Source: Octopus vulgaris (lineage: Eukaryota). From it: 64,000 nucleotides of DNA. Numbering within the stretch: position 1 is the stretch's first letter; every line of letters starts with the position of its first letter. Shown here in pieces: positions 1 through 64,000 of this stretch. The position numbers were made by a program, and so were the translations under genes. The notes beneath the pieces were generated by a model. That model saw only the letters and a list, made by a program, of their open reading frames with translations, made no database searches and had not been told where the DNA came from. The DNA is taken from positions 15,748,001 to 15,812,000 of the forward strand of contig OX597841.1 of the NCBI GenBank assembly GCA_951406725.2. Direction: 5' to 3'.

Positions 1-72
1 AGAGAGAGAGAGAGAGGCAGAAAGAGAAAAAGAGAGAAAAGAGAAGGCTGGAAGAAGAGAAAGAGAGAGAAT

Positions 73-109
<37 letters not shown>
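1..109. repeat. (GA)n polypurine microsatellite
   Basis: Directly visible AG/GA repeats. Confidence 0.95.
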
Positions 110-662
110 TGAAAGATACAGAGGAAGTATAGAGATAAACCAGATGGCGCTGCGTTCAATGAAATGTTGCGTGTCTCCTCTCTTCTCCAGTTTGAAATCC
201 AATCATTTGCATCGTCCCCAATCTCTCTCCCTCTTCACATTTCTCGGAGACACAGCTTCCCTGTCACAGCCACCATCGTCGTATCCAGTCGCCCACTTAA
301 TACTAGGCGCTCTTCCCTATACCCGTCTACCCCGAACAATCTCGAAAATTGGTATCACACTCCCTATTTTTTTTTGTGTAAGGGAGTATTGGTTGGTTAG
401 GGGCCTTCGGATAATCTCCAGCATTAAAAAACATAGGGACCGACTATCCATCAAAATGGTGGAGACGTTTTATCGTCTGCTTCCGGTTTACGCTATCGTC
501 TGCTTCTGTTCTATTCCTTCTTATCTCTCCTTCTCAGTTGACAAACGCACACACACACATAAAAACGTGCGCACACACACACACACATACGCAAATGCAG
601 ACATACATATATACACACATAAGCACATTCATTCACACATATATCGATATACATACATACAT

Positions 663-697
<35 letters not shown>

Positions 698-963
698 CAA
701 ACACATATACATAAACACATGCTCACATACACGTAAATACGCATACATGCACACATATACACAAACGCATACACACACATTCATACATACATATCTACGC
801 ACATAGACACAATTACACACATGCCACGCACACACACATACACACACATTCAGGCACACAGACTCGCACACATACATACACACGCATACAGACACATACA
901 CAAACATACATATACACACACAACTATACACGTAAACGCACGCGCTGACAAATACACTCACAT

Positions 964-998
<35 letters not shown>

Positions 999-1103
999 TT
1001 TTACTCCTACTGCTCCCATTTTTATTTCTCGGGCCTTCTGTCCACAATATTTGGCCCCTTTTATATACCCACATATATACACAAGCAACCCTTAGTATCC
1101 GGT

Positions 1104-1754
1104 TACTGTTTAGTCCTAAACCCAACCAGGGCCACCCCCAACCATTATTTTTACGACATGCTGTCAACTCCATCACCACAACCACCTCCATCAACCTCAA
1201 ACATATAAAGAGGAGATCACTGCATTGTAGCTATATTTCCTAGAAATAGCAGCCAAAAGCCCTTAAAACTCGCATCTTAGTGTATTTTATATGTCTATTT
1301 GTATGTAGATCCCTGCATGCTACTGTTTAGTCCTAAACCCAACCAGGGCCACCCCCAACCATTAGTTTTACGACATGCTGTCAACTCCATCACCACAACC
1401 ACCTCCATCAACTTCAAACATATAAAGAGGAGATCACTGCATTGTAGCTATATTTCCTAGAAATAGCAGCCAAAAGCCCCTAAAACTCGCATCTTAGTGT
1501 ATTTTATATGTCTATTTGTATGTAGATCCCTGCATGCTACTGTTTAGTCCTAAACCCAACCAGGGCCACCCCCAACCATTAGTTTTATGACATGCTGTCA
1601 ACTCCATCACCACAACCACCTCCATCAACCTCAAACATATAAAGAGGAGATCACTGCATTGTAGCTATATTTCCTAGAAATAGCAGCCAAAAGCCCCTAA
1701 AACTCGCATCTTAGTGTCTTTTATATGTCTATATGTATGTAGATCCCGGCATGC
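1104..1754. repeat. Tandem repeat, 3 x 217 bp
   Basis: Unit start TACTGTTTAGTCCTAAACCC at 1104, 1321 and 1538; near-identical copies. Confidence 0.95.
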
Positions 1755-1902
1755 GCATTTTTTGTCCTTGATTTTGTCGTTAAACAGTATTGTAGGGTCA
1801 GATGGGCACCATGACGCAAATCGCTGCCAGAAATTTGGAAACGACATGCTGTACATCTTGGCATTCACGCCGGAAGCTCCGATACAAACATTTCAGAGTA
1901 TT

Positions 1903-2117
1903 TACTCTTTTTTTACTCTTTTACTTGTTTCAGTCATTTGACTGCGGCCATGCTGGAGCACCGCCTTTAGTCGAGCAATTCGACCCCGGGACTTATTCTT
2001 TTGTAAGCCCAGTACTTATTCTATCGGTCTCTTTTGCCGAACCGCTAAGTGACGGGGACGTAAACACAGCAGCATTGGTTGTCAAGCAATGCTAGGGGGA
2101 CAAACACAGACACACAA

Positions 2118-2185
<68 letters not shown>

Positions 2186-2349
2186 ACGACAGGCTTCTTT
2201 CAGTTTCCGCCTACCAAATCCACTCACAAGGCATTGGTCGGCCCGGGGCTATAGTAGAAGTCACTTGCCCAAGATGCCACGCAGTGGGACTAAACCCGGA
2301 ACCATGTGGCTGGTTAGCAAGCTACTTACCACACAGCCACTCCTGCGCC
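1903..2349 (-). mobile_element. tRNA-derived SINE family A (CORE-like; resembles octopus OR-type SINEs), full length
   Basis: On minus strand: head GGCGCAGGAGTGGCTGTGTGGTAAG (A-box-like), GGGTTTAGTCCC (B-box-like), CORE-like GGCATCTTGGGCAAGTG, internal (TA)n(TG)n, tail (TAAAAGAG)n; many copies in window. Confidence 0.85.
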
Positions 2350-2359
2350 GGGTGTAAAT

Positions 2360-2949
<590 letters not shown>

Positions 2950-3048
2950 TATTTATATGTGTGTGCTTGTGTGTGTGTGAGTGTGTGTGCGTGCACGTTT
3001 GTGTGTGTGTGTGCGTGCACATTTGTGTGTGTGTGTGTGTGTGCGTCG

Positions 3049-3431
3049 TGGCACTCCGTCAGTTACGACGACGAGGGTTCCACTTGATCCGATCAACGGA
3101 ACAGCCTGCTCGTGAAATTATCGTGCAAGTGGCTGAGTACACCACAGACACGTTTACCATAACATAGTTCTCGGGGATATTCAGCGTGACATAGAGTGTG
3201 ACAGGGCTGGCCCCTTTGAAATACAGGTACAACAGAAACAGGAAGAAAAAGTGAGAGAAAGTTTGTGGTGAAAGCGTACAGCAGGGTTCGGTACCCCTAC
3301 ACCCGCCGGAGACTCGTGGAGCTTTAATTGTTTTTGCTCAACAAACACGCACAACGCCCGGTCTGGGAATCGAAACCGCAATCCTACGACCGAGAGTCAG
3401 CTGCCCAAAACCACTCGGCCTTTGCGCCTCC
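3049..3431 (-). mobile_element. tRNA-derived SINE family C, near full length
   Basis: Minus strand: GGAGGCGCAAAGGCCGAGTGG (A-box-like), GGTTTCGATTCCC (B-box-like), body ending TCGTCGTCGTAACTGACGGAGTGCCA; homologous fragments near 19.6, 20.1-20.3, 23.1, 42.2, 45.4 and 46.1 kb. Confidence 0.75.
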
Positions 3432-3522
3432 ATATATATGTGTGAGTGAGTGTATGTGTTTGTGTGCATACGTATGTATTTGTATGTGTGTCTGTATATA
3501 TATGTGCGTGTATGTGTGTGTT

Positions 3523-3558
<36 letters not shown>

Positions 3559-3966
3559 TGTGTGTGGTTGTGTGTGTGTGTGTGTGTTAGCGACCATCCC
3601 TAAATCTTATCCCGTGGAATATATATTTCATCTCGTTTCTTTCTGCACTTTGAAAGTATAGAATTCTGGTTGCCTCCCTCCGTTATTTGAAATTCAAGAT
3701 CCCTGATGGTTCGTTTAATTCCTTAATGTGTTTTATTAAGAGTACAATTTCAGCCGTGCAGCTCGGGTGACAACTGAGACAACTTCACCAAACCGTCCAT
3801 CAACCGTTTTTATAATAAAAAAAAAAAGCGAGGCTTCTAGCGTTTCTTTTCAATACTTCGTACATGCAAAGGCGCATGGTTAGCAGGGCTGCGATCGCGA
3901 TCATCCGTTCGCAGGTTCGGAGCTATGTTCTACCATTAGAATATATATAATGGGATAAAATTTAGG

Positions 3967-4320
3967 AACCAACCACATGGTTCCGGGTTCAGTCCCACTG
4001 CGTGGCAACTTGTGCAAGTGTCTTCTGCTATAGCCCCGGGCCGACCGATGCCTTGTGAGTAGATTTGGTAGACGGAAACTGAAAGAAGCCTGTCGTTTAT
4101 ATGTGTCTGTGTTTGTTCCCCTAGCATTGCTTGACAACCGATGCTGGTGTGTTTACGTCCACGTCACTTAGCGGTTCGGCAAAAGAGACCGATAGAATAA
4201 GTACTGGGCTTGCAAAGAATAAGTCCCGGGGTCGATTTGCTCGACTAAAGGCGGTGCTCCAGCATGGCCACAGTCAAATGACTGAAACAAGTAAAAGAGT
4301 AAAAGAGTAAAGAGGAAAGA
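3967..4320 (+). mobile_element. SINE family A, 5'-truncated
   Basis: Matches family A from B-box region to (TAAAAGAG)n tail. Confidence 0.85.
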
Positions 4321-4341
4321 GTTAGCAAATTACCTTTAAAA

Positions 4342-4397
<56 letters not shown>

Positions 4398-4448
4398 GCA
4401 AGCTGACGGTTAGTAAGGAGAGACACAAATAAGAAAGAAGAAAACAAA

Positions 4449-4493
4449 GGACCACTGATGCGGTCACAGGAGTGTGACGAAAGATCTCTGGCC
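4449..4493 (+). ncRNA. Minimal type I hammerhead ribozyme-like motif (Penelope-like element type)
   Basis: CCA-CTGATGC-G-GTCACA-ggag-TGTGAC-GAAA-GATC-TC-TGG: stem I CCA/TGG, 6-bp stem II, palindromic stem III AGATCT; A9 replaced by C; lies in a ~220-bp insert flanked by (TA)n on both sides. Confidence 0.6.
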
Positions 4494-4607
4494 GAAATAA
4501 GATTAAGATTAATGTAAAAGATAAATAACACCTAAGCAAAGTAACACCAAATATATTGTGCGTGTGTTTTTATTGGCTAAACTGGCAAAATGACAATTCC
4601 GAAATAT

Positions 4608-4664
<57 letters not shown>

Positions 4665-4904
4665 ATAATAACAAAATAATAAATAAAACATATGCATATA
4701 TACATACATGTATGTACATACCTACATCTATATGTATATATATCAAGTGTTTCGAGGCAGAATTTGCACCGTGACCTCGTAAAAAACTCACCAGCAACGA
4801 CTACCCAAACAGGACCCATCAGCTCGAGGGTTGTTGCCCGAGGGGTGCCATAGTGTCACCGGCTAGGAGTAGTCTGCAATCACAAGCAAACGGTGCATGG
4901 CCCT

Positions 4905-4905
4905 A

Positions 4906-4962
<57 letters not shown>

Positions 4963-5290
4963 CACCACCACTACAACTACCACTACTACCTCTACTAATA
5001 CCACCCAACCACCACCACCACCGCTACTATCATCACCACCACTACTACTATAACCACCAACACCACACCCACTACTACTACTACTACTACTACTACTATT
5101 ACTACCACCACCACCAAAACTACGACGACGACGACCACCACTACTACTATTATTACCACCACACACTACGACTACTATTACTGCCCCTACTACTTATGCT
5201 ACTACTACCACCACCACCACCACCACCACAACTGCTATTACTACCACCACCACCACCACTACTACTACTACAACCAACACCACCATTACA

Positions 5291-5350
<60 letters not shown>

Positions 5351-5417
5351 ACTACTACTACTACTACTGCTACGGCTGCTACTACTACTACTAATACTGC
5401 TGCTGCTGCTGCTACTA

Positions 5418-5452
<35 letters not shown>

Positions 5453-5540
5453 ACTGCTACTGCTGCTACTGCTACTACTACTGCTGCTGCTACTGCTACT
5501 ACTACTACTACTACTACTGCTGCTGATGCTGATGCTGATG

Positions 5541-5593
<53 letters not shown>

Positions 5594-5598
5594 ACTAC
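4905..5598. repeat. Compound trinucleotide microsatellite (CTA/CCA/CTG)n
   Basis: Directly visible; explains poly-L/T/S ORFs. Confidence 0.95.
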
Positions 5599-6070
5599 TC
5601 AGTTGAACTAGTGAGATACAAATCGAGTGAGATTCACCAACGAGCAACAACTGCTGTTCTGAAGTAAACTACAAGAACAGCTCACAATTAACGGGAAGTA
5701 AAACTTACTTTCACTTTCACTTTCTCACGAGCGGGCTTTTGTAACGAACTTAGAAGTCGGCCATTTCTAGATTTTGGATGCACACCAAAAATTTTAAGAG
5801 TTCATATTTAATGCCAAAATATAAGACACGCGGTAAGGAAGATTCATCATCAACTGCCGCCGCCATTCTTCGGCAGACTGGTAAAACAATTTTGCCACAT
5901 ATGGAAATAAATTCATCAATCAAACAGACGTTTTAAATTGTTAACTAATTATATTTTCCGCCGGTGTTTATCACCTTCAAGTCCCTGCGTGCAATTTCTG
6001 TACATCAGTTAAGGAGTGTGAGAATGCACTTTAAGTTACGGTCATATCTTACAGGACATTCAGTGTCGGT

Positions 6071-6105
6071 GTATGTATGTATGTATGTATGTATGTATGT
6101 ATGTA

Positions 6106-6136
<31 letters not shown>

Positions 6137-6672
6137 ATGTATGTGTGTATGTATGTATGTATGTATGTATGTTTGTATGTATGTATGTATGTATGTATGT
6201 ATGTATGTGTGTATGTATGTATATTTGTATGTATGTATGTGTGTATGTATATTTGTATGTATGTATGTGTGTATGTATGTGTGTATGTATGTATGCATGT
6301 ATGTATGTATGTATGTTTGTATGTATGTATGTTTGTATGTATGTATGTATGTATGTGTGTGTATGTATGTATGTATGTGTGTGTATGTATGTATGTATGT
6401 ATGTGTGTATGTATGTATGTATGTATGTTTGTATGTATGTATGTATGTATGTATGTATGTATATTTGTATGTATGTATGTGTGTATGTATGTATATTTGT
6501 ATGTATGTATGTGTGTATGTATGTGTGTATGTATGTATGCATGTATGTATGTATATATGTATGTATTTATGTTTGTATGTATGTGTGTATGTATGTATGT
6601 ATGTTTGTATGTATGTGTGTATGTATGTATGTATATATGTATGTATTTATGTATGTATTTATGTAAGCGTGT

Positions 6673-6732
<60 letters not shown>

Positions 6733-6765
6733 GTAAATAGGATAGATAGATAGATAGGTAAATAG

Positions 6766-6850
<85 letters not shown>

Positions 6851-6871
6851 GTAGACAGGTAGGTAGGTAGG
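6071..6871. repeat. (TATG)n followed by (GATA)n satellite-like tract
   Basis: Directly visible. Confidence 0.95.
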
Positions 6872-6879
6872 TAACTTTC

Positions 6880-7379
6880 CAATATCCAGATGGCTTCCAG
6901 TTCCTCAACGTCATCTTACTTTTTCTCCACTACAACTTTAAAATCTTTATGCTCTCCAACGCTGTTGTCTGTTCCCCAATTCATCAAATGGCAGACAAAA
7001 ATCATCAAATTTGTCCGAACACCCTGTATGTATATATACGTGTGTATATCTTTCTGTCTTTGAGATGTGGGATGTCATGACGTTACCCTCATTGGAGACA
7101 CACCCAAAGATTATCAAAGTTCGGGGAACTTGGCTTCGATGATGCACGTCACATCTTACGGCCTTTTACGTTCAGGATGTTGGCATTTTGACACCCAGAG
7201 CAAATCATCAGGTTTTCCCAAATTCAGATAGCTTTCAGTCCTCCATATCATCTAAGTTTTTCTCAACTACATGTTAAATATTTATGCTCTCCAACGCCGT
7301 TGACTATTCACCAACGCACCAAGCTGTACCCGAGAAAGAAGTCGACAAAAATCGTCAAATTTAGTCCGAACACCTTGTA
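6880..7379 (-). mobile_element. Two Tc1/mariner (maT-like) left-end relics with TIR and transposase fragment
   Basis: Minus-strand TIR-like TACAGGGTGTTCGGACAAATTTGATGATTTT ending at 7028, and a related copy ending at 7379; peptide LIIFGCVSNEGNVMTSHI matches the maT MVFG.VSSEGDVM motif; another fragment at ~7815-7925. Confidence 0.65.
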
Positions 7380-7387
7380 TGTATATA

Positions 7388-7797
7388 TTACTCTCTTTTA
7401 CTCTTTTACTTGTTTCAGTCATTTGACTGCGGCCATGCTGGAGCACCGCCTTTAATCGAGCAACTCGACCCCGGGACTTATTCTTTGTAAGCCCAGTACT
7501 TATTCTATCGGTCTCTTTTGCCGAACCGCTAAGTGACGGGGACATAAACACACCAGCATCGGTTGTCAAGCAATGCTAGGGGGACAAACACAGACACACA
7601 AACATACACACACACCTATATATATATACATATATACGACGGGCTTCTTTCAGTTTCCATCTACCAAATCCACTCACAAGGCTTTGGTCGGCCCGGGACT
7701 ATAGCAGAAGACACTTGCCCAAGATGCCACGCAGTGGGACTGAACCCGGAACCATGTGGTTGGTAAGGAAGCTACTTACCACACAGCCACTCCTGCG
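7388..7797 (-). mobile_element. SINE family A, full length
   Basis: Same head, body and tail as 1903-2349. Confidence 0.88.
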
Positions 7798-7977
7798 TGT
7801 ATGTCTTACTGCTTGTGAGCCAGCGGCCCCTTCCAAAGATGTGGGATGTCGTGACGTTACACTTAATGGAGACACACCCAAAGGCTGCCACAGTTTCGGG
7901 GAACATGGTTTCGGTGATACCCCTACCAGGCGTTCGCAGAGCATTGAGCAGCATTCAGGATGTTAGCCTTTTGATAC

Positions 7978-8125
7978 CCAGAGTTCAAATTCCGCGGAGG
8001 TCGACTTTGCCTTGCATTCTTTCGGGGTCGATAAATCAAGTACCAGTTAAGTACTGGGGCTCGATGTGATCGACTGTCACCCTCCCCACAAAATCCAGGC
8101 CTTGCGCCCATAGTAGAAAGGATTT
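7978..8125 (+). mobile_element. SINE family B, alternative-tail subtype
   Basis: GAGTTCAAATTCC B-box-like, GGTCGACTTTGCC...GGGGTCGATAAA central domain, tail AGGCCTTGCGCCCATAGTAGAAAGG; near-identical copy at 10206-10335. Confidence 0.7.
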
Positions 8126-8162
8126 TGAAGGTGTTGTCTTCTTCTTCTTCTTCTTCTTCTTC

Positions 8163-8203
<41 letters not shown>

Positions 8204-8235
8204 TTTCTTCTTCTTCTTTTCGTCTTCTTTTTCTT

Positions 8236-8298
<63 letters not shown>

Positions 8299-9232
8299 TT
8301 CCTTCCATTTCTTCATTCATTCGCTCATTCATCCATGCATTCTTCTTCTCCTCCTCCTCCTTCTTCATCTCCTCCACACCACAAACCCACCCGCCCACCA
8401 CCACCACCACCACCACAAACACTACACACTCGTTGTGTGGGCGTTTGGAGCTCCAAGCACAACGGCCGCAACGATAACCGGACCACACGTACAGTAAAAA
8501 CCCGCTTCGATCTTTTCATCTCCCACAAAGCCCCCCACTCAGAACCGACTCCCGTCCTTCTTCTAACTTCAAACAACAACAACGACGAAACCCATCCCAG
8601 GCGACGTTTCTACTCTTTTAACAAAAACTAATAAACTAATCTAAGTGTTTTTATTATGAGAAGTATGCATAAATTATTATAATTAAACAAACAAGCAGGT
8701 TTTTATTAATAGATCCTATAACAAAAGCTCGTTAATAATGACTATCAACATTACTAGACGGTGAACGCACAAAGGAGTTGGTAATTCAAAAGTAGGTGAC
8801 CACCTGCCTAACAGCCGTTTCTCTCATTGGTGTGACGCCGTAACGAAAACAAAAATAGGCTTAGATGAGACGTGAAGTAGGGACGTAATGGGGTGATCAG
8901 AACACCTGTTAGAAATAGCAGCCAGGTGTACCTCGAAATTGCAGATGATAGTCTAGTGTGTGTGTATGTGTGAAAGATTACTTTATACTGCGGTTAGAAA
9001 TAGCAGCTAAATGTCCTTCAAGTCACGCACTTCTCTCTTACATTTTTCCCTACCGTGGGTTATTTCGAGTATTTTGTTTTGTACGGGAGTCTCTTCTTAT
9101 AGTAGATGAAATAGCTAAGGTTCTTTGGCTGCTATTTCTAAACTTCGGTATGTGGTAAAGCAAATATTCGCCGAATCCTAACTATAATTATACTCGTAAT
9201 TATAAAATATTGTTTAAATATATATATATATG

Positions 9233-9415
9233 CTGTTGTGTCTGGGGAGAGTCATTTTCTTTTTGTGCCTTATTATTTAACACACTCACCGGTAAAATTT
9301 CCGTTTTTTTTTCTTATTTCTATTGTCCCAAATAAGAAAAAAAGTGGAAATTTTACCGGTGAGTGTGTTAAATAATAACGCACAAAAAGAAAATGACTCT
9401 CCCCAAACACAACAG
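9233..9415. mobile_element. Foldback/MITE-like element, ~87-bp inverted arms with 10-bp loop
   Basis: 9233-9319 is the near-perfect reverse complement of 9330-9415. Confidence 0.75.
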
Positions 9416-9474
9416 AATATGCTTCAACACACAAACTCATATAAAGAATCTTGCAAACCAAATCCAAATACGAA

Positions 9475-9534
<60 letters not shown>

Positions 9535-9975
9535 TAACAATGAGGGTTTTTGCAACAGGTTGCTAGACCACATACCGAAAGTATTAGAAATAGCAGCCAG
9601 ACGACTGTTAATTCTTTTACTACAAAAATATGTCTCCACAGACAACAGTATTTGTAACTCACTATGGCAAAAAAAAAAACGAAGAAAAACAACGAAATCA
9701 AACAATGTCCGGTCAGTTATGGACGCATACGTTTCTGGATTAGAATCAGGGATTCATTTCCTTCATCGACATAATATTCCGATAAATAAATCTGAAAATG
9801 CTAGGAAAATCTTACCACCATATTCCGAACAAGCGACATCGTACATATGCCCACCAGCATATCCACATTTATATAGACAAGTGAATTCGTATCTCCATCC
9901 AGAATTTCCCCCACGTGAGTCACAAATAATACTGCCGAAAATGAATTCGTAGTTCCGTCGTAGGGGAATAAAATA

Positions 9976-10074
<99 letters not shown>

Positions 10075-10650
10075 CTTAACAACAAAGGAATGCGACTACA
10101 TAACAAACTTTAATTGCAAAACCAGCATCCTGTATGGGCCTCCCAAAATCCATAAGAGTAAAATTATTACCGAAGCTTGCATAAAGTCCACTTCAACTTG
10201 CATTGGAGGTCGACTTTGCCTTGCATCATTTCGGGGTCGATAAATCAAGTACCAGTTAAGTACTGGGGGTCGATGTGATCGACTGTCACCCTCCCCACAA
10301 AATCCAGGCCTTGCACCCATAGTAGAAAGGATTTTGAAGTTGTCTTCTTCTTCTTCTTCTTCTTCTTCTTCTTCTTCTTCTTCTTCTTCTTCTTCTTCTT
10401 CTTCTTCTTCTTCTTCTTCTTCTTCGTTGACCTGGTTGTCAAGCAAGGTCCTTCAGCAGAAAACCAGCGAGAGCTTGAATGGGAAAGAGAGGCTTAATGT
10501 CATAGCCCCGTATAATTCATAATATACGGGAACATTTGTTGAGCACTTTAGTGAATAACGCCAAGATATTGCTTGCACCAGTTAAAATGTAACCCGTGCG
10601 TATCTAAGTTCCATCTAACCGAATCCACCCGACCACACACACACACAAAT

Positions 10651-10682
<32 letters not shown>

Positions 10683-10816
10683 ACACATTTATATATATTT
10701 CTGTGTGCGTGTGTGTGTGTGTGGAGAGAGAGAGAGAGAGAATGAGTGAGAGGGAAGGCACATGCCACACATTCACACCGTCTTCGCCTAAATACTCATT
10801 CGAGCATACCTTTTGG

Positions 10817-10836
10817 TACACACACACATACACACA

Positions 10837-10927
<91 letters not shown>

Positions 10928-10974
10928 ACACACACATACACACACACACATACACACACACACATACGCACATA

Positions 10975-11047
<73 letters not shown>

Positions 11048-11130
11048 ACACACATACACACACACACACACACACACATACACACACACACATACACACA
11101 CACACACATACACACACACACATACACACA

Positions 11131-11207
<77 letters not shown>

Positions 11208-11245
11208 ACACACACATACACACACACATACACACACACACACAC
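10817..11245. repeat. (CA)n microsatellite, ~430 bp
   Basis: Directly visible. Confidence 0.97.
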
Positions 11246-11449
11246 GCTTACACACTGTCGTACACCCAGAAACACACTGACACAAATAACACCCGGTTGA
11301 AAGTCTTCAAAAGTACAACAATAAGAATGTTCCAAGTCTTACACGCCTTTCTGAAGACTGATGGCCCTTAGGGGCTTCCATATGTTTCCACTCACGCACC
11401 CCCCAACACATATATGTATATATGATATAAATAATATATATATATTATA

Positions 11450-11618
11450 GGCGCAGGAGTGGCTGTGTGGTAAGTAGCTTGCTTACCAACCACATGATTC
11501 CGCGTTCAGTCCCACTGCGTGGCATCTTGGGCAAGTGTCTTCTGCTATGGCCTCGGGCCGACCAATGCCTTGTGAGTGGATTTGGTAGACGGAAACTGAA
11601 AGAAGCCTGTCGTATATA

Positions 11619-11659
<41 letters not shown>

Positions 11660-11765
11660 ATGTTTGGGCTTACAAAGAATAAGTCCCGGGGTCGATTTGC
11701 TCGACTAAAGGTTATGCTCCAGCATGGCCGCAGTCAAATGACTGAAACAAGTAAAAGAGTAAAGA

Positions 11766-11767
<2 letters not shown>
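11450..11767 (+). mobile_element. SINE family A with internal deletion
   Basis: Intact head and tail; segment after the internal microsatellite missing. Confidence 0.85.
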
Positions 11768-11830
<63 letters not shown>

Positions 11831-12394
11831 TGTGTGCATATGTGGGTACAGGACGCCACCAACGGCGAGAAACAACAGGAAATACGAAAACAAGCAATAC
11901 GCAAAGAACGAGAGAAACAAATGGAAAACAGGACAAGTAACACAAAGAACGACCCTTCATCAGTTGTCGGCTGTCCATCTGCTCCTCATTTCGAGCATTG
12001 AACGACGACAATATGAGTCTTCGAAGGGCAGTTGCTCCCATAATTTCCCAAACAGAATTTTGGATTTATGGAGGGGTCAAAGTTGGGAACAAAAACAGGG
12101 CAGTGGGAGACATACAAGGAAACCGAACGAAAACAAAACTATAAAATCCGTTAACTTTAATTCAATTGAAGTTAACGGAAGTTAAATGTAACGGAAGTTA
12201 ATTCGTTCGATAAAAATTTCCAAAGTTAGCTTAAAGTTAAATCGTTAACGAAAATGTTAACTTCGTTAATTAACGATTAACGGTTTGTTGTCTTTGCTTG
12301 GAATTTACTATACCTTACGGTGTTTACCAAAAGGCCACGAATACTTAAATGTATACACAAACACAGTTACACACCCAAACGCACATACATACAT

Positions 12395-12818
12395 ATTTCT
12401 TTACTACCCACAAGGGGCTAGACACAGAGGGGACCAACAAGGACAGACAAACAGAATAAGTCGATTACATCGACCCCAGTGCGTAACTGGTACTTAATTT
12501 ATCGACACCCCGAAAGGATGAAAGGCAAAGTCGACCTCGGCGGAATTTGAACCCAGAACGTAACGTCAGACGAAATACCTATTTCTATTTCTTTATTACC
12601 CACAAGGGGCTAAACACAGAGGGGACCAACAAGGATAGACAAACGGAATAAGTCGATTACATCGACCCCAGTGCGTAACTGGTACTTAATTTATCGACCC
12701 CAAAAGGATGAAAGGCAAAGTCGACCTCGGCGGAATTTGAACCCAGAACGTAACGGCAGACGAAATACCGCTGAGCATTTCGCCCGGCGCGCTAACGTTT
12801 CTGCCAGCTCGCCGCCTT
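12395..12818 (-). mobile_element. SINE family B, dimeric (head plus 2 modules)
   Basis: Minus strand head GGCGGCGAGCTGGCAGAAACGTTAG, B-box-like GGTTCAAATTCC, junction at 12572; possible TSD CCAAACGC...ATACATA. Confidence 0.85.
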
Positions 12819-13330
12819 CCAAACGCGCATATATATACATATATATACAAGGTGCATTCCATATCTGTTCCTATAATCGATGATGATTTGGTCAGCGAAT
12901 CCTCTGTGACGGTTGAAAATCGATGACAAGACGAGGTGGCACGGATCACATTATCCTAAAGTGTGTTTGTATGGGACTGGGGACCACACGTGAATTTATA
13001 TTCCCAATGAAATTCCAAACATGACCTCCACACCGCAACAATGAATAACGGCTACGGGTAGGGCGGCCGCGCTTTCAGATGGGCTTGTTCACCCTTTAGG
13101 GAATTTGTCAAAACTGGAAGCTGGATTTTGGGACCACAGGGACAAGCATTTGTTTGTCTGCTGGCAGGGTAGGTCCAACCGTCGGATGCGGTCAATATTC
13201 ATGAGGGACGGGGTTGAAATCGTCGCTCGAATTCGGCTCAATCTACCCAGGGTCGAACCCGCTGCAAGTACAGGTAAGTAAGCAGCAGCCCATTACAACT
13301 GGGAAAATAATTGCGGCAAAACCTATGCCT

Positions 13331-14235
13331 TGGTGGTGGTGGTGGTGGAGATAGATGGTAGTGGTGGAGATGGTGCTGGTGGTTGTAGTTGTGGCGGTGG
13401 AGGTGCACTGGTGATGGTGGAGATAGTGGTGGTGAAGATGGTGCCGGTGGTTGCAGTTATGGTGGCGGTAGTGGTGGTGGTGGTGGTGGAGATGGCAGTG
13501 GTGGAGATGGTAGTAGTGGAGATGGTGCTGGTGGTTGTAGTTGTGGTGGCGGTGGTGGTGGTGATGGAGATAGTAGTGGTGGTTGTAGTTATGATGGTAG
13601 TATTGGTGAAGGTGGTGGTGGTGGTGTTGGTGGTGGAGATAGTGATGGTGGAGATAGTACTGGTGGTTGAAGTTGTGGCGGTGGAGGTGCACTGGTGATG
13701 GTGGAGATAGTGGTGGTGAAGATGGTGCCGGTGGTTGCAGTTATGGTGGCGGTGGTGGTGGTGGTGGTGGTGGAGATGGCAGTGGTGGAGATGGTAGTAG
13801 TGGAGATGGTGCTGGTGGTTGTAGTTGTGGTGGCGGTGGCGGTGGTGGTGGTGATGGAGATAGTAGTGGTGGTTGTAGTTATGATGGTAGTATTGGTGAA
13901 GGTGGTGGTGGTGGTGTTGGTGGTGGAGATAGTGATGGTGGAGATAGTACTGGTGGTTGTAGTTGTAGTGGTGATGGTGGTAGTGGTGCTTGTAGTTATG
14001 ATGGTGGTGGTGGTGGTGGTGGTATACCTTGAAGAATTTAGCCTGGTAGTAAAAGAATAAAAGAATGCATGTGTTTCAGAATGGAAGTACGAACAAGCAA
14101 CATCCACACCAACATCATCACCATCATCATAATCCTCTTCAACATCATCATAATCATCATCATCATTACCACCACCACCACCACCGACATCGCCTCTGCC
14201 ACCACCGCCATCGTCATCCTCATCATCATCATCAT

Positions 14236-14289
<54 letters not shown>

Positions 14290-14483
14290 CATCATCACCA
14301 TCACCATCATCATCATCATCATCATTACCACCACCACCATCATCCTCATCACCATCATCACCATCATCATCATGATCATCGTCATCATCATCATCATGAT
14401 CCTCATCATCATCACCACCATCATCATTATCATTACCACCACCACCACCACCACCATCACCATCGCCTTTGCCACCACCGTCG

Positions 14484-14519
<36 letters not shown>

Positions 14520-14771
14520 CCATCATCATCATCACCATCACCACCATCATCATCATGATCATCGTCATCATCATCATCATCATCACCATCATCATCATCA
14601 CCATCATCATCATCACCATCATCATCATCACCATCATCATCATCACCATCACCACCATCATCATCATGATCATCGTCATCATCATCATCATCATCATCAT
14701 CACTACCATCATCATTATCATTACCACCACCACCACCACCACCATCACCATCGCCTTTGCCACCACCGTCG

Positions 14772-14813
<42 letters not shown>

Positions 14814-14840
14814 CCATCATCATCATCACCATCACCACCA
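13331..14840. repeat. GGT-rich then CAT/CAC-rich compound microsatellites with ~285-bp higher-order duplications
   Basis: GTTGTGGCGGTGGAGGTGCACTGG at 13388 and 13672; CATCGCCTTTGCCACCACCGTCG at 14461 and 14749. Confidence 0.9.
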
Positions 14841-15406
14841 AAGACCAAAACAGCCATCCAAACGGCCTCGCCGCCCCTATATATATTCACAATCATCTCC
14901 GTCGTCGCCACCCGAGCAACCACATAATACCCTCGCTCCCATACACACACACACACACACACACACGCCTCTTCGCGTCCCTCCATCCACCCGCTCCACA
15001 CTACACCCTACACCACCACCCCACCCACCCACACCGCCACCCTCCGTCCTTCCCCACCAACCCACCCCGAACTTGTCAACTTTGTCAATCTGCGTCTGAT
15101 TACCCTCCGAGTCTTTGCCTGCCACATGGGCTGTTGCGTCGTTCGTGTGACGTAGGGAAGCGAAACCGCCACCCCGCGCCCACCACTTCTCCATGCGCGC
15201 GTGCACGTGTTCCCCCCACCCTCACACACCATCCTGCTGCCACCCTAACCAATCTACCACACACACAAACACACACACACACACACATACACACACTCAC
15301 CGCCACCACGGCCGTTTCAACGACACCGCCACCCTTACCCTTAAACTCCAAACATATACATGTATGTATATTCTGGTTTATGTATACATATATCTATCTT
15401 TCTATC

Positions 15407-15469
<63 letters not shown>

Positions 15470-15704
15470 GTATGCTTGGTGAGTGTTTACATAGATATTT
15501 TCGTGTAGACGTGTAATTATGTGTATACTCCTGCATATATATATATACATATATATATTTATACATATATAAATACATATATATATTTATATATATATAT
15601 ATATATACCAATTAAGGACTGCACACGAAAAGTGGACAGTCAACATGCTAGATATAGACGTCAAATCGCCATTCTCCACAAAAAAGTTTATGTTCTCAGA
15701 TCTC

Positions 15705-15752
<48 letters not shown>

Positions 15753-16021
15753 CGTATATACTTATGTAGGAATGTGTATGAATACATATGTGTATTTCCT
15801 TGTCTAAGTATGCATGTACATATCTGTGTGTAAATCAAAATGTATGAAACTATACACACACACACACACACAAATATATATACATATATATATAAACGCG
15901 CACACACATTCACATACAGCACCTACGTATGAATGTATAAGTAATCTTTAGTACGTGTGTACCTGCTTGCGCACTTACACACACAAACGCAAACATATAT
16001 ATATATATATACACAGATATA

Positions 16022-16066
<45 letters not shown>

Positions 16067-16165
16067 CTATGTATATATATGTGTATATATATATATATAT
16101 ATAATTATCTATATATATATTTATATAAATATATACACATGCATGTATATATAGATATACATATG

Positions 16166-16212
<47 letters not shown>

Positions 16213-16215
16213 GTA

Positions 16216-16270
<55 letters not shown>

Positions 16271-16387
16271 GTATATATGTGTATATATACATATATATAT
16301 ATGTGTGTGTGTGTATATATACATATATATATATGTGCGTGTGTATATGTATGTATGTATATACACACACACACACGCACCCTCACA

Positions 16388-16437
<50 letters not shown>

Positions 16438-16955
16438 TACACACATATATATATATACACACATGTAAGTGTGTGTGTCGTTTTATGCTCCCCTTTCTTC
16501 TCGTCAAACCAGTTTCGAGGCTGGCTTGCGTCAGAGTTTCTCGCAGGATGTGATAATAACGGGTACGCGGGAGGGTGGGTGGGGTGGGGGTGGGAGTGAT
16601 GAAGATGGAAGGCTTTTTGCGGATTGCCGGCAGCCCGGGGTGCCTGGGTGGCTGGCGGCGGCTGCGGCGGCTACTAAAGGAAAACAGGGGACAGTGAAGA
16701 AAGAGGAGGAGGAAAAGAGAGAGAGAGAGAAAGAAAGAGTGTGTGTGTGAGTCGTGGGGGTTGGAAATTAGATTAATTCGTTTTTTCTTTTTCTTATTGT
16801 TTTGTTTTGTTTTGTTTCGTTTTGTTTGTACCCCCCTCCCCATTCTATACCCCGGTAGCATATGCATACACCCTCACCTAACCACACCGCAATCACCACC
16901 ACACCGCCTCTGTGGCACCCTTCTAGACGCATGCCAATGTGACAGTCTGAAAATG

Positions 16956-17012
<57 letters not shown>

Positions 17013-17131
17013 AATATATATATATACATATATATCTATACAAAAAAATATATGCATATATATGTGTATGTATGTATGTATAAATATATATACATATATG
17101 TACCTATGTATATATGTATACATATATATTG

Positions 17132-17201
<70 letters not shown>

Positions 17202-17386
17202 GTATATTTAAACCCTTATTTGGTATGCTTACATTCAGAGCGATAACATAGCATCTATATATGTATATGAGTGTGTATATATGTATATATATATATATAT
17301 ATATATGCGTTTGTGAGTGTATACGTAATGTTATCTATGGATATGCATGTATATATATATATATGTGTGTGTGTGTGTCTGTGGGT

Positions 17387-17441
<55 letters not shown>

Positions 17442-17504
17442 CATACATACATACGTACATACATATATATATATAAATGCATATACAGGCATACTTATAC
17501 ATGC

Positions 17505-17570
<66 letters not shown>

Positions 17571-17977
17571 GAATATACATAAGCGAAAGGAGGACACTTA
17601 AAGAAACTTCAAGGCACGTGTACAACCACACATACACACACACAGAAGCACACTCTAGGGGTGGGACAAGTAGTTATACACTCTGTCACCCTCGCCGACA
17701 GGACGCTGTAAACCCACTCCCACCCCATCACCCCGTTCGTTCCTGCTCCTATATACACCCACTTTTTTCGTCCCCACCCCCAACAAATCCCTCCCTCGGC
17801 AGTGTTTCACGTGGCCCTGGTACGCGCCTCTCATTTACATTTTTTGTATACATTTTATTTTTTCCTTTTCGTCTTTTCTTGTTATCACTATACACGCTTG
17901 TTGCCATGAAGGCATGTGCAGTATATACATACACCCACACACACACATACACACACACACACACGCACATATATATA

Positions 17978-19048
17978 GGCGCAGGAGTGGCTGTGTGCAA
18001 GAAGTTCGCTTTCCAACGAGAGGGTCCTGGGTTCTGTCCCACTGCATTGCAAGTCTCTTCCACTAATAGCCACGGGCTGCCAAAGCTTTGTGATTGCATT
18101 TGGTTGATGGAAACTGAAAGAAGCCCATCGTATATATATATATATATATATATATTTAGGCGCAGGTGTGGTTGTGTGGTAAGTAGCTTGCTTACCAACC
18201 ACATGGTTCCAGGTTCAGTCCCACTGCGTGGCACCTTGGGCAAGTGTCTTTTCCTATAGCCTCGGGCGGACCAAAGCCTTTGAGTGGATTTGGTAGATGG
18301 AAACTGAGAGAAGCGCGTCGTATATATATATATATATGTATGTATGTGTGTGTGTGTATGTAAATGTTGTGTGTTTGTCACCCCCCCACCCATCACTTGA
18401 CAACCGATGCTGGTGTGTTTGCGTCCCCGTAACCTAGCGGTTCGGGAAAGGAGACCGATAGAATAAGTACTAGGCTTACAAAAAGGTGGTGCTCTAGCAA
18501 CGCCGCAGCCAAATGACAAACAAATAAAAGAATAAAAGAATACATATATAAAGGCAGGCACGTGGCTGTGTGGTAAGAAGTGTGCTTGCCATTGCCAACC
18601 TCGTGGTTTCAAGTTCAATCCCAAGGTGTGTCACTTGGGCAAGTGTCTTCTACTGTGCCCCGAAGGTGGCCAAAGCTTTGTGAGAGGATTTGGTAGACTG
18701 AAAACGAAAGAAGTGTGTGACGGGTTCCCTTACAGTTTCCAATATTTTTACTGCCCACAGGGGGCTACACACAGAGGGGACAAACAAGGACAGACAAACA
18801 AAGTTGTCCCCACCGCTGCTTGGCAAATGACATCTGGTGTGTTTACGTTCTTGTAACTTAACGGTTCGGCAAAAGACACCAATAGAATAAGTACAAGGCT
18901 TTTTTTTTTTTTAAAGTACTGGGACCAATTCGTGGGACTAAAATTCATCAAGGCGGTGCAGCAGCATGGCCGCAAATCCACTCACAAGGCTTTGGTCGGC
19001 CCGAGGCTATAGTAGAAGACACTTGCCCAAGGTGCCACGCTGTGGAAC
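17978..19048. mobile_element. Cluster of SINE family A copies and fragments in both orientations, plus a SINE B tail
   Basis: Heads at 17978, 18159 and ~18553 (+); 3' half ~18805-18972 (+); 5' half 18973-19048 (-). Confidence 0.8.
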
Positions 19049-19199
19049 CGAACCCAGAACCATATGGTTGGGAAGCAAGCTACTTACCACACAGCCACTC
19101 CTACGCCTATTCTCAGTGAATAGAACATGGCATGCAGGGTCGAAGTAGAAAAAATCAAGCAAAATGACCAACCACTCTGAAGTGACGTTCCCAAACTAT

Positions 19200-19560
19200 A
19201 CAAGTAAGAGAATGCAACCCAACCTTTGTGTGAATGCGTTGGCTGGATACCAAAATCTAGCCCAAGTCCTTGTGAGGCGCCCTTGTATCAAATGAGGTCA
19301 GGCGACCCTGGACAGTGTCCAAGTCTCGTAACAGCATAGCAGTATAGAAAGCGAGGGTTGACCAGAGACGCAAAGACCTGAAACTTTGTCCTCTTGTTTT
19401 GATATCGGCAACACCAAACTCCCTTGTCCACTAAGTCCACGACTGCTCCAGCCTGTCCAAGTCTTTTTAAGACTCCCTCGTCGCAGCTAATGCTGGTATG
19501 GTTCACGCTGCCGAGATAAGCGAAGCGGTCAACAAATCCGGTATTTTTCACCCTGAACAA
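19200..19560 (-). pseudogene. RTE-clade LINE ORF fragment (post-RT region)
   Basis: VDRFAYLGS...DEGVLKRLGQA...VW....KRTKFQVFASLV...LY matches the RTE motif V..F.YLGS...EI..RIG.A...TK..V...V...LLYG. Confidence 0.8.
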
Positions 19561-19693
19561 GCTTACTGTAAGGAATTATCTGACACTCTGTCGGTTCCGA
19601 CGACGATGGGGGTTCCAGTGGATGTGGTCAGCAGAGGAGCCTCCTTGCGAAATTAACATGCCAGTAGCTGAGTATACCACAGACCCGTGTACC

Positions 19694-20108
19694 TATTTCT
19701 CTACTACCCACAAGGGTCTAAACACAGAGAGGACAAACAAGGACAGACAAACGGATTAAGTCGGTTACATCGGCCCCAGTGCGTAACTGGTATTTATTTA
19801 ATCGACCCCGAAAGGATGAAAGGCAAAGTCGACCTCGGCGGAATTTGAACTCAGAACGTAAAGACAGACGAAATACCTATTTCTTTACTACCCACAAGGG
19901 CTAAACACAGAGGGGACAAACAAGGACAGACAAACGGATTAAGTCGATTATATCGACTCCAGTGTGTAACTGGTACTTAATTTATCGACCCCGAAAGGAT
20001 GAAAGGCAAAGTCGACCGCGGCGGAATTTGAACTCAGAACGTAGCGGCAGACGAAATACCGCTGAGCATTTCGACCGGCGTGCTAACGTTTCTGCCAGCT
20101 CGTCGCTT
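19694..20108 (-). mobile_element. SINE family B dimer nested in a SINE C copy (~19585-20335)
   Basis: Junction at 19870; flanks rejoin as SINE C sequence CGTGTACC|CTTAACGTAGTTCTC. Confidence 0.82.
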
Positions 20109-20459
20109 AACGTAGTTCTCAGAGAGATTCAGCGTGACACAGACTGTTACAAGGCCGGCCCCTTTGAATTACAGGTACAGTTCGATTTTGCCAGCTGAGT
20201 GGACTGGAGCAACATGAAAATGAAGTGTCTTGCTCAAGGATACACCACATCATCGGAAACGGAACTCATGAGGAATCGAACGCATGACCTTGCGATCGCG
20301 ACACGAATACCGAAACCACTAAAAAAGGCGCCTTCACACTGTCAGATTTAGCACACGGAATATTAGATTGCATTAATGAATTTGTGTTGCAGGATTCTTG
20401 ATGTGAAACCGTGTGTTGAAACAAATATTGTTATAATTCGGGATTGACATTTTTTTTCC

Positions 20460-20922
20460 TTTTCTTTCATTTGTTTCAGTCATTTGACTGCAGCCATGCT
20501 GGAGCACCGCCTTTTTAGTCGAACAAATCGACCCCGGGAGATATTCTTTGAAAAGCCTTTATACTTATTCTACCGGTCTCTTTTTGCCGAACCACTACGT
20601 TACGGGGACGTAAACAGACCAAGATCGGTTCTCAACCGATGGTGGGAGGACAAACGCATACATACATCAATACATACATACATACATACATACATACATA
20701 CATACATACATACATACATACATACATCAATACATACATACATACATGCATGCATGCATACATACATACATACATACATACATACATACATACATACATA
20801 CATACATACATACATACATACATACATACATACATACATACATACATACATACATACATACATGCATGCATGCATACATACATACATACATACACATATA
20901 CATACATACATACATACATACA

Positions 20923-20953
<31 letters not shown>

Positions 20954-21105
20954 GTTCGACGTGCTTCTTTCAGTTTCCGTCCACCAAATCCACTCACAAG
21001 GCTTTGGGGCGGGTCGAGGCTTTAGTATAAGACACCTTCCCAAGATGCCACGCAGTGGGACTGAACCTGGAACCGTGTGGTTGGGAAGCAAGTTCCTTAC
21101 ACAGC
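20460..21105 (-). mobile_element. SINE family A, diverged, with internal (TACA)n expansion
   Basis: Family A halves flank ~290 bp of (CATA)n. Confidence 0.8.
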
Positions 21106-21147
21106 CATATATATATACATATACAAATATATATAATATACATATAC

Positions 21148-21205
<58 letters not shown>

Positions 21206-21474
21206 GTACACATGTATACTTACACGTCTAAATGTGTGTTTGTATGAAATACATACATGTATGCATACATACATACATACATGCATACATACATACATAC
21301 ATACATACATACATACACACACACATACACACATACGCATTATCCAAATTTAACACCAAACGACAGCATCGCGAAAGTTGACTCCCAAAATTTTCTTCAC
21401 AGAAAAAAAGAAACAAATTCAGAAAATATTTAGCTTTAAATAAATAAAATAAAACCAAGAACACCAAGAACACC

Positions 21475-21506
<32 letters not shown>

Positions 21507-21855
21507 CAGAAGCCGAAAGAAACTGTTTTGCAACAGTTTTTCTCTCCTCTCCCTCCTACGTACCTCCCCACTCCACGGTCTCAACTCTCTAACTCTGTCT
21601 ACCCGTACCACTCTTCTCTCTCTCTCTCTCTTTCTATGTGTGTCAAGATAATCTTGACAACACGCGCCTTTTCGAAATTTGTTACTTAAGCTGTCGTCCC
21701 ACATCGAAGAATTTCCTTTCCTCTCACCATCCCTCTCTCTCTTCTTTCCTTACTCTGTTTCGCCGTCTCTCGCTTTATCGCTCAATTTTTATAACTACAT
21801 ACACACGTCGTATGTGTTTATATATATATATTATATACATATATATATATTTATA

Positions 21856-21936
<81 letters not shown>

Positions 21937-22114
21937 GTATATATGTGTGTGTATATATATGTCTATGTGTATGTATATATATAGATGTATATATGAATGT
22001 TTATATAAGCAAGAATATAAGTTTGTGTATATATATATATATATATATATATGAGTGTATGTATATATGTATATATACAAATAGACAGCACACCCACCCA
22101 CACACATATATATG

Positions 22115-22174
<60 letters not shown>

Positions 22175-22595
22175 CATACATACATATATAAACATGTAAG
22201 TTATGATGCGCGCGTGCGTGCATGTGTGTGTGTTTGTAGACGTGTGTTTTTGGTAAACTGAGAACGGCCTTTAAGTCTGCAGTTTGGTAATAGGAATGGC
22301 ACCGCCGAAAACATTCTGCGAGACCCAGGAAGAGCGGGGTGGTAGACATACGCGTGTACGCGCGCGTGTGGCTTCGCCAGAGCCGATACATACACACATG
22401 CCTACATACATACACTCACACATACTTACATATACCTACGCACATATATATATTTATGTATATATATATGTATGTATATATATATATATATATACATATA
22501 TATATGTATATATATATACATATATATATTGTATATTATAATTACAAATTGATATATGTATAATACGTACATACATATACATACATATATATGTG

Positions 22596-22633
<38 letters not shown>

Positions 22634-22668
22634 TATATACATATATATATACATACATATATATATAC

Positions 22669-22700
<32 letters not shown>

Positions 22701-23033
22701 TATATATATGTATAATACGTACACACATATACATATATATATATATATGTGTCTGTATATGTGTGTGTGTGTGTACATGCCTGCGCATGCGCACACACAA
22801 GCGTGTGTTGGTTTTGCTGGACTGCATTCTTGCTTTATCTGGGTCTTATATGATAGTATGGGTGTGTGTATGGTTGGAGTCCTTGTTTGTGTTGTTATTG
22901 CTGTCGTTGTGGTTGGTTATGGTGGTGATGGTAGAGGCGATTGTGGTGGCCACGGTAGGAGTGGAGCGTGTAGAAATATACAGCGTAGGAGGCATCGCTT
23001 TACTTCATCATTTTTTTTCATTACATGCGCGTG

Positions 23034-23088
<55 letters not shown>

Positions 23089-23332
23089 GTATGTATAGAA
23101 ATAGCATCAACAACTGGTCCTCCGTCGGTTACGAGGATGAGCGTTTCTGTTGAACCGATCAACAGAACTGCCTTCTCGTGAAATTATTCAGTAGTCTTTA
23201 AATAAATAAAATAAAACCAAGAACACCAACAACAACAACAGTAGCTGAGAGAAACTGTTTTGCAACAGTTTTTCTCCTCTCCCTCCTACGTACCTCCCCA
23301 CTCCACGGTATCAACTCTCTAACTCTGTCTAC

Positions 23333-24092
23333 TTGTACTTTCACTTCACCACCGAGCGCAGCTCTGTGTGCCTTGGGTATGTGCCGTGATTTGTTGTGAT
23401 GCTCTTGCTTTTACTGTATTGAAAGTGTTTTACGTAGGATGTGTGCGGTGCCCAGTAGTGCAATTTTCTGTATGTTGTATATATTTGTAAGTCCTGGTGT
23501 TTTGTTACTCTTTACTCTCTTTTACTTGTTTCAGTCAGTTGACTGCGGCCATGCTGGAGCACCGCCTTTAGTCGAGCAAATCGACCCCAAGACTTATTCT
23601 TTGTAAGCCTAGTACTTATTTTATCGGCGTCTTTTTGCCGAACCGCTAGGTTACGGGGACGTAAACACACCAGCATCGGTTGTCAAGCGATGTTGGGGGG
23701 ACAAACACAGACACACAAACACGCACATACACATATATGTATATACATATATACGACGGGCTTCTTTCAGTTTCCGTCTACCAAATCCACTCACAAGGCT
23801 TTGGTCGGCCCGGGGCTATAGCAGAAGACACTTGCCCAAGGTGTCACGCAGTGGGACTGAACCCTGAACCATGTGGTTCGTAAGCAAGTTACTTACCACA
23901 CAGCCACTCCGGCGCCTATTTGTCTGAATTTTTTTTTTTTCATACATAATGCTCCTACAATGATAGGAATTGTTTCTGTTTTTAGACTCCACATTCGAGT
24001 TAACTCTATTTCAAGATCTTCGTATTTTGAAAGTTTCTCCGTTTCTTTTAGAGACACGTTGTCATCTGCTGGTATTGAGACATTGATTAGAA
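23333..24092 (-). pseudogene. R4/Dong-like RLE-type LINE 3' fragment, interrupted by SINE A
   Basis: FLINVSIPADDNVSLKETEKLSKYEDLEIELTRMWSLKTETIPIIVGAL...TPGLTNIYNIQKIALLGTAHILRKTLSIQ*; typical RLE C-terminus. Confidence 0.8.
23506..23918 (-). mobile_element. SINE family A, full length
   Basis: Family A head, body and tail. Confidence 0.88.
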
Positions 24093-24099
24093 AATATTC

Positions 24100-24232
24100 T
24101 TACCTCCGCCTTAGTGAAGGCGGGGGTATTGTTTTCAGTCATGTTTGTTTGTTTGTCTGTGGACAAGATATCTCAAGAACAGCAGGATGGATTCGGATGA
24201 AACTTTCAGGGATGTTTGGCCTTGTGACTGTC
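24100..24232 (+). mobile_element. Helentron-associated non-autonomous element (HINE/DINE-1-like) 5' part
   Basis: TTACCTCCGCC-ttagtgaa-GGCGGGGGTA hairpin, (TGTT)n/TGTC run, then GGATTCGGATGAAACTTT; typical HINE layout. Confidence 0.6.
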
Positions 24233-24356
24233 AACCACATGGTTCCGGGTTCAGTCCCACTGTGTGGCAACTTGAGCAAGTGTCTTTTACTATATCCTGG
24301 GGCTGACCAAAGCCTTGTGAGTGGATTTGGTAAACGGTAACTGAAAGCAACCCGTC

Positions 24357-24418
<62 letters not shown>

Positions 24419-24570
24419 AACAATGCTTGGCAACCGATGCTGGTGTGATTACGGCCGCGCAACTTGACCATCGAATGAGTACTACGCTTACAAAGAATAA
24501 GTCCTGGGGTCGACTAAAGGTGGTGCCCCAGCATGGTCGCAGTCAAATGACTGAAACAAGTAAATGAATA
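24233..24570 (+). mobile_element. SINE family A, truncated and diverged
   Basis: Homology to family A. Confidence 0.78.
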
Positions 24571-24763
24571 ATAGATTCAACAACATAGATGCAATAAAAC
24601 TTTTGAATTCAAAGAATCTATGGGTTTCTTCTTCTCAAATAAAGGGGGTAACGGCGGCGTAAATAAATATATTGGGGGGGGGGGGGAGCGGAATCGGTTA
24701 AAAACGTACCTCAGTCCCTGATGTACAGGTTTCACTCATCAGTCTTGTAAATTCATATATATA

Positions 24764-25382
24764 ACGGCGTGCTAACGTTTCTTATTTCTTTATTGCCCAC
24801 AGGAGGGTAAACACAGAGGGGACAAACAAGGACAGACAGAGGGATTTAGACGATTACATCGATCTCAGTGCGTAACTGGTACTTAATTTATCGATCCCGT
24901 AAGGATGAAAGACAAAGTCAACCTCGGCGGAATTTGAATTCAGAACATAAAGATAGGCGAAATACCTATTTCTTTACTGCCCACAAGGGGCTAAACACAG
25001 AGGGGACAAACAAGGACAGACAAACGGATGAAGTCGATTACATCGATCCCAGTGCGTAACTGGTACTTAATTTATCGATCCCGAAAGGATGAAAGGCAAA
25101 GTCAACCTCGGCGGAATTTGAATTCAGAACATAAAGATAGGCGAAATACCTATTTCTTTACTGCCCACAAGGGGCTAAACACAGAGGGGACAAACAAGGA
25201 CAGACAAACGGATTAAGTCGATTACATCGACGCCAGTGCATAACTGGTACTTAATTTATCGATCCCGTAAGGATGAAAGGCAAAGTCGACCTCAGCGGAA
25301 TTTGAACTCAGAACATAACGGTAGACGAAATACCGCTAAGCATTTCGCCCGGCGTGCTAACGATTCTGCCAGCTCGCCACCT
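24764..25382 (-). mobile_element. SINE family B trimer with 19-bp target-site duplication
   Basis: Junctions at 24959 and 25143 (184-bp period); TTGTAAATTCATA(T/C)ATATA at 24745-24763 and 25383-25401. Confidence 0.88.
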
Positions 25383-25520
25383 TTGTAAATTCATACATAT
25401 ATAGTAAAACATACATAAGAGAGTTGGTTAGGATTTGAGAGAGATTTGACTGCTAGTTCTAGCAGGTCGAGTGTCCTCCGTTCTGCGTTCACATACGCAA
25501 TTCTCTTGTACGGAAGTGTG

Positions 25521-25555
<35 letters not shown>

Positions 25556-25685
25556 GTAAGCACGAGAAAAACTGGTTACAACTCAGGGTGGATGAAGCAA
25601 AACTAGAACAGGGTGGGGTTGCAGATAGCCCTAGGGGAGATAAGGGATTTGATGGCTGTAATATTATACACACACACATCTATGT

Positions 25686-25743
<58 letters not shown>

Positions 25744-25783
25744 CGTACATAATATATATATATTTTCGTTTCTATATATATAC

Positions 25784-25825
<42 letters not shown>

Positions 25826-25956
25826 ATGTATATATACCCGTATGTGTGTGTTCATAGATAAGGAATCATTTACATGCCTATACAGCTCGTGGGGTACTTT
25901 TCTTGTGTACATTCTTCTGGGTACATTTCTGTTTACGAGATATCACACACACATAG

Positions 25957-25999
<43 letters not shown>

Positions 26000-26132
26000 C
26001 ATACATATGTACACATACAAACATGTATATATTCATATACACATACTCACTCAAGCATGCAGTAAATACACACACACACACATACACACACGCATATATA
26101 TGCATGTATACGCGTGTATGTTTTTAGTTGCC

Positions 26133-26165
<33 letters not shown>

Positions 26166-26198
26166 CAGATGTGAACAAGCCTAGCGGGCAAATTTGTT

Positions 26199-26356
26199 TG
26201 ATGATGATGGTGATGGTGATGATGATGATGACGACGACGACGACGACGATGATAATGATGATGATGGTGGTGGTGCTGGTGATGATGATGATGATGAGGA
26301 GGAGGAGGAGGAGGAGGATGGTGATGATGATGATGATGTTGATGGTGATGATGATG

Positions 26357-26387
<31 letters not shown>

Positions 26388-26405
26388 TGATGATAATAAT
26401 GATGA

Positions 26406-26439
<34 letters not shown>

Positions 26440-26532
26440 GATGATGGTGATGATGATGATGATGATGGAAATGGTGATCATGATGATGGTGGTGGTGATG
26501 GTGATGATGACGATGATGACGATGACGATGAC

Positions 26533-26567
<35 letters not shown>

Positions 26568-26663
26568 CGATGATGGTGATGATGGTGATGATGATGGTGA
26601 TGGTTATGATGATGGTGATGATGATGATGATGATGGAAATGGTGATCATGATGATGGTGATGG

Positions 26664-26721
<58 letters not shown>

Positions 26722-26745
26722 GATGATGATGATGATGACGATGAC
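26199..26745. repeat. (GAT)n-based compound microsatellite
   Basis: Directly visible; explains poly-D/M/I ORFs. Confidence 0.95.
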
Positions 26746-27034
26746 GTCCATGATTATCATTATTACGATAATAGTTTAAACAGTTAAGGCCCGAGCGAGG
26801 AAATCATCTGAAGCGATAAAGATTGGACAGCCGCTTAAGAACAACAACAACAACAGTCGCAACACACACACATAAGAAAGATGGGCGGGTTTGATGAAGA
26901 GAATGAGAGGCTGAACTGATAAGTGAAATTTTGGGAAAAAAATAAATAAATATATATATGTGTAAAAATAAATACATCTATCACTGGCTTGAAAATAAAT
27001 AAATGTCGCTTTCCTTTGAGCGCCCCCTAAGGGG

Positions 27035-27140
27035 GGTATTTTTAAGGGCTGGTGCTTAAATCCGGTTTCACAGAGTTAAGCAGATGCGAGATAAATCTCC
27101 TCTACACCCCCTGGATAGGACGCCAGTCTATCGTAGATAT
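27035..27140 (-). mobile_element. Possible V-SINE-like central domain fragment
   Basis: Minus strand CGATAGACTGGCGTCCTATCCAGGGGG...GAAACCGGATTTAAGC resembles the recalled V-domain consensus. Confidence 0.4.
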
Positions 27141-27248
27141 CATTCGCAGATAATCTGTTCGCGTAAGATGATAATTTTCCAGGTTATTAACCTTATCTTC
27201 ACAGCGTATGTTTGTAATATTTTTTTGATTTTTGTTTCATATGATTTT

Positions 27249-27408
27249 GGGATCTTTTCCTTTTGATGGACGGAATTTCTAGTTAACTAAACAATTTGAA
27301 ACTTCGTATACTGGTAGAATGTGTCAAAAGAAAACATTATTTTCACTTGGCTTCTTTGAGATAATTGTAATTTGTAAGTTTAACGTAGTTTAATTCTTTG
27401 ATTTTTAA
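27249..27408. mobile_element. Partial copy of the GGGATC-TIR MITE
   Basis: Starts GGGATCTTTTC; shares AAACTTCGTATACTGGTAGAATGTGT with the reverse complement of 41840-42005. Confidence 0.7.
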
Positions 27409-27570
27409 CCCCTTACCCGGCAGAAACGAATATATTCGTTTTGACCGAAATCGTTTTTTTCTATCTCTGGCGAGTTAACTCGTCAAAAGATAGACTCGTC
27501 AAAATCGACAGCAAACGAGTTCCTTCGTCTAAAAACGGGTTAACTCGTTTCTGCCCAAAGCGGTAATTTA
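27409..27570. mobile_element. piggyBac-like non-autonomous element end
   Basis: TTAA|CCCCTT terminus, inverted GGCAGAAACGA/TCGTTTCTGCC motif and CGAGTTAACTCG palindrome; other terminus not identified. Confidence 0.45.
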
Positions 27571-27973
27571 AAATCAATATTATTGAATTAAAATTCATAA
27601 TAAATAAGGTTTGAAATATACCTCGAAATCACCATTCAAAACATAGTAAAATAAAACAATTAAAAAATATGTTTGAAAAAATACATTTATTTTCAAAATA
27701 ATTGCCAGCATTTGAGCTGATTTTGTCCCAAACAAGGCTTGAGGCCATTGCAGAGTGAAAAATCTACAAAGAAGGAAAATAAACGAGGCCTACGAATTCA
27801 AAAGATCTCAGTTAACAGAAAGCTAAACCCTTCTCCTGTCCAAAACATATTCATGAGCTTCTGTTTAACGTCCAGCCTTGTTTTCAAAGTTTCAATTAGA
27901 CCTTCTTTCGTATGGAAACCTTCCCTTTCACAAGTCCTGGGCCACTCTGGTGGTTTAAAAACAGTTGGGAATG

Positions 27974-28260
27974 TTTAGTTTTTTTTAGTTAATTAGTTAA
28001 TTTTTTGGCTCAAAAAGCAAAAAAGCAAGGCCATGTAGGGGGACATGGAGTTATGTACAGGGTGGTGTACATGTAAAGAGTTCAGGCCACTTGAGGTCAA
28101 GGGAGACTTTGAACCGAGCGGTCGTCGGCATCTTCACCATCTCGTCCGGCAGCTTATTCCACGGATACGCAACCCGGACGGAGAAAGCCCTTCTCCTTCG
28201 ATTGAGATGAAATCGTCGCAGATAGAGCTTTTCGGAATGACCCCCGCGGCCGACGCTCAG
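27974..28260 (-). mobile_element. CR1-clade LINE 3' end
   Basis: Reverse complement of the 37280-37550 sequence including the TAAC-type tail. Confidence 0.88.
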
Positions 28261-28420
28261 AAGCAGGCATCATATAAAATGCATGGGCGCCAATGAGATA
28301 TGTGTTGTGTATAAAATGGGATACACGAGACAGCTAAAGGTTTAAGATGAGTTTTTATGGAGTCTGATGGGGAATTCGTTAGAGACACGAATGAGTCTTG
28401 TGGATTTGAGACCGGATACA

Positions 28421-28895
<475 letters not shown>

Positions 28896-28919
28896 CATTG
28901 TTCAATATTTCAATATTTG

Positions 28920-29496
28920 AAGGCAGCGAGCTGGCAGAATCGTTAGCACGCCGGGCGAAATGCGTAGCCGTATTTCGTCTGCTGTTACGTTCTGAGTTCA
29001 AATTCCGCCGAGGTCGACTTTGCCTTTCATCCTTTCGAGGTCGATTAAATAAGTACCAGCTACGCACTGGGGTCAATATAATCGACTTAATCCCTTTGTT
29101 TGTCCTTGTTTGTCCTCTCTGTGTTTAGCCCCTTGTGGGCAGTAAAGAAATAGGTATTTCGTCTGTTTTTATGTTCTGAGTTCAAATTCCGCCGAATTCG
29201 ACTTTGCTTTTCATCCTTTCAGGGTCGATAAATTAAGTACCAGTAACGCACTGGGGTCGATGTAATCGACTAAATTCCTTTGTCTGTCCTTGTTTGTCCC
29301 CTCTATGTTTAGCCCCTTGTGGGTAGAAAAGAAATAAAATATTTGAAGGCGGCGAGCTGGCGGAAACGTTAGCACGCCGGGCGAAATGCGTAGCCGTATT
29401 TCGTCTGCCGTTACGTTCTGAGTTCAAATTCCGCCGAGGTCGACTTTGCCTTTCATTCTTTCGGGGTCGATTAAATAATAAGTACCAGTTACGCAC
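28920..29496 (+). mobile_element. SINE family B dimer followed by a second, 3'-truncated copy
   Basis: Heads at ~28921 and ~29347, both preceded by AATATTTGA; junction at 29147. Confidence 0.85.
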
Positions 29497-29640
29497 TTAG
29501 CGGCGCGCGCACGCTGTCCATGTACACGCTGGCACGCGCCAACGGCAGCTGTTGCGTTTGCTGCAAAGAAATTTTCTCAGCGGAAGAATGTACGTTCGGG
29601 TGAATATATATATTTGTTTGTGTGTATGTGTGTGTATTTG

Positions 29641-29876
29641 AAGGTGCGTGGAGTGGTGGTTAGGGGTGTTGGTTCCCACGATCGGAAATTTCTGGTTTCG
29701 TTTCCCACACCGGCGTCGTGTTGAAGCTCTTGGGCAAAAAAGACACACTCCGTTTCACGTTGCCGCGGTTCACTCACCTGTAAATAGTGGTCCCGTTCGA
29801 AAGCTACAACAATGAGAGGAAGAGCATTGTGACCAGCGGTGTATGGTAAAAGTCAGATAGTCTAGTCTATACAGTG

Positions 29877-29880
<4 letters not shown>
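29641..29880 (+). mobile_element. Diverged tRNA-derived SINE (family C-like head, different tail)
   Basis: GGTGCGTGGAGTGGTGGTTAGG, GGTTTCGTTTCCC; tail GCATTGTGACCAGCGGTGT shared with 46570-46708. Confidence 0.55.
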
Positions 29881-29916
<36 letters not shown>

Positions 29917-29976
29917 ACATAAATGTGAAACAAGGTGGAAAAAAGAGTACTCAAATACCAGTGGTAGAGTAATATG

Positions 29977-30086
29977 CTTTATTTAAAGCAGCAGAAAATT
30001 CAACAAAACCTGTTACTCTGAGTTTCACGTTCCCGTAACGTGTTTTGTAACAGGTTTTGTTGAATTTTCTGCTGCTTTAAATAAAG
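29977..30086. repeat. Perfect 40-bp inverted repeat with 30-nt spacer containing a partial hammerhead-like motif
   Basis: 29977-30016 is the reverse complement of 30047-30086; minus strand ACG-ggaa-CGT-GAAA-CTCAGAG-TA. Confidence 0.85.
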
Positions 30087-30093
30087 TATATAT

Positions 30094-30147
<54 letters not shown>

Positions 30148-30171
30148 CTGTATAGACTAGACTCTCTGACT

Positions 30172-30232
<61 letters not shown>

Positions 30233-30269
30233 CGAGAGAGAGAGAGAGAGAGAGAGAGATAGATAGTAT

Positions 30270-30380
<111 letters not shown>

Positions 30381-31072
30381 TAGAGATAGATATGTTTCTT
30401 TATTAGCCACACAAGGCTGACACAAAGGGGACAAATTACAAAGTATATATATATATATATATATCGTTGCTATTATGTTAAACTGTCGTATGTCCAGATT
30501 TGGCGTAATGCGTTTCCGTTTTCTACAATAACCAGTTCTTTAGGTCAAACTGTCGTATCTCCAGCCGCTTTGGATGCCAAGATATCAAAAACTGTCAAAG
30601 TGTAGTACGAAGGTTTTGCTATGGAATGGTGAAACTATTTTTTCGTTTTCGTTTGGATTTACGACACTTTTGCATAATACCAACGATATATATACCAGGT
30701 GGTGCTATTAAGTTAGACATGGCCTGGGCCAATAATGGCCGAAACCTATCAAAGTATCAAAGTATATATGCGTGTGTGTGTGGGGGATGTATAGGTATAT
30801 ATGTATGTATACACATATATGTGTATGTATGTATATATACATATGCATACACACATATATATATATATATATGTATATATCTATGCATACATATATATCT
30901 AAAGATATATATATGTTTATATATATATGTGTGTGTGTATGTGTGTGTGTGTGTGTATGTATATATGTATGTATGTGTGTATGCATGTGTATATATGTAT
31001 ATACATATGTAGACATATATATATATGCATAGATATATGCATATATATATATATATATGTGTGTGTGTATGC

Positions 31073-31105
<33 letters not shown>

Positions 31106-31897
31106 CATATGCGTGTGTGTGTGTATGTATATATATGTATATATATATTACGCGTATGTATATTTATACACACACACACACACAGATATATGCATACATA
31201 TAAATGAATAAAAATATCTAGATAGGTGGATAGATAGATCGCGGGGGAGGGGGAATTGTGCGCGTGCGCGTATGCAGAAGAGATTGATGCAGAAAGCGGA
31301 GTGAATAAATGGATACGTGTACCCCGGCGATTGCGTAGGTTTTGTTTACGGGTATACCTTATGTCTCGAGTCTGCCAGGTGGGAGAAGCGAATTGGCGTC
31401 AGGTCTCACCTGGATGGTGCTGGCGGTGGCGGTGATGTGTCGGGGGGGGGGAAATAGGTGTTGCGTGGTGGGATGCCGCGGGAGAGGTGGGGGTGGGGGT
31501 GGGGAGATGTAATCAGTGAGGCAGGGTAAGTCGGGTGGACTCCAACATCACAAGGGAACCCTTATTTTATTCTTTTTATGTTTTTTTTTTGTTAACAGTC
31601 TGACAGCATTCGCGCCTTAAAATACCTGTTGAGTGGCACGTGCGACCGCTTGTTGTTCCCTTCGATTTCAATGGCTTGTGGAGCGGGTGGAGCGGGTGGC
31701 GGGTCGGGTGGGTGGGGTGGGAGGCACGGTTGGAGGGAAGGAGGGACGCCTTCTGTCAGAGAGACAGCCATTGCCGGGTGCATGCACCCGTTCAACCGCT
31801 GGTGGCGTGGGGTGGATGCGGAATTTCTAAAGCTATTATGCAGGGATGGATGTTTGTATGTATATAGGTATTGTCCATTATTGAGCCGATCTGTGCG

Positions 31898-31974
<77 letters not shown>

Positions 31975-32204
31975 TTATATATTTGTATGTATGTATGTAT
32001 AACATATACATATATAATTGCGTATATATGCTATATATATATATGTGTGTGTGTATGTATGTACATATGCATATATATGTGTATATATACATATGTGTGC
32101 ATAGGTATATGTGCATATATATGTATGCATGTATATATATATAAAGCTATAAATACGTGTGCAAATACGTGCATTTATATATACTTATATATACATACAT
32201 ATGT

Positions 32205-32237
<33 letters not shown>

Positions 32238-32273
32238 CATATGTATGTATATATACCTAATGTATGTGTATAT

Positions 32274-32307
<34 letters not shown>

Positions 32308-32325
32308 TATATATATAAATATATG

Positions 32326-32370
<45 letters not shown>

Positions 32371-32435
32371 TATATTATATGTATGTGCATATGTATTTAT
32401 ATACATCTACCTGTAATGTCTGTAGTATATTTTCT

Positions 32436-32478
<43 letters not shown>

Positions 32479-32829
32479 GGCCCAACAGATTCACATACAT
32501 ACAAAAGGTGACAAAACGGCCGACTAAACACCAAAACAAAAAAAAACGAAAAAAAAAAAAACAAAAACAAAACGCAAAGAAACCACCCGTTTAATACCCT
32601 TCTTTTCAAACGACAAGGGACTCTTTTTTTATTCTTCATTTAAAAAAAAAACAGTTTTTTTTTTTTTTATTTTATTTTATTTTATTTTATTTTTTTTATT
32701 GTATTTATTCGTTGCAAGCTTTTTGCAGTGTTTTCTTCTTTGTCAGTTTTTTGTATTTTCTTCTTCTTCGCAATAGACACCCACATATAGATACCAACAT
32801 ACATACATGCATGCATACATACATACCTC

Positions 32830-32916
<87 letters not shown>

Positions 32917-32920
32917 CATA

Positions 32921-32973
<53 letters not shown>

Positions 32974-32977
32974 CATT

Positions 32978-33072
<95 letters not shown>

Positions 33073-33197
33073 TATTAATCTATTAATTTATATTTATAAA
33101 TTTTTCTTTTTTTTAATATTTATTTTTTTATATTTTTTATTTATTAAATATATATAACTATCAAAGAGTATTAAAAAGTTTAATATAAGATAAAAAG

Positions 33198-33230
<33 letters not shown>

Positions 33231-33599
33231 GTATATATATACATATATATATATGTATATGTATGTGTATATAATTAAATTCACACACACACACATTTGC
33301 ATATATATATGTATACACATGTATACGTTTTATTCATATACATTTTACAGGAAATAAAGTAAAACTTGAACCCAGAATAGCTTAGCACTCGTGGGGCCGG
33401 TTGCCCATTTTCCGTGGCAAAGAAGTAACCAAGATAAAAGCGCAGCTGAGTGGCCTGGAGCAACGTGAAATGAAGTGTTTTGCTCAAGAACCGAACGCAC
33501 CGCCTGTTTCGAGAAGTGAAAACGCGATCTATCGTTCGTGAGTGCAACATGCTAACCACCAGGCCACGGGCGTTCAAGGAAGGAAGATTCGCAGACTGT

Positions 33600-34465
33600 A
33601 AATAAAAGCGAGGGAGAAACAAGAAGGAATAAGAGAGGGGGAGAGAGGGAGAGACAGAGAGGCGGAAAGAGAGAGACGGAGGGAGAGAGAGAGAGAGAGA
33701 GAGACATCACTACAGAGAAAGAGATGGAGAGGGAGAGAGAAATTAAGAAAGATAGAGAAACGAGATAGAATATAAATGAGAGGCATATTAAATGAGAGAG
33801 AGAAAGAGAGAGAGAGAGAAATACCAATTGAGATGTATATATATCAAGAGAGGGATGCGAAGAAAGAATGGGAGAGATTGATGGAGCGAAAGAGAGATTG
33901 CTCCATAGCAAATCATATGAAGGAGAAAAGAGAGAGAGAGAGATTGCGAGACAGAGAGAGAGACTAGAAACATACCGAAAGAGAGAGAGAGAGAGTGGGA
34001 GAGAGAAACATGAACGGAGAGAGAGAGAGGTGGAATTGAGTTGAGCTAATGGAGAGAAGGAGACGAAGAAAGAAGTGAGACTACAGTGGAAGAGAGGGGG
34101 AAAGGGAGAGAGAGAGAGAGGCTGAATGTAAGAAAAAGAAAGTAGAAAAAAGGGAGAGTATGAGTGAGAGAGAAATACAGAGAAAGAAATATACCGAGAG
34201 AGAGAGAGAGACAGACAGAGACAGAGAAATATAGCAATACAGAGAGAGAGAGTGAGAGAGAGAGAAAACGTATCAAGAACCATACCAATAAGGAGAGAGG
34301 GGGACAGAGTGACAGAGAGAGAGAGAGATAGACGGAGTGAGTGTCAAAGAGCGTAAGAGAGTGAGACATAGCAATAGGTTGCAGGGAGAGAGAGAGAGAT
34401 ACCAATAAAGGGAGGAAGAGAGACATGCAAGAAGAGGGACAAAGAGAGACATACTAATAAAGAGA

Positions 34466-34512
<47 letters not shown>

Positions 34513-34700
34513 AGAAAGAACGATAAAGAGTCTAACAGAGCGGAAGAGAGGTTAAATAAAAGCGAGGGGGGATAGAGAGTGTATAAGAACAAGGGCGAGA
34601 CAGAAAGAGAGAGAGAGAGAGAGAAGGGGGGGAGGGTAGAAAGAGACAGAGACAGAGACAGAGACACATAGACAGACAGACAGACAGACAGGGAGAGAGA
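33600..34700. repeat. Degenerate (GA)n polypurine tract, ~1.1 kb
   Basis: Directly visible. Confidence 0.9.
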
Positions 34701-35217
34701 AATGGGTGAGGAAGAAAGAGGTGTTGGCGCAGGGAAGAAAGGTGAGGGACACGTCATTGGGTTGGCACATCTGGAACATCTTAGAATACATGGCACCAGT
34801 CTTCTTCTTTTTCTTTTTCTTTTTCTCTTTTTTTTTATCAATGACTGTGATATGGTAAATACCCAGAAGGCAGAGAAATATCATTCAATGCTGGTACACA
34901 GCGTGGAGGCACAGCAGAAACAGCGCTTGTATTCGCAACGTGTGAGTGTATATATATATATATATGTTAATAAAATAGAACATATGCATGTATATAAACA
35001 TATATGTACGTACCTACCTCTACATGTACATATACACGCATATATGTGTACAGGACACCAAAAAGACGTCGAACACATAGAGAGACGAAAAACATAGACA
35101 CAAACCAAGGAACAAGACAGGCAAAAAAAAAGAAAGATACAGGACAATAAGCACAACGAAAAATCCCCTTCTTCAGTCGCTAAGGTTTCATCTACTAAAC
35201 GTTTCGAAGGATAAAAG

Positions 35218-35269
<52 letters not shown>

Positions 35270-35271
35270 AT

Positions 35272-35304
<33 letters not shown>

Positions 35305-35312
35305 CATATATA

Positions 35313-35375
<63 letters not shown>

Positions 35376-35386
35376 GCATATATATA

Positions 35387-35432
<46 letters not shown>

Positions 35433-35469
35433 AGTGAATAGTATTTATACACTAAGACGCGACCCTATA

Positions 35470-35737
35470 TACTCTTTTACTTTTTTACTCTTTTACTTGT
35501 TTCAGTCATTTGTTGTCAAGCGATGCTAGGGGGACAAACACAGACACACAAACACACACACATACATATATACGACAGGCTTCTTTCAAGTTTCCGTCTA
35601 CCAAATCCACCCACAAGGCATTGGTCGGCCCGGGGCTATAGCAGAAGACACTTGCCCAAGGTGCCACGCAGTGGGACTGAACCAGGAACCATGTGGTTGG
35701 TTAGCAAGCTACTTACCACACAGCCACTCACTGCGCT
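35470..35737 (-). mobile_element. SINE family A with internal deletion
   Basis: Family A homology. Confidence 0.82.
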
Positions 35738-35759
35738 ATATATATATATATATATATAT

Positions 35760-36530
35760 ATTTTGTACTCTATGCACAAGACCAAGACATTTTGGGGGAA
35801 GGACCAGTCGATTAGATCAACCCCAGTATGCAACTGGTACTTAATTGGTCGACCCCGAAAGGATGAAGACACTTGCAAATTGCCTCGGCAGGAAATTGAA
35901 CTTAGAACGTAGCGGCAGACGAAATACCTATTTCTTTACTGCCCACAAGGGGCTTAAACACAGAGAGGACAAACAAGGACAGACAAACGGATTAAGTCGA
36001 TTATATCGACCCCCAGTGCGTAACTGGTACTTATTTAATCGACCCCGAAAGGATGAAAGGCAAAGTCGACCTCGGTGGAATTTGAACTCAGAACGTAAAG
36101 ACAGACGAAATACCTATTTCTTTACTACCCACAAGGAGCTAAACACAGAGGGGACAAACAAGGACAGAGAAACGAATTAAGTCGATTATATCGACCCCAG
36201 TGCGTAACTGGTACTTAATTTATCGACCCCGAAAGGATGAAAGACAGACAAACGAAAAGTCGACCTCGGAGGAATTAGAACTCAGAACGTAGCGGCAGAC
36301 GAAATACCGCTAAGCATTTCGCCCGGCGTGCTAACATTTCTGCCAGCTCGCCGCCTTAAAAATATATTCTTTTCTACTCTAGGCACAAGGCCAGAAATTT
36401 TTGAGGAGGGACTCAGCTGATTAGATCGACCCCAGTACGCAACTGGTACTTAATTTATCGATCCCGAAAGGTTGAAAGGCAAAGTCGATCTCGGTGGAAG
36501 TTGAACATTTCTACCATCTCGACACCTTGA
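35760..36530 (-). mobile_element. SINE family B array (3 modules, last with alternative tail) plus a second alternative-tail copy
   Basis: Junctions at 35921 and 36107; head at 36301-36357. Confidence 0.82.
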
Positions 36531-36577
36531 TCAAACCGCGTATTGTTTAATTTACATGGTCCGATAAAGTAAGAAAT

Positions 36578-36749
36578 AGGCACAGGAGTGGCTGTGTGGT
36601 AAGTAGCTTGCTAACCAACCACATGGTTCCGGGTTCAGTCCCACTGCGTGGTACTTTGGGCAAGTGTCTTCTGCTATAGCCCCGGGCCGACCAATGCCTT
36701 GTGAGTGGATTTGGTAGACGGAAACTGAAAGAAGCCGTATATATATGTC

Positions 36750-36784
<35 letters not shown>

Positions 36785-37008
36785 TGTGTGTGTTTGTGTG
36801 TCTGTGTTTGTCCCCCTAGCATTGCTTGACAACCGATGCTGGTGTGTTTACGTCCCCGTTACTTAGCGGTTCGGCAAAAGAGACTGATAGAATAAGTACT
36901 GGGCTTACAAAAAGAATAAGTCCCGTGGTCGAGTTGCTCGATTAAAGGCGGTGCTCCAGCATGGCCGCAGTCAAAATGACTGAAACAAGTAAAAGAGTGA
37001 AAGAGTAA
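36578..37008 (+). mobile_element. SINE family A, full length
   Basis: Family A head, body and tail. Confidence 0.88.
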
Positions 37009-37104
37009 ATGTGAGGTAGATGAAGTGAAAAGTGCCAGTGGAAGAGGAGATCTTGAAGTGCAAGGGAAGATGACGAGGCCAGACCCGTTAAGAAAACCAA
37101 TGTC

Positions 37105-37551
37105 CTGGCTACCCGCATGGTTCTTGGTCTCAAGAATTTGTCCTACGAAGAAAGGCTGAGGACGCTCGACCTTTATTCTCTAGAAAAACGCCGCCGCCGT
37201 CGTGATCTCATTCTCGCCCACAACATCATAAGCGGGAAGTGTAACCTCTCGAAGGAGCTGTTCTTCACTCCTGCTCCAGAGCGTCGGCTGCGGGGTCACT
37301 CCGAAAAGCTCTATCTGCGACGATTTCATCTCAATCGAAGGAGAAGTGTTTTCTCCGTCCGGGTTGCGGATCCGTGGAATAAGCTGCCGGACGAGATGGT
37401 GAAGATGCCGACGACCGCTTTATTCAAAGCCTCCCTGGACCTCAAGTGGCCTGAACTCTTTACATGAACACCACCCTGTACATAACTCCATGTCCCCTTA
37501 CATGGCCTTGCTATTTGCTTTTGAGCCAAATTAACTAACTAACTAACTAAC
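37105..37551 (+). mobile_element. CR1-clade LINE 3' end (ORF2 C-terminus, 3' UTR, (TAAC)n tail)
   Basis: GLKNLSYEERLRTLDLYSLEKRRRRRDLI...RGHSEKL....RRSVFSVRVADPWNKLP..V....FKASLD, the hallmark CR1 ORF2 C-terminus. Confidence 0.92.
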
Positions 37552-37554
37552 ACG

Positions 37555-38560
37555 TTAGGACCTAATTTGGGACCCACAGTGGAAGCAGAAGAGAGGACGC
37601 CTTAAACATAGCTGAAGGTGGGATGCTGAGGCAGAGATGAAAATTCGGGGATCAAACTGGAGAGAAACAGGGACGACCGCCAAGAGTCGAGGACAGTGGA
37701 GAAAAGTTGTCGACGGGTTACGCTTCGTAGCTGGGGCTGCCTGCTGGAGCCTATGCGGCAGGTATTTAAAGGGAGAAATTTGACAAGACAGTCAGTCACC
37801 GGCTGACACTCGCTGACGATACATCGAAGAGGCCAGGGAACAGAAGAAAGAAGAAGAAAGAAGACATGCCACCCAACACCAGAGCTGAAGACATCTCCGA
37901 AAGGGGGGCCCCGCCACGTCATAACGGTAGAGGAATAGGGGCCGAAACCGGACGTGGTTCCTCCTGATGATGTCTTGAGCTAACTGGATCCTATAAAGGA
38001 GCTGTTGTGGTAGCAGACCACGAACCACGGTTGTAATTCCTCCGAAAGGCTTAAGTAGGAAGGGTGAGTCTTCAAGAGTGTATGATGCCTTCATCTAGAC
38101 AGTCACTGTCACCTTCTGTCACTCGCAAATGACGATACATCGAAGAGGCCGCTGAATGATCTTCAAGGCAGAGAAAAGCCATCAATGGCCTTTGCTCCAT
38201 AGCCAAAGGAGTGGCTTAGGTTAGAAGAGTGAGTCCACAAAAAGTCTTTGTGAAGAGGACCTGAAAAGACGGTCTACAGCTGAGAATAGTGGAGAAACGT
38301 CGTTGGTGACTTTTGCCTCTTATCAAGCAAAGGGCTTAAATAAATAAGGGTCCACAAGAGTGTATGTTGCCTTCGATTCAGCTCACTGTACCTTCTCTCT
38401 TTTCTGGCAAATGAATCATAATTGTCCATTGAATGATCGCTAGGGAGAGCTGAACAATCAGGGATCCAACTGGAGAGGAACAGAGAAGAGTGTCTGGAGT
38501 AGGGAGCAGTCGTCGATGGTCTAAACTCCACAGGGATCAAAGGGCTTAAGGGAGTAAAGA
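37555..38560 (+). pseudogene. Decayed RTE-clade LINE fragments (two C-terminal/3' ends plus other LINE-like sequence)
   Basis: LIWDPQWKQKRGRLK...W..E.EMK..G.NW......SRGQWRKVVDGL matches the RTE W.P.G.R.RGRP...W...A.DR..WR motif; related copy at ~38455-38550. Confidence 0.6.
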
Positions 38561-38565
38561 TATAT

Positions 38566-38992
38566 ATGTATGTATGTATGAATGTATGTATGTATGTTTG
38601 TACGTACGTATGTATGTATATACGTATGTATGTATGTATGTTTGTATGTATGTACGTATGTACGTACGTATGTATGTATGTACGTATGTATGTATGTGTG
38701 TATGTGTGTATGTATGGATGTATGTATCTATACATGTATGTTTGTATGTATGTATGCATGTATGTGTGTATGTGTGTATGTATGTATGTATGTGTGTATG
38801 TATGTATGTATGTGTGTATGTATGTATCTATACATGTATGTTTGTATGTATGTATGCATGTATGTGTGTATGTATGTATGTATGTATGTATGTATGTATG
38901 TATGTATGTATGTATGTATGTGTATGTATGTATGTATGTATGTATGTATGTATGTATGTATGTGTGTGTATGTATGTATGTATGTATGTATG

Positions 38993-39023
<31 letters not shown>

Positions 39024-39520
39024 TGTATGTATGTACGTACGTATGTATGTATGTACGTACGTACGTATGTATGTAAGTATGTATGTATGTTTGTGTGTAT
39101 GTATGTATGAATGTATGTATGTATGTATGTATGTATGTATGTGTGTATGTATGTGTGTATGTATGTATGAATGTATGTACGTATGTATGTATGTATGTAT
39201 GTATGTATGTATGTATGTATGTATGTATGTATGTATGTATGTATGTTTGTATGTATGTGTATGTCAGTCACTGTCTGTCTGTATGTATGTACTTGTGTGT
39301 ATGTATGTATGTTTGTTTGTATGTATGTATCTACGCATGCATGTATATATGTTTGTATGTATGTATGAATCCATGTATGTTTGTATGTATGTATGTATGT
39401 ATGTATGTACCTACGTATATACATATACTTGTATGTGTGTATGCATGAATGTGTGTATTTATGTATATATGCTTGTACATACGTATGCGCGTATGCATGT
39501 ATGTACGTACGTATGTATAT
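38566..39520. repeat. Degenerate (TATG)n tract
   Basis: Directly visible. Confidence 0.95.
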
Positions 39521-40207
39521 TTCATCGTATTTATGCAAATAAGTGAGCAGGGAAACGCGACAAAATATACACGAGTGTATATATACATATATATATATAT
39601 ATAGCCCCGTATACACACATGAATATATAATTTAGGTTATGTGAGATTGGGGGCAAACAAACGTAAGGTCTTCAAACGGAGAAACCAAATGCGTGTATAT
39701 AATTGTATGTACATGTGCAAGAGTGTGTATAATACATCCGTGTATATGTGTATATGTGTCTGTGTGCGTACGTGCCTGTCTGCGTGTATAATTGGGGCTT
39801 GCATAAGAAAGAGCAGAGAAGCGCTATCGCTAAAAAAATACAAGACAGCTACCATTTTGTATAAATATATATACATACACACACACACACACACATATAT
39901 ACACATATATATATATATATTGTTTTAGCGTGTGTATACGTCTGGTTTACGTAAGGAATTAGAAAAGGAACGGGACGGTAGTATTGAAGATGTAAGAAGG
40001 AATGGGTGTATATATAGGTATGTGTTTATGTATGCTGTGTTGTATTGATGTGTGTATGTGTGTGTGTCCTGACTGCATGCGTAATATGCAGATTGTATAT
40101 ACAGCTTGCTTTAGTCTGTGAGCAGACGACAGACGAAGGGGACACAGAATGTCTTAAAGAAAGCGAAAAGAAAAACACACACATATAGATATATACATAC
40201 ATTAACT

Positions 40208-40238
<31 letters not shown>

Positions 40239-40375
40239 TATACACACCACACATCAAGTAAAATATATACAAAAAAGAAAATATCTTAAGTATGGTCCGG
40301 GAAGGAATGCTTGGCCTCGAATTTGATACCAGTTGACAAGAATCGGCACGCGACATTTTGGCGTGTGCATTTATC

Positions 40376-40409
<34 letters not shown>

Positions 40410-40517
40410 TGTATGTATGTATGTATGTATGTATGTATGTATGTATGTATGTATGTATGTATGTATGTATGTATGTATGTATGTATGTATGTATGCATAT
40501 ATATCTGTACGCGTGCA

Positions 40518-40555
<38 letters not shown>

Positions 40556-40614
40556 GTCTGTCTGGCACACTCTCTATCCATTTTCTCCTCCCCTCTCAGT
40601 ATATATGTGTATAT

Positions 40615-40768
<154 letters not shown>

Positions 40769-40946
40769 GCACACACAGATGTTTTTATGTGTGTTTGTGT
40801 GTGAGTGTGTATTTGACGTGTCATTAATTTAACAAGCGGAATGTGTTGCCGATTATAAAAATATACACATACATATATATATATACATTACAGTATCGGG
40901 TGTATATATAAAGAGACATACATATACATACATTTGTGTGAGAGAG

Positions 40947-40982
<36 letters not shown>

Positions 40983-41033
40983 TGTGTGTCTGTTTAAATA
41001 TATATGTATATATATATATGTGTGTGTGTGTGT

Positions 41034-41085
<52 letters not shown>

Positions 41086-41293
41086 ATGTATTTATATATG
41101 TATATATGGATATATGTATGTATAGTAAATCTTTAAATATATATAAACGTGTCCCAAAGGGAGACGAGTGTACCGGGGTTGGACGGCGTGGAGTCTAAGA
41201 CGATCAGCCTGGAATCTTGGTAAGAAGGACAAGGAGAGTGTGTGTGGGTGGGGGTAGAGATAAGGAGAGACAGACTAGGAAAGAGAGGAAGAG

Positions 41294-41340
<47 letters not shown>

Positions 41341-41566
41341 GAGACAGAGAGACAGAGAGAGAGAAAGTGATTTAAATGTGTAGGGGACAGAGAGAGAGAG
41401 AGAGATGTGTGGAGAGGAAGCGATGACTGTATGATGTGTGAAAGAAAGAGAAAGAGAAACAGAGGTAGAAAAAAAACAAAATGGTTCTCCGTCGGTTGCG
41501 ACGAGCTTTCCAGCTTGGTCAGGTGAGATTCAGCATGGTAGAGCGTGACAAGGCTGGTCCATTTTT

Positions 41567-42005
41567 GGGATCTTTTCGGTTTGAACGCCATTTTTTTTTT
41601 TCTAGCGGTGTCATATGAAATTGTCACCCATAATTATGACCCTAGTATCGATCTATTGCATTTCAATCTGTTTTAGGGTTAGGGTTAGAGTTAGGGTAAG
41701 TTAGGGTTAGGGTTAGGGTTAGGGGTGGGGGGAAGGGTATCTTTTTTTCTTCAGAAATGTAAATAAACTCAATCAGTTTCTTAAACGAGGGACATATTCA
41801 TATGGCACAGAATATTCTTTACCTCAATAGACGTCACTGATTGGTTGAAATTGCAGAAATTGAAGAAGAAAAACTATAGAATTTTCTCAATAAAGCCAAG
41901 AGAAAAAGATGTTTTATCAACACATTCTACCAGTATACGAAGTTTTAAAGTGTTTAGTTACCTAGAAATTATGTTAAAAACTGCCGGTCAAACCGAAAAG
42001 ATCCC
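41567..42005. mobile_element. 439-bp MITE with 21-bp TIRs and internal telomeric repeats
   Basis: GGGATCTTTTCGGTTTGAACG ... CGGTCAAACCGAAAAGATCCC (20/21 match); T-runs on both sides; inserted in a SINE C relic. Confidence 0.85.
41673..41724 (+). repeat. Interstitial (TTAGGG)n
   Basis: Seven TTAGGG units, one TTAGAG variant and a 4-nt interruption. Confidence 0.9.
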
Positions 42006-42437
42006 TTTTTTTGTTGTTTTTTTTCAATCACAGATACAACTCATTTTAGCCGGATTAGTAGTGACCTGGAGCAACGTGAAATAAAATATCGTGCGCAAGG
42101 ACACAACCGGTCATCAGGACTCGAACTCGGAATCTTATGATTGTTAGCCGAATGATCTAATCACGTGCCTTCACAAAATCCGGCATTCCGTCAATGGCGG
42201 GACGTGGGTTTCATGTGATCCGATCAACAGAACAGCCTGCTCGTAAGATTAACGTGGAAGTGGCTGAGCACTCCACAGACACACATGTACCCTTAACGTA
42301 GTCTCCAGAGAGGTTCAGCGGGACGCAGAGTGTGACAAGGCTGGCCCTTATTTAATTACAGGTACGACTCATTTTTGCCAGCTGGAGCAACGTGAAGAAG
42401 CAAAGTCCAATGGCATACCAATACAAGTGTAAAATTC

Positions 42438-42720
42438 AAACCGCATGGTTCCAGGTTCAGTCCCAATGCGTAGCATCTTGGGCATGTGACTTCTGCTATA
42501 GCCTCGGGCCCACCAAAGCCTTGTGAGTGGATTTGGTAGACGGAAACTGAAAGAAGCCCAAGAGTAGGTGTTTGGTAAGAAGGTTGCTTCCCAACCTCAT
42601 GTTTCTAAGTTCAGTCCCACTGTGTGGCACCTTGGGCAAATGTCTTCTGTTATAGCTTCGGGCTGCCTAAAGCCTTGTGAATGGATTTGGTAGACGGAAA
42701 CTGAAAGAAGCCCGTGGTAT
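42438..42720 (+). mobile_element. Two tandem SINE family A 5' halves
   Basis: Family A homology. Confidence 0.78.
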
Positions 42721-42777
42721 TTATATATACATATATATATATAATATATATGCATATATACATACCTACACACACAT

Positions 42778-42814
<37 letters not shown>

Positions 42815-42948
42815 CATACATATATAATATATATGCATATATACATACCTACATATATATATATATATAATATATATGCATACATACCTACCTACACATA
42901 CACACATATATATATAATCAAAATAAGCAACAAGGATATCCAAGGTAG

Positions 42949-43035
42949 TGTAGTACAATCGTTTCATGCTACTTCATTTATTAAACAATGTAAGTATTAC
43001 ATCAGTTTTAAAATGTAGAGCACTCTTCAGCCACA
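42949..43035 (-). ncRNA. Type I hammerhead ribozyme-like motif, canonical core, long loop 2
   Basis: Minus strand TGTGG-CTGAAGA-GTGCT(CTAC...GT)AGCAT-GAAA-CGATTG-TA-CTACA. Confidence 0.6.
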
Positions 43036-43279
43036 TACGGAATTTTTAAAATTAAATTGACAATGGTCATTTTTATACTTATTCCATTTACCGACATTAC
43101 AAAGAGGGAATGTATATAGACAGAGAGGTGAATTTCATCAGTAAAAACATGGTAGTTGGAGATGTTAACTCATGGGCAGATTTTTTTATCACTGAGTTCA
43201 CTTTGTTATTTAGATTTACCAATGGAGAGGAGGTTTTCTTTTAGGTTCAGTGGAGACAATCACGAATTCACTTTAAGAC

Positions 43280-43286
43280 ATGTATG

Positions 43287-43320
<34 letters not shown>

Positions 43321-43470
43321 TGTATGTATGTATGTATGTATGTATGTATGTATGTATGTATGTGTGTATGTATGTTTGTATGTATGTCTGTCTGTCTGTT
43401 TGTGTGTATGTATATATGTATGTATGTATGCATGTATGTATGTATGTATGTATATATGTATGTATGTATG

Positions 43471-43504
<34 letters not shown>

Positions 43505-43514
43505 TGTATGTATG

Positions 43515-43548
<34 letters not shown>

Positions 43549-43658
43549 TATATGTATGTATGTGTGTATGTATGTTTGTATGTATGTATGTATGTATGTA
43601 TGTATGTATGTATGTATGTATGTATGTATGTATATATGTATGTATGTGTGTATGTATG

Positions 43659-43692
<34 letters not shown>

Positions 43693-43978
43693 TGTATGTA
43701 TATATGTATGTATGTGTGTATGTATGTATGTATGTATGTATGTATGTCTATATGTATGTATATATGTATGTATGTGTGTATGTATGTATATATGTATGTA
43801 TGCATGTATGTATGTATGTATGTGTGTATGTATGTATGTATATATGTATGTATGTATGCATGTATGCATGTATGTATGTATGTATGTATGTATGTATGCA
43901 TGTATGTATATATGCATGTATGTGTGTATGTATGTATATATGTATGTATGTATGTATGTATGCATGTATGTATGTATG

Positions 43979-44012
<34 letters not shown>

Positions 44013-44475
44013 TGTATGTATGTATGTATTTATGTATTTATGCATGTATGTATGTATGTATGTATGTATGTATGTATGTATGTATGTATGTATGTATGTA
44101 TGTATGTATGTATGCATGTATGTATTTATGTATTTATGTATGTATGTATGTATGTATGTATGTATGTATGTATGTATGTATGTATGTATGTATGTATGTA
44201 TGTATGTATGTATGCATGTATGTATTTATGTATGTATGTATGTATGTATGTATGTATGTATGTATGCATGTATGTATTTATGTATGTATGTATGTATGTA
44301 TGTATGTATGTATGTATGTATGTATGTATGTATGTATGTATGTATGTGTGTATGTCTGCATGTATATTTATATGTATGTATGTGTGTATGTATGTATGTA
44401 TGTATGTGTGTGTATGTATGTATGTTTGTATGTATGTATGTATGCATGTGTGTATGTGTGTATTTGTGTATGTGT
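43280..44475. repeat. (TATG)n tract, ~1.2 kb
   Basis: Directly visible; explains the 450-580 aa MYVC ORFs. Confidence 0.97.
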
Positions 44476-44946
44476 ACATCATCATCAAAATCATCATTAC
44501 CTTCCCCCTCCTCTCATCATCACCATCATTTATCAACAGCATACAACAGCAGCATTGTCATCGTCATCATCAGACATCATCATCATCATTATATCAAATC
44601 ACATCATCATCAACATACATGCATCATCATCATGTATCATCATCATCATACATATAAGCAGCAGCATCATCATGCATTGCATCATCATCATCATCATTGC
44701 TATTGTTGTCCATCAACATGGGTTTTCCATGCTGGATGTTTGACAGGAGCATTGGAAGGGCACCCGGCCTCGGTATACCAAAGCAGGCCACAGAAAGAAT
44801 GTCGCATTGCTGGCTGCAGTTCTTTTGATCATGATACATGTATGATGATGATGATGATGTTCATGTTCATGAGAATGATGATGTAAACAAGAGATCGCTA
44901 GACACTACACATTCTTTATTTTCTCTCCTTGTTTCTCTCCTTGTTC

Positions 44947-44982
44947 CTTTCTGTTGAAGAGCGTAGGCTCGAAACGTTAAAG
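44947..44982 (+). ncRNA. Minimal hammerhead-like motif (A6 to U variant) in a Penelope-like terminal relic (~44895-45130)
   Basis: CTTT-CTGTTGA-A-GAGC-gtag-GCTC-GAAA-CG-TT-AAAG; more decayed relative at 49011-49046. Confidence 0.55.
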
Positions 44983-45125
44983 ACTTTTTCTATTCCTGAG
45001 CATTATACTAATACATCTGTCTGTTGTCTACACCACCTGTCTTCGTCTTTTATTGTTTTTTTCTGTGAATTCTCCCTATATGTATATATATATGTATGTG
45101 TTTTTTTGTGCTTTCATGTTTGGAT

Positions 45126-45263
<138 letters not shown>

Positions 45264-45747
45264 TGTGTTTATCTCCCACTATCGCCTGACAACCGATGTT
45301 GGTATGTTTACATCCCCATAAACTAGCGGTTCGGCATAAGAGACCGATAGAATAAGTACTAGGCTTACAAAGAATAAGTCCTGGGGTCGATTTGTTCGAC
45401 TAAAGGCGGGGCTCCCACGTGGAGCCAGCCTTGCAACATTCTGTGTCACACAGTGATTCCTTGGCAACTACGTTAATGGTACACACGTCTGTGGAGTACT
45501 CAGCCACTTGCACGTTGGTTTCACGAGCAGGCTGTTACGTTGCTCGGACCAACTGAATGCTTCGTCGTCGAACCGACGGAGATCCAGTTTTGAAGATGAG
45601 TCAGATTCTAAAGTCCTAAGTTCGATACGCGTCGGCGCCCTATGTCCTTGAGCAAGACCCTTTATTTCACATTGCTCCATCCACTGAGCTGGCAAAAATG
45701 ACTTGCACCAGTAATTCAAACGTGCCAGCCTCGCCACATTTTGTGTC

Positions 45748-46100
45748 TCACAACATCATAAGCGGAAAGTGTAACCTCTCTAAAGAGCTGTTCTTCACTC
45801 CTGCTCCAGAGCGTCGGCTGCGGGGTCATTCCGAAAAGCTCTATCTGCAATGATTTCATCTCAATCGAAGGAGAGGGGCTTTCTCCGTCGGGTTGCGGAT
45901 CCGTGGAATAAGCTGCCGGACGAGATGGTAAAGATGCCGACGACCGCTCGGTTCAAAGTCTCCCTTGACCACAAGTGGCCTGAACTCTTTACATGAACAC
46001 CACCCTGTACATAACTCCATGTCCCCCTACATGGCCTTGCTTTTTGCTTTTTGCTTTTTGAGCCAAAAAATTAACTTAACTTAACTTCACTTAACTTAAC
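45748..46100 (+). mobile_element. CR1-clade LINE 3' end inserted in a SINE C relic
   Basis: Near-identical to 37219-37550; (TTAAC)n tail. Confidence 0.9.
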
Positions 46101-46819
46101 TCCCTGAGATCTAAATTAAAGGTAGGAGTGTCTGTGGTATACTCAGCTGCTCGCCAGTTAATTTCACAAGCAAGAAGTTTCTTTGATCGGACTGACTTGA
46201 TCAGTCATCGTCGCCAACGACGGAGTACCGCTTTCATTCCAACCAGCCAACATGGCTTCGCGGCATCATCACCAATGCGCTTTCTTCTTTTGTCTCCGGT
46301 TCCTAACTTTTATCCATCTTCCACCCGGTATACAAACACCACACCAGCCTCATATACATCTGTCTGTTTGTCGTTGGGTGGTAAGAAGCATGCTACCCAA
46401 CCACATGGTTCCGGGTTCAGTCCCACTGCGTGTCACCTTGGGCAAGTGTCTTCTACTATTAGCCTGCGGCCGACCAAAGCCTTGTGAGTAGATTTGGTAG
46501 ATGGAAACTGAAAGAAGCCCGTCATATATATATGAAAATGTGTTCTATATATATGTGAGTGTCTTTGCATGTATATATATATATATATTGGCCTGCTCGC
46601 TTAGCCAGCGGGGTGGCGTCATTCGATGCCTAAAACAATGCGAACGCATTGTGACCAGCGGTGTGTAACAACATCTGATGGTCTGGTCGGTCACGTGATC
46701 ACGTGATATATATATATATATATTATATATATGCATATATGTATATATACATGCATGCATATACATATACATATACATAGATATGCAACTTCCTTTATCA
46801 GAGTTAAACACATATGCGT

Positions 46820-46853
<34 letters not shown>

Positions 46854-46855
46854 AC

Positions 46856-46913
<58 letters not shown>

Positions 46914-47243
46914 CATTGCACAGCATTCTACTCTCCCCACCTTGCCCTTTATACACGCACACATACACACACACACACACAACCATATATATATATATAT
47001 ATATATATACACTCACACATACACACACAACCATATATATATATATATATACACATACACATACGTATGTAAGGCCCTGCAGCCGTCTGCTTGCAAGCCC
47101 ACACACACCATTCTTATCTTTGCAACATTCCAAAGCCACCCTTGTCCAAATAATGCCTTCTGGCCTCACATCAGACTGTCTACGCCTTGTTCGTCCACCA
47201 GCGCCCTCTACACATGCAGACATATATACTGCACCAGCATATG

Positions 47244-47277
<34 letters not shown>

Positions 47278-47296
47278 ATTTGTATGTTTTTGTGTG

Positions 47297-47332
<36 letters not shown>

Positions 47333-47603
47333 AAGAGAGAGAGAGAGAAATGTATATATGTGGTGGTATATATAAATATATATATACATATACGTATACA
47401 CAAGATCATGTGTGTATAATGTATATGTATATATATATATATACATATATATACATGCATATATATACATTCACGCATGCGTGTGTATATCTGTCTGTCT
47501 AGTTCTTTGTGTATATATATATATATATATATATGTACGCTGGTTTTGCATCTTTGCGTCTCTCTACGTATGTAATATATATACCATTTATGTATACATG
47601 GTC

Positions 47604-47636
<33 letters not shown>

Positions 47637-47921
47637 CCCATAACATTCTGTGATATATTATACACGAAAGCTAACCTACCAACGCTCGTTTCGGCTCTAA
47701 AAGTTTAAAAAGTGTGTCACAGCTGTCTCCGCCTCGACACACAGTTACTGTATATAAAACACGCCTAGGAAATTTAAACACCCACTTATTCCTTCAACCT
47801 ACACCACCTCATACCCTGCCCGGGTATATATATACATACATACATACATATATCTCTCTCTATATATATATACATATGTGCATACTTTGTCTTATGATAT
47901 ATATCCTTTAATTTAATTTAA

Positions 47922-47976
<55 letters not shown>

Positions 47977-48699
47977 CATGTATACAGATATCCCTATACA
48001 CGCGTTCGCAATCGTTTAGGCACGTGGATGCTTTGTGTACACGCCCTAATTTGAAAAAGAAACCTTCTTTCTTTTTATATATACATGCTTATATAAACAC
48101 CCTCTTCTACTGTTCAACCATACACACACGCATGCGAAGTCCAAATGTATATTGCAGATGCGTATAAGCATCATATATACATACCATCACACACTTATAC
48201 ACACCCGCAGACAGGCGGATGTATACACATACCTACATCCCTACCAACCTACATGCATAGATGTATGTTACGCATCTACGTATGTATGTATGTATGTATG
48301 TATGTATGTATGTATGTATGTATGTATGCATGCATGTATGTATGTATCTATGTATGTATGTATATATGTATGTATGTATGTATGTATATATGTATGTATG
48401 TATATCCGTGGTCCTCATATATTTTCGCATTTATGCGGACGTGTGCCCGTTGAGACAAAGGCAGAGAAATATGCGTAGACAAACATTTATAAACACCCAG
48501 TGCTATATCACTCAACACATATATACACACACATGCACGCGCGCACACGACATACAGAAGCGCGTATATACATCCATATACACGCAGAAACCCTAGCCTC
48601 TTTGTGGAATGACACGTTGCAGGCACACTTCTACATACGTGCACGCTTATTTCTGCCATTCGATACACCAGTACACGTATACAGCTTATTATACACGCA

Positions 48700-48766
<67 letters not shown>

Positions 48767-49167
48767 GTTTATTCAAGTGTGTGTGTGTGTGTAGAGAACT
48801 AAGTCTGCATTGAGCTCGTAGCTGTGTGGTTAAAAATCTCGCTTAGCAACCACGTAGATTCAAGTTCAGTCCCATAGCCTCGTAGCTTGAGTAATTTTCT
48901 GTACATAGCTACGAACTAATATATAATATATATATATATATATTTGTGTGTTTGTGTTAAACCGCACATCCCTACACGTTTTTTCTCTCTCCGTTTTTTA
49001 CCTCTCAATCTTTTCTGTCAAAGAGCGTAGGCACGAAACGTCAAAGACTTCTCCATTTTTCCCAAGCGTCAAACTAATACATTTGCTAACGATTCTGCCA
49101 CTATATGCTTGTATGTATGTATGTATGTATGTATGTATGTATGTATGTATGTATGTATGTACGTATG

Positions 49168-49825
49168 TGTGGAAGAGAGTGTAATTCGGCAGGAGGACTT
49201 AAACGACATGCAAAGATACATGAAGCCCAGTTACAACTACAGCCAGCTATTACCAGTAAAGGTTTTAGTTGCCAATTCTGTACAAGACATTGTAGATCTT
49301 TAGCTGGCTAAAAAGTCACATTCGATCACAGCACCAATAACAGTTAAGCTTCGTGCGATGGCCATACTCGAAAACGAGGGGGCAGCCATAATATAACATG
49401 TATGTATGTAAGTATGTATGTATGTATGTATGTATGTATGTATGTATGTATGTATGTATGTATGTATGTATGTATGTATGTGCAAGACCCTGCCTCAGTA
49501 AAGCTGACTCATGAGTCATCTTCGTAGTCATAAAGTGAGACGGACAAGGCCACTGGTGGTGGTGTAACACACTACTAATCATATCTGTCGGGCATCTGGA
49601 AGAGAGTGTAATTCGGCAGGAGGACTTAAACGACATGCAAAGGTACATGAAGCCCAGTTACAACTACAGCCGGCTTTTACCAGTAAAGGTTTTAGTTGCC
49701 AATTTTGTACAAGACATTGTAGATCTTTAGCTGGGCTAAAAAGTCACATTCGATCACAGAACCAGTAACAGTTAAGCTTCGTGCAATGGCCATACTCGAT
49801 AACGAGCGGGCAGCCATAACATAAC

Positions 49826-49826
<1 letters not shown>
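49168..49826 (+). mobile_element. Two tandem LINE 3' ends (probably RTE) encoding C2H2-like zinc fingers, each followed by (TATG)n
   Basis: [18 protein letters not shown] and [13 protein letters not shown](L)KSHIRSQH; 49171-49398 duplicated at 49598-49826; 3' UTR ATGGCCATACTCG..AACGAG.GGGCAGCCAT. Confidence 0.65.
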
Positions 49827-49858
<32 letters not shown>

Positions 49859-50524
49859 TGTATGTATGTATGTATGTATGTATGTATGTATGTATGTATG
49901 TATGTATGTATGTATGTATGTATAAGTCTGGTAAGAAAGTCCTGTCGCGTTCCAAGATAGGAAAGAAACATACACTTCTTTGGTCTTAATGGATAGATTC
50001 AATGATGATAATATTCCCCGTCAGGATCGATAACACCTGTCTCGGAAACCAACGATCCCTCGGGCATAGAAATTTTATCTTCAGGTTTCGAAGCCCGCCA
50101 CCCAACATCCGCCACCCCGAAAAAAGAAAAGACCCTTCAATATTATTTTTTAAACCCCTCAAAGTTAATAAACTGTTTTCCTCCCAAATAATACTACATT
50201 CTTCTGAAAAGATATTAGCCAGATGGAGCAAAGACAGAATATGGCGGATGAGTGAAAACTTCCATATTTTGCGGAATAATTGTTTCGTGAGTTACTTTAA
50301 TAATATGTTGACTTTCTTTATCGTGTAAGAATAAACTCCATTTACGATTCATCGATGGTAGATGCTTTTCGTGTAAACTTTTGTGCAATGTTTTCAATTG
50401 ACAACAATATTTCTTCACATCAACTCTTTCGTTTTGGTTTTTAAGATTTCATAACAGACGACATTTCATGGCAGACGACATTTCATGACAGACGACATTT
50501 CATAACAGACGACATCCCAACGAA

Positions 50525-50955
50525 TCTCTTTTACTCTTTTACTCTTTTACTTGCTTCAGTCATTTGACTGTGGCCATGCTGGAGCACCGCCTTTAGTCGA
50601 GCAAATCGACCCCGGGACTTGTTCTTTGTAAGCCTAGTACTTATTCTATCGGTCTCTCTTTTGCCGAACTGCTAAGTTACGGGGATGTAAACACACTAGC
50701 ATCGGTTGTCAAGCGATGTTGGGGGGACAAACACAAACACAGACACACAAACATTAACACACACATACACATATATATGCACATATATACGACGGGCTTC
50801 TTTCAGTTTCCGTCTACCAAATCCACTCACAAGGCTTTGTTCGACCAGAGGCTATAGTAGAAGACACATGCCCAAGGTACCACTCAGTGGGACTGAACCC
50901 GGAACCATGTGGCTTGTAAGCAAGCTACTTACCACACAGCCACTCCTTCACCTAT
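50525..50955 (-). mobile_element. SINE family A, full length
   Basis: Family A head, body and tail. Confidence 0.88.
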
Positions 50956-51244
50956 AAAACATAATTTTTTTTCGGGTCTCGTCCTTGTTTGGGAATGGTT
51001 TCTTTTACATTGGGTGCTAAACGTTGCTGTTTTCATTGGATATGATTATAGGGAATCCATTTGTCATCATTTGTGACGGTTCTATCCTAAAAACGTTCGT
51101 TATCTTGTCGACCTCTCAATGACGAGCAAAGAATTAGTCTTTGGCCAAATTTAGACGGATTTCTTCGTCCATGAAAACGTTGTATGATGGAAGTGTGACG
51201 TGAATTGAACTGTCTCGTTAATTCTCGTACAGCCTCTTGTGTTT

Positions 51245-51909
51245 TAGCACGCCAGGCGAAGTGCTTAGCGGTATTTCGTCTGTCGCCACGTTCTGAGTTC
51301 AAATTCCGCCGAGGTCGACTTTGCCTTTCATCCTTTCGAGGTCGATAAATTAAGTACCAGTTACGCACTGGGGTCGATGCAATCGACTTAATCCATTTGT
51401 CTGTCTTTGTTTGTCCTCTCTGTGTTTAGCCCCTTGTGCGTAGTAAAGAAATAGGTATTTCGTCTGCCGTTACGGGGTCGATAAATTAAGTACCAGTTAC
51501 GCACTGGGGTCGATATAATCGACTTAATCCATTTGTCTGTCTTTGTTTGTCCTCTCTGTGTTTAGCCCCTTGTGCGTAGTAAAGAAATAGGTATTTCGTC
51601 TGCCGTTACGGGGTCGATAAATTAAGTACCAGTTACGCACTGGGGTCGATATAATCGACTTAATCCATTTGTCTGTCTTTGTTTGTCCTCTCTGTGTTTA
51701 GCCCCTTGTGGGTAGTAAAGAAATAGGTATTTCGTCTACCGCTACGTTCTGAGTTCAAATTCCGCCGAGGTCGACTTTGCCTTTCATCCTTTCGGGGTCG
51801 ATTAAATAAGTACCAGTTACGCACTGGGGTCGATGCAATCGACTTAATCCATTTGTCTGTCTTTGTTTGTCCTCTTTGTGTTTAGCCCCTTGTGGGTAAT
51901 AAAGAAATA
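51245..51909 (+). mobile_element. SINE family B tetramer (184, 136, 136, 184 bp modules)
   Basis: Module starts GGTATTTCGTCT at 51270, 51454, 51590 and 51726. Confidence 0.88.
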
Positions 51910-52147
51910 TAATTATTTACTGAACTACGGTTTAGAGAAGGTCAGTATTGACTGAACCTGGCGGTCGAAATCGAGGGGAAACGGCAAGAGAAAAAGATAC
52001 CTGAGCAAACTGGCTAGGCGCATGCGTAACTGTGTAAGGAGTTTGCTTCCCAAACACATGGATCCGGTGTCTTCTGCTATAGACTCAGGCTGAGCAAAGC
52101 CTTGTGATGGGATTCGGTACATGGAAACTGAAGGAAGCTCGTTGTAT

Positions 52148-52224
<77 letters not shown>

Positions 52225-53477
52225 TATATGTAGAAAAATACAAACTTTTAGAAGACGATACAAAAAACACGGACGGGACATTCGAAGCCTTCAATCTTCA
52301 GTCAAGAACCGGATCATCCTCGCAATTTCGGCTGATTAATCTTGAGATCACTCCGATCCGGCCAGCCCCAAGGAAAAACTAAGCTACGAGCATTAGATTT
52401 CTTGGAAAAAGGATCGAATGTATACGAAACAAGGACAGAAAAAAGGGCGATGCCACACGAATATAAATACAAAAAACAATAATAGTAATAACAGGACAAA
52501 AACAGCGGGTGTTTTACGACTAATAGACAGTACAACTAGTTTTATCTAGCGTATTTGGAAAAAAATGCCTTTTTCGGCAGACGAAGACAACGATGTTCTC
52601 GTGGCGCTGGTTAGAAGCCGAAAGGCTGGTTGACCAGCGGTCACGTGAGAGGAGAAGAGAGAGAGAAAAAGGGAGGCAAAGGAATCAAAGAGGGAGAGAA
52701 AAGGAGGGACGAAGGCACCAAAGGGGGAGAAGAGAGAGAAAGAAGGAATTAAAGAGGAGAAAAGAAAGAGAGCGTGCCAAGATTATTGCTATTATGCAAA
52801 AGTGTTGTAATTCCAAAACGTCGCAACTCATTTCGACAGCTGAGCGAACTGGATCCACGTGAGATAAAGTGTCTGCTGAAGAGCACAGTGCACAGCTCAG
52901 TCCAGGAATCGAACTCACAACCTCATGATTGTAAACCCGATGCTATAACCACTGGGCCATGAACTTTAATGTTAGACTGCATGGGAGTGGTGCAATAAGT
53001 CAGTTACAACACATAAGACTGAAAAGTCCGGATTCAGCCAGCCAATATTGGGACCCCATTACAGCCAAGTGGACTGCAGCAACGCGTCATGGGGTGTTTC
53101 GCTCAAGAATACAAAGCACCATCGAGTGCAAGAATCGAAGCCACTCTCTTACGATTACAAAATTCCCAGTTGAACGGGGGGGGGCGGGCGGTGGCAGGGT
53201 TAACTTGGCAGCTGTTACGAGAACTCGTTTATAGCTGGTCACAACGGGAAAGGAAGGGTTTCGCGGGAGAATGCAACGCACCGCCCGCTCCGGGAATCGA
53301 AACCACAGTTTTACGATCATGAGTGAAAACAAGATTAACCACTAAACCACGAACTTTAATAAACATACGTACACGCACACAAATACACACACATATATAT
53401 ATATATACATACATACGTACATACATACATATATATATATATATGTGTGTACATATATATGCATGCATGTATGTAGG

Positions 53478-53526
<49 letters not shown>

Positions 53527-53667
53527 ATGTATACACACATATGTGTGTATGTATATATATAAGCATGTATGCGTTTGTGCCTGTGTGTGTATGTCTGTGA
53601 AAATCTATACCCTCGCATATGTATATATAATCATTTACTCTCTCTCTCTCTCTCTCTCTCTCTATCG

Positions 53668-53714
<47 letters not shown>

Positions 53715-53788
53715 TACACATACATTTACTATATACGCATGCTTCAGCGTGCATTCCTAAACAATTCAACATACATACATATATATAC

Positions 53789-53819
<31 letters not shown>

Positions 53820-54605
53820 CAAACACATACACACGCATATACATTTATGCATATATGTGTATATATATTCATGTGTGTGTGTATATGCATTCTTCTATAC
53901 ACGCACAGAAAAACGTGTTTTTAGGACACACCCACGAATTCTACCCGGTCGCGACACACTTAAAGCACGCGTTTTCAAGATTCGGGGTGGATGGACGGGG
54001 GTCGGCCGGATTTGGTTTCGAGTTGGAGGTGGTGCAAGAAGCTATGCGACTCGATGTTCGCGGGTGTTCGACGGGGTACGGGTGTGTGTGTGTGTGTGTG
54101 TGTTTGGGGGGTGGAGTGAAGTAGGGGTGGTGGTGACGGTGGTGTGTGGGGAGATTGTGTGTTAGGGTGGTTTGGCAGAGCAGGGCAGGCGACAGGATGT
54201 TATGCGTGTGTGTGAAGGGTCTCAGCTTTGGCGGGGTGGGGAAGCGGGGTGGGGAAGCGGGGTGGGGGAGGGGGGTAGGTGCGGTTTTTCAGTCAGCAGC
54301 AACACATGAGCAACAAGAAAAGTCAAAAAAAAAAAAAATACATACCAAGATGACGTGGTGCCGGATGGGATTTCTTGAGGATTTACTGGAGGTAAACGGG
54401 TGGGGACCGGGTAGATGTAAAGGCGTAGAAGAGAAGAGAGTGGTGGTGGTAGTGGTTGTGAGTGTGGAGGGAGGAATTTTGCAGGTGTATGGAGAGGGTG
54501 TGAAGGTGGATGGGTGAATGCGGTGGGGTGGGGGACAGATTCTTTGCAAGGGTGGATGGGGGTGAGAAGAGATTTAGGTTATTTTTTTAACTTCAAGATT
54601 TTTGC

Positions 54606-55150
54606 GTGGGTAGTGGCAATAGTAGTGGTTATAGTTTTGGTGGTGCCAAAAGTAGTAGTGGTGGTGGTGGTGGTGGTGGTGGTGTGGTGGTAGTGATGGT
54701 CGTGGTTGTGTTGGTGGTAGTGGTGGTGGTGGTGTGGTGGTGGTGTGGTGGTAGTGAAGGTCGTTGTTGTGTTGGTGGTAGTGGTGGTGGTGGTGGTGGT
54801 GCTAGTGCGTGTTGTGGAGGTGGTGGTAGTGTTGGTGGTAGTAATGGTTGTAGTGATGGTCGTCGTTGTGTTGGTGGTAGTGGTGAAGGTGGTGCTAGTG
54901 GCGGTTGTGTATGTGGTGGTGGTGGTAGTGGTGGTGGTGGTGGTGGTGGTGGTGGTGGTGGTGGTGGTGGTGGTGGTGGTGGTGGTGGTAGTGGTGGTGG
55001 TGATGGTGATCGTGATCGTGGTACTAATGGGGGTGGTGGTGGGGTGATGGTGCTGGTGGTGGCAATGATTGTGGGGGTGAGGTGGTGCAGAAGGTGAAGG
55101 TGGAGGTAATTGAGGTGAAGGTGGTGGTGGTGGTAGTGGTGGTCGTGGTG
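54606..55150. repeat. (GGT)n compound microsatellite
   Basis: Directly visible. Confidence 0.93.
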
Positions 55151-55264
55151 GACGTTACTGTTGTTTTGCCCTTGGTCAACTCGGCCACGGGTGACCGAAA
55201 GTCAAAACCGACGCAACCGCCACTGATGCCCTTAACTGTCTTATATTCTTCTATTCTCCTAAAT

Positions 55265-55648
55265 TCTGACTGCGGCCATGCTGGAGCACCACCTTGAGTC
55301 GAACAAATCTACCCAGGTACCTTTTTATTTTTTTGAAGTCTGGTACTTATTTTATCTGTCCATTTCGCTGAACTGCTAACTTACAGGGACGTAAACACAC
55401 CAACAACGGTGGTAATTCGGTGGCGGAGGGCAAACACAGACACAAAGACACACACACACACTCATCCTCCATATATATGTATATTTTCCTCTGTCTTCCC
55501 TTCTCTGGATCTTTCCTTCTCCTATGTTTCCGACGAAGAGCTCCGCTCGAAACGTTAAACCCTCCTTCTTTCCTGAGCGTTCAATAATACTATATTTGTT
55601 CCACGTCCTCGCGTTGTTGTGTTTTTTTGTGCTTTCTTGTTTGGATTA

Positions 55649-55699
<51 letters not shown>

Positions 55700-55836
55700 G
55701 ACAGGATTCTTTCAGTTTCCGTCTACCAAATCGACTCACAAGGCTTTGGTCGGCTCGATGCTATAGTTCAGTCCCACGCAATGGGATTGAACCTCGAACC
55801 ATGTGGTTGAGAAGCAAGCTTCTTACCACACAGCCA
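55265..55836 (-). mobile_element. Diverged SINE family A with a foreign insert (~55480-55652) in its internal microsatellite
   Basis: 3' half 55265-55460 and 5' half 55695-55836 flank the insert. Confidence 0.75.
55526..55560 (+). ncRNA. Minimal hammerhead-like motif (U4 to C in this copy)
   Basis: GTTT-CCGACGA-A-GAGC-tcc-GCTC-GAAA-CG-TT-AAAC; host insert ends TTTTGTGCTTTC.TGTTTGGATTAACT(TA)n like 45102-45130. Confidence 0.6.
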
Positions 55837-56155
55837 ATGTGCATTTATATATAATCTATTTTTTCGTTATTTTTCACTTGCCCTACGTTAAATGTTGTGT
55901 TATTTCTCCTTGGAAACAATTTTTAGTGGCTATACCATAGCGGATCTATTTTTAGCACTAGAGTCGACCACATAGTTGTTACTCTCTCATATTTATGTAT
56001 ATATGTATATATGTATGTATTCATGTATGTATGTATGTATGTATGTATGTGTGTATGTATGTGTGTATGTATGTATGTATGTATGTATGTATGTATGTAT
56101 GTATGAATGTATGTATGTATGTATGTATGTATGTATGTATATATATATAGATAAC

Positions 56156-56451
56156 AACAATTGCAGCGTGGAAGGTGTTTGTAAGCCATTCAAGAAACAC
56201 ACAAAAGCCGTTCGATTCACTCCAACATTTAAGTTTAATTTGTCAAAATATTTTCGTCGCTAAAATCCGCGACCTGTTCACTGACCTGTTCACTGACCTG
56301 TTCAATGCAGCACGGATTTTTGTCAGTGAACAGGTCGCGGATTTTAGCGACGAAAATATTTTGACAAATTAAACTTAAATGTTGGAGTGAATCGAACGGC
56401 TTTTGTGTGTTTCTTAAATGGCTTACAAACACCTTCCACGCTGCAATTGTT
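56156..56451. repeat. 130-bp near-perfect inverted repeat, 36-nt spacer
   Basis: 56156-56285 vs 56322-56451, one mismatch seen; spacer contains tandem CTGTTCACTGAC. Confidence 0.92.
56319..56368 (+). ncRNA. Hammerhead-like motif with G3-C8 swapped core
   Basis: TTTGTCA-GTGAACA-G-GTCGC-ggatttta-GCGAC-GAAA-ATAT-TT-TGACAAA: 7-bp stem I, 5-bp stem II, palindromic stem III. Confidence 0.65.
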
Positions 56452-57276
56452 TTCGTTTCAGCACACGATCTCAGATCAAATTACTTGCTATGCGAGTACA
56501 TCCCCTATATATAGATAGATATAGATATATATATATGTCTGTTTGTGTGTATGTGTGTGTAGTAAAATAAGGATTCCGATAGAATTAGGTGCTTGAAAAG
56601 AAATGCACCAGGTAGGGTTGGATAAAACCGTGGTTCCGGCCTATGGTTGGTAAGTACCAAATGGGACATTCCGGTTGTGTACACTGAGAAACCGGGTGTT
56701 TTGTAATGAACAGATGTCCTCATTCTTCTATTTAAAAAAAAATGTGTTAGAAACAGCTGTAATGATCTGACGATTATCGGTCGTCTGTTATTATTCATAT
56801 TTATATAAAGAGAGAGAGAGGAGGAGAGAGGGGAGGAGAGAGGGGGCTGTGTTTATGTATACATGTAGGGAAAGGGTGCAGTAATGAAACTGTGTCCCTA
56901 CTCAGGGTCCCCAATGCAACAGCTGAGAAACTTGATCTCCCTCGGCTTCTCGCTTAAAAGGAATGTTGTTCGTAGACTCCGTATTGTCGCTGTTGTTGTT
57001 GTTGTTGTGATAGTCGTTGCTATGGTTACGCTCCTCGGTGACTGTAGGTAGCAGTCGTAGTAGTAGTTTGTGTGTGTGCGTGTATGTGTGTATATATGTG
57101 TGTGTGTGTGTGTGTGTGTGGTTGTTGTCTGTATTGCTGGTCGTGATGGTGAAGGTAGAGTTGGTGATGATAGTGGTTAAGGGGTTGGGGGAGGGGAGGA
57201 GTGGTTGTGATAGCAATGGTGGTGGTGGTGGTGGTAATGGTGGTGGTAGTGGTGGTCGTCGTCGTAGTGACGGTAA

Positions 57277-57675
57277 TACTCTTACTCTTTTACTTGTTTC
57301 AGTCATTTGACTGTGGCCATGCTGGAGTACCGCCTTTAGTCGAGCAAATCGACCCCAGGACTTATTCTTTGCAAGCCTAGTACTTATTCTATCGTTGTCT
57401 TTTGCCGAACCGCTAAGTTACGGGGGAAGTAAACACACCAGCATCGGTTGTCAAGCAATGCTAGGGAGACAAACACAGACACACAAACACACACATATAT
57501 ATACATATACACAACGGGCTTCTTTCAGTTTCCGCCTACCAAATCCACTCACAAGGCTTTGGTCGGCCTGAGGCTATAGTGGAAGACACTTGCCCAAGGT
57601 GCCACGCAGTGGGACTGAACCCGGAACTGTGAGGTTGGTAAGCAAGCTACTTACCACACAGCCACTCCTACGCCT
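57277..57675 (-). mobile_element. SINE family A, full length
   Basis: Family A head, body and tail. Confidence 0.88.
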
Positions 57676-57970
57676 AATGGTACAATTTTAAAAAAAACTG
57701 GCCCCTATCGCGTTGTCTTCTTTTTTTTGCTCATTGCTTAACATTAAACGGGACTGCCGAGCAAAATGCTTTGCGGCACTATTACGTGTTTTTAAGTTCT
57801 GGGTTCAAATCCCGCCAAGGTCGACCTTGCCTTTCATCCTTTCGGGATCGATAAAATCAGCACCAGTTAAGCTCTGGTTTCGATTTAACTGGATTAGCCC
57901 CGCCTCCTTCCTCGAACTTGTAGGCCTTGTGCCAAACTTTGCAGCCGATATTAAAAGAATTGGTCTGAAT

Positions 57971-58136
57971 AGGCGTAGGAGTGGCTGTGTGGTAAGTAGC
58001 TTGCTTACCAACCACATAGTTCCGGGTTCAGTCCCACTGCGTGGCATCTTGGGCAAGTGTCTTCTGCTAGAGCCTCGGACCGACCAATGCCTTGTGAGTG
58101 GATTTGGTAGATGGAAACTGAAAGAAGCCCGTCGTA

Positions 58137-58205
<69 letters not shown>

Positions 58206-58444
58206 ATGAAAAGGAACACACGAGTTGATATATATGAAAAAATAAGTCAAGATAGAAAATGCTAAAATAATTTTATAAAGAACATTTCAGTACCGGTTTC
58301 AGTCATTTTGAGACCTTTTCAACTGTAACGATTAAATAATTAAATTTAGAAAAATTAAAAGAAATGTTTTTTTAAAGGAATATTTGTATAGTGTTCAAAT
58401 ATAAGTGGCATTTTCCTTGTTTCTGCCTTGCTCTGTCTCTCTTG

Positions 58445-58483
<39 letters not shown>

Positions 58484-58710
58484 TGTGTGTCTGTGTTTGT
58501 CCCCCTAGCATTGCTTGACAACCGATGCTGCTGTGTTTACGTCCCCGTCACTTAGCGGTTCGGCAAAAGAGAACCGATAGAATAAGTACTGGGCTTACAA
58601 AAAAGAATACGTCCCGGGGGTCGAGTTGCTCGAGTAAAAAAGGCGGTGCTCCAGCATGGCCGCGGGTCAAATGACTGAAACAAGTAAAAGAGAGTAAAAG
58701 AGAGTAATAC
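57971..58710 (+). mobile_element. SINE family A with a ~245-bp insert (58202-58446) in its internal (TA)n
   Basis: Family A halves intact on either side; (TA)n on both sides of the insert. Confidence 0.85.
58286..58327 (-). ncRNA. Hammerhead-like motif with U3-A8 core
   Basis: Minus strand CAG-TTGAAAA-GGTC-tcaaaat-GACT-GAAA-CCGG-TA-CTG. Confidence 0.5.
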
Positions 58711-58816
58711 CAAGAAGAACATAATGGATATTTAAAAACATAGCGGCCATTGAAATTAGGTGAATTGGTGCGCTTAGACTGAGAATTTGGAAACCGCTAC
58801 CGGTGATCCATGATCG

Positions 58817-59582
58817 GCACCACCACCACCACCACCACCACTACTACCGCCACCACCACCACCACCAACAACAACAACACAACAACAACGACAATACAAT
58901 AACCACCGCCTCCATCAACACCATGATCGCCGTCACCATGATCACGCCCACCACTGCGAGCACAACCGCCACGACCATCACCACCACCAACAACACAATC
59001 ACACCTTCCCCCATGATCACCACCACCACCACCACCCCGCCACTACCACCGCCACTACCACCGCCATGACTATCGCCATGACTATCGCCAACACGTCCAC
59101 CATCAACAACAGCCACATCAACACAATCATAACCACTACTACCACCACCACTCCAACCACCACCGCTACAATACAAAAACACCACTACTCTCGTGACTAT
59201 CGCCAATATTTTACCACCACCACCACAACCACTATCACCATCACCACCATCAACACCACCACCACCACTACCACCACCACTACAATCACCATCACCACCA
59301 CCATCACCACCACCTCAATCCCCATCACCACCACCATCACCATCACCACCGTCACCATTACCACCACCACCACCACGACTACCGCCTCCACTACAACCAC
59401 TATCACCAACAGCACCACCAACATCATCATCGTCATCACCACCACCACTACCAATATCAAAACCACCACCATCAGCACCACCTCAGCAATCGTCACCAAC
59501 CATTCACCCCGCAACAGCGTCCACTACCGCCACAGCAATGACAGGCACAACCACCACCACCACCACCACCATAGCCACCACT
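58817..59582. repeat. Degenerate (ACC/ATC)n tract
   Basis: Directly visible; explains poly-T/P ORFs. Confidence 0.92.
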
Positions 59583-59748
59583 GCCCTCCTCTAATCTCTG
59601 GATTAAGGAACGAGGTGTAAGACGGGGGATTAAGAGAGATTTTTGAGAAATTGCTATCTTCCAGCTAGACTGAATTACTTCTCTGTCTCTAACCCCGTCT
59701 GTCCGCCTGTCTGTCTGATTCCCTCTCACCCCCCTCTCTTTCTCTCTT

Positions 59749-59780
<32 letters not shown>

Positions 59781-59838
59781 CATGAACGTACATAGATGTA
59801 TGTATGTCTGTTTATGTATACACAAACGCGCAGCCATG

Positions 59839-59870
<32 letters not shown>

Positions 59871-60057
59871 CACAGTTATATATACAAATGCACATATACA
59901 TATGCACACATACACACACACATATGTATGTATAATCTAATTTGTATATATACATTTAATATCTGTGTTTGCGCACTTACCTACATGTCTGTTTCCCTAT
60001 CATCAATCTATCTTTGTATACTCTCACATGTATACATGGAGGCGTGCATGTGTATAC

Positions 60058-60104
<47 letters not shown>

Positions 60105-60256
60105 TGTCAGTGTGTGCGTGCGTGTGTCAGTGTATGTATACATATATATATATATCTGTATATGTATATGTATCTATATTTGTATACACACACACACACA
60201 CCGTTATACATATATATATATATATACTTATCTGTGTGTGTGCCTGTGTGCGTGCG

Positions 60257-60314
<58 letters not shown>

Positions 60315-60419
60315 GAAAGAGAGAGAGATACAGATATAGATATAGGTATATATATACACACAGACACACACACACACAAATATATATACTTATCTCTGTG
60401 TGTGTGCCTGTGTGCGTGC

Positions 60420-60474
<55 letters not shown>

Positions 60475-60499
60475 CAGATATAGATATAGATACAGATAT

Positions 60500-60549
<50 letters not shown>

Positions 60550-60850
60550 GCGCGCACATATTCGACAAGAACTAGAACGAGAGACATCTATCTGCAGACA
60601 CTGCACTATACGGCATGCGTGCATAAAACGATCTACAAACAACAACAACAACCGCATACAGAGAGACGCAAACAAATTGTATAAATAGATAAAGCATCAA
60701 AATACAAAGAAATGAAAACAACAAACCAAAATAGTGAACGAAAAGAAGAAATAAGAAAAAAAAAGAAAGAGAAAATAACCATTTCTTATTTACCACCGGA
60801 GAACTTAACGACCTCTTTGCTTTGTTTTCTGACTGATGTTGCTACTGTTG

Positions 60851-60927
<77 letters not shown>

Positions 60928-61037
60928 GTTATTATTGTTATTGTCAATATTATGTGTTGTGGTTATTTGCTTGTATGTTTCCAGACTGTTCTTGTATCCA
61001 CTTAGAATATATTCTATATAAGCTGAATCGAACATGT

Positions 61038-61093
<56 letters not shown>

Positions 61094-61159
61094 TTGCTAC
61101 TGCTGCTACTGTTGCTGCTGCTACTGCAAAGAATAATGATAACAGTAATAATAATGATA

Positions 61160-61957
61160 ATGCGTGGACAATTTCATAGGGATGTTGAAGAAAAGACAGA
61201 AAAAACATGGCTATGGGTGACTAAAAGTGATTTAAAACCGGAAACGGAGGCTCTAATCTGTGCTGCCCAAGAGCAAGCATTAAGAACCAATTACATCAAA
61301 TACAGAGTAGACAACACATCAGAAAGTAATAAGTGCAGAATTTGTGGATAAAATGGGGAAACCGTGTGGAATATTACCAGTTAATGTATGCCACTAGCCC
61401 AGAAAGAATATAAGAGGCGTCGTAGCAATATAGGAAGGATTTCTATTGGACACTTTATAGCAGGTATGGACTTCACAGAGCAGAAAAGTGACATCATCGA
61501 AAAGGATAATACAAAGATCCTATGGGATTTTATGATTCAGTGCGACCATGAGATAGAGAATAGGAAACAAGACATGGTGTTAATTGAGAAAGAAAGCAAA
61601 CGATGCTGGATCATAGATATAGAATGCCCAGCTGATAACAAGGCATGCGATAAGGAAGAAAGAAAAGTCGAGAGATATGACAGGTTAGCTTGGGAGGTAA
61701 GCAGTTGTGGTCGATGAAAAAGGTGGTAGTAGTACCAATAATTTTCGGAGTCCAGGGAAAAGGGAGTAAAAATTTTGAGAAGACGTGGAACAAATAAGGG
61801 CTGCAATAAAGATGGAGCACTTGCAGAGAACAGCACTCTTCGGAACCATCGAATACTCTGGATGGTGCTCGAAAAAGAAGAGGTGTTACCTTAGTTCATT
61901 AGTAGTGAACAACTGACACTGTAGTACATCTCCAGCATAAGAAGCTGTATAAAGGCA
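61160..61957 (+). pseudogene. R4/Dong-clade LINE 3' fragment (zinc knuckle plus restriction-like endonuclease) inserted in (TAA)n
   Basis: GQF.R...TWLW....LKPETEALICAAQEQALRT...CRICG...ETV..I...C, KILWDF.IQCD....RKQD.V......IIDI.CP......ERK..Y..L; stops and frameshifts; TAA/TGA repeats on both flanks. Confidence 0.88.
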
Positions 61958-62134
<177 letters not shown>

Positions 62135-62554
62135 GCAGATTCTGTGATCAATTTGATGAAACAATAGACCATATCGTCTCGAAAAAGGATTGCGGTGGAG
62201 CATTAAATCCTGAGAGGGTGGAGTTTAGAGGAGAAAATTTTAACATGAAAGCAGTTTGCAACCAACTGTTAGAAATGTTCTCCTGTCATTGGTATAATTA
62301 ATTATTAAAAGCAGCAGTTAATTAATGAAATAATATTATTTCTTAAGCGGTGAAATTTAGTTTTCAAGATCACAATTTCATTAGTTGTTTGTTTATAGGT
62401 TTTTTTTCTTTGTTTCAGTCATTTGGCAGTGCTTCGAACGGTTTTAGTCGAACAAATCGACGCCAGGGCTTATTTTTTAGGCCTAGCACTTATTTTATCG
62501 GTCTCCTTTGCCAAGTTGTGGGGATATTATGGGGATGTGAAGACACTAAAATGC

Positions 62555-62585
<31 letters not shown>

Positions 62586-62805
62586 CATACATATAAAATT
62601 AAATAAAATATCTATGTAGTCGACCGGTTTCGCTCAAACACATCATGATTACGTATTTAGAGACAATGTTACGCTTTCATGCTACCACAATAGTATGTTT
62701 TCATTCCATGTGAATGAAGGCAGGATATTTTGAAAATGAATCATATATCATACACACACACACACACACACACACATATATGCATAGACATACATCTCAA
62801 CAAAA

Positions 62806-62843
<38 letters not shown>

Positions 62844-62940
62844 TGAGGGAGATAAATTGAATATTAATTTAATTAATAACAATTTAGAACCAGTAGCCTA
62901 GCATATATTAAAAGAATCTGAAAAATCAGAAAATTTTTCA

Positions 62941-63169
62941 ATACATGTGTATATTTAGGGATAAACCACTAGGTGGATAACCATAGGCTAGAAGAAGATT
63001 ACATCTTCTTCTTGATTTTTTATATAATTTTCATCTGTCTTTCTCGCTTATGTTCTGGTGTTCACTGAATTTTCTCTGGAGAACATTTTTTTCTCTTTGT
63101 AGTTAGATCTTATGTGATCTTCTTCTAGTGTATGGTTATCCACCTAGTGGTTTATCCCTAAATATACAC

Positions 63170-63175
<6 letters not shown>
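62941..63175. repeat. 64-bp inverted repeat with 107-bp spacer, abutting (TA)n
   Basis: 62941-63004 vs 63112-63175, three mismatches seen. Confidence 0.85.
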
Positions 63176-63215
<40 letters not shown>

Positions 63216-63425
63216 CTTACAAAATAAGGGCAAAAGAAAAATTCTAATGCCAAATATGCCGAAAAAAAGACAAAATTGTCAGTAACCATTATAATTTATG
63301 CGTCTCAAAACAAGCCGATAGAAGTTTCTAAAAAATCAGTTATTACCGTATTGGTCCCAATTTCGGGGTTAATTCATAAGAATTTTCCCCTCGTCACATT
63401 AGTTATATATACATATATATATATT

Positions 63426-63493
<68 letters not shown>

Positions 63494-63885
63494 TTGTTCT
63501 TCGTAATAGAAACTTTCTGGGTCTCTCTTGAGTCTGATAGCAACAGATGAAACGCTGTGTAAACAAAGTGACAAAAGTCTTATTAAAAGAATTTCCGCCA
63601 TCAGCAGCCAAACGATCAGATATTAATCACAGTTTTTTTTTAAAAAGATTAATTAAGATTAAATGAAAGTTGCAAAACTACTTAAGCGAGAATATATTGT
63701 TGGTTGTAACTGTAAACATTAAACCTAGCAGGTTTTTCAATTACGGACCGCAAGTTATTACATTTTGATATGTATAGGCGTACGTGTATATGTATATGTG
63801 TATATAATATATATATACATTTACACACCACACACACACACACACACACACACACAAGTATATATATATATTTATATATATATAT

Positions 63886-63920
<35 letters not shown>

Positions 63921-64000
63921 CATATACATGATACAGATATATAGACATATGAGTGTGTATTTAAAAACATAACTGTATACATATACATGCAAATGTATGT

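Follow-up and report, generated by a model that had tools for sequence, protein, structure and literature searches.

A recent back-to-back insertion of a Penelope-like terminal repeat in Octopus vulgaris, each copy with a probably derived G3-C8 minimal hammerhead predicted to cleave slowly

The window analyzed here is a stretch of 64,000 nucleotides of the Octopus vulgaris genome (contig OX597841.1, positions 15,748,001 to 15,812,000). At 56156-56451 it carries two inverted arms (56156-56285 and 56322-56451) of 130 nt each, separated by a 36-nt spacer and differing by a single mismatch at 56191, which bears out the 130-bp palindrome described in an earlier note on this DNA. Judged from its organization, the locus is an ordinary, recent insertion of a Penelope-like retrotransposon (PLE), made of two 5′-truncated terminal-repeat copies joined at their 5′ ends. 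The left arm, on the minus strand, is a tailless, 5′-truncated copy pointing leftward and spanning unit positions 18-147. The right copy (56305-56505, plus strand) is a complete short unit that starts at the common 5′ boundary and includes the whole tail (56452-56505), the latter being present on one arm only. It includes the first 29 codons of the element ORF (56418-56505), which continues into a reverse transcriptase-endonuclease ORF in the full copies L061 and L322, and this ORF-start segment likely holds both reverse-transcription start sites. Between the arms, the junction filler at 56286-56304 consists of tandem re-copies of a 12-nt piece from the 5′ end of the left arm and probably arose by template slippage. 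The same 12 letters are found in direct orientation at 56142-56153, where they end a (TATG)n/(TA)n tract, and at 56506-56517, and are likely a target-site duplication; similar non-TA direct repeats of 10-15 bp flank four others among 29 insertions examined.

A read-through transcript of both arms is predicted to form a single hairpin of -244.7 kcal/mol; the double-stranded RNA proposed earlier to mask the ribozyme would be a by-product of the normal insertion structure of PLEs. The window copy is most likely dead and without a function of its own, and an ORF scan of the window gave no evident host gene near the palindrome. The DNA of the window is rich in repeats (the genome searched totals 2.8 Gb). 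SINE-like copies lie beside the palindrome at 55267-55836, 57308-57676, and 57970-58150, the last two forming a 181-nt inverted pair that is 93% complementary. Short tandem arrays with units of 136-217 nt occur at 1104-1754, 19690-20060, 24783-25334, 28970-29336, 35806-36308, and 51340-51746, and several of them have one SINE-like unit in common. An open stretch of 110 aa at 61385-61715 (plus strand) resembles the restriction-like endonuclease of site-specific non-LTR retrotransposons.

The right copy contains, at 56319-56368 on the plus strand, a minimal type I hammerhead with a G3-C8 core. Stem I pairs 56319-56325 with 56362-56368 (7 bp) and is followed by the core GUGAACA (56326-56332), with G3 at 56326 and C8 at 56331. 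An unpaired extra G (56333) sits between A9 and G10.1, ahead of a 5-bp stem II (56334-56338/56347-56351) and GAA (56352-56354). The 6-nt palindrome AAUAUU (56355-56360) constitutes stem III and precedes U17 at 56361, 3′ of which cleavage is predicted. The earlier note had stem I, the GUGAACA core, stem II, and U17 right and overlooked the extra G; it was also right about a palindromic stem III, but the 10-nt palindrome that it quoted overlaps A13, A14, U17, and the first base of stem I. Its antisense copy in the left arm is there as well and is, moreover, a complete sense hammerhead on the minus strand (56239-56285, G3 at 56281) with stem I cut to 4 bp.

The literal consensus core CUGAnGA (C3, G8) is thus absent at this motif (G3 56326, C8 56331). 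Positions 3 and 8 are complementary, as G-C in 6,956 genome matches and as C-G in sister families. U4, G5, A6, A9, G12, A13, A14, the A15.1-U16.1 pair, and H17 are all found in the window copy and in most older copies. Stems I and II, G10.1-C11.1, and the extra nucleotide after A9 are all present, in a pair count that is partly circular. The short palindromic stem III measures 6 nt in young copies and mostly 4 nt in the oldest G3-C8 family. For a 61-nt piece, stems I and II come out of the folding at -15.4 kcal/mol (z -3.17), an energy that none of 200 shuffled sequences reached, and the core motif occurs twice in the window versus 0.11 expected. Rfam returned no hammerhead for the window or the motif at E values up to 10. 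As two canonical minimal hammerheads run as controls were likewise unmatched, this blank is uninformative and not owed to the swap; a descriptor built on CUGAnGA would miss the motif, as the earlier note says. A PDB search gave nothing useful.

The arm belongs to a high-copy repeat, with 759 candidates (40 scored) and 10,275 exact genome matches to a 21-nt piece. Whole elements were reached through copies that extend further upstream than the arm. One of them (L061) has a repeat-ORF-repeat arrangement with a spacing of 4.26 kb, plus an inverted truncated copy. The hammerhead lies in both of its repeats, sense to the ORF and ~90 nt before the ATG; the ORF, with its start ~90 nt downstream of the core, codes for a reverse transcriptase followed by a short Cys linker and then a GIY-YIG-like nuclease, as read from its motifs. 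The names of these motifs follow PMC8557442 in part. Pfam did not match the query ORF itself, and RVT_1 and GIY-YIG were detected weakly in 4 and 2, respectively, of 26 aligned relatives. The 5′ part of the ORF has 48 candidates genome-wide, and none of the four near-full copies examined has an intact ORF. The nearest named relative of the element protein is from Octopus vulgaris itself, at 57% identity. The N-terminal part of the open 1,632-aa frame in the closest related PLE (L232:465-2420) holds a long low-complexity repeat.

The first reading of this locus had identified the hammerhead and the reciprocal change and missed the PLE terminal repeat, of which the palindrome is the normal insertion structure. 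Tails, inverted truncated copies, and (TA)n targets are described as general PLE features in the part of PMC8557442 available to us. The earlier note's concern that the palindrome might be an assembly artefact is answered by 75 back-to-back pairs with varied junctions in the fetched loci (four double-counted); with so many pairs joined differently, the window palindrome is not a locus-specific oddity of assembly. The tail (~55 nt) is on exactly one arm in 68 of the 75 pairs, on neither in 6, and on both in 1, with the same four pairs double-counted. The palindrome could also be read as a MITE, as a gene for a microRNA-type hairpin, or as an artefact of assembly, with a chance likeness to a hammerhead, given the long near-perfect inverted repeat and a weak Rfam match to mir-1295 (47 bits versus a threshold of 100). 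We regard this as extremely improbable: the arm is the terminal repeat of a reverse transcriptase-endonuclease element, most features fit PLE insertions, many arm copies are single and non-palindromic, and the junctions vary by locus.

The 5′ ends of the copies cluster at a YAG preceded by a branch-like motif and a pyrimidine tract (56303-56307 in the window, and many other loci). In 40 loci among the first 100 listed matches to the 21-nt piece, 26 of 49 arms begin 55-71 nt upstream of the cut. The branch-like motif, pyrimidine tract, and YAG, which give this site the look of a 3′ splice site, are conserved in the 24 longer copies in which we checked for a terminal-repeat intron. However, contigs from four runs guessed to be RNA held no spliced joint, and no shared longer first exon was seen upstream of the pile-up in the copies examined. 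An extra G at the pile-up site in 13 of 79 short copies is what a copied cap would give, and a capped start seems somewhat likelier than splicing to a tiny exon. In contigs of the same presumed-RNA runs, coverage of the short unit greatly exceeds that of the ORF, which gives no evidence of element transcription. At L311 and L309 (G000:C28), at least seven short units with a variant 5′ end follow one another head to tail, with TA tracts between them, and some of the copies there carry G at position 8.

The swap is not peculiar to this locus. The exact 17-nt G3-C8 core has 6,956 matches in the genome versus 1 for a control. The canonical C3-G8 core in the same stems has 27 matches versus 1 for its control, and the 15 of these examined are old homologues alignable over the whole unit. 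These canonical sister families have stems identical to those of the G3-C8 copies and the same extra G. The window itself holds a decayed canonical sister copy at 4453-4611 (plus strand), with a 6-nt palindromic stem III and C17. A middle-aged family with a different loop II has 3,710 matches, and its core is unchanged in 94 of the first 100 listed. The oldest G3-C8 family has 65 matches versus 0 for its control; among 30 loci with its pattern, 27 are of the true type, and the other 3 are mutated copies of the main family. This oldest family agrees with the young form in 153 of 189 columns (81%) and differs from it at N7, in loop II, at the outer stem I pair, where the change is compensatory, and in the length of stem III, which is palindromic in both; U is found at position 16.1 in 21 of its 27 copies. 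The G3-C8 pair thus outlasted changes at position 7 and in loop II, stem I, and stem III.

Because the search patterns fixed most of the core letters, core conservation in the old families is partly circular, as is the pair count, and the test comes from about ten copies in which the core was free to vary: in the canonical families, five are C3-G8 and one is U3.G8, and second arms of the oldest swapped family gave three G3-C8 and one G3.A8. A 61-row tree in which positions 3, 7, and 8 were masked placed a single change of the 3-8 state on one branch (support 99/93), compared with a mean of 14.4 changes after shuffling. Together with the canonical homologues in the same stems, this single split upholds the proposal of a reciprocal change that is not random decay, and the G3-C8 swap is an old, family-wide state.

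Related PLEs indicate the direction of the change. Of 70 metagenome loci that encode related proteins, 40 carry a similarly built motif, in every case on the strand of the ORF. The 25 distinct motifs, many of them from similar samples and thus non-independent, comprise 23 C3-G8, 1 U3-A8, and 1 A3.G8, so that a Watson-Crick 3-8 pair is kept in 24 of 25. Since these outgroups show C3-G8 or U3-A8, G3-C8 is probably the derived state. U3-A8 is present in both repeats of one locus (L235:14-60 and 3424-3470, plus strand), and A3.G8 is at L295:1728-1780 (plus strand). The closest relative (47% protein identity) has U15.1-A16.1 at L232:4965-5025 (plus strand). End branches of old copies range from 0.13 to 0.5, and an Octopus calibration in the available part of PMC13282606 equates 0.2 with ~56 million years; on this rough, borrowed scale, the switch from C3-G8 to G3-C8 would be tens of millions of years old.

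Position 8 is other than C in 458 of 7,414 matches, and a hand count of the first 100 listed gave 48 T, 31 G, and 21 A. Of the 31 listed G3.G8 copies, 20 were examined as a possible ancestral intermediate subfamily; these 20 are spread over several backgrounds and invariably have A at position 7, which makes recurrent mutation likelier than a surviving intermediate. Further G3-C8 families with another first base in stem II were not enriched (1,490 matches versus 3,105 for the control), and three rows of that search led to the oldest G3-C8 family. U17 as compensation for G3 is unproven, because U17 is found in 18 of 25 motifs of canonical relatives. The G3-C8 core is reported to work better with G17 than with C17 (available part of PMC3884650).

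Whether the swapped hammerhead cuts must be judged by analogy and from the copies themselves. In the hammerhead of an anole PLE, the C3G/G8C double mutant partly restores cleavage, and this ribozyme needs the element's protein, its cleavage being dispensable for insertion (PMC11167929, as far as available). A full pairwise scan found the G:C swap to be the sole rescuing double mutant in this motif (accessible text of PMC9901934). By comparison with these results, the G3-C8 hammerhead likely still supports slow self-cleavage, as a prediction. The dimer hammerhead fold has a predicted energy of -28.8 kcal/mol versus -30.8 for two monomers and -32.7 for the best dimer fold, and G3 can wobble-pair with U17 in fold predictions. 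In this model, a dimer fold ~2 kcal/mol above two monomers would fit a weak, assisted activity.

The ends of the copies show little trace of cleavage. A base other than T precedes the predicted cut in 156 copies, and ~40% of those examined are true junctions. Among 30 such sites, 9 are clear junctions, 5 are junctions by stem I microhomology, 2 are unclear, and 14 are point changes; 12 of 22 A-flanked arms are junctions. By extrapolation, copies that start at the predicted cut are estimated at ~0.8-1% of ~10,400. The nearby background is ~0.5% per base (8 of 49 arms over 30 nt), and this unmatched comparison gives no clear excess of copy ends at the cut. Since copy ends do not pile up there, the inserted RNA appears to be mostly uncut. 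At L349 and L157, the two arms each start at the predicted cut or no more than one base away from it, an anecdotal observation at sites where stem I/III microhomology also favours junctions.

The arms of the pairs bear on how they were inserted. The two arms of a pair end near unit positions 147 and 200, respectively, which matches the two internal starts of the anole element. At L002, L121, L127, and L128, the arms of a single insertion carry different loop II haplotypes. In the 18 youngest pairs, diagnostic sites differ in 9 of 159 cases versus 9 of 1,846 at other sites, about ten-fold when summed by hand, whereas when all 75 pairs are pooled, diagnostic sites mismatch hardly more often (27 of 424) than the background (270 of 5,735). 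Palindromes with arms from different subfamilies are sequence signs pointing to two RNA templates.

From these elements, we can propose a pathway. The element protein would cut both strands in TA-rich DNA, and reverse transcription would start at two internal sites near the ORF start, as in the anole PLE. The resulting two cDNAs, which in some cases at least would stem from different RNAs, would then be joined at their 5′ ends; the structure of the window locus and its filler would reflect two cDNAs primed on both strands of one break and joined with slippage. A full copy reaching from the internal start site to the 5′ end of the RNA would account for the common 200-nt unit. Stem III is expected to form only between two RNAs, and in such a dimer, the cut site of one RNA would be served by the core of the other. 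If positions 3 and 8 must pair and the identity of the bases is secondary, G3-C8 would keep part of the activity, and an intermediate with a single change could be sheltered because the core of the partner RNA serves its cut site. Insertion probably does not depend on cleavage, which may serve in the trimming of tandem transcripts or in translation.

Taken together, we consider it probable that the locus is a recent back-to-back insertion of a PLE terminal repeat and that each copy carries a derived G3-C8 minimal hammerhead, likely with a slow, dimer- or protein-dependent self-cleavage. A bolder version is doubtful: this would be the first natural active G3-C8 hammerhead, its activity being predicted, and the palindromic stem III would pair two element RNAs, a dimer of the reverse transcriptase then copying one into each end of a double-strand break. 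If true, template pairing would explain one-tailed palindromes with arms from different subfamilies, and cover by the partner RNA would explain how the 3-8 pair could flip. Against template pairing by the hammerhead, Naiad elements make inverted copies too and are reported to have no canonical hammerhead (PMC8557442, in its available part).

Clearly less likely than slow cleavage, though not negligible, is a different outcome from the same element and ancestry: the G3-C8 hammerhead may no longer cut and be kept for protein binding, RNA dimerisation, translation, or overlapping promoter signals. The lack of a pile-up at the cut and the marginal dimer fold agree with it, G3.G8 copies occur with some frequency, insertion by hammerhead mutants is normal in the anole system (PMC11167929, available part), and Penelope has an internal promoter in this region (PMC2377424, available part). 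On the other hand, the Watson-Crick pair in nearly all related motifs and across the switch is what catalysis needs, and the swap is the sole double change known to rescue activity (PMC9901934, accessible text). Should the ribozyme already have been dead in a master copy, both changes could be neutral hitch-hikers and their reciprocity a coincidence. A single switch was seen, so the covariation is one event here, and dead copies mutate freely at position 8 (458 of 7,414 matches). We nevertheless find such a coincidence hard to credit, because it would take two transversions to exactly complementary bases, no family with an unpaired 3-8 was seen among the copies examined, and stems I-III were maintained through ~19% divergence.

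G3-C8 is a real natural core variant that is old, abundant, and apparently undescribed so far. The literature searched, as far as its texts were available, has it as a laboratory mutant only; this coverage excludes Lunse 2017 (which has many PLE hammerheads and may contain the variant), Przybilski and Hammann 2007, Hammann 2012, and Nelson and Uhlenbeck 2008. It is absent from the 56 motifs in the available supplement of PMC4209133 and from File S2 of PMC8557442. The available parts of PMC6765202, PMC6155905, bioRxiv 10.64898/2026.07.22.740005, PMC6962438, PMC13725137, PMC10085705, PMC3884650, and PMC2377424 do not mention it. The 3-8 pair was proven by laboratory swaps, and a natural purine-pyrimidine reversal kept by a lineage would be the evolutionary version of this experiment. 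With ~7,000 matches in one genome, descriptor searches based on CUGAnGA or UUGAnAA undercount hammerheads. As their stems are identical, the C3-G8 and G3-C8 families are matched natural constructs for studying the role of PLE hammerheads, and the arm-by-arm comparison offers genomic support for insertion from two templates.

The following comparisons with known systems draw on the available parts of the cited papers. The element resembles Nematis and Neptune (Craig et al. 2021, PMC8557442) in its reverse transcriptase, CX2-5CxxC linker, and GIY-YIG nuclease, its tail, its inverted truncated copies, and its (TA)n targets. Its linker is short, as in the Nematis rows of Fig. S2 of that paper, in a by-eye comparison of length, and a Cys linker before the nuclease sets it apart from Penelope/Poseidon elements. 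In contrast to the Octopus core, all hammerheads in File S2 of the same paper start with CUGA. Natural covariation of the 3-8 pair is also seen in U3-A8 hammerheads (Perreault et al. 2011, PMC3088659; Schistosoma Cercyon, PMC4209133). However, U3-A8 keeps a pyrimidine at 3 and a purine at 8 through two transitions, whereas G3-C8 reverses them through two transversions.

In architecture, the motif is like the PLE minimal type I hammerheads (Cervera and de la Pena 2014, PMC4209133), which have a short palindromic stem III that needs a dimer, an extra nucleotide after A9, G10.1-C11.1, and a position in the terminal repeat. Their elements also leave thousands of truncated copies and opposite-strand pairs, and in Drosophila virilis an intron end lies near stem I, which may have a counterpart here. 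The difference is in the core, G3-C8 here, while their 56 representative motifs are 54 C3-G8 and 2 U3-A8, with no cephalopod among them. With the anole Poseidon element PAc (Frangieh et al. 2024, PMC11167929), the Octopus element appears to share two internal sites at which reverse transcription starts and which set the extent of the tail, AT-rich targets, extension of both strands, a hammerhead adjoining the ORF start, and the use of uncut RNA for insertion. In PAc, C3G/G8C is an engineered change that gives partial rescue, whereas in Octopus it is the natural state.
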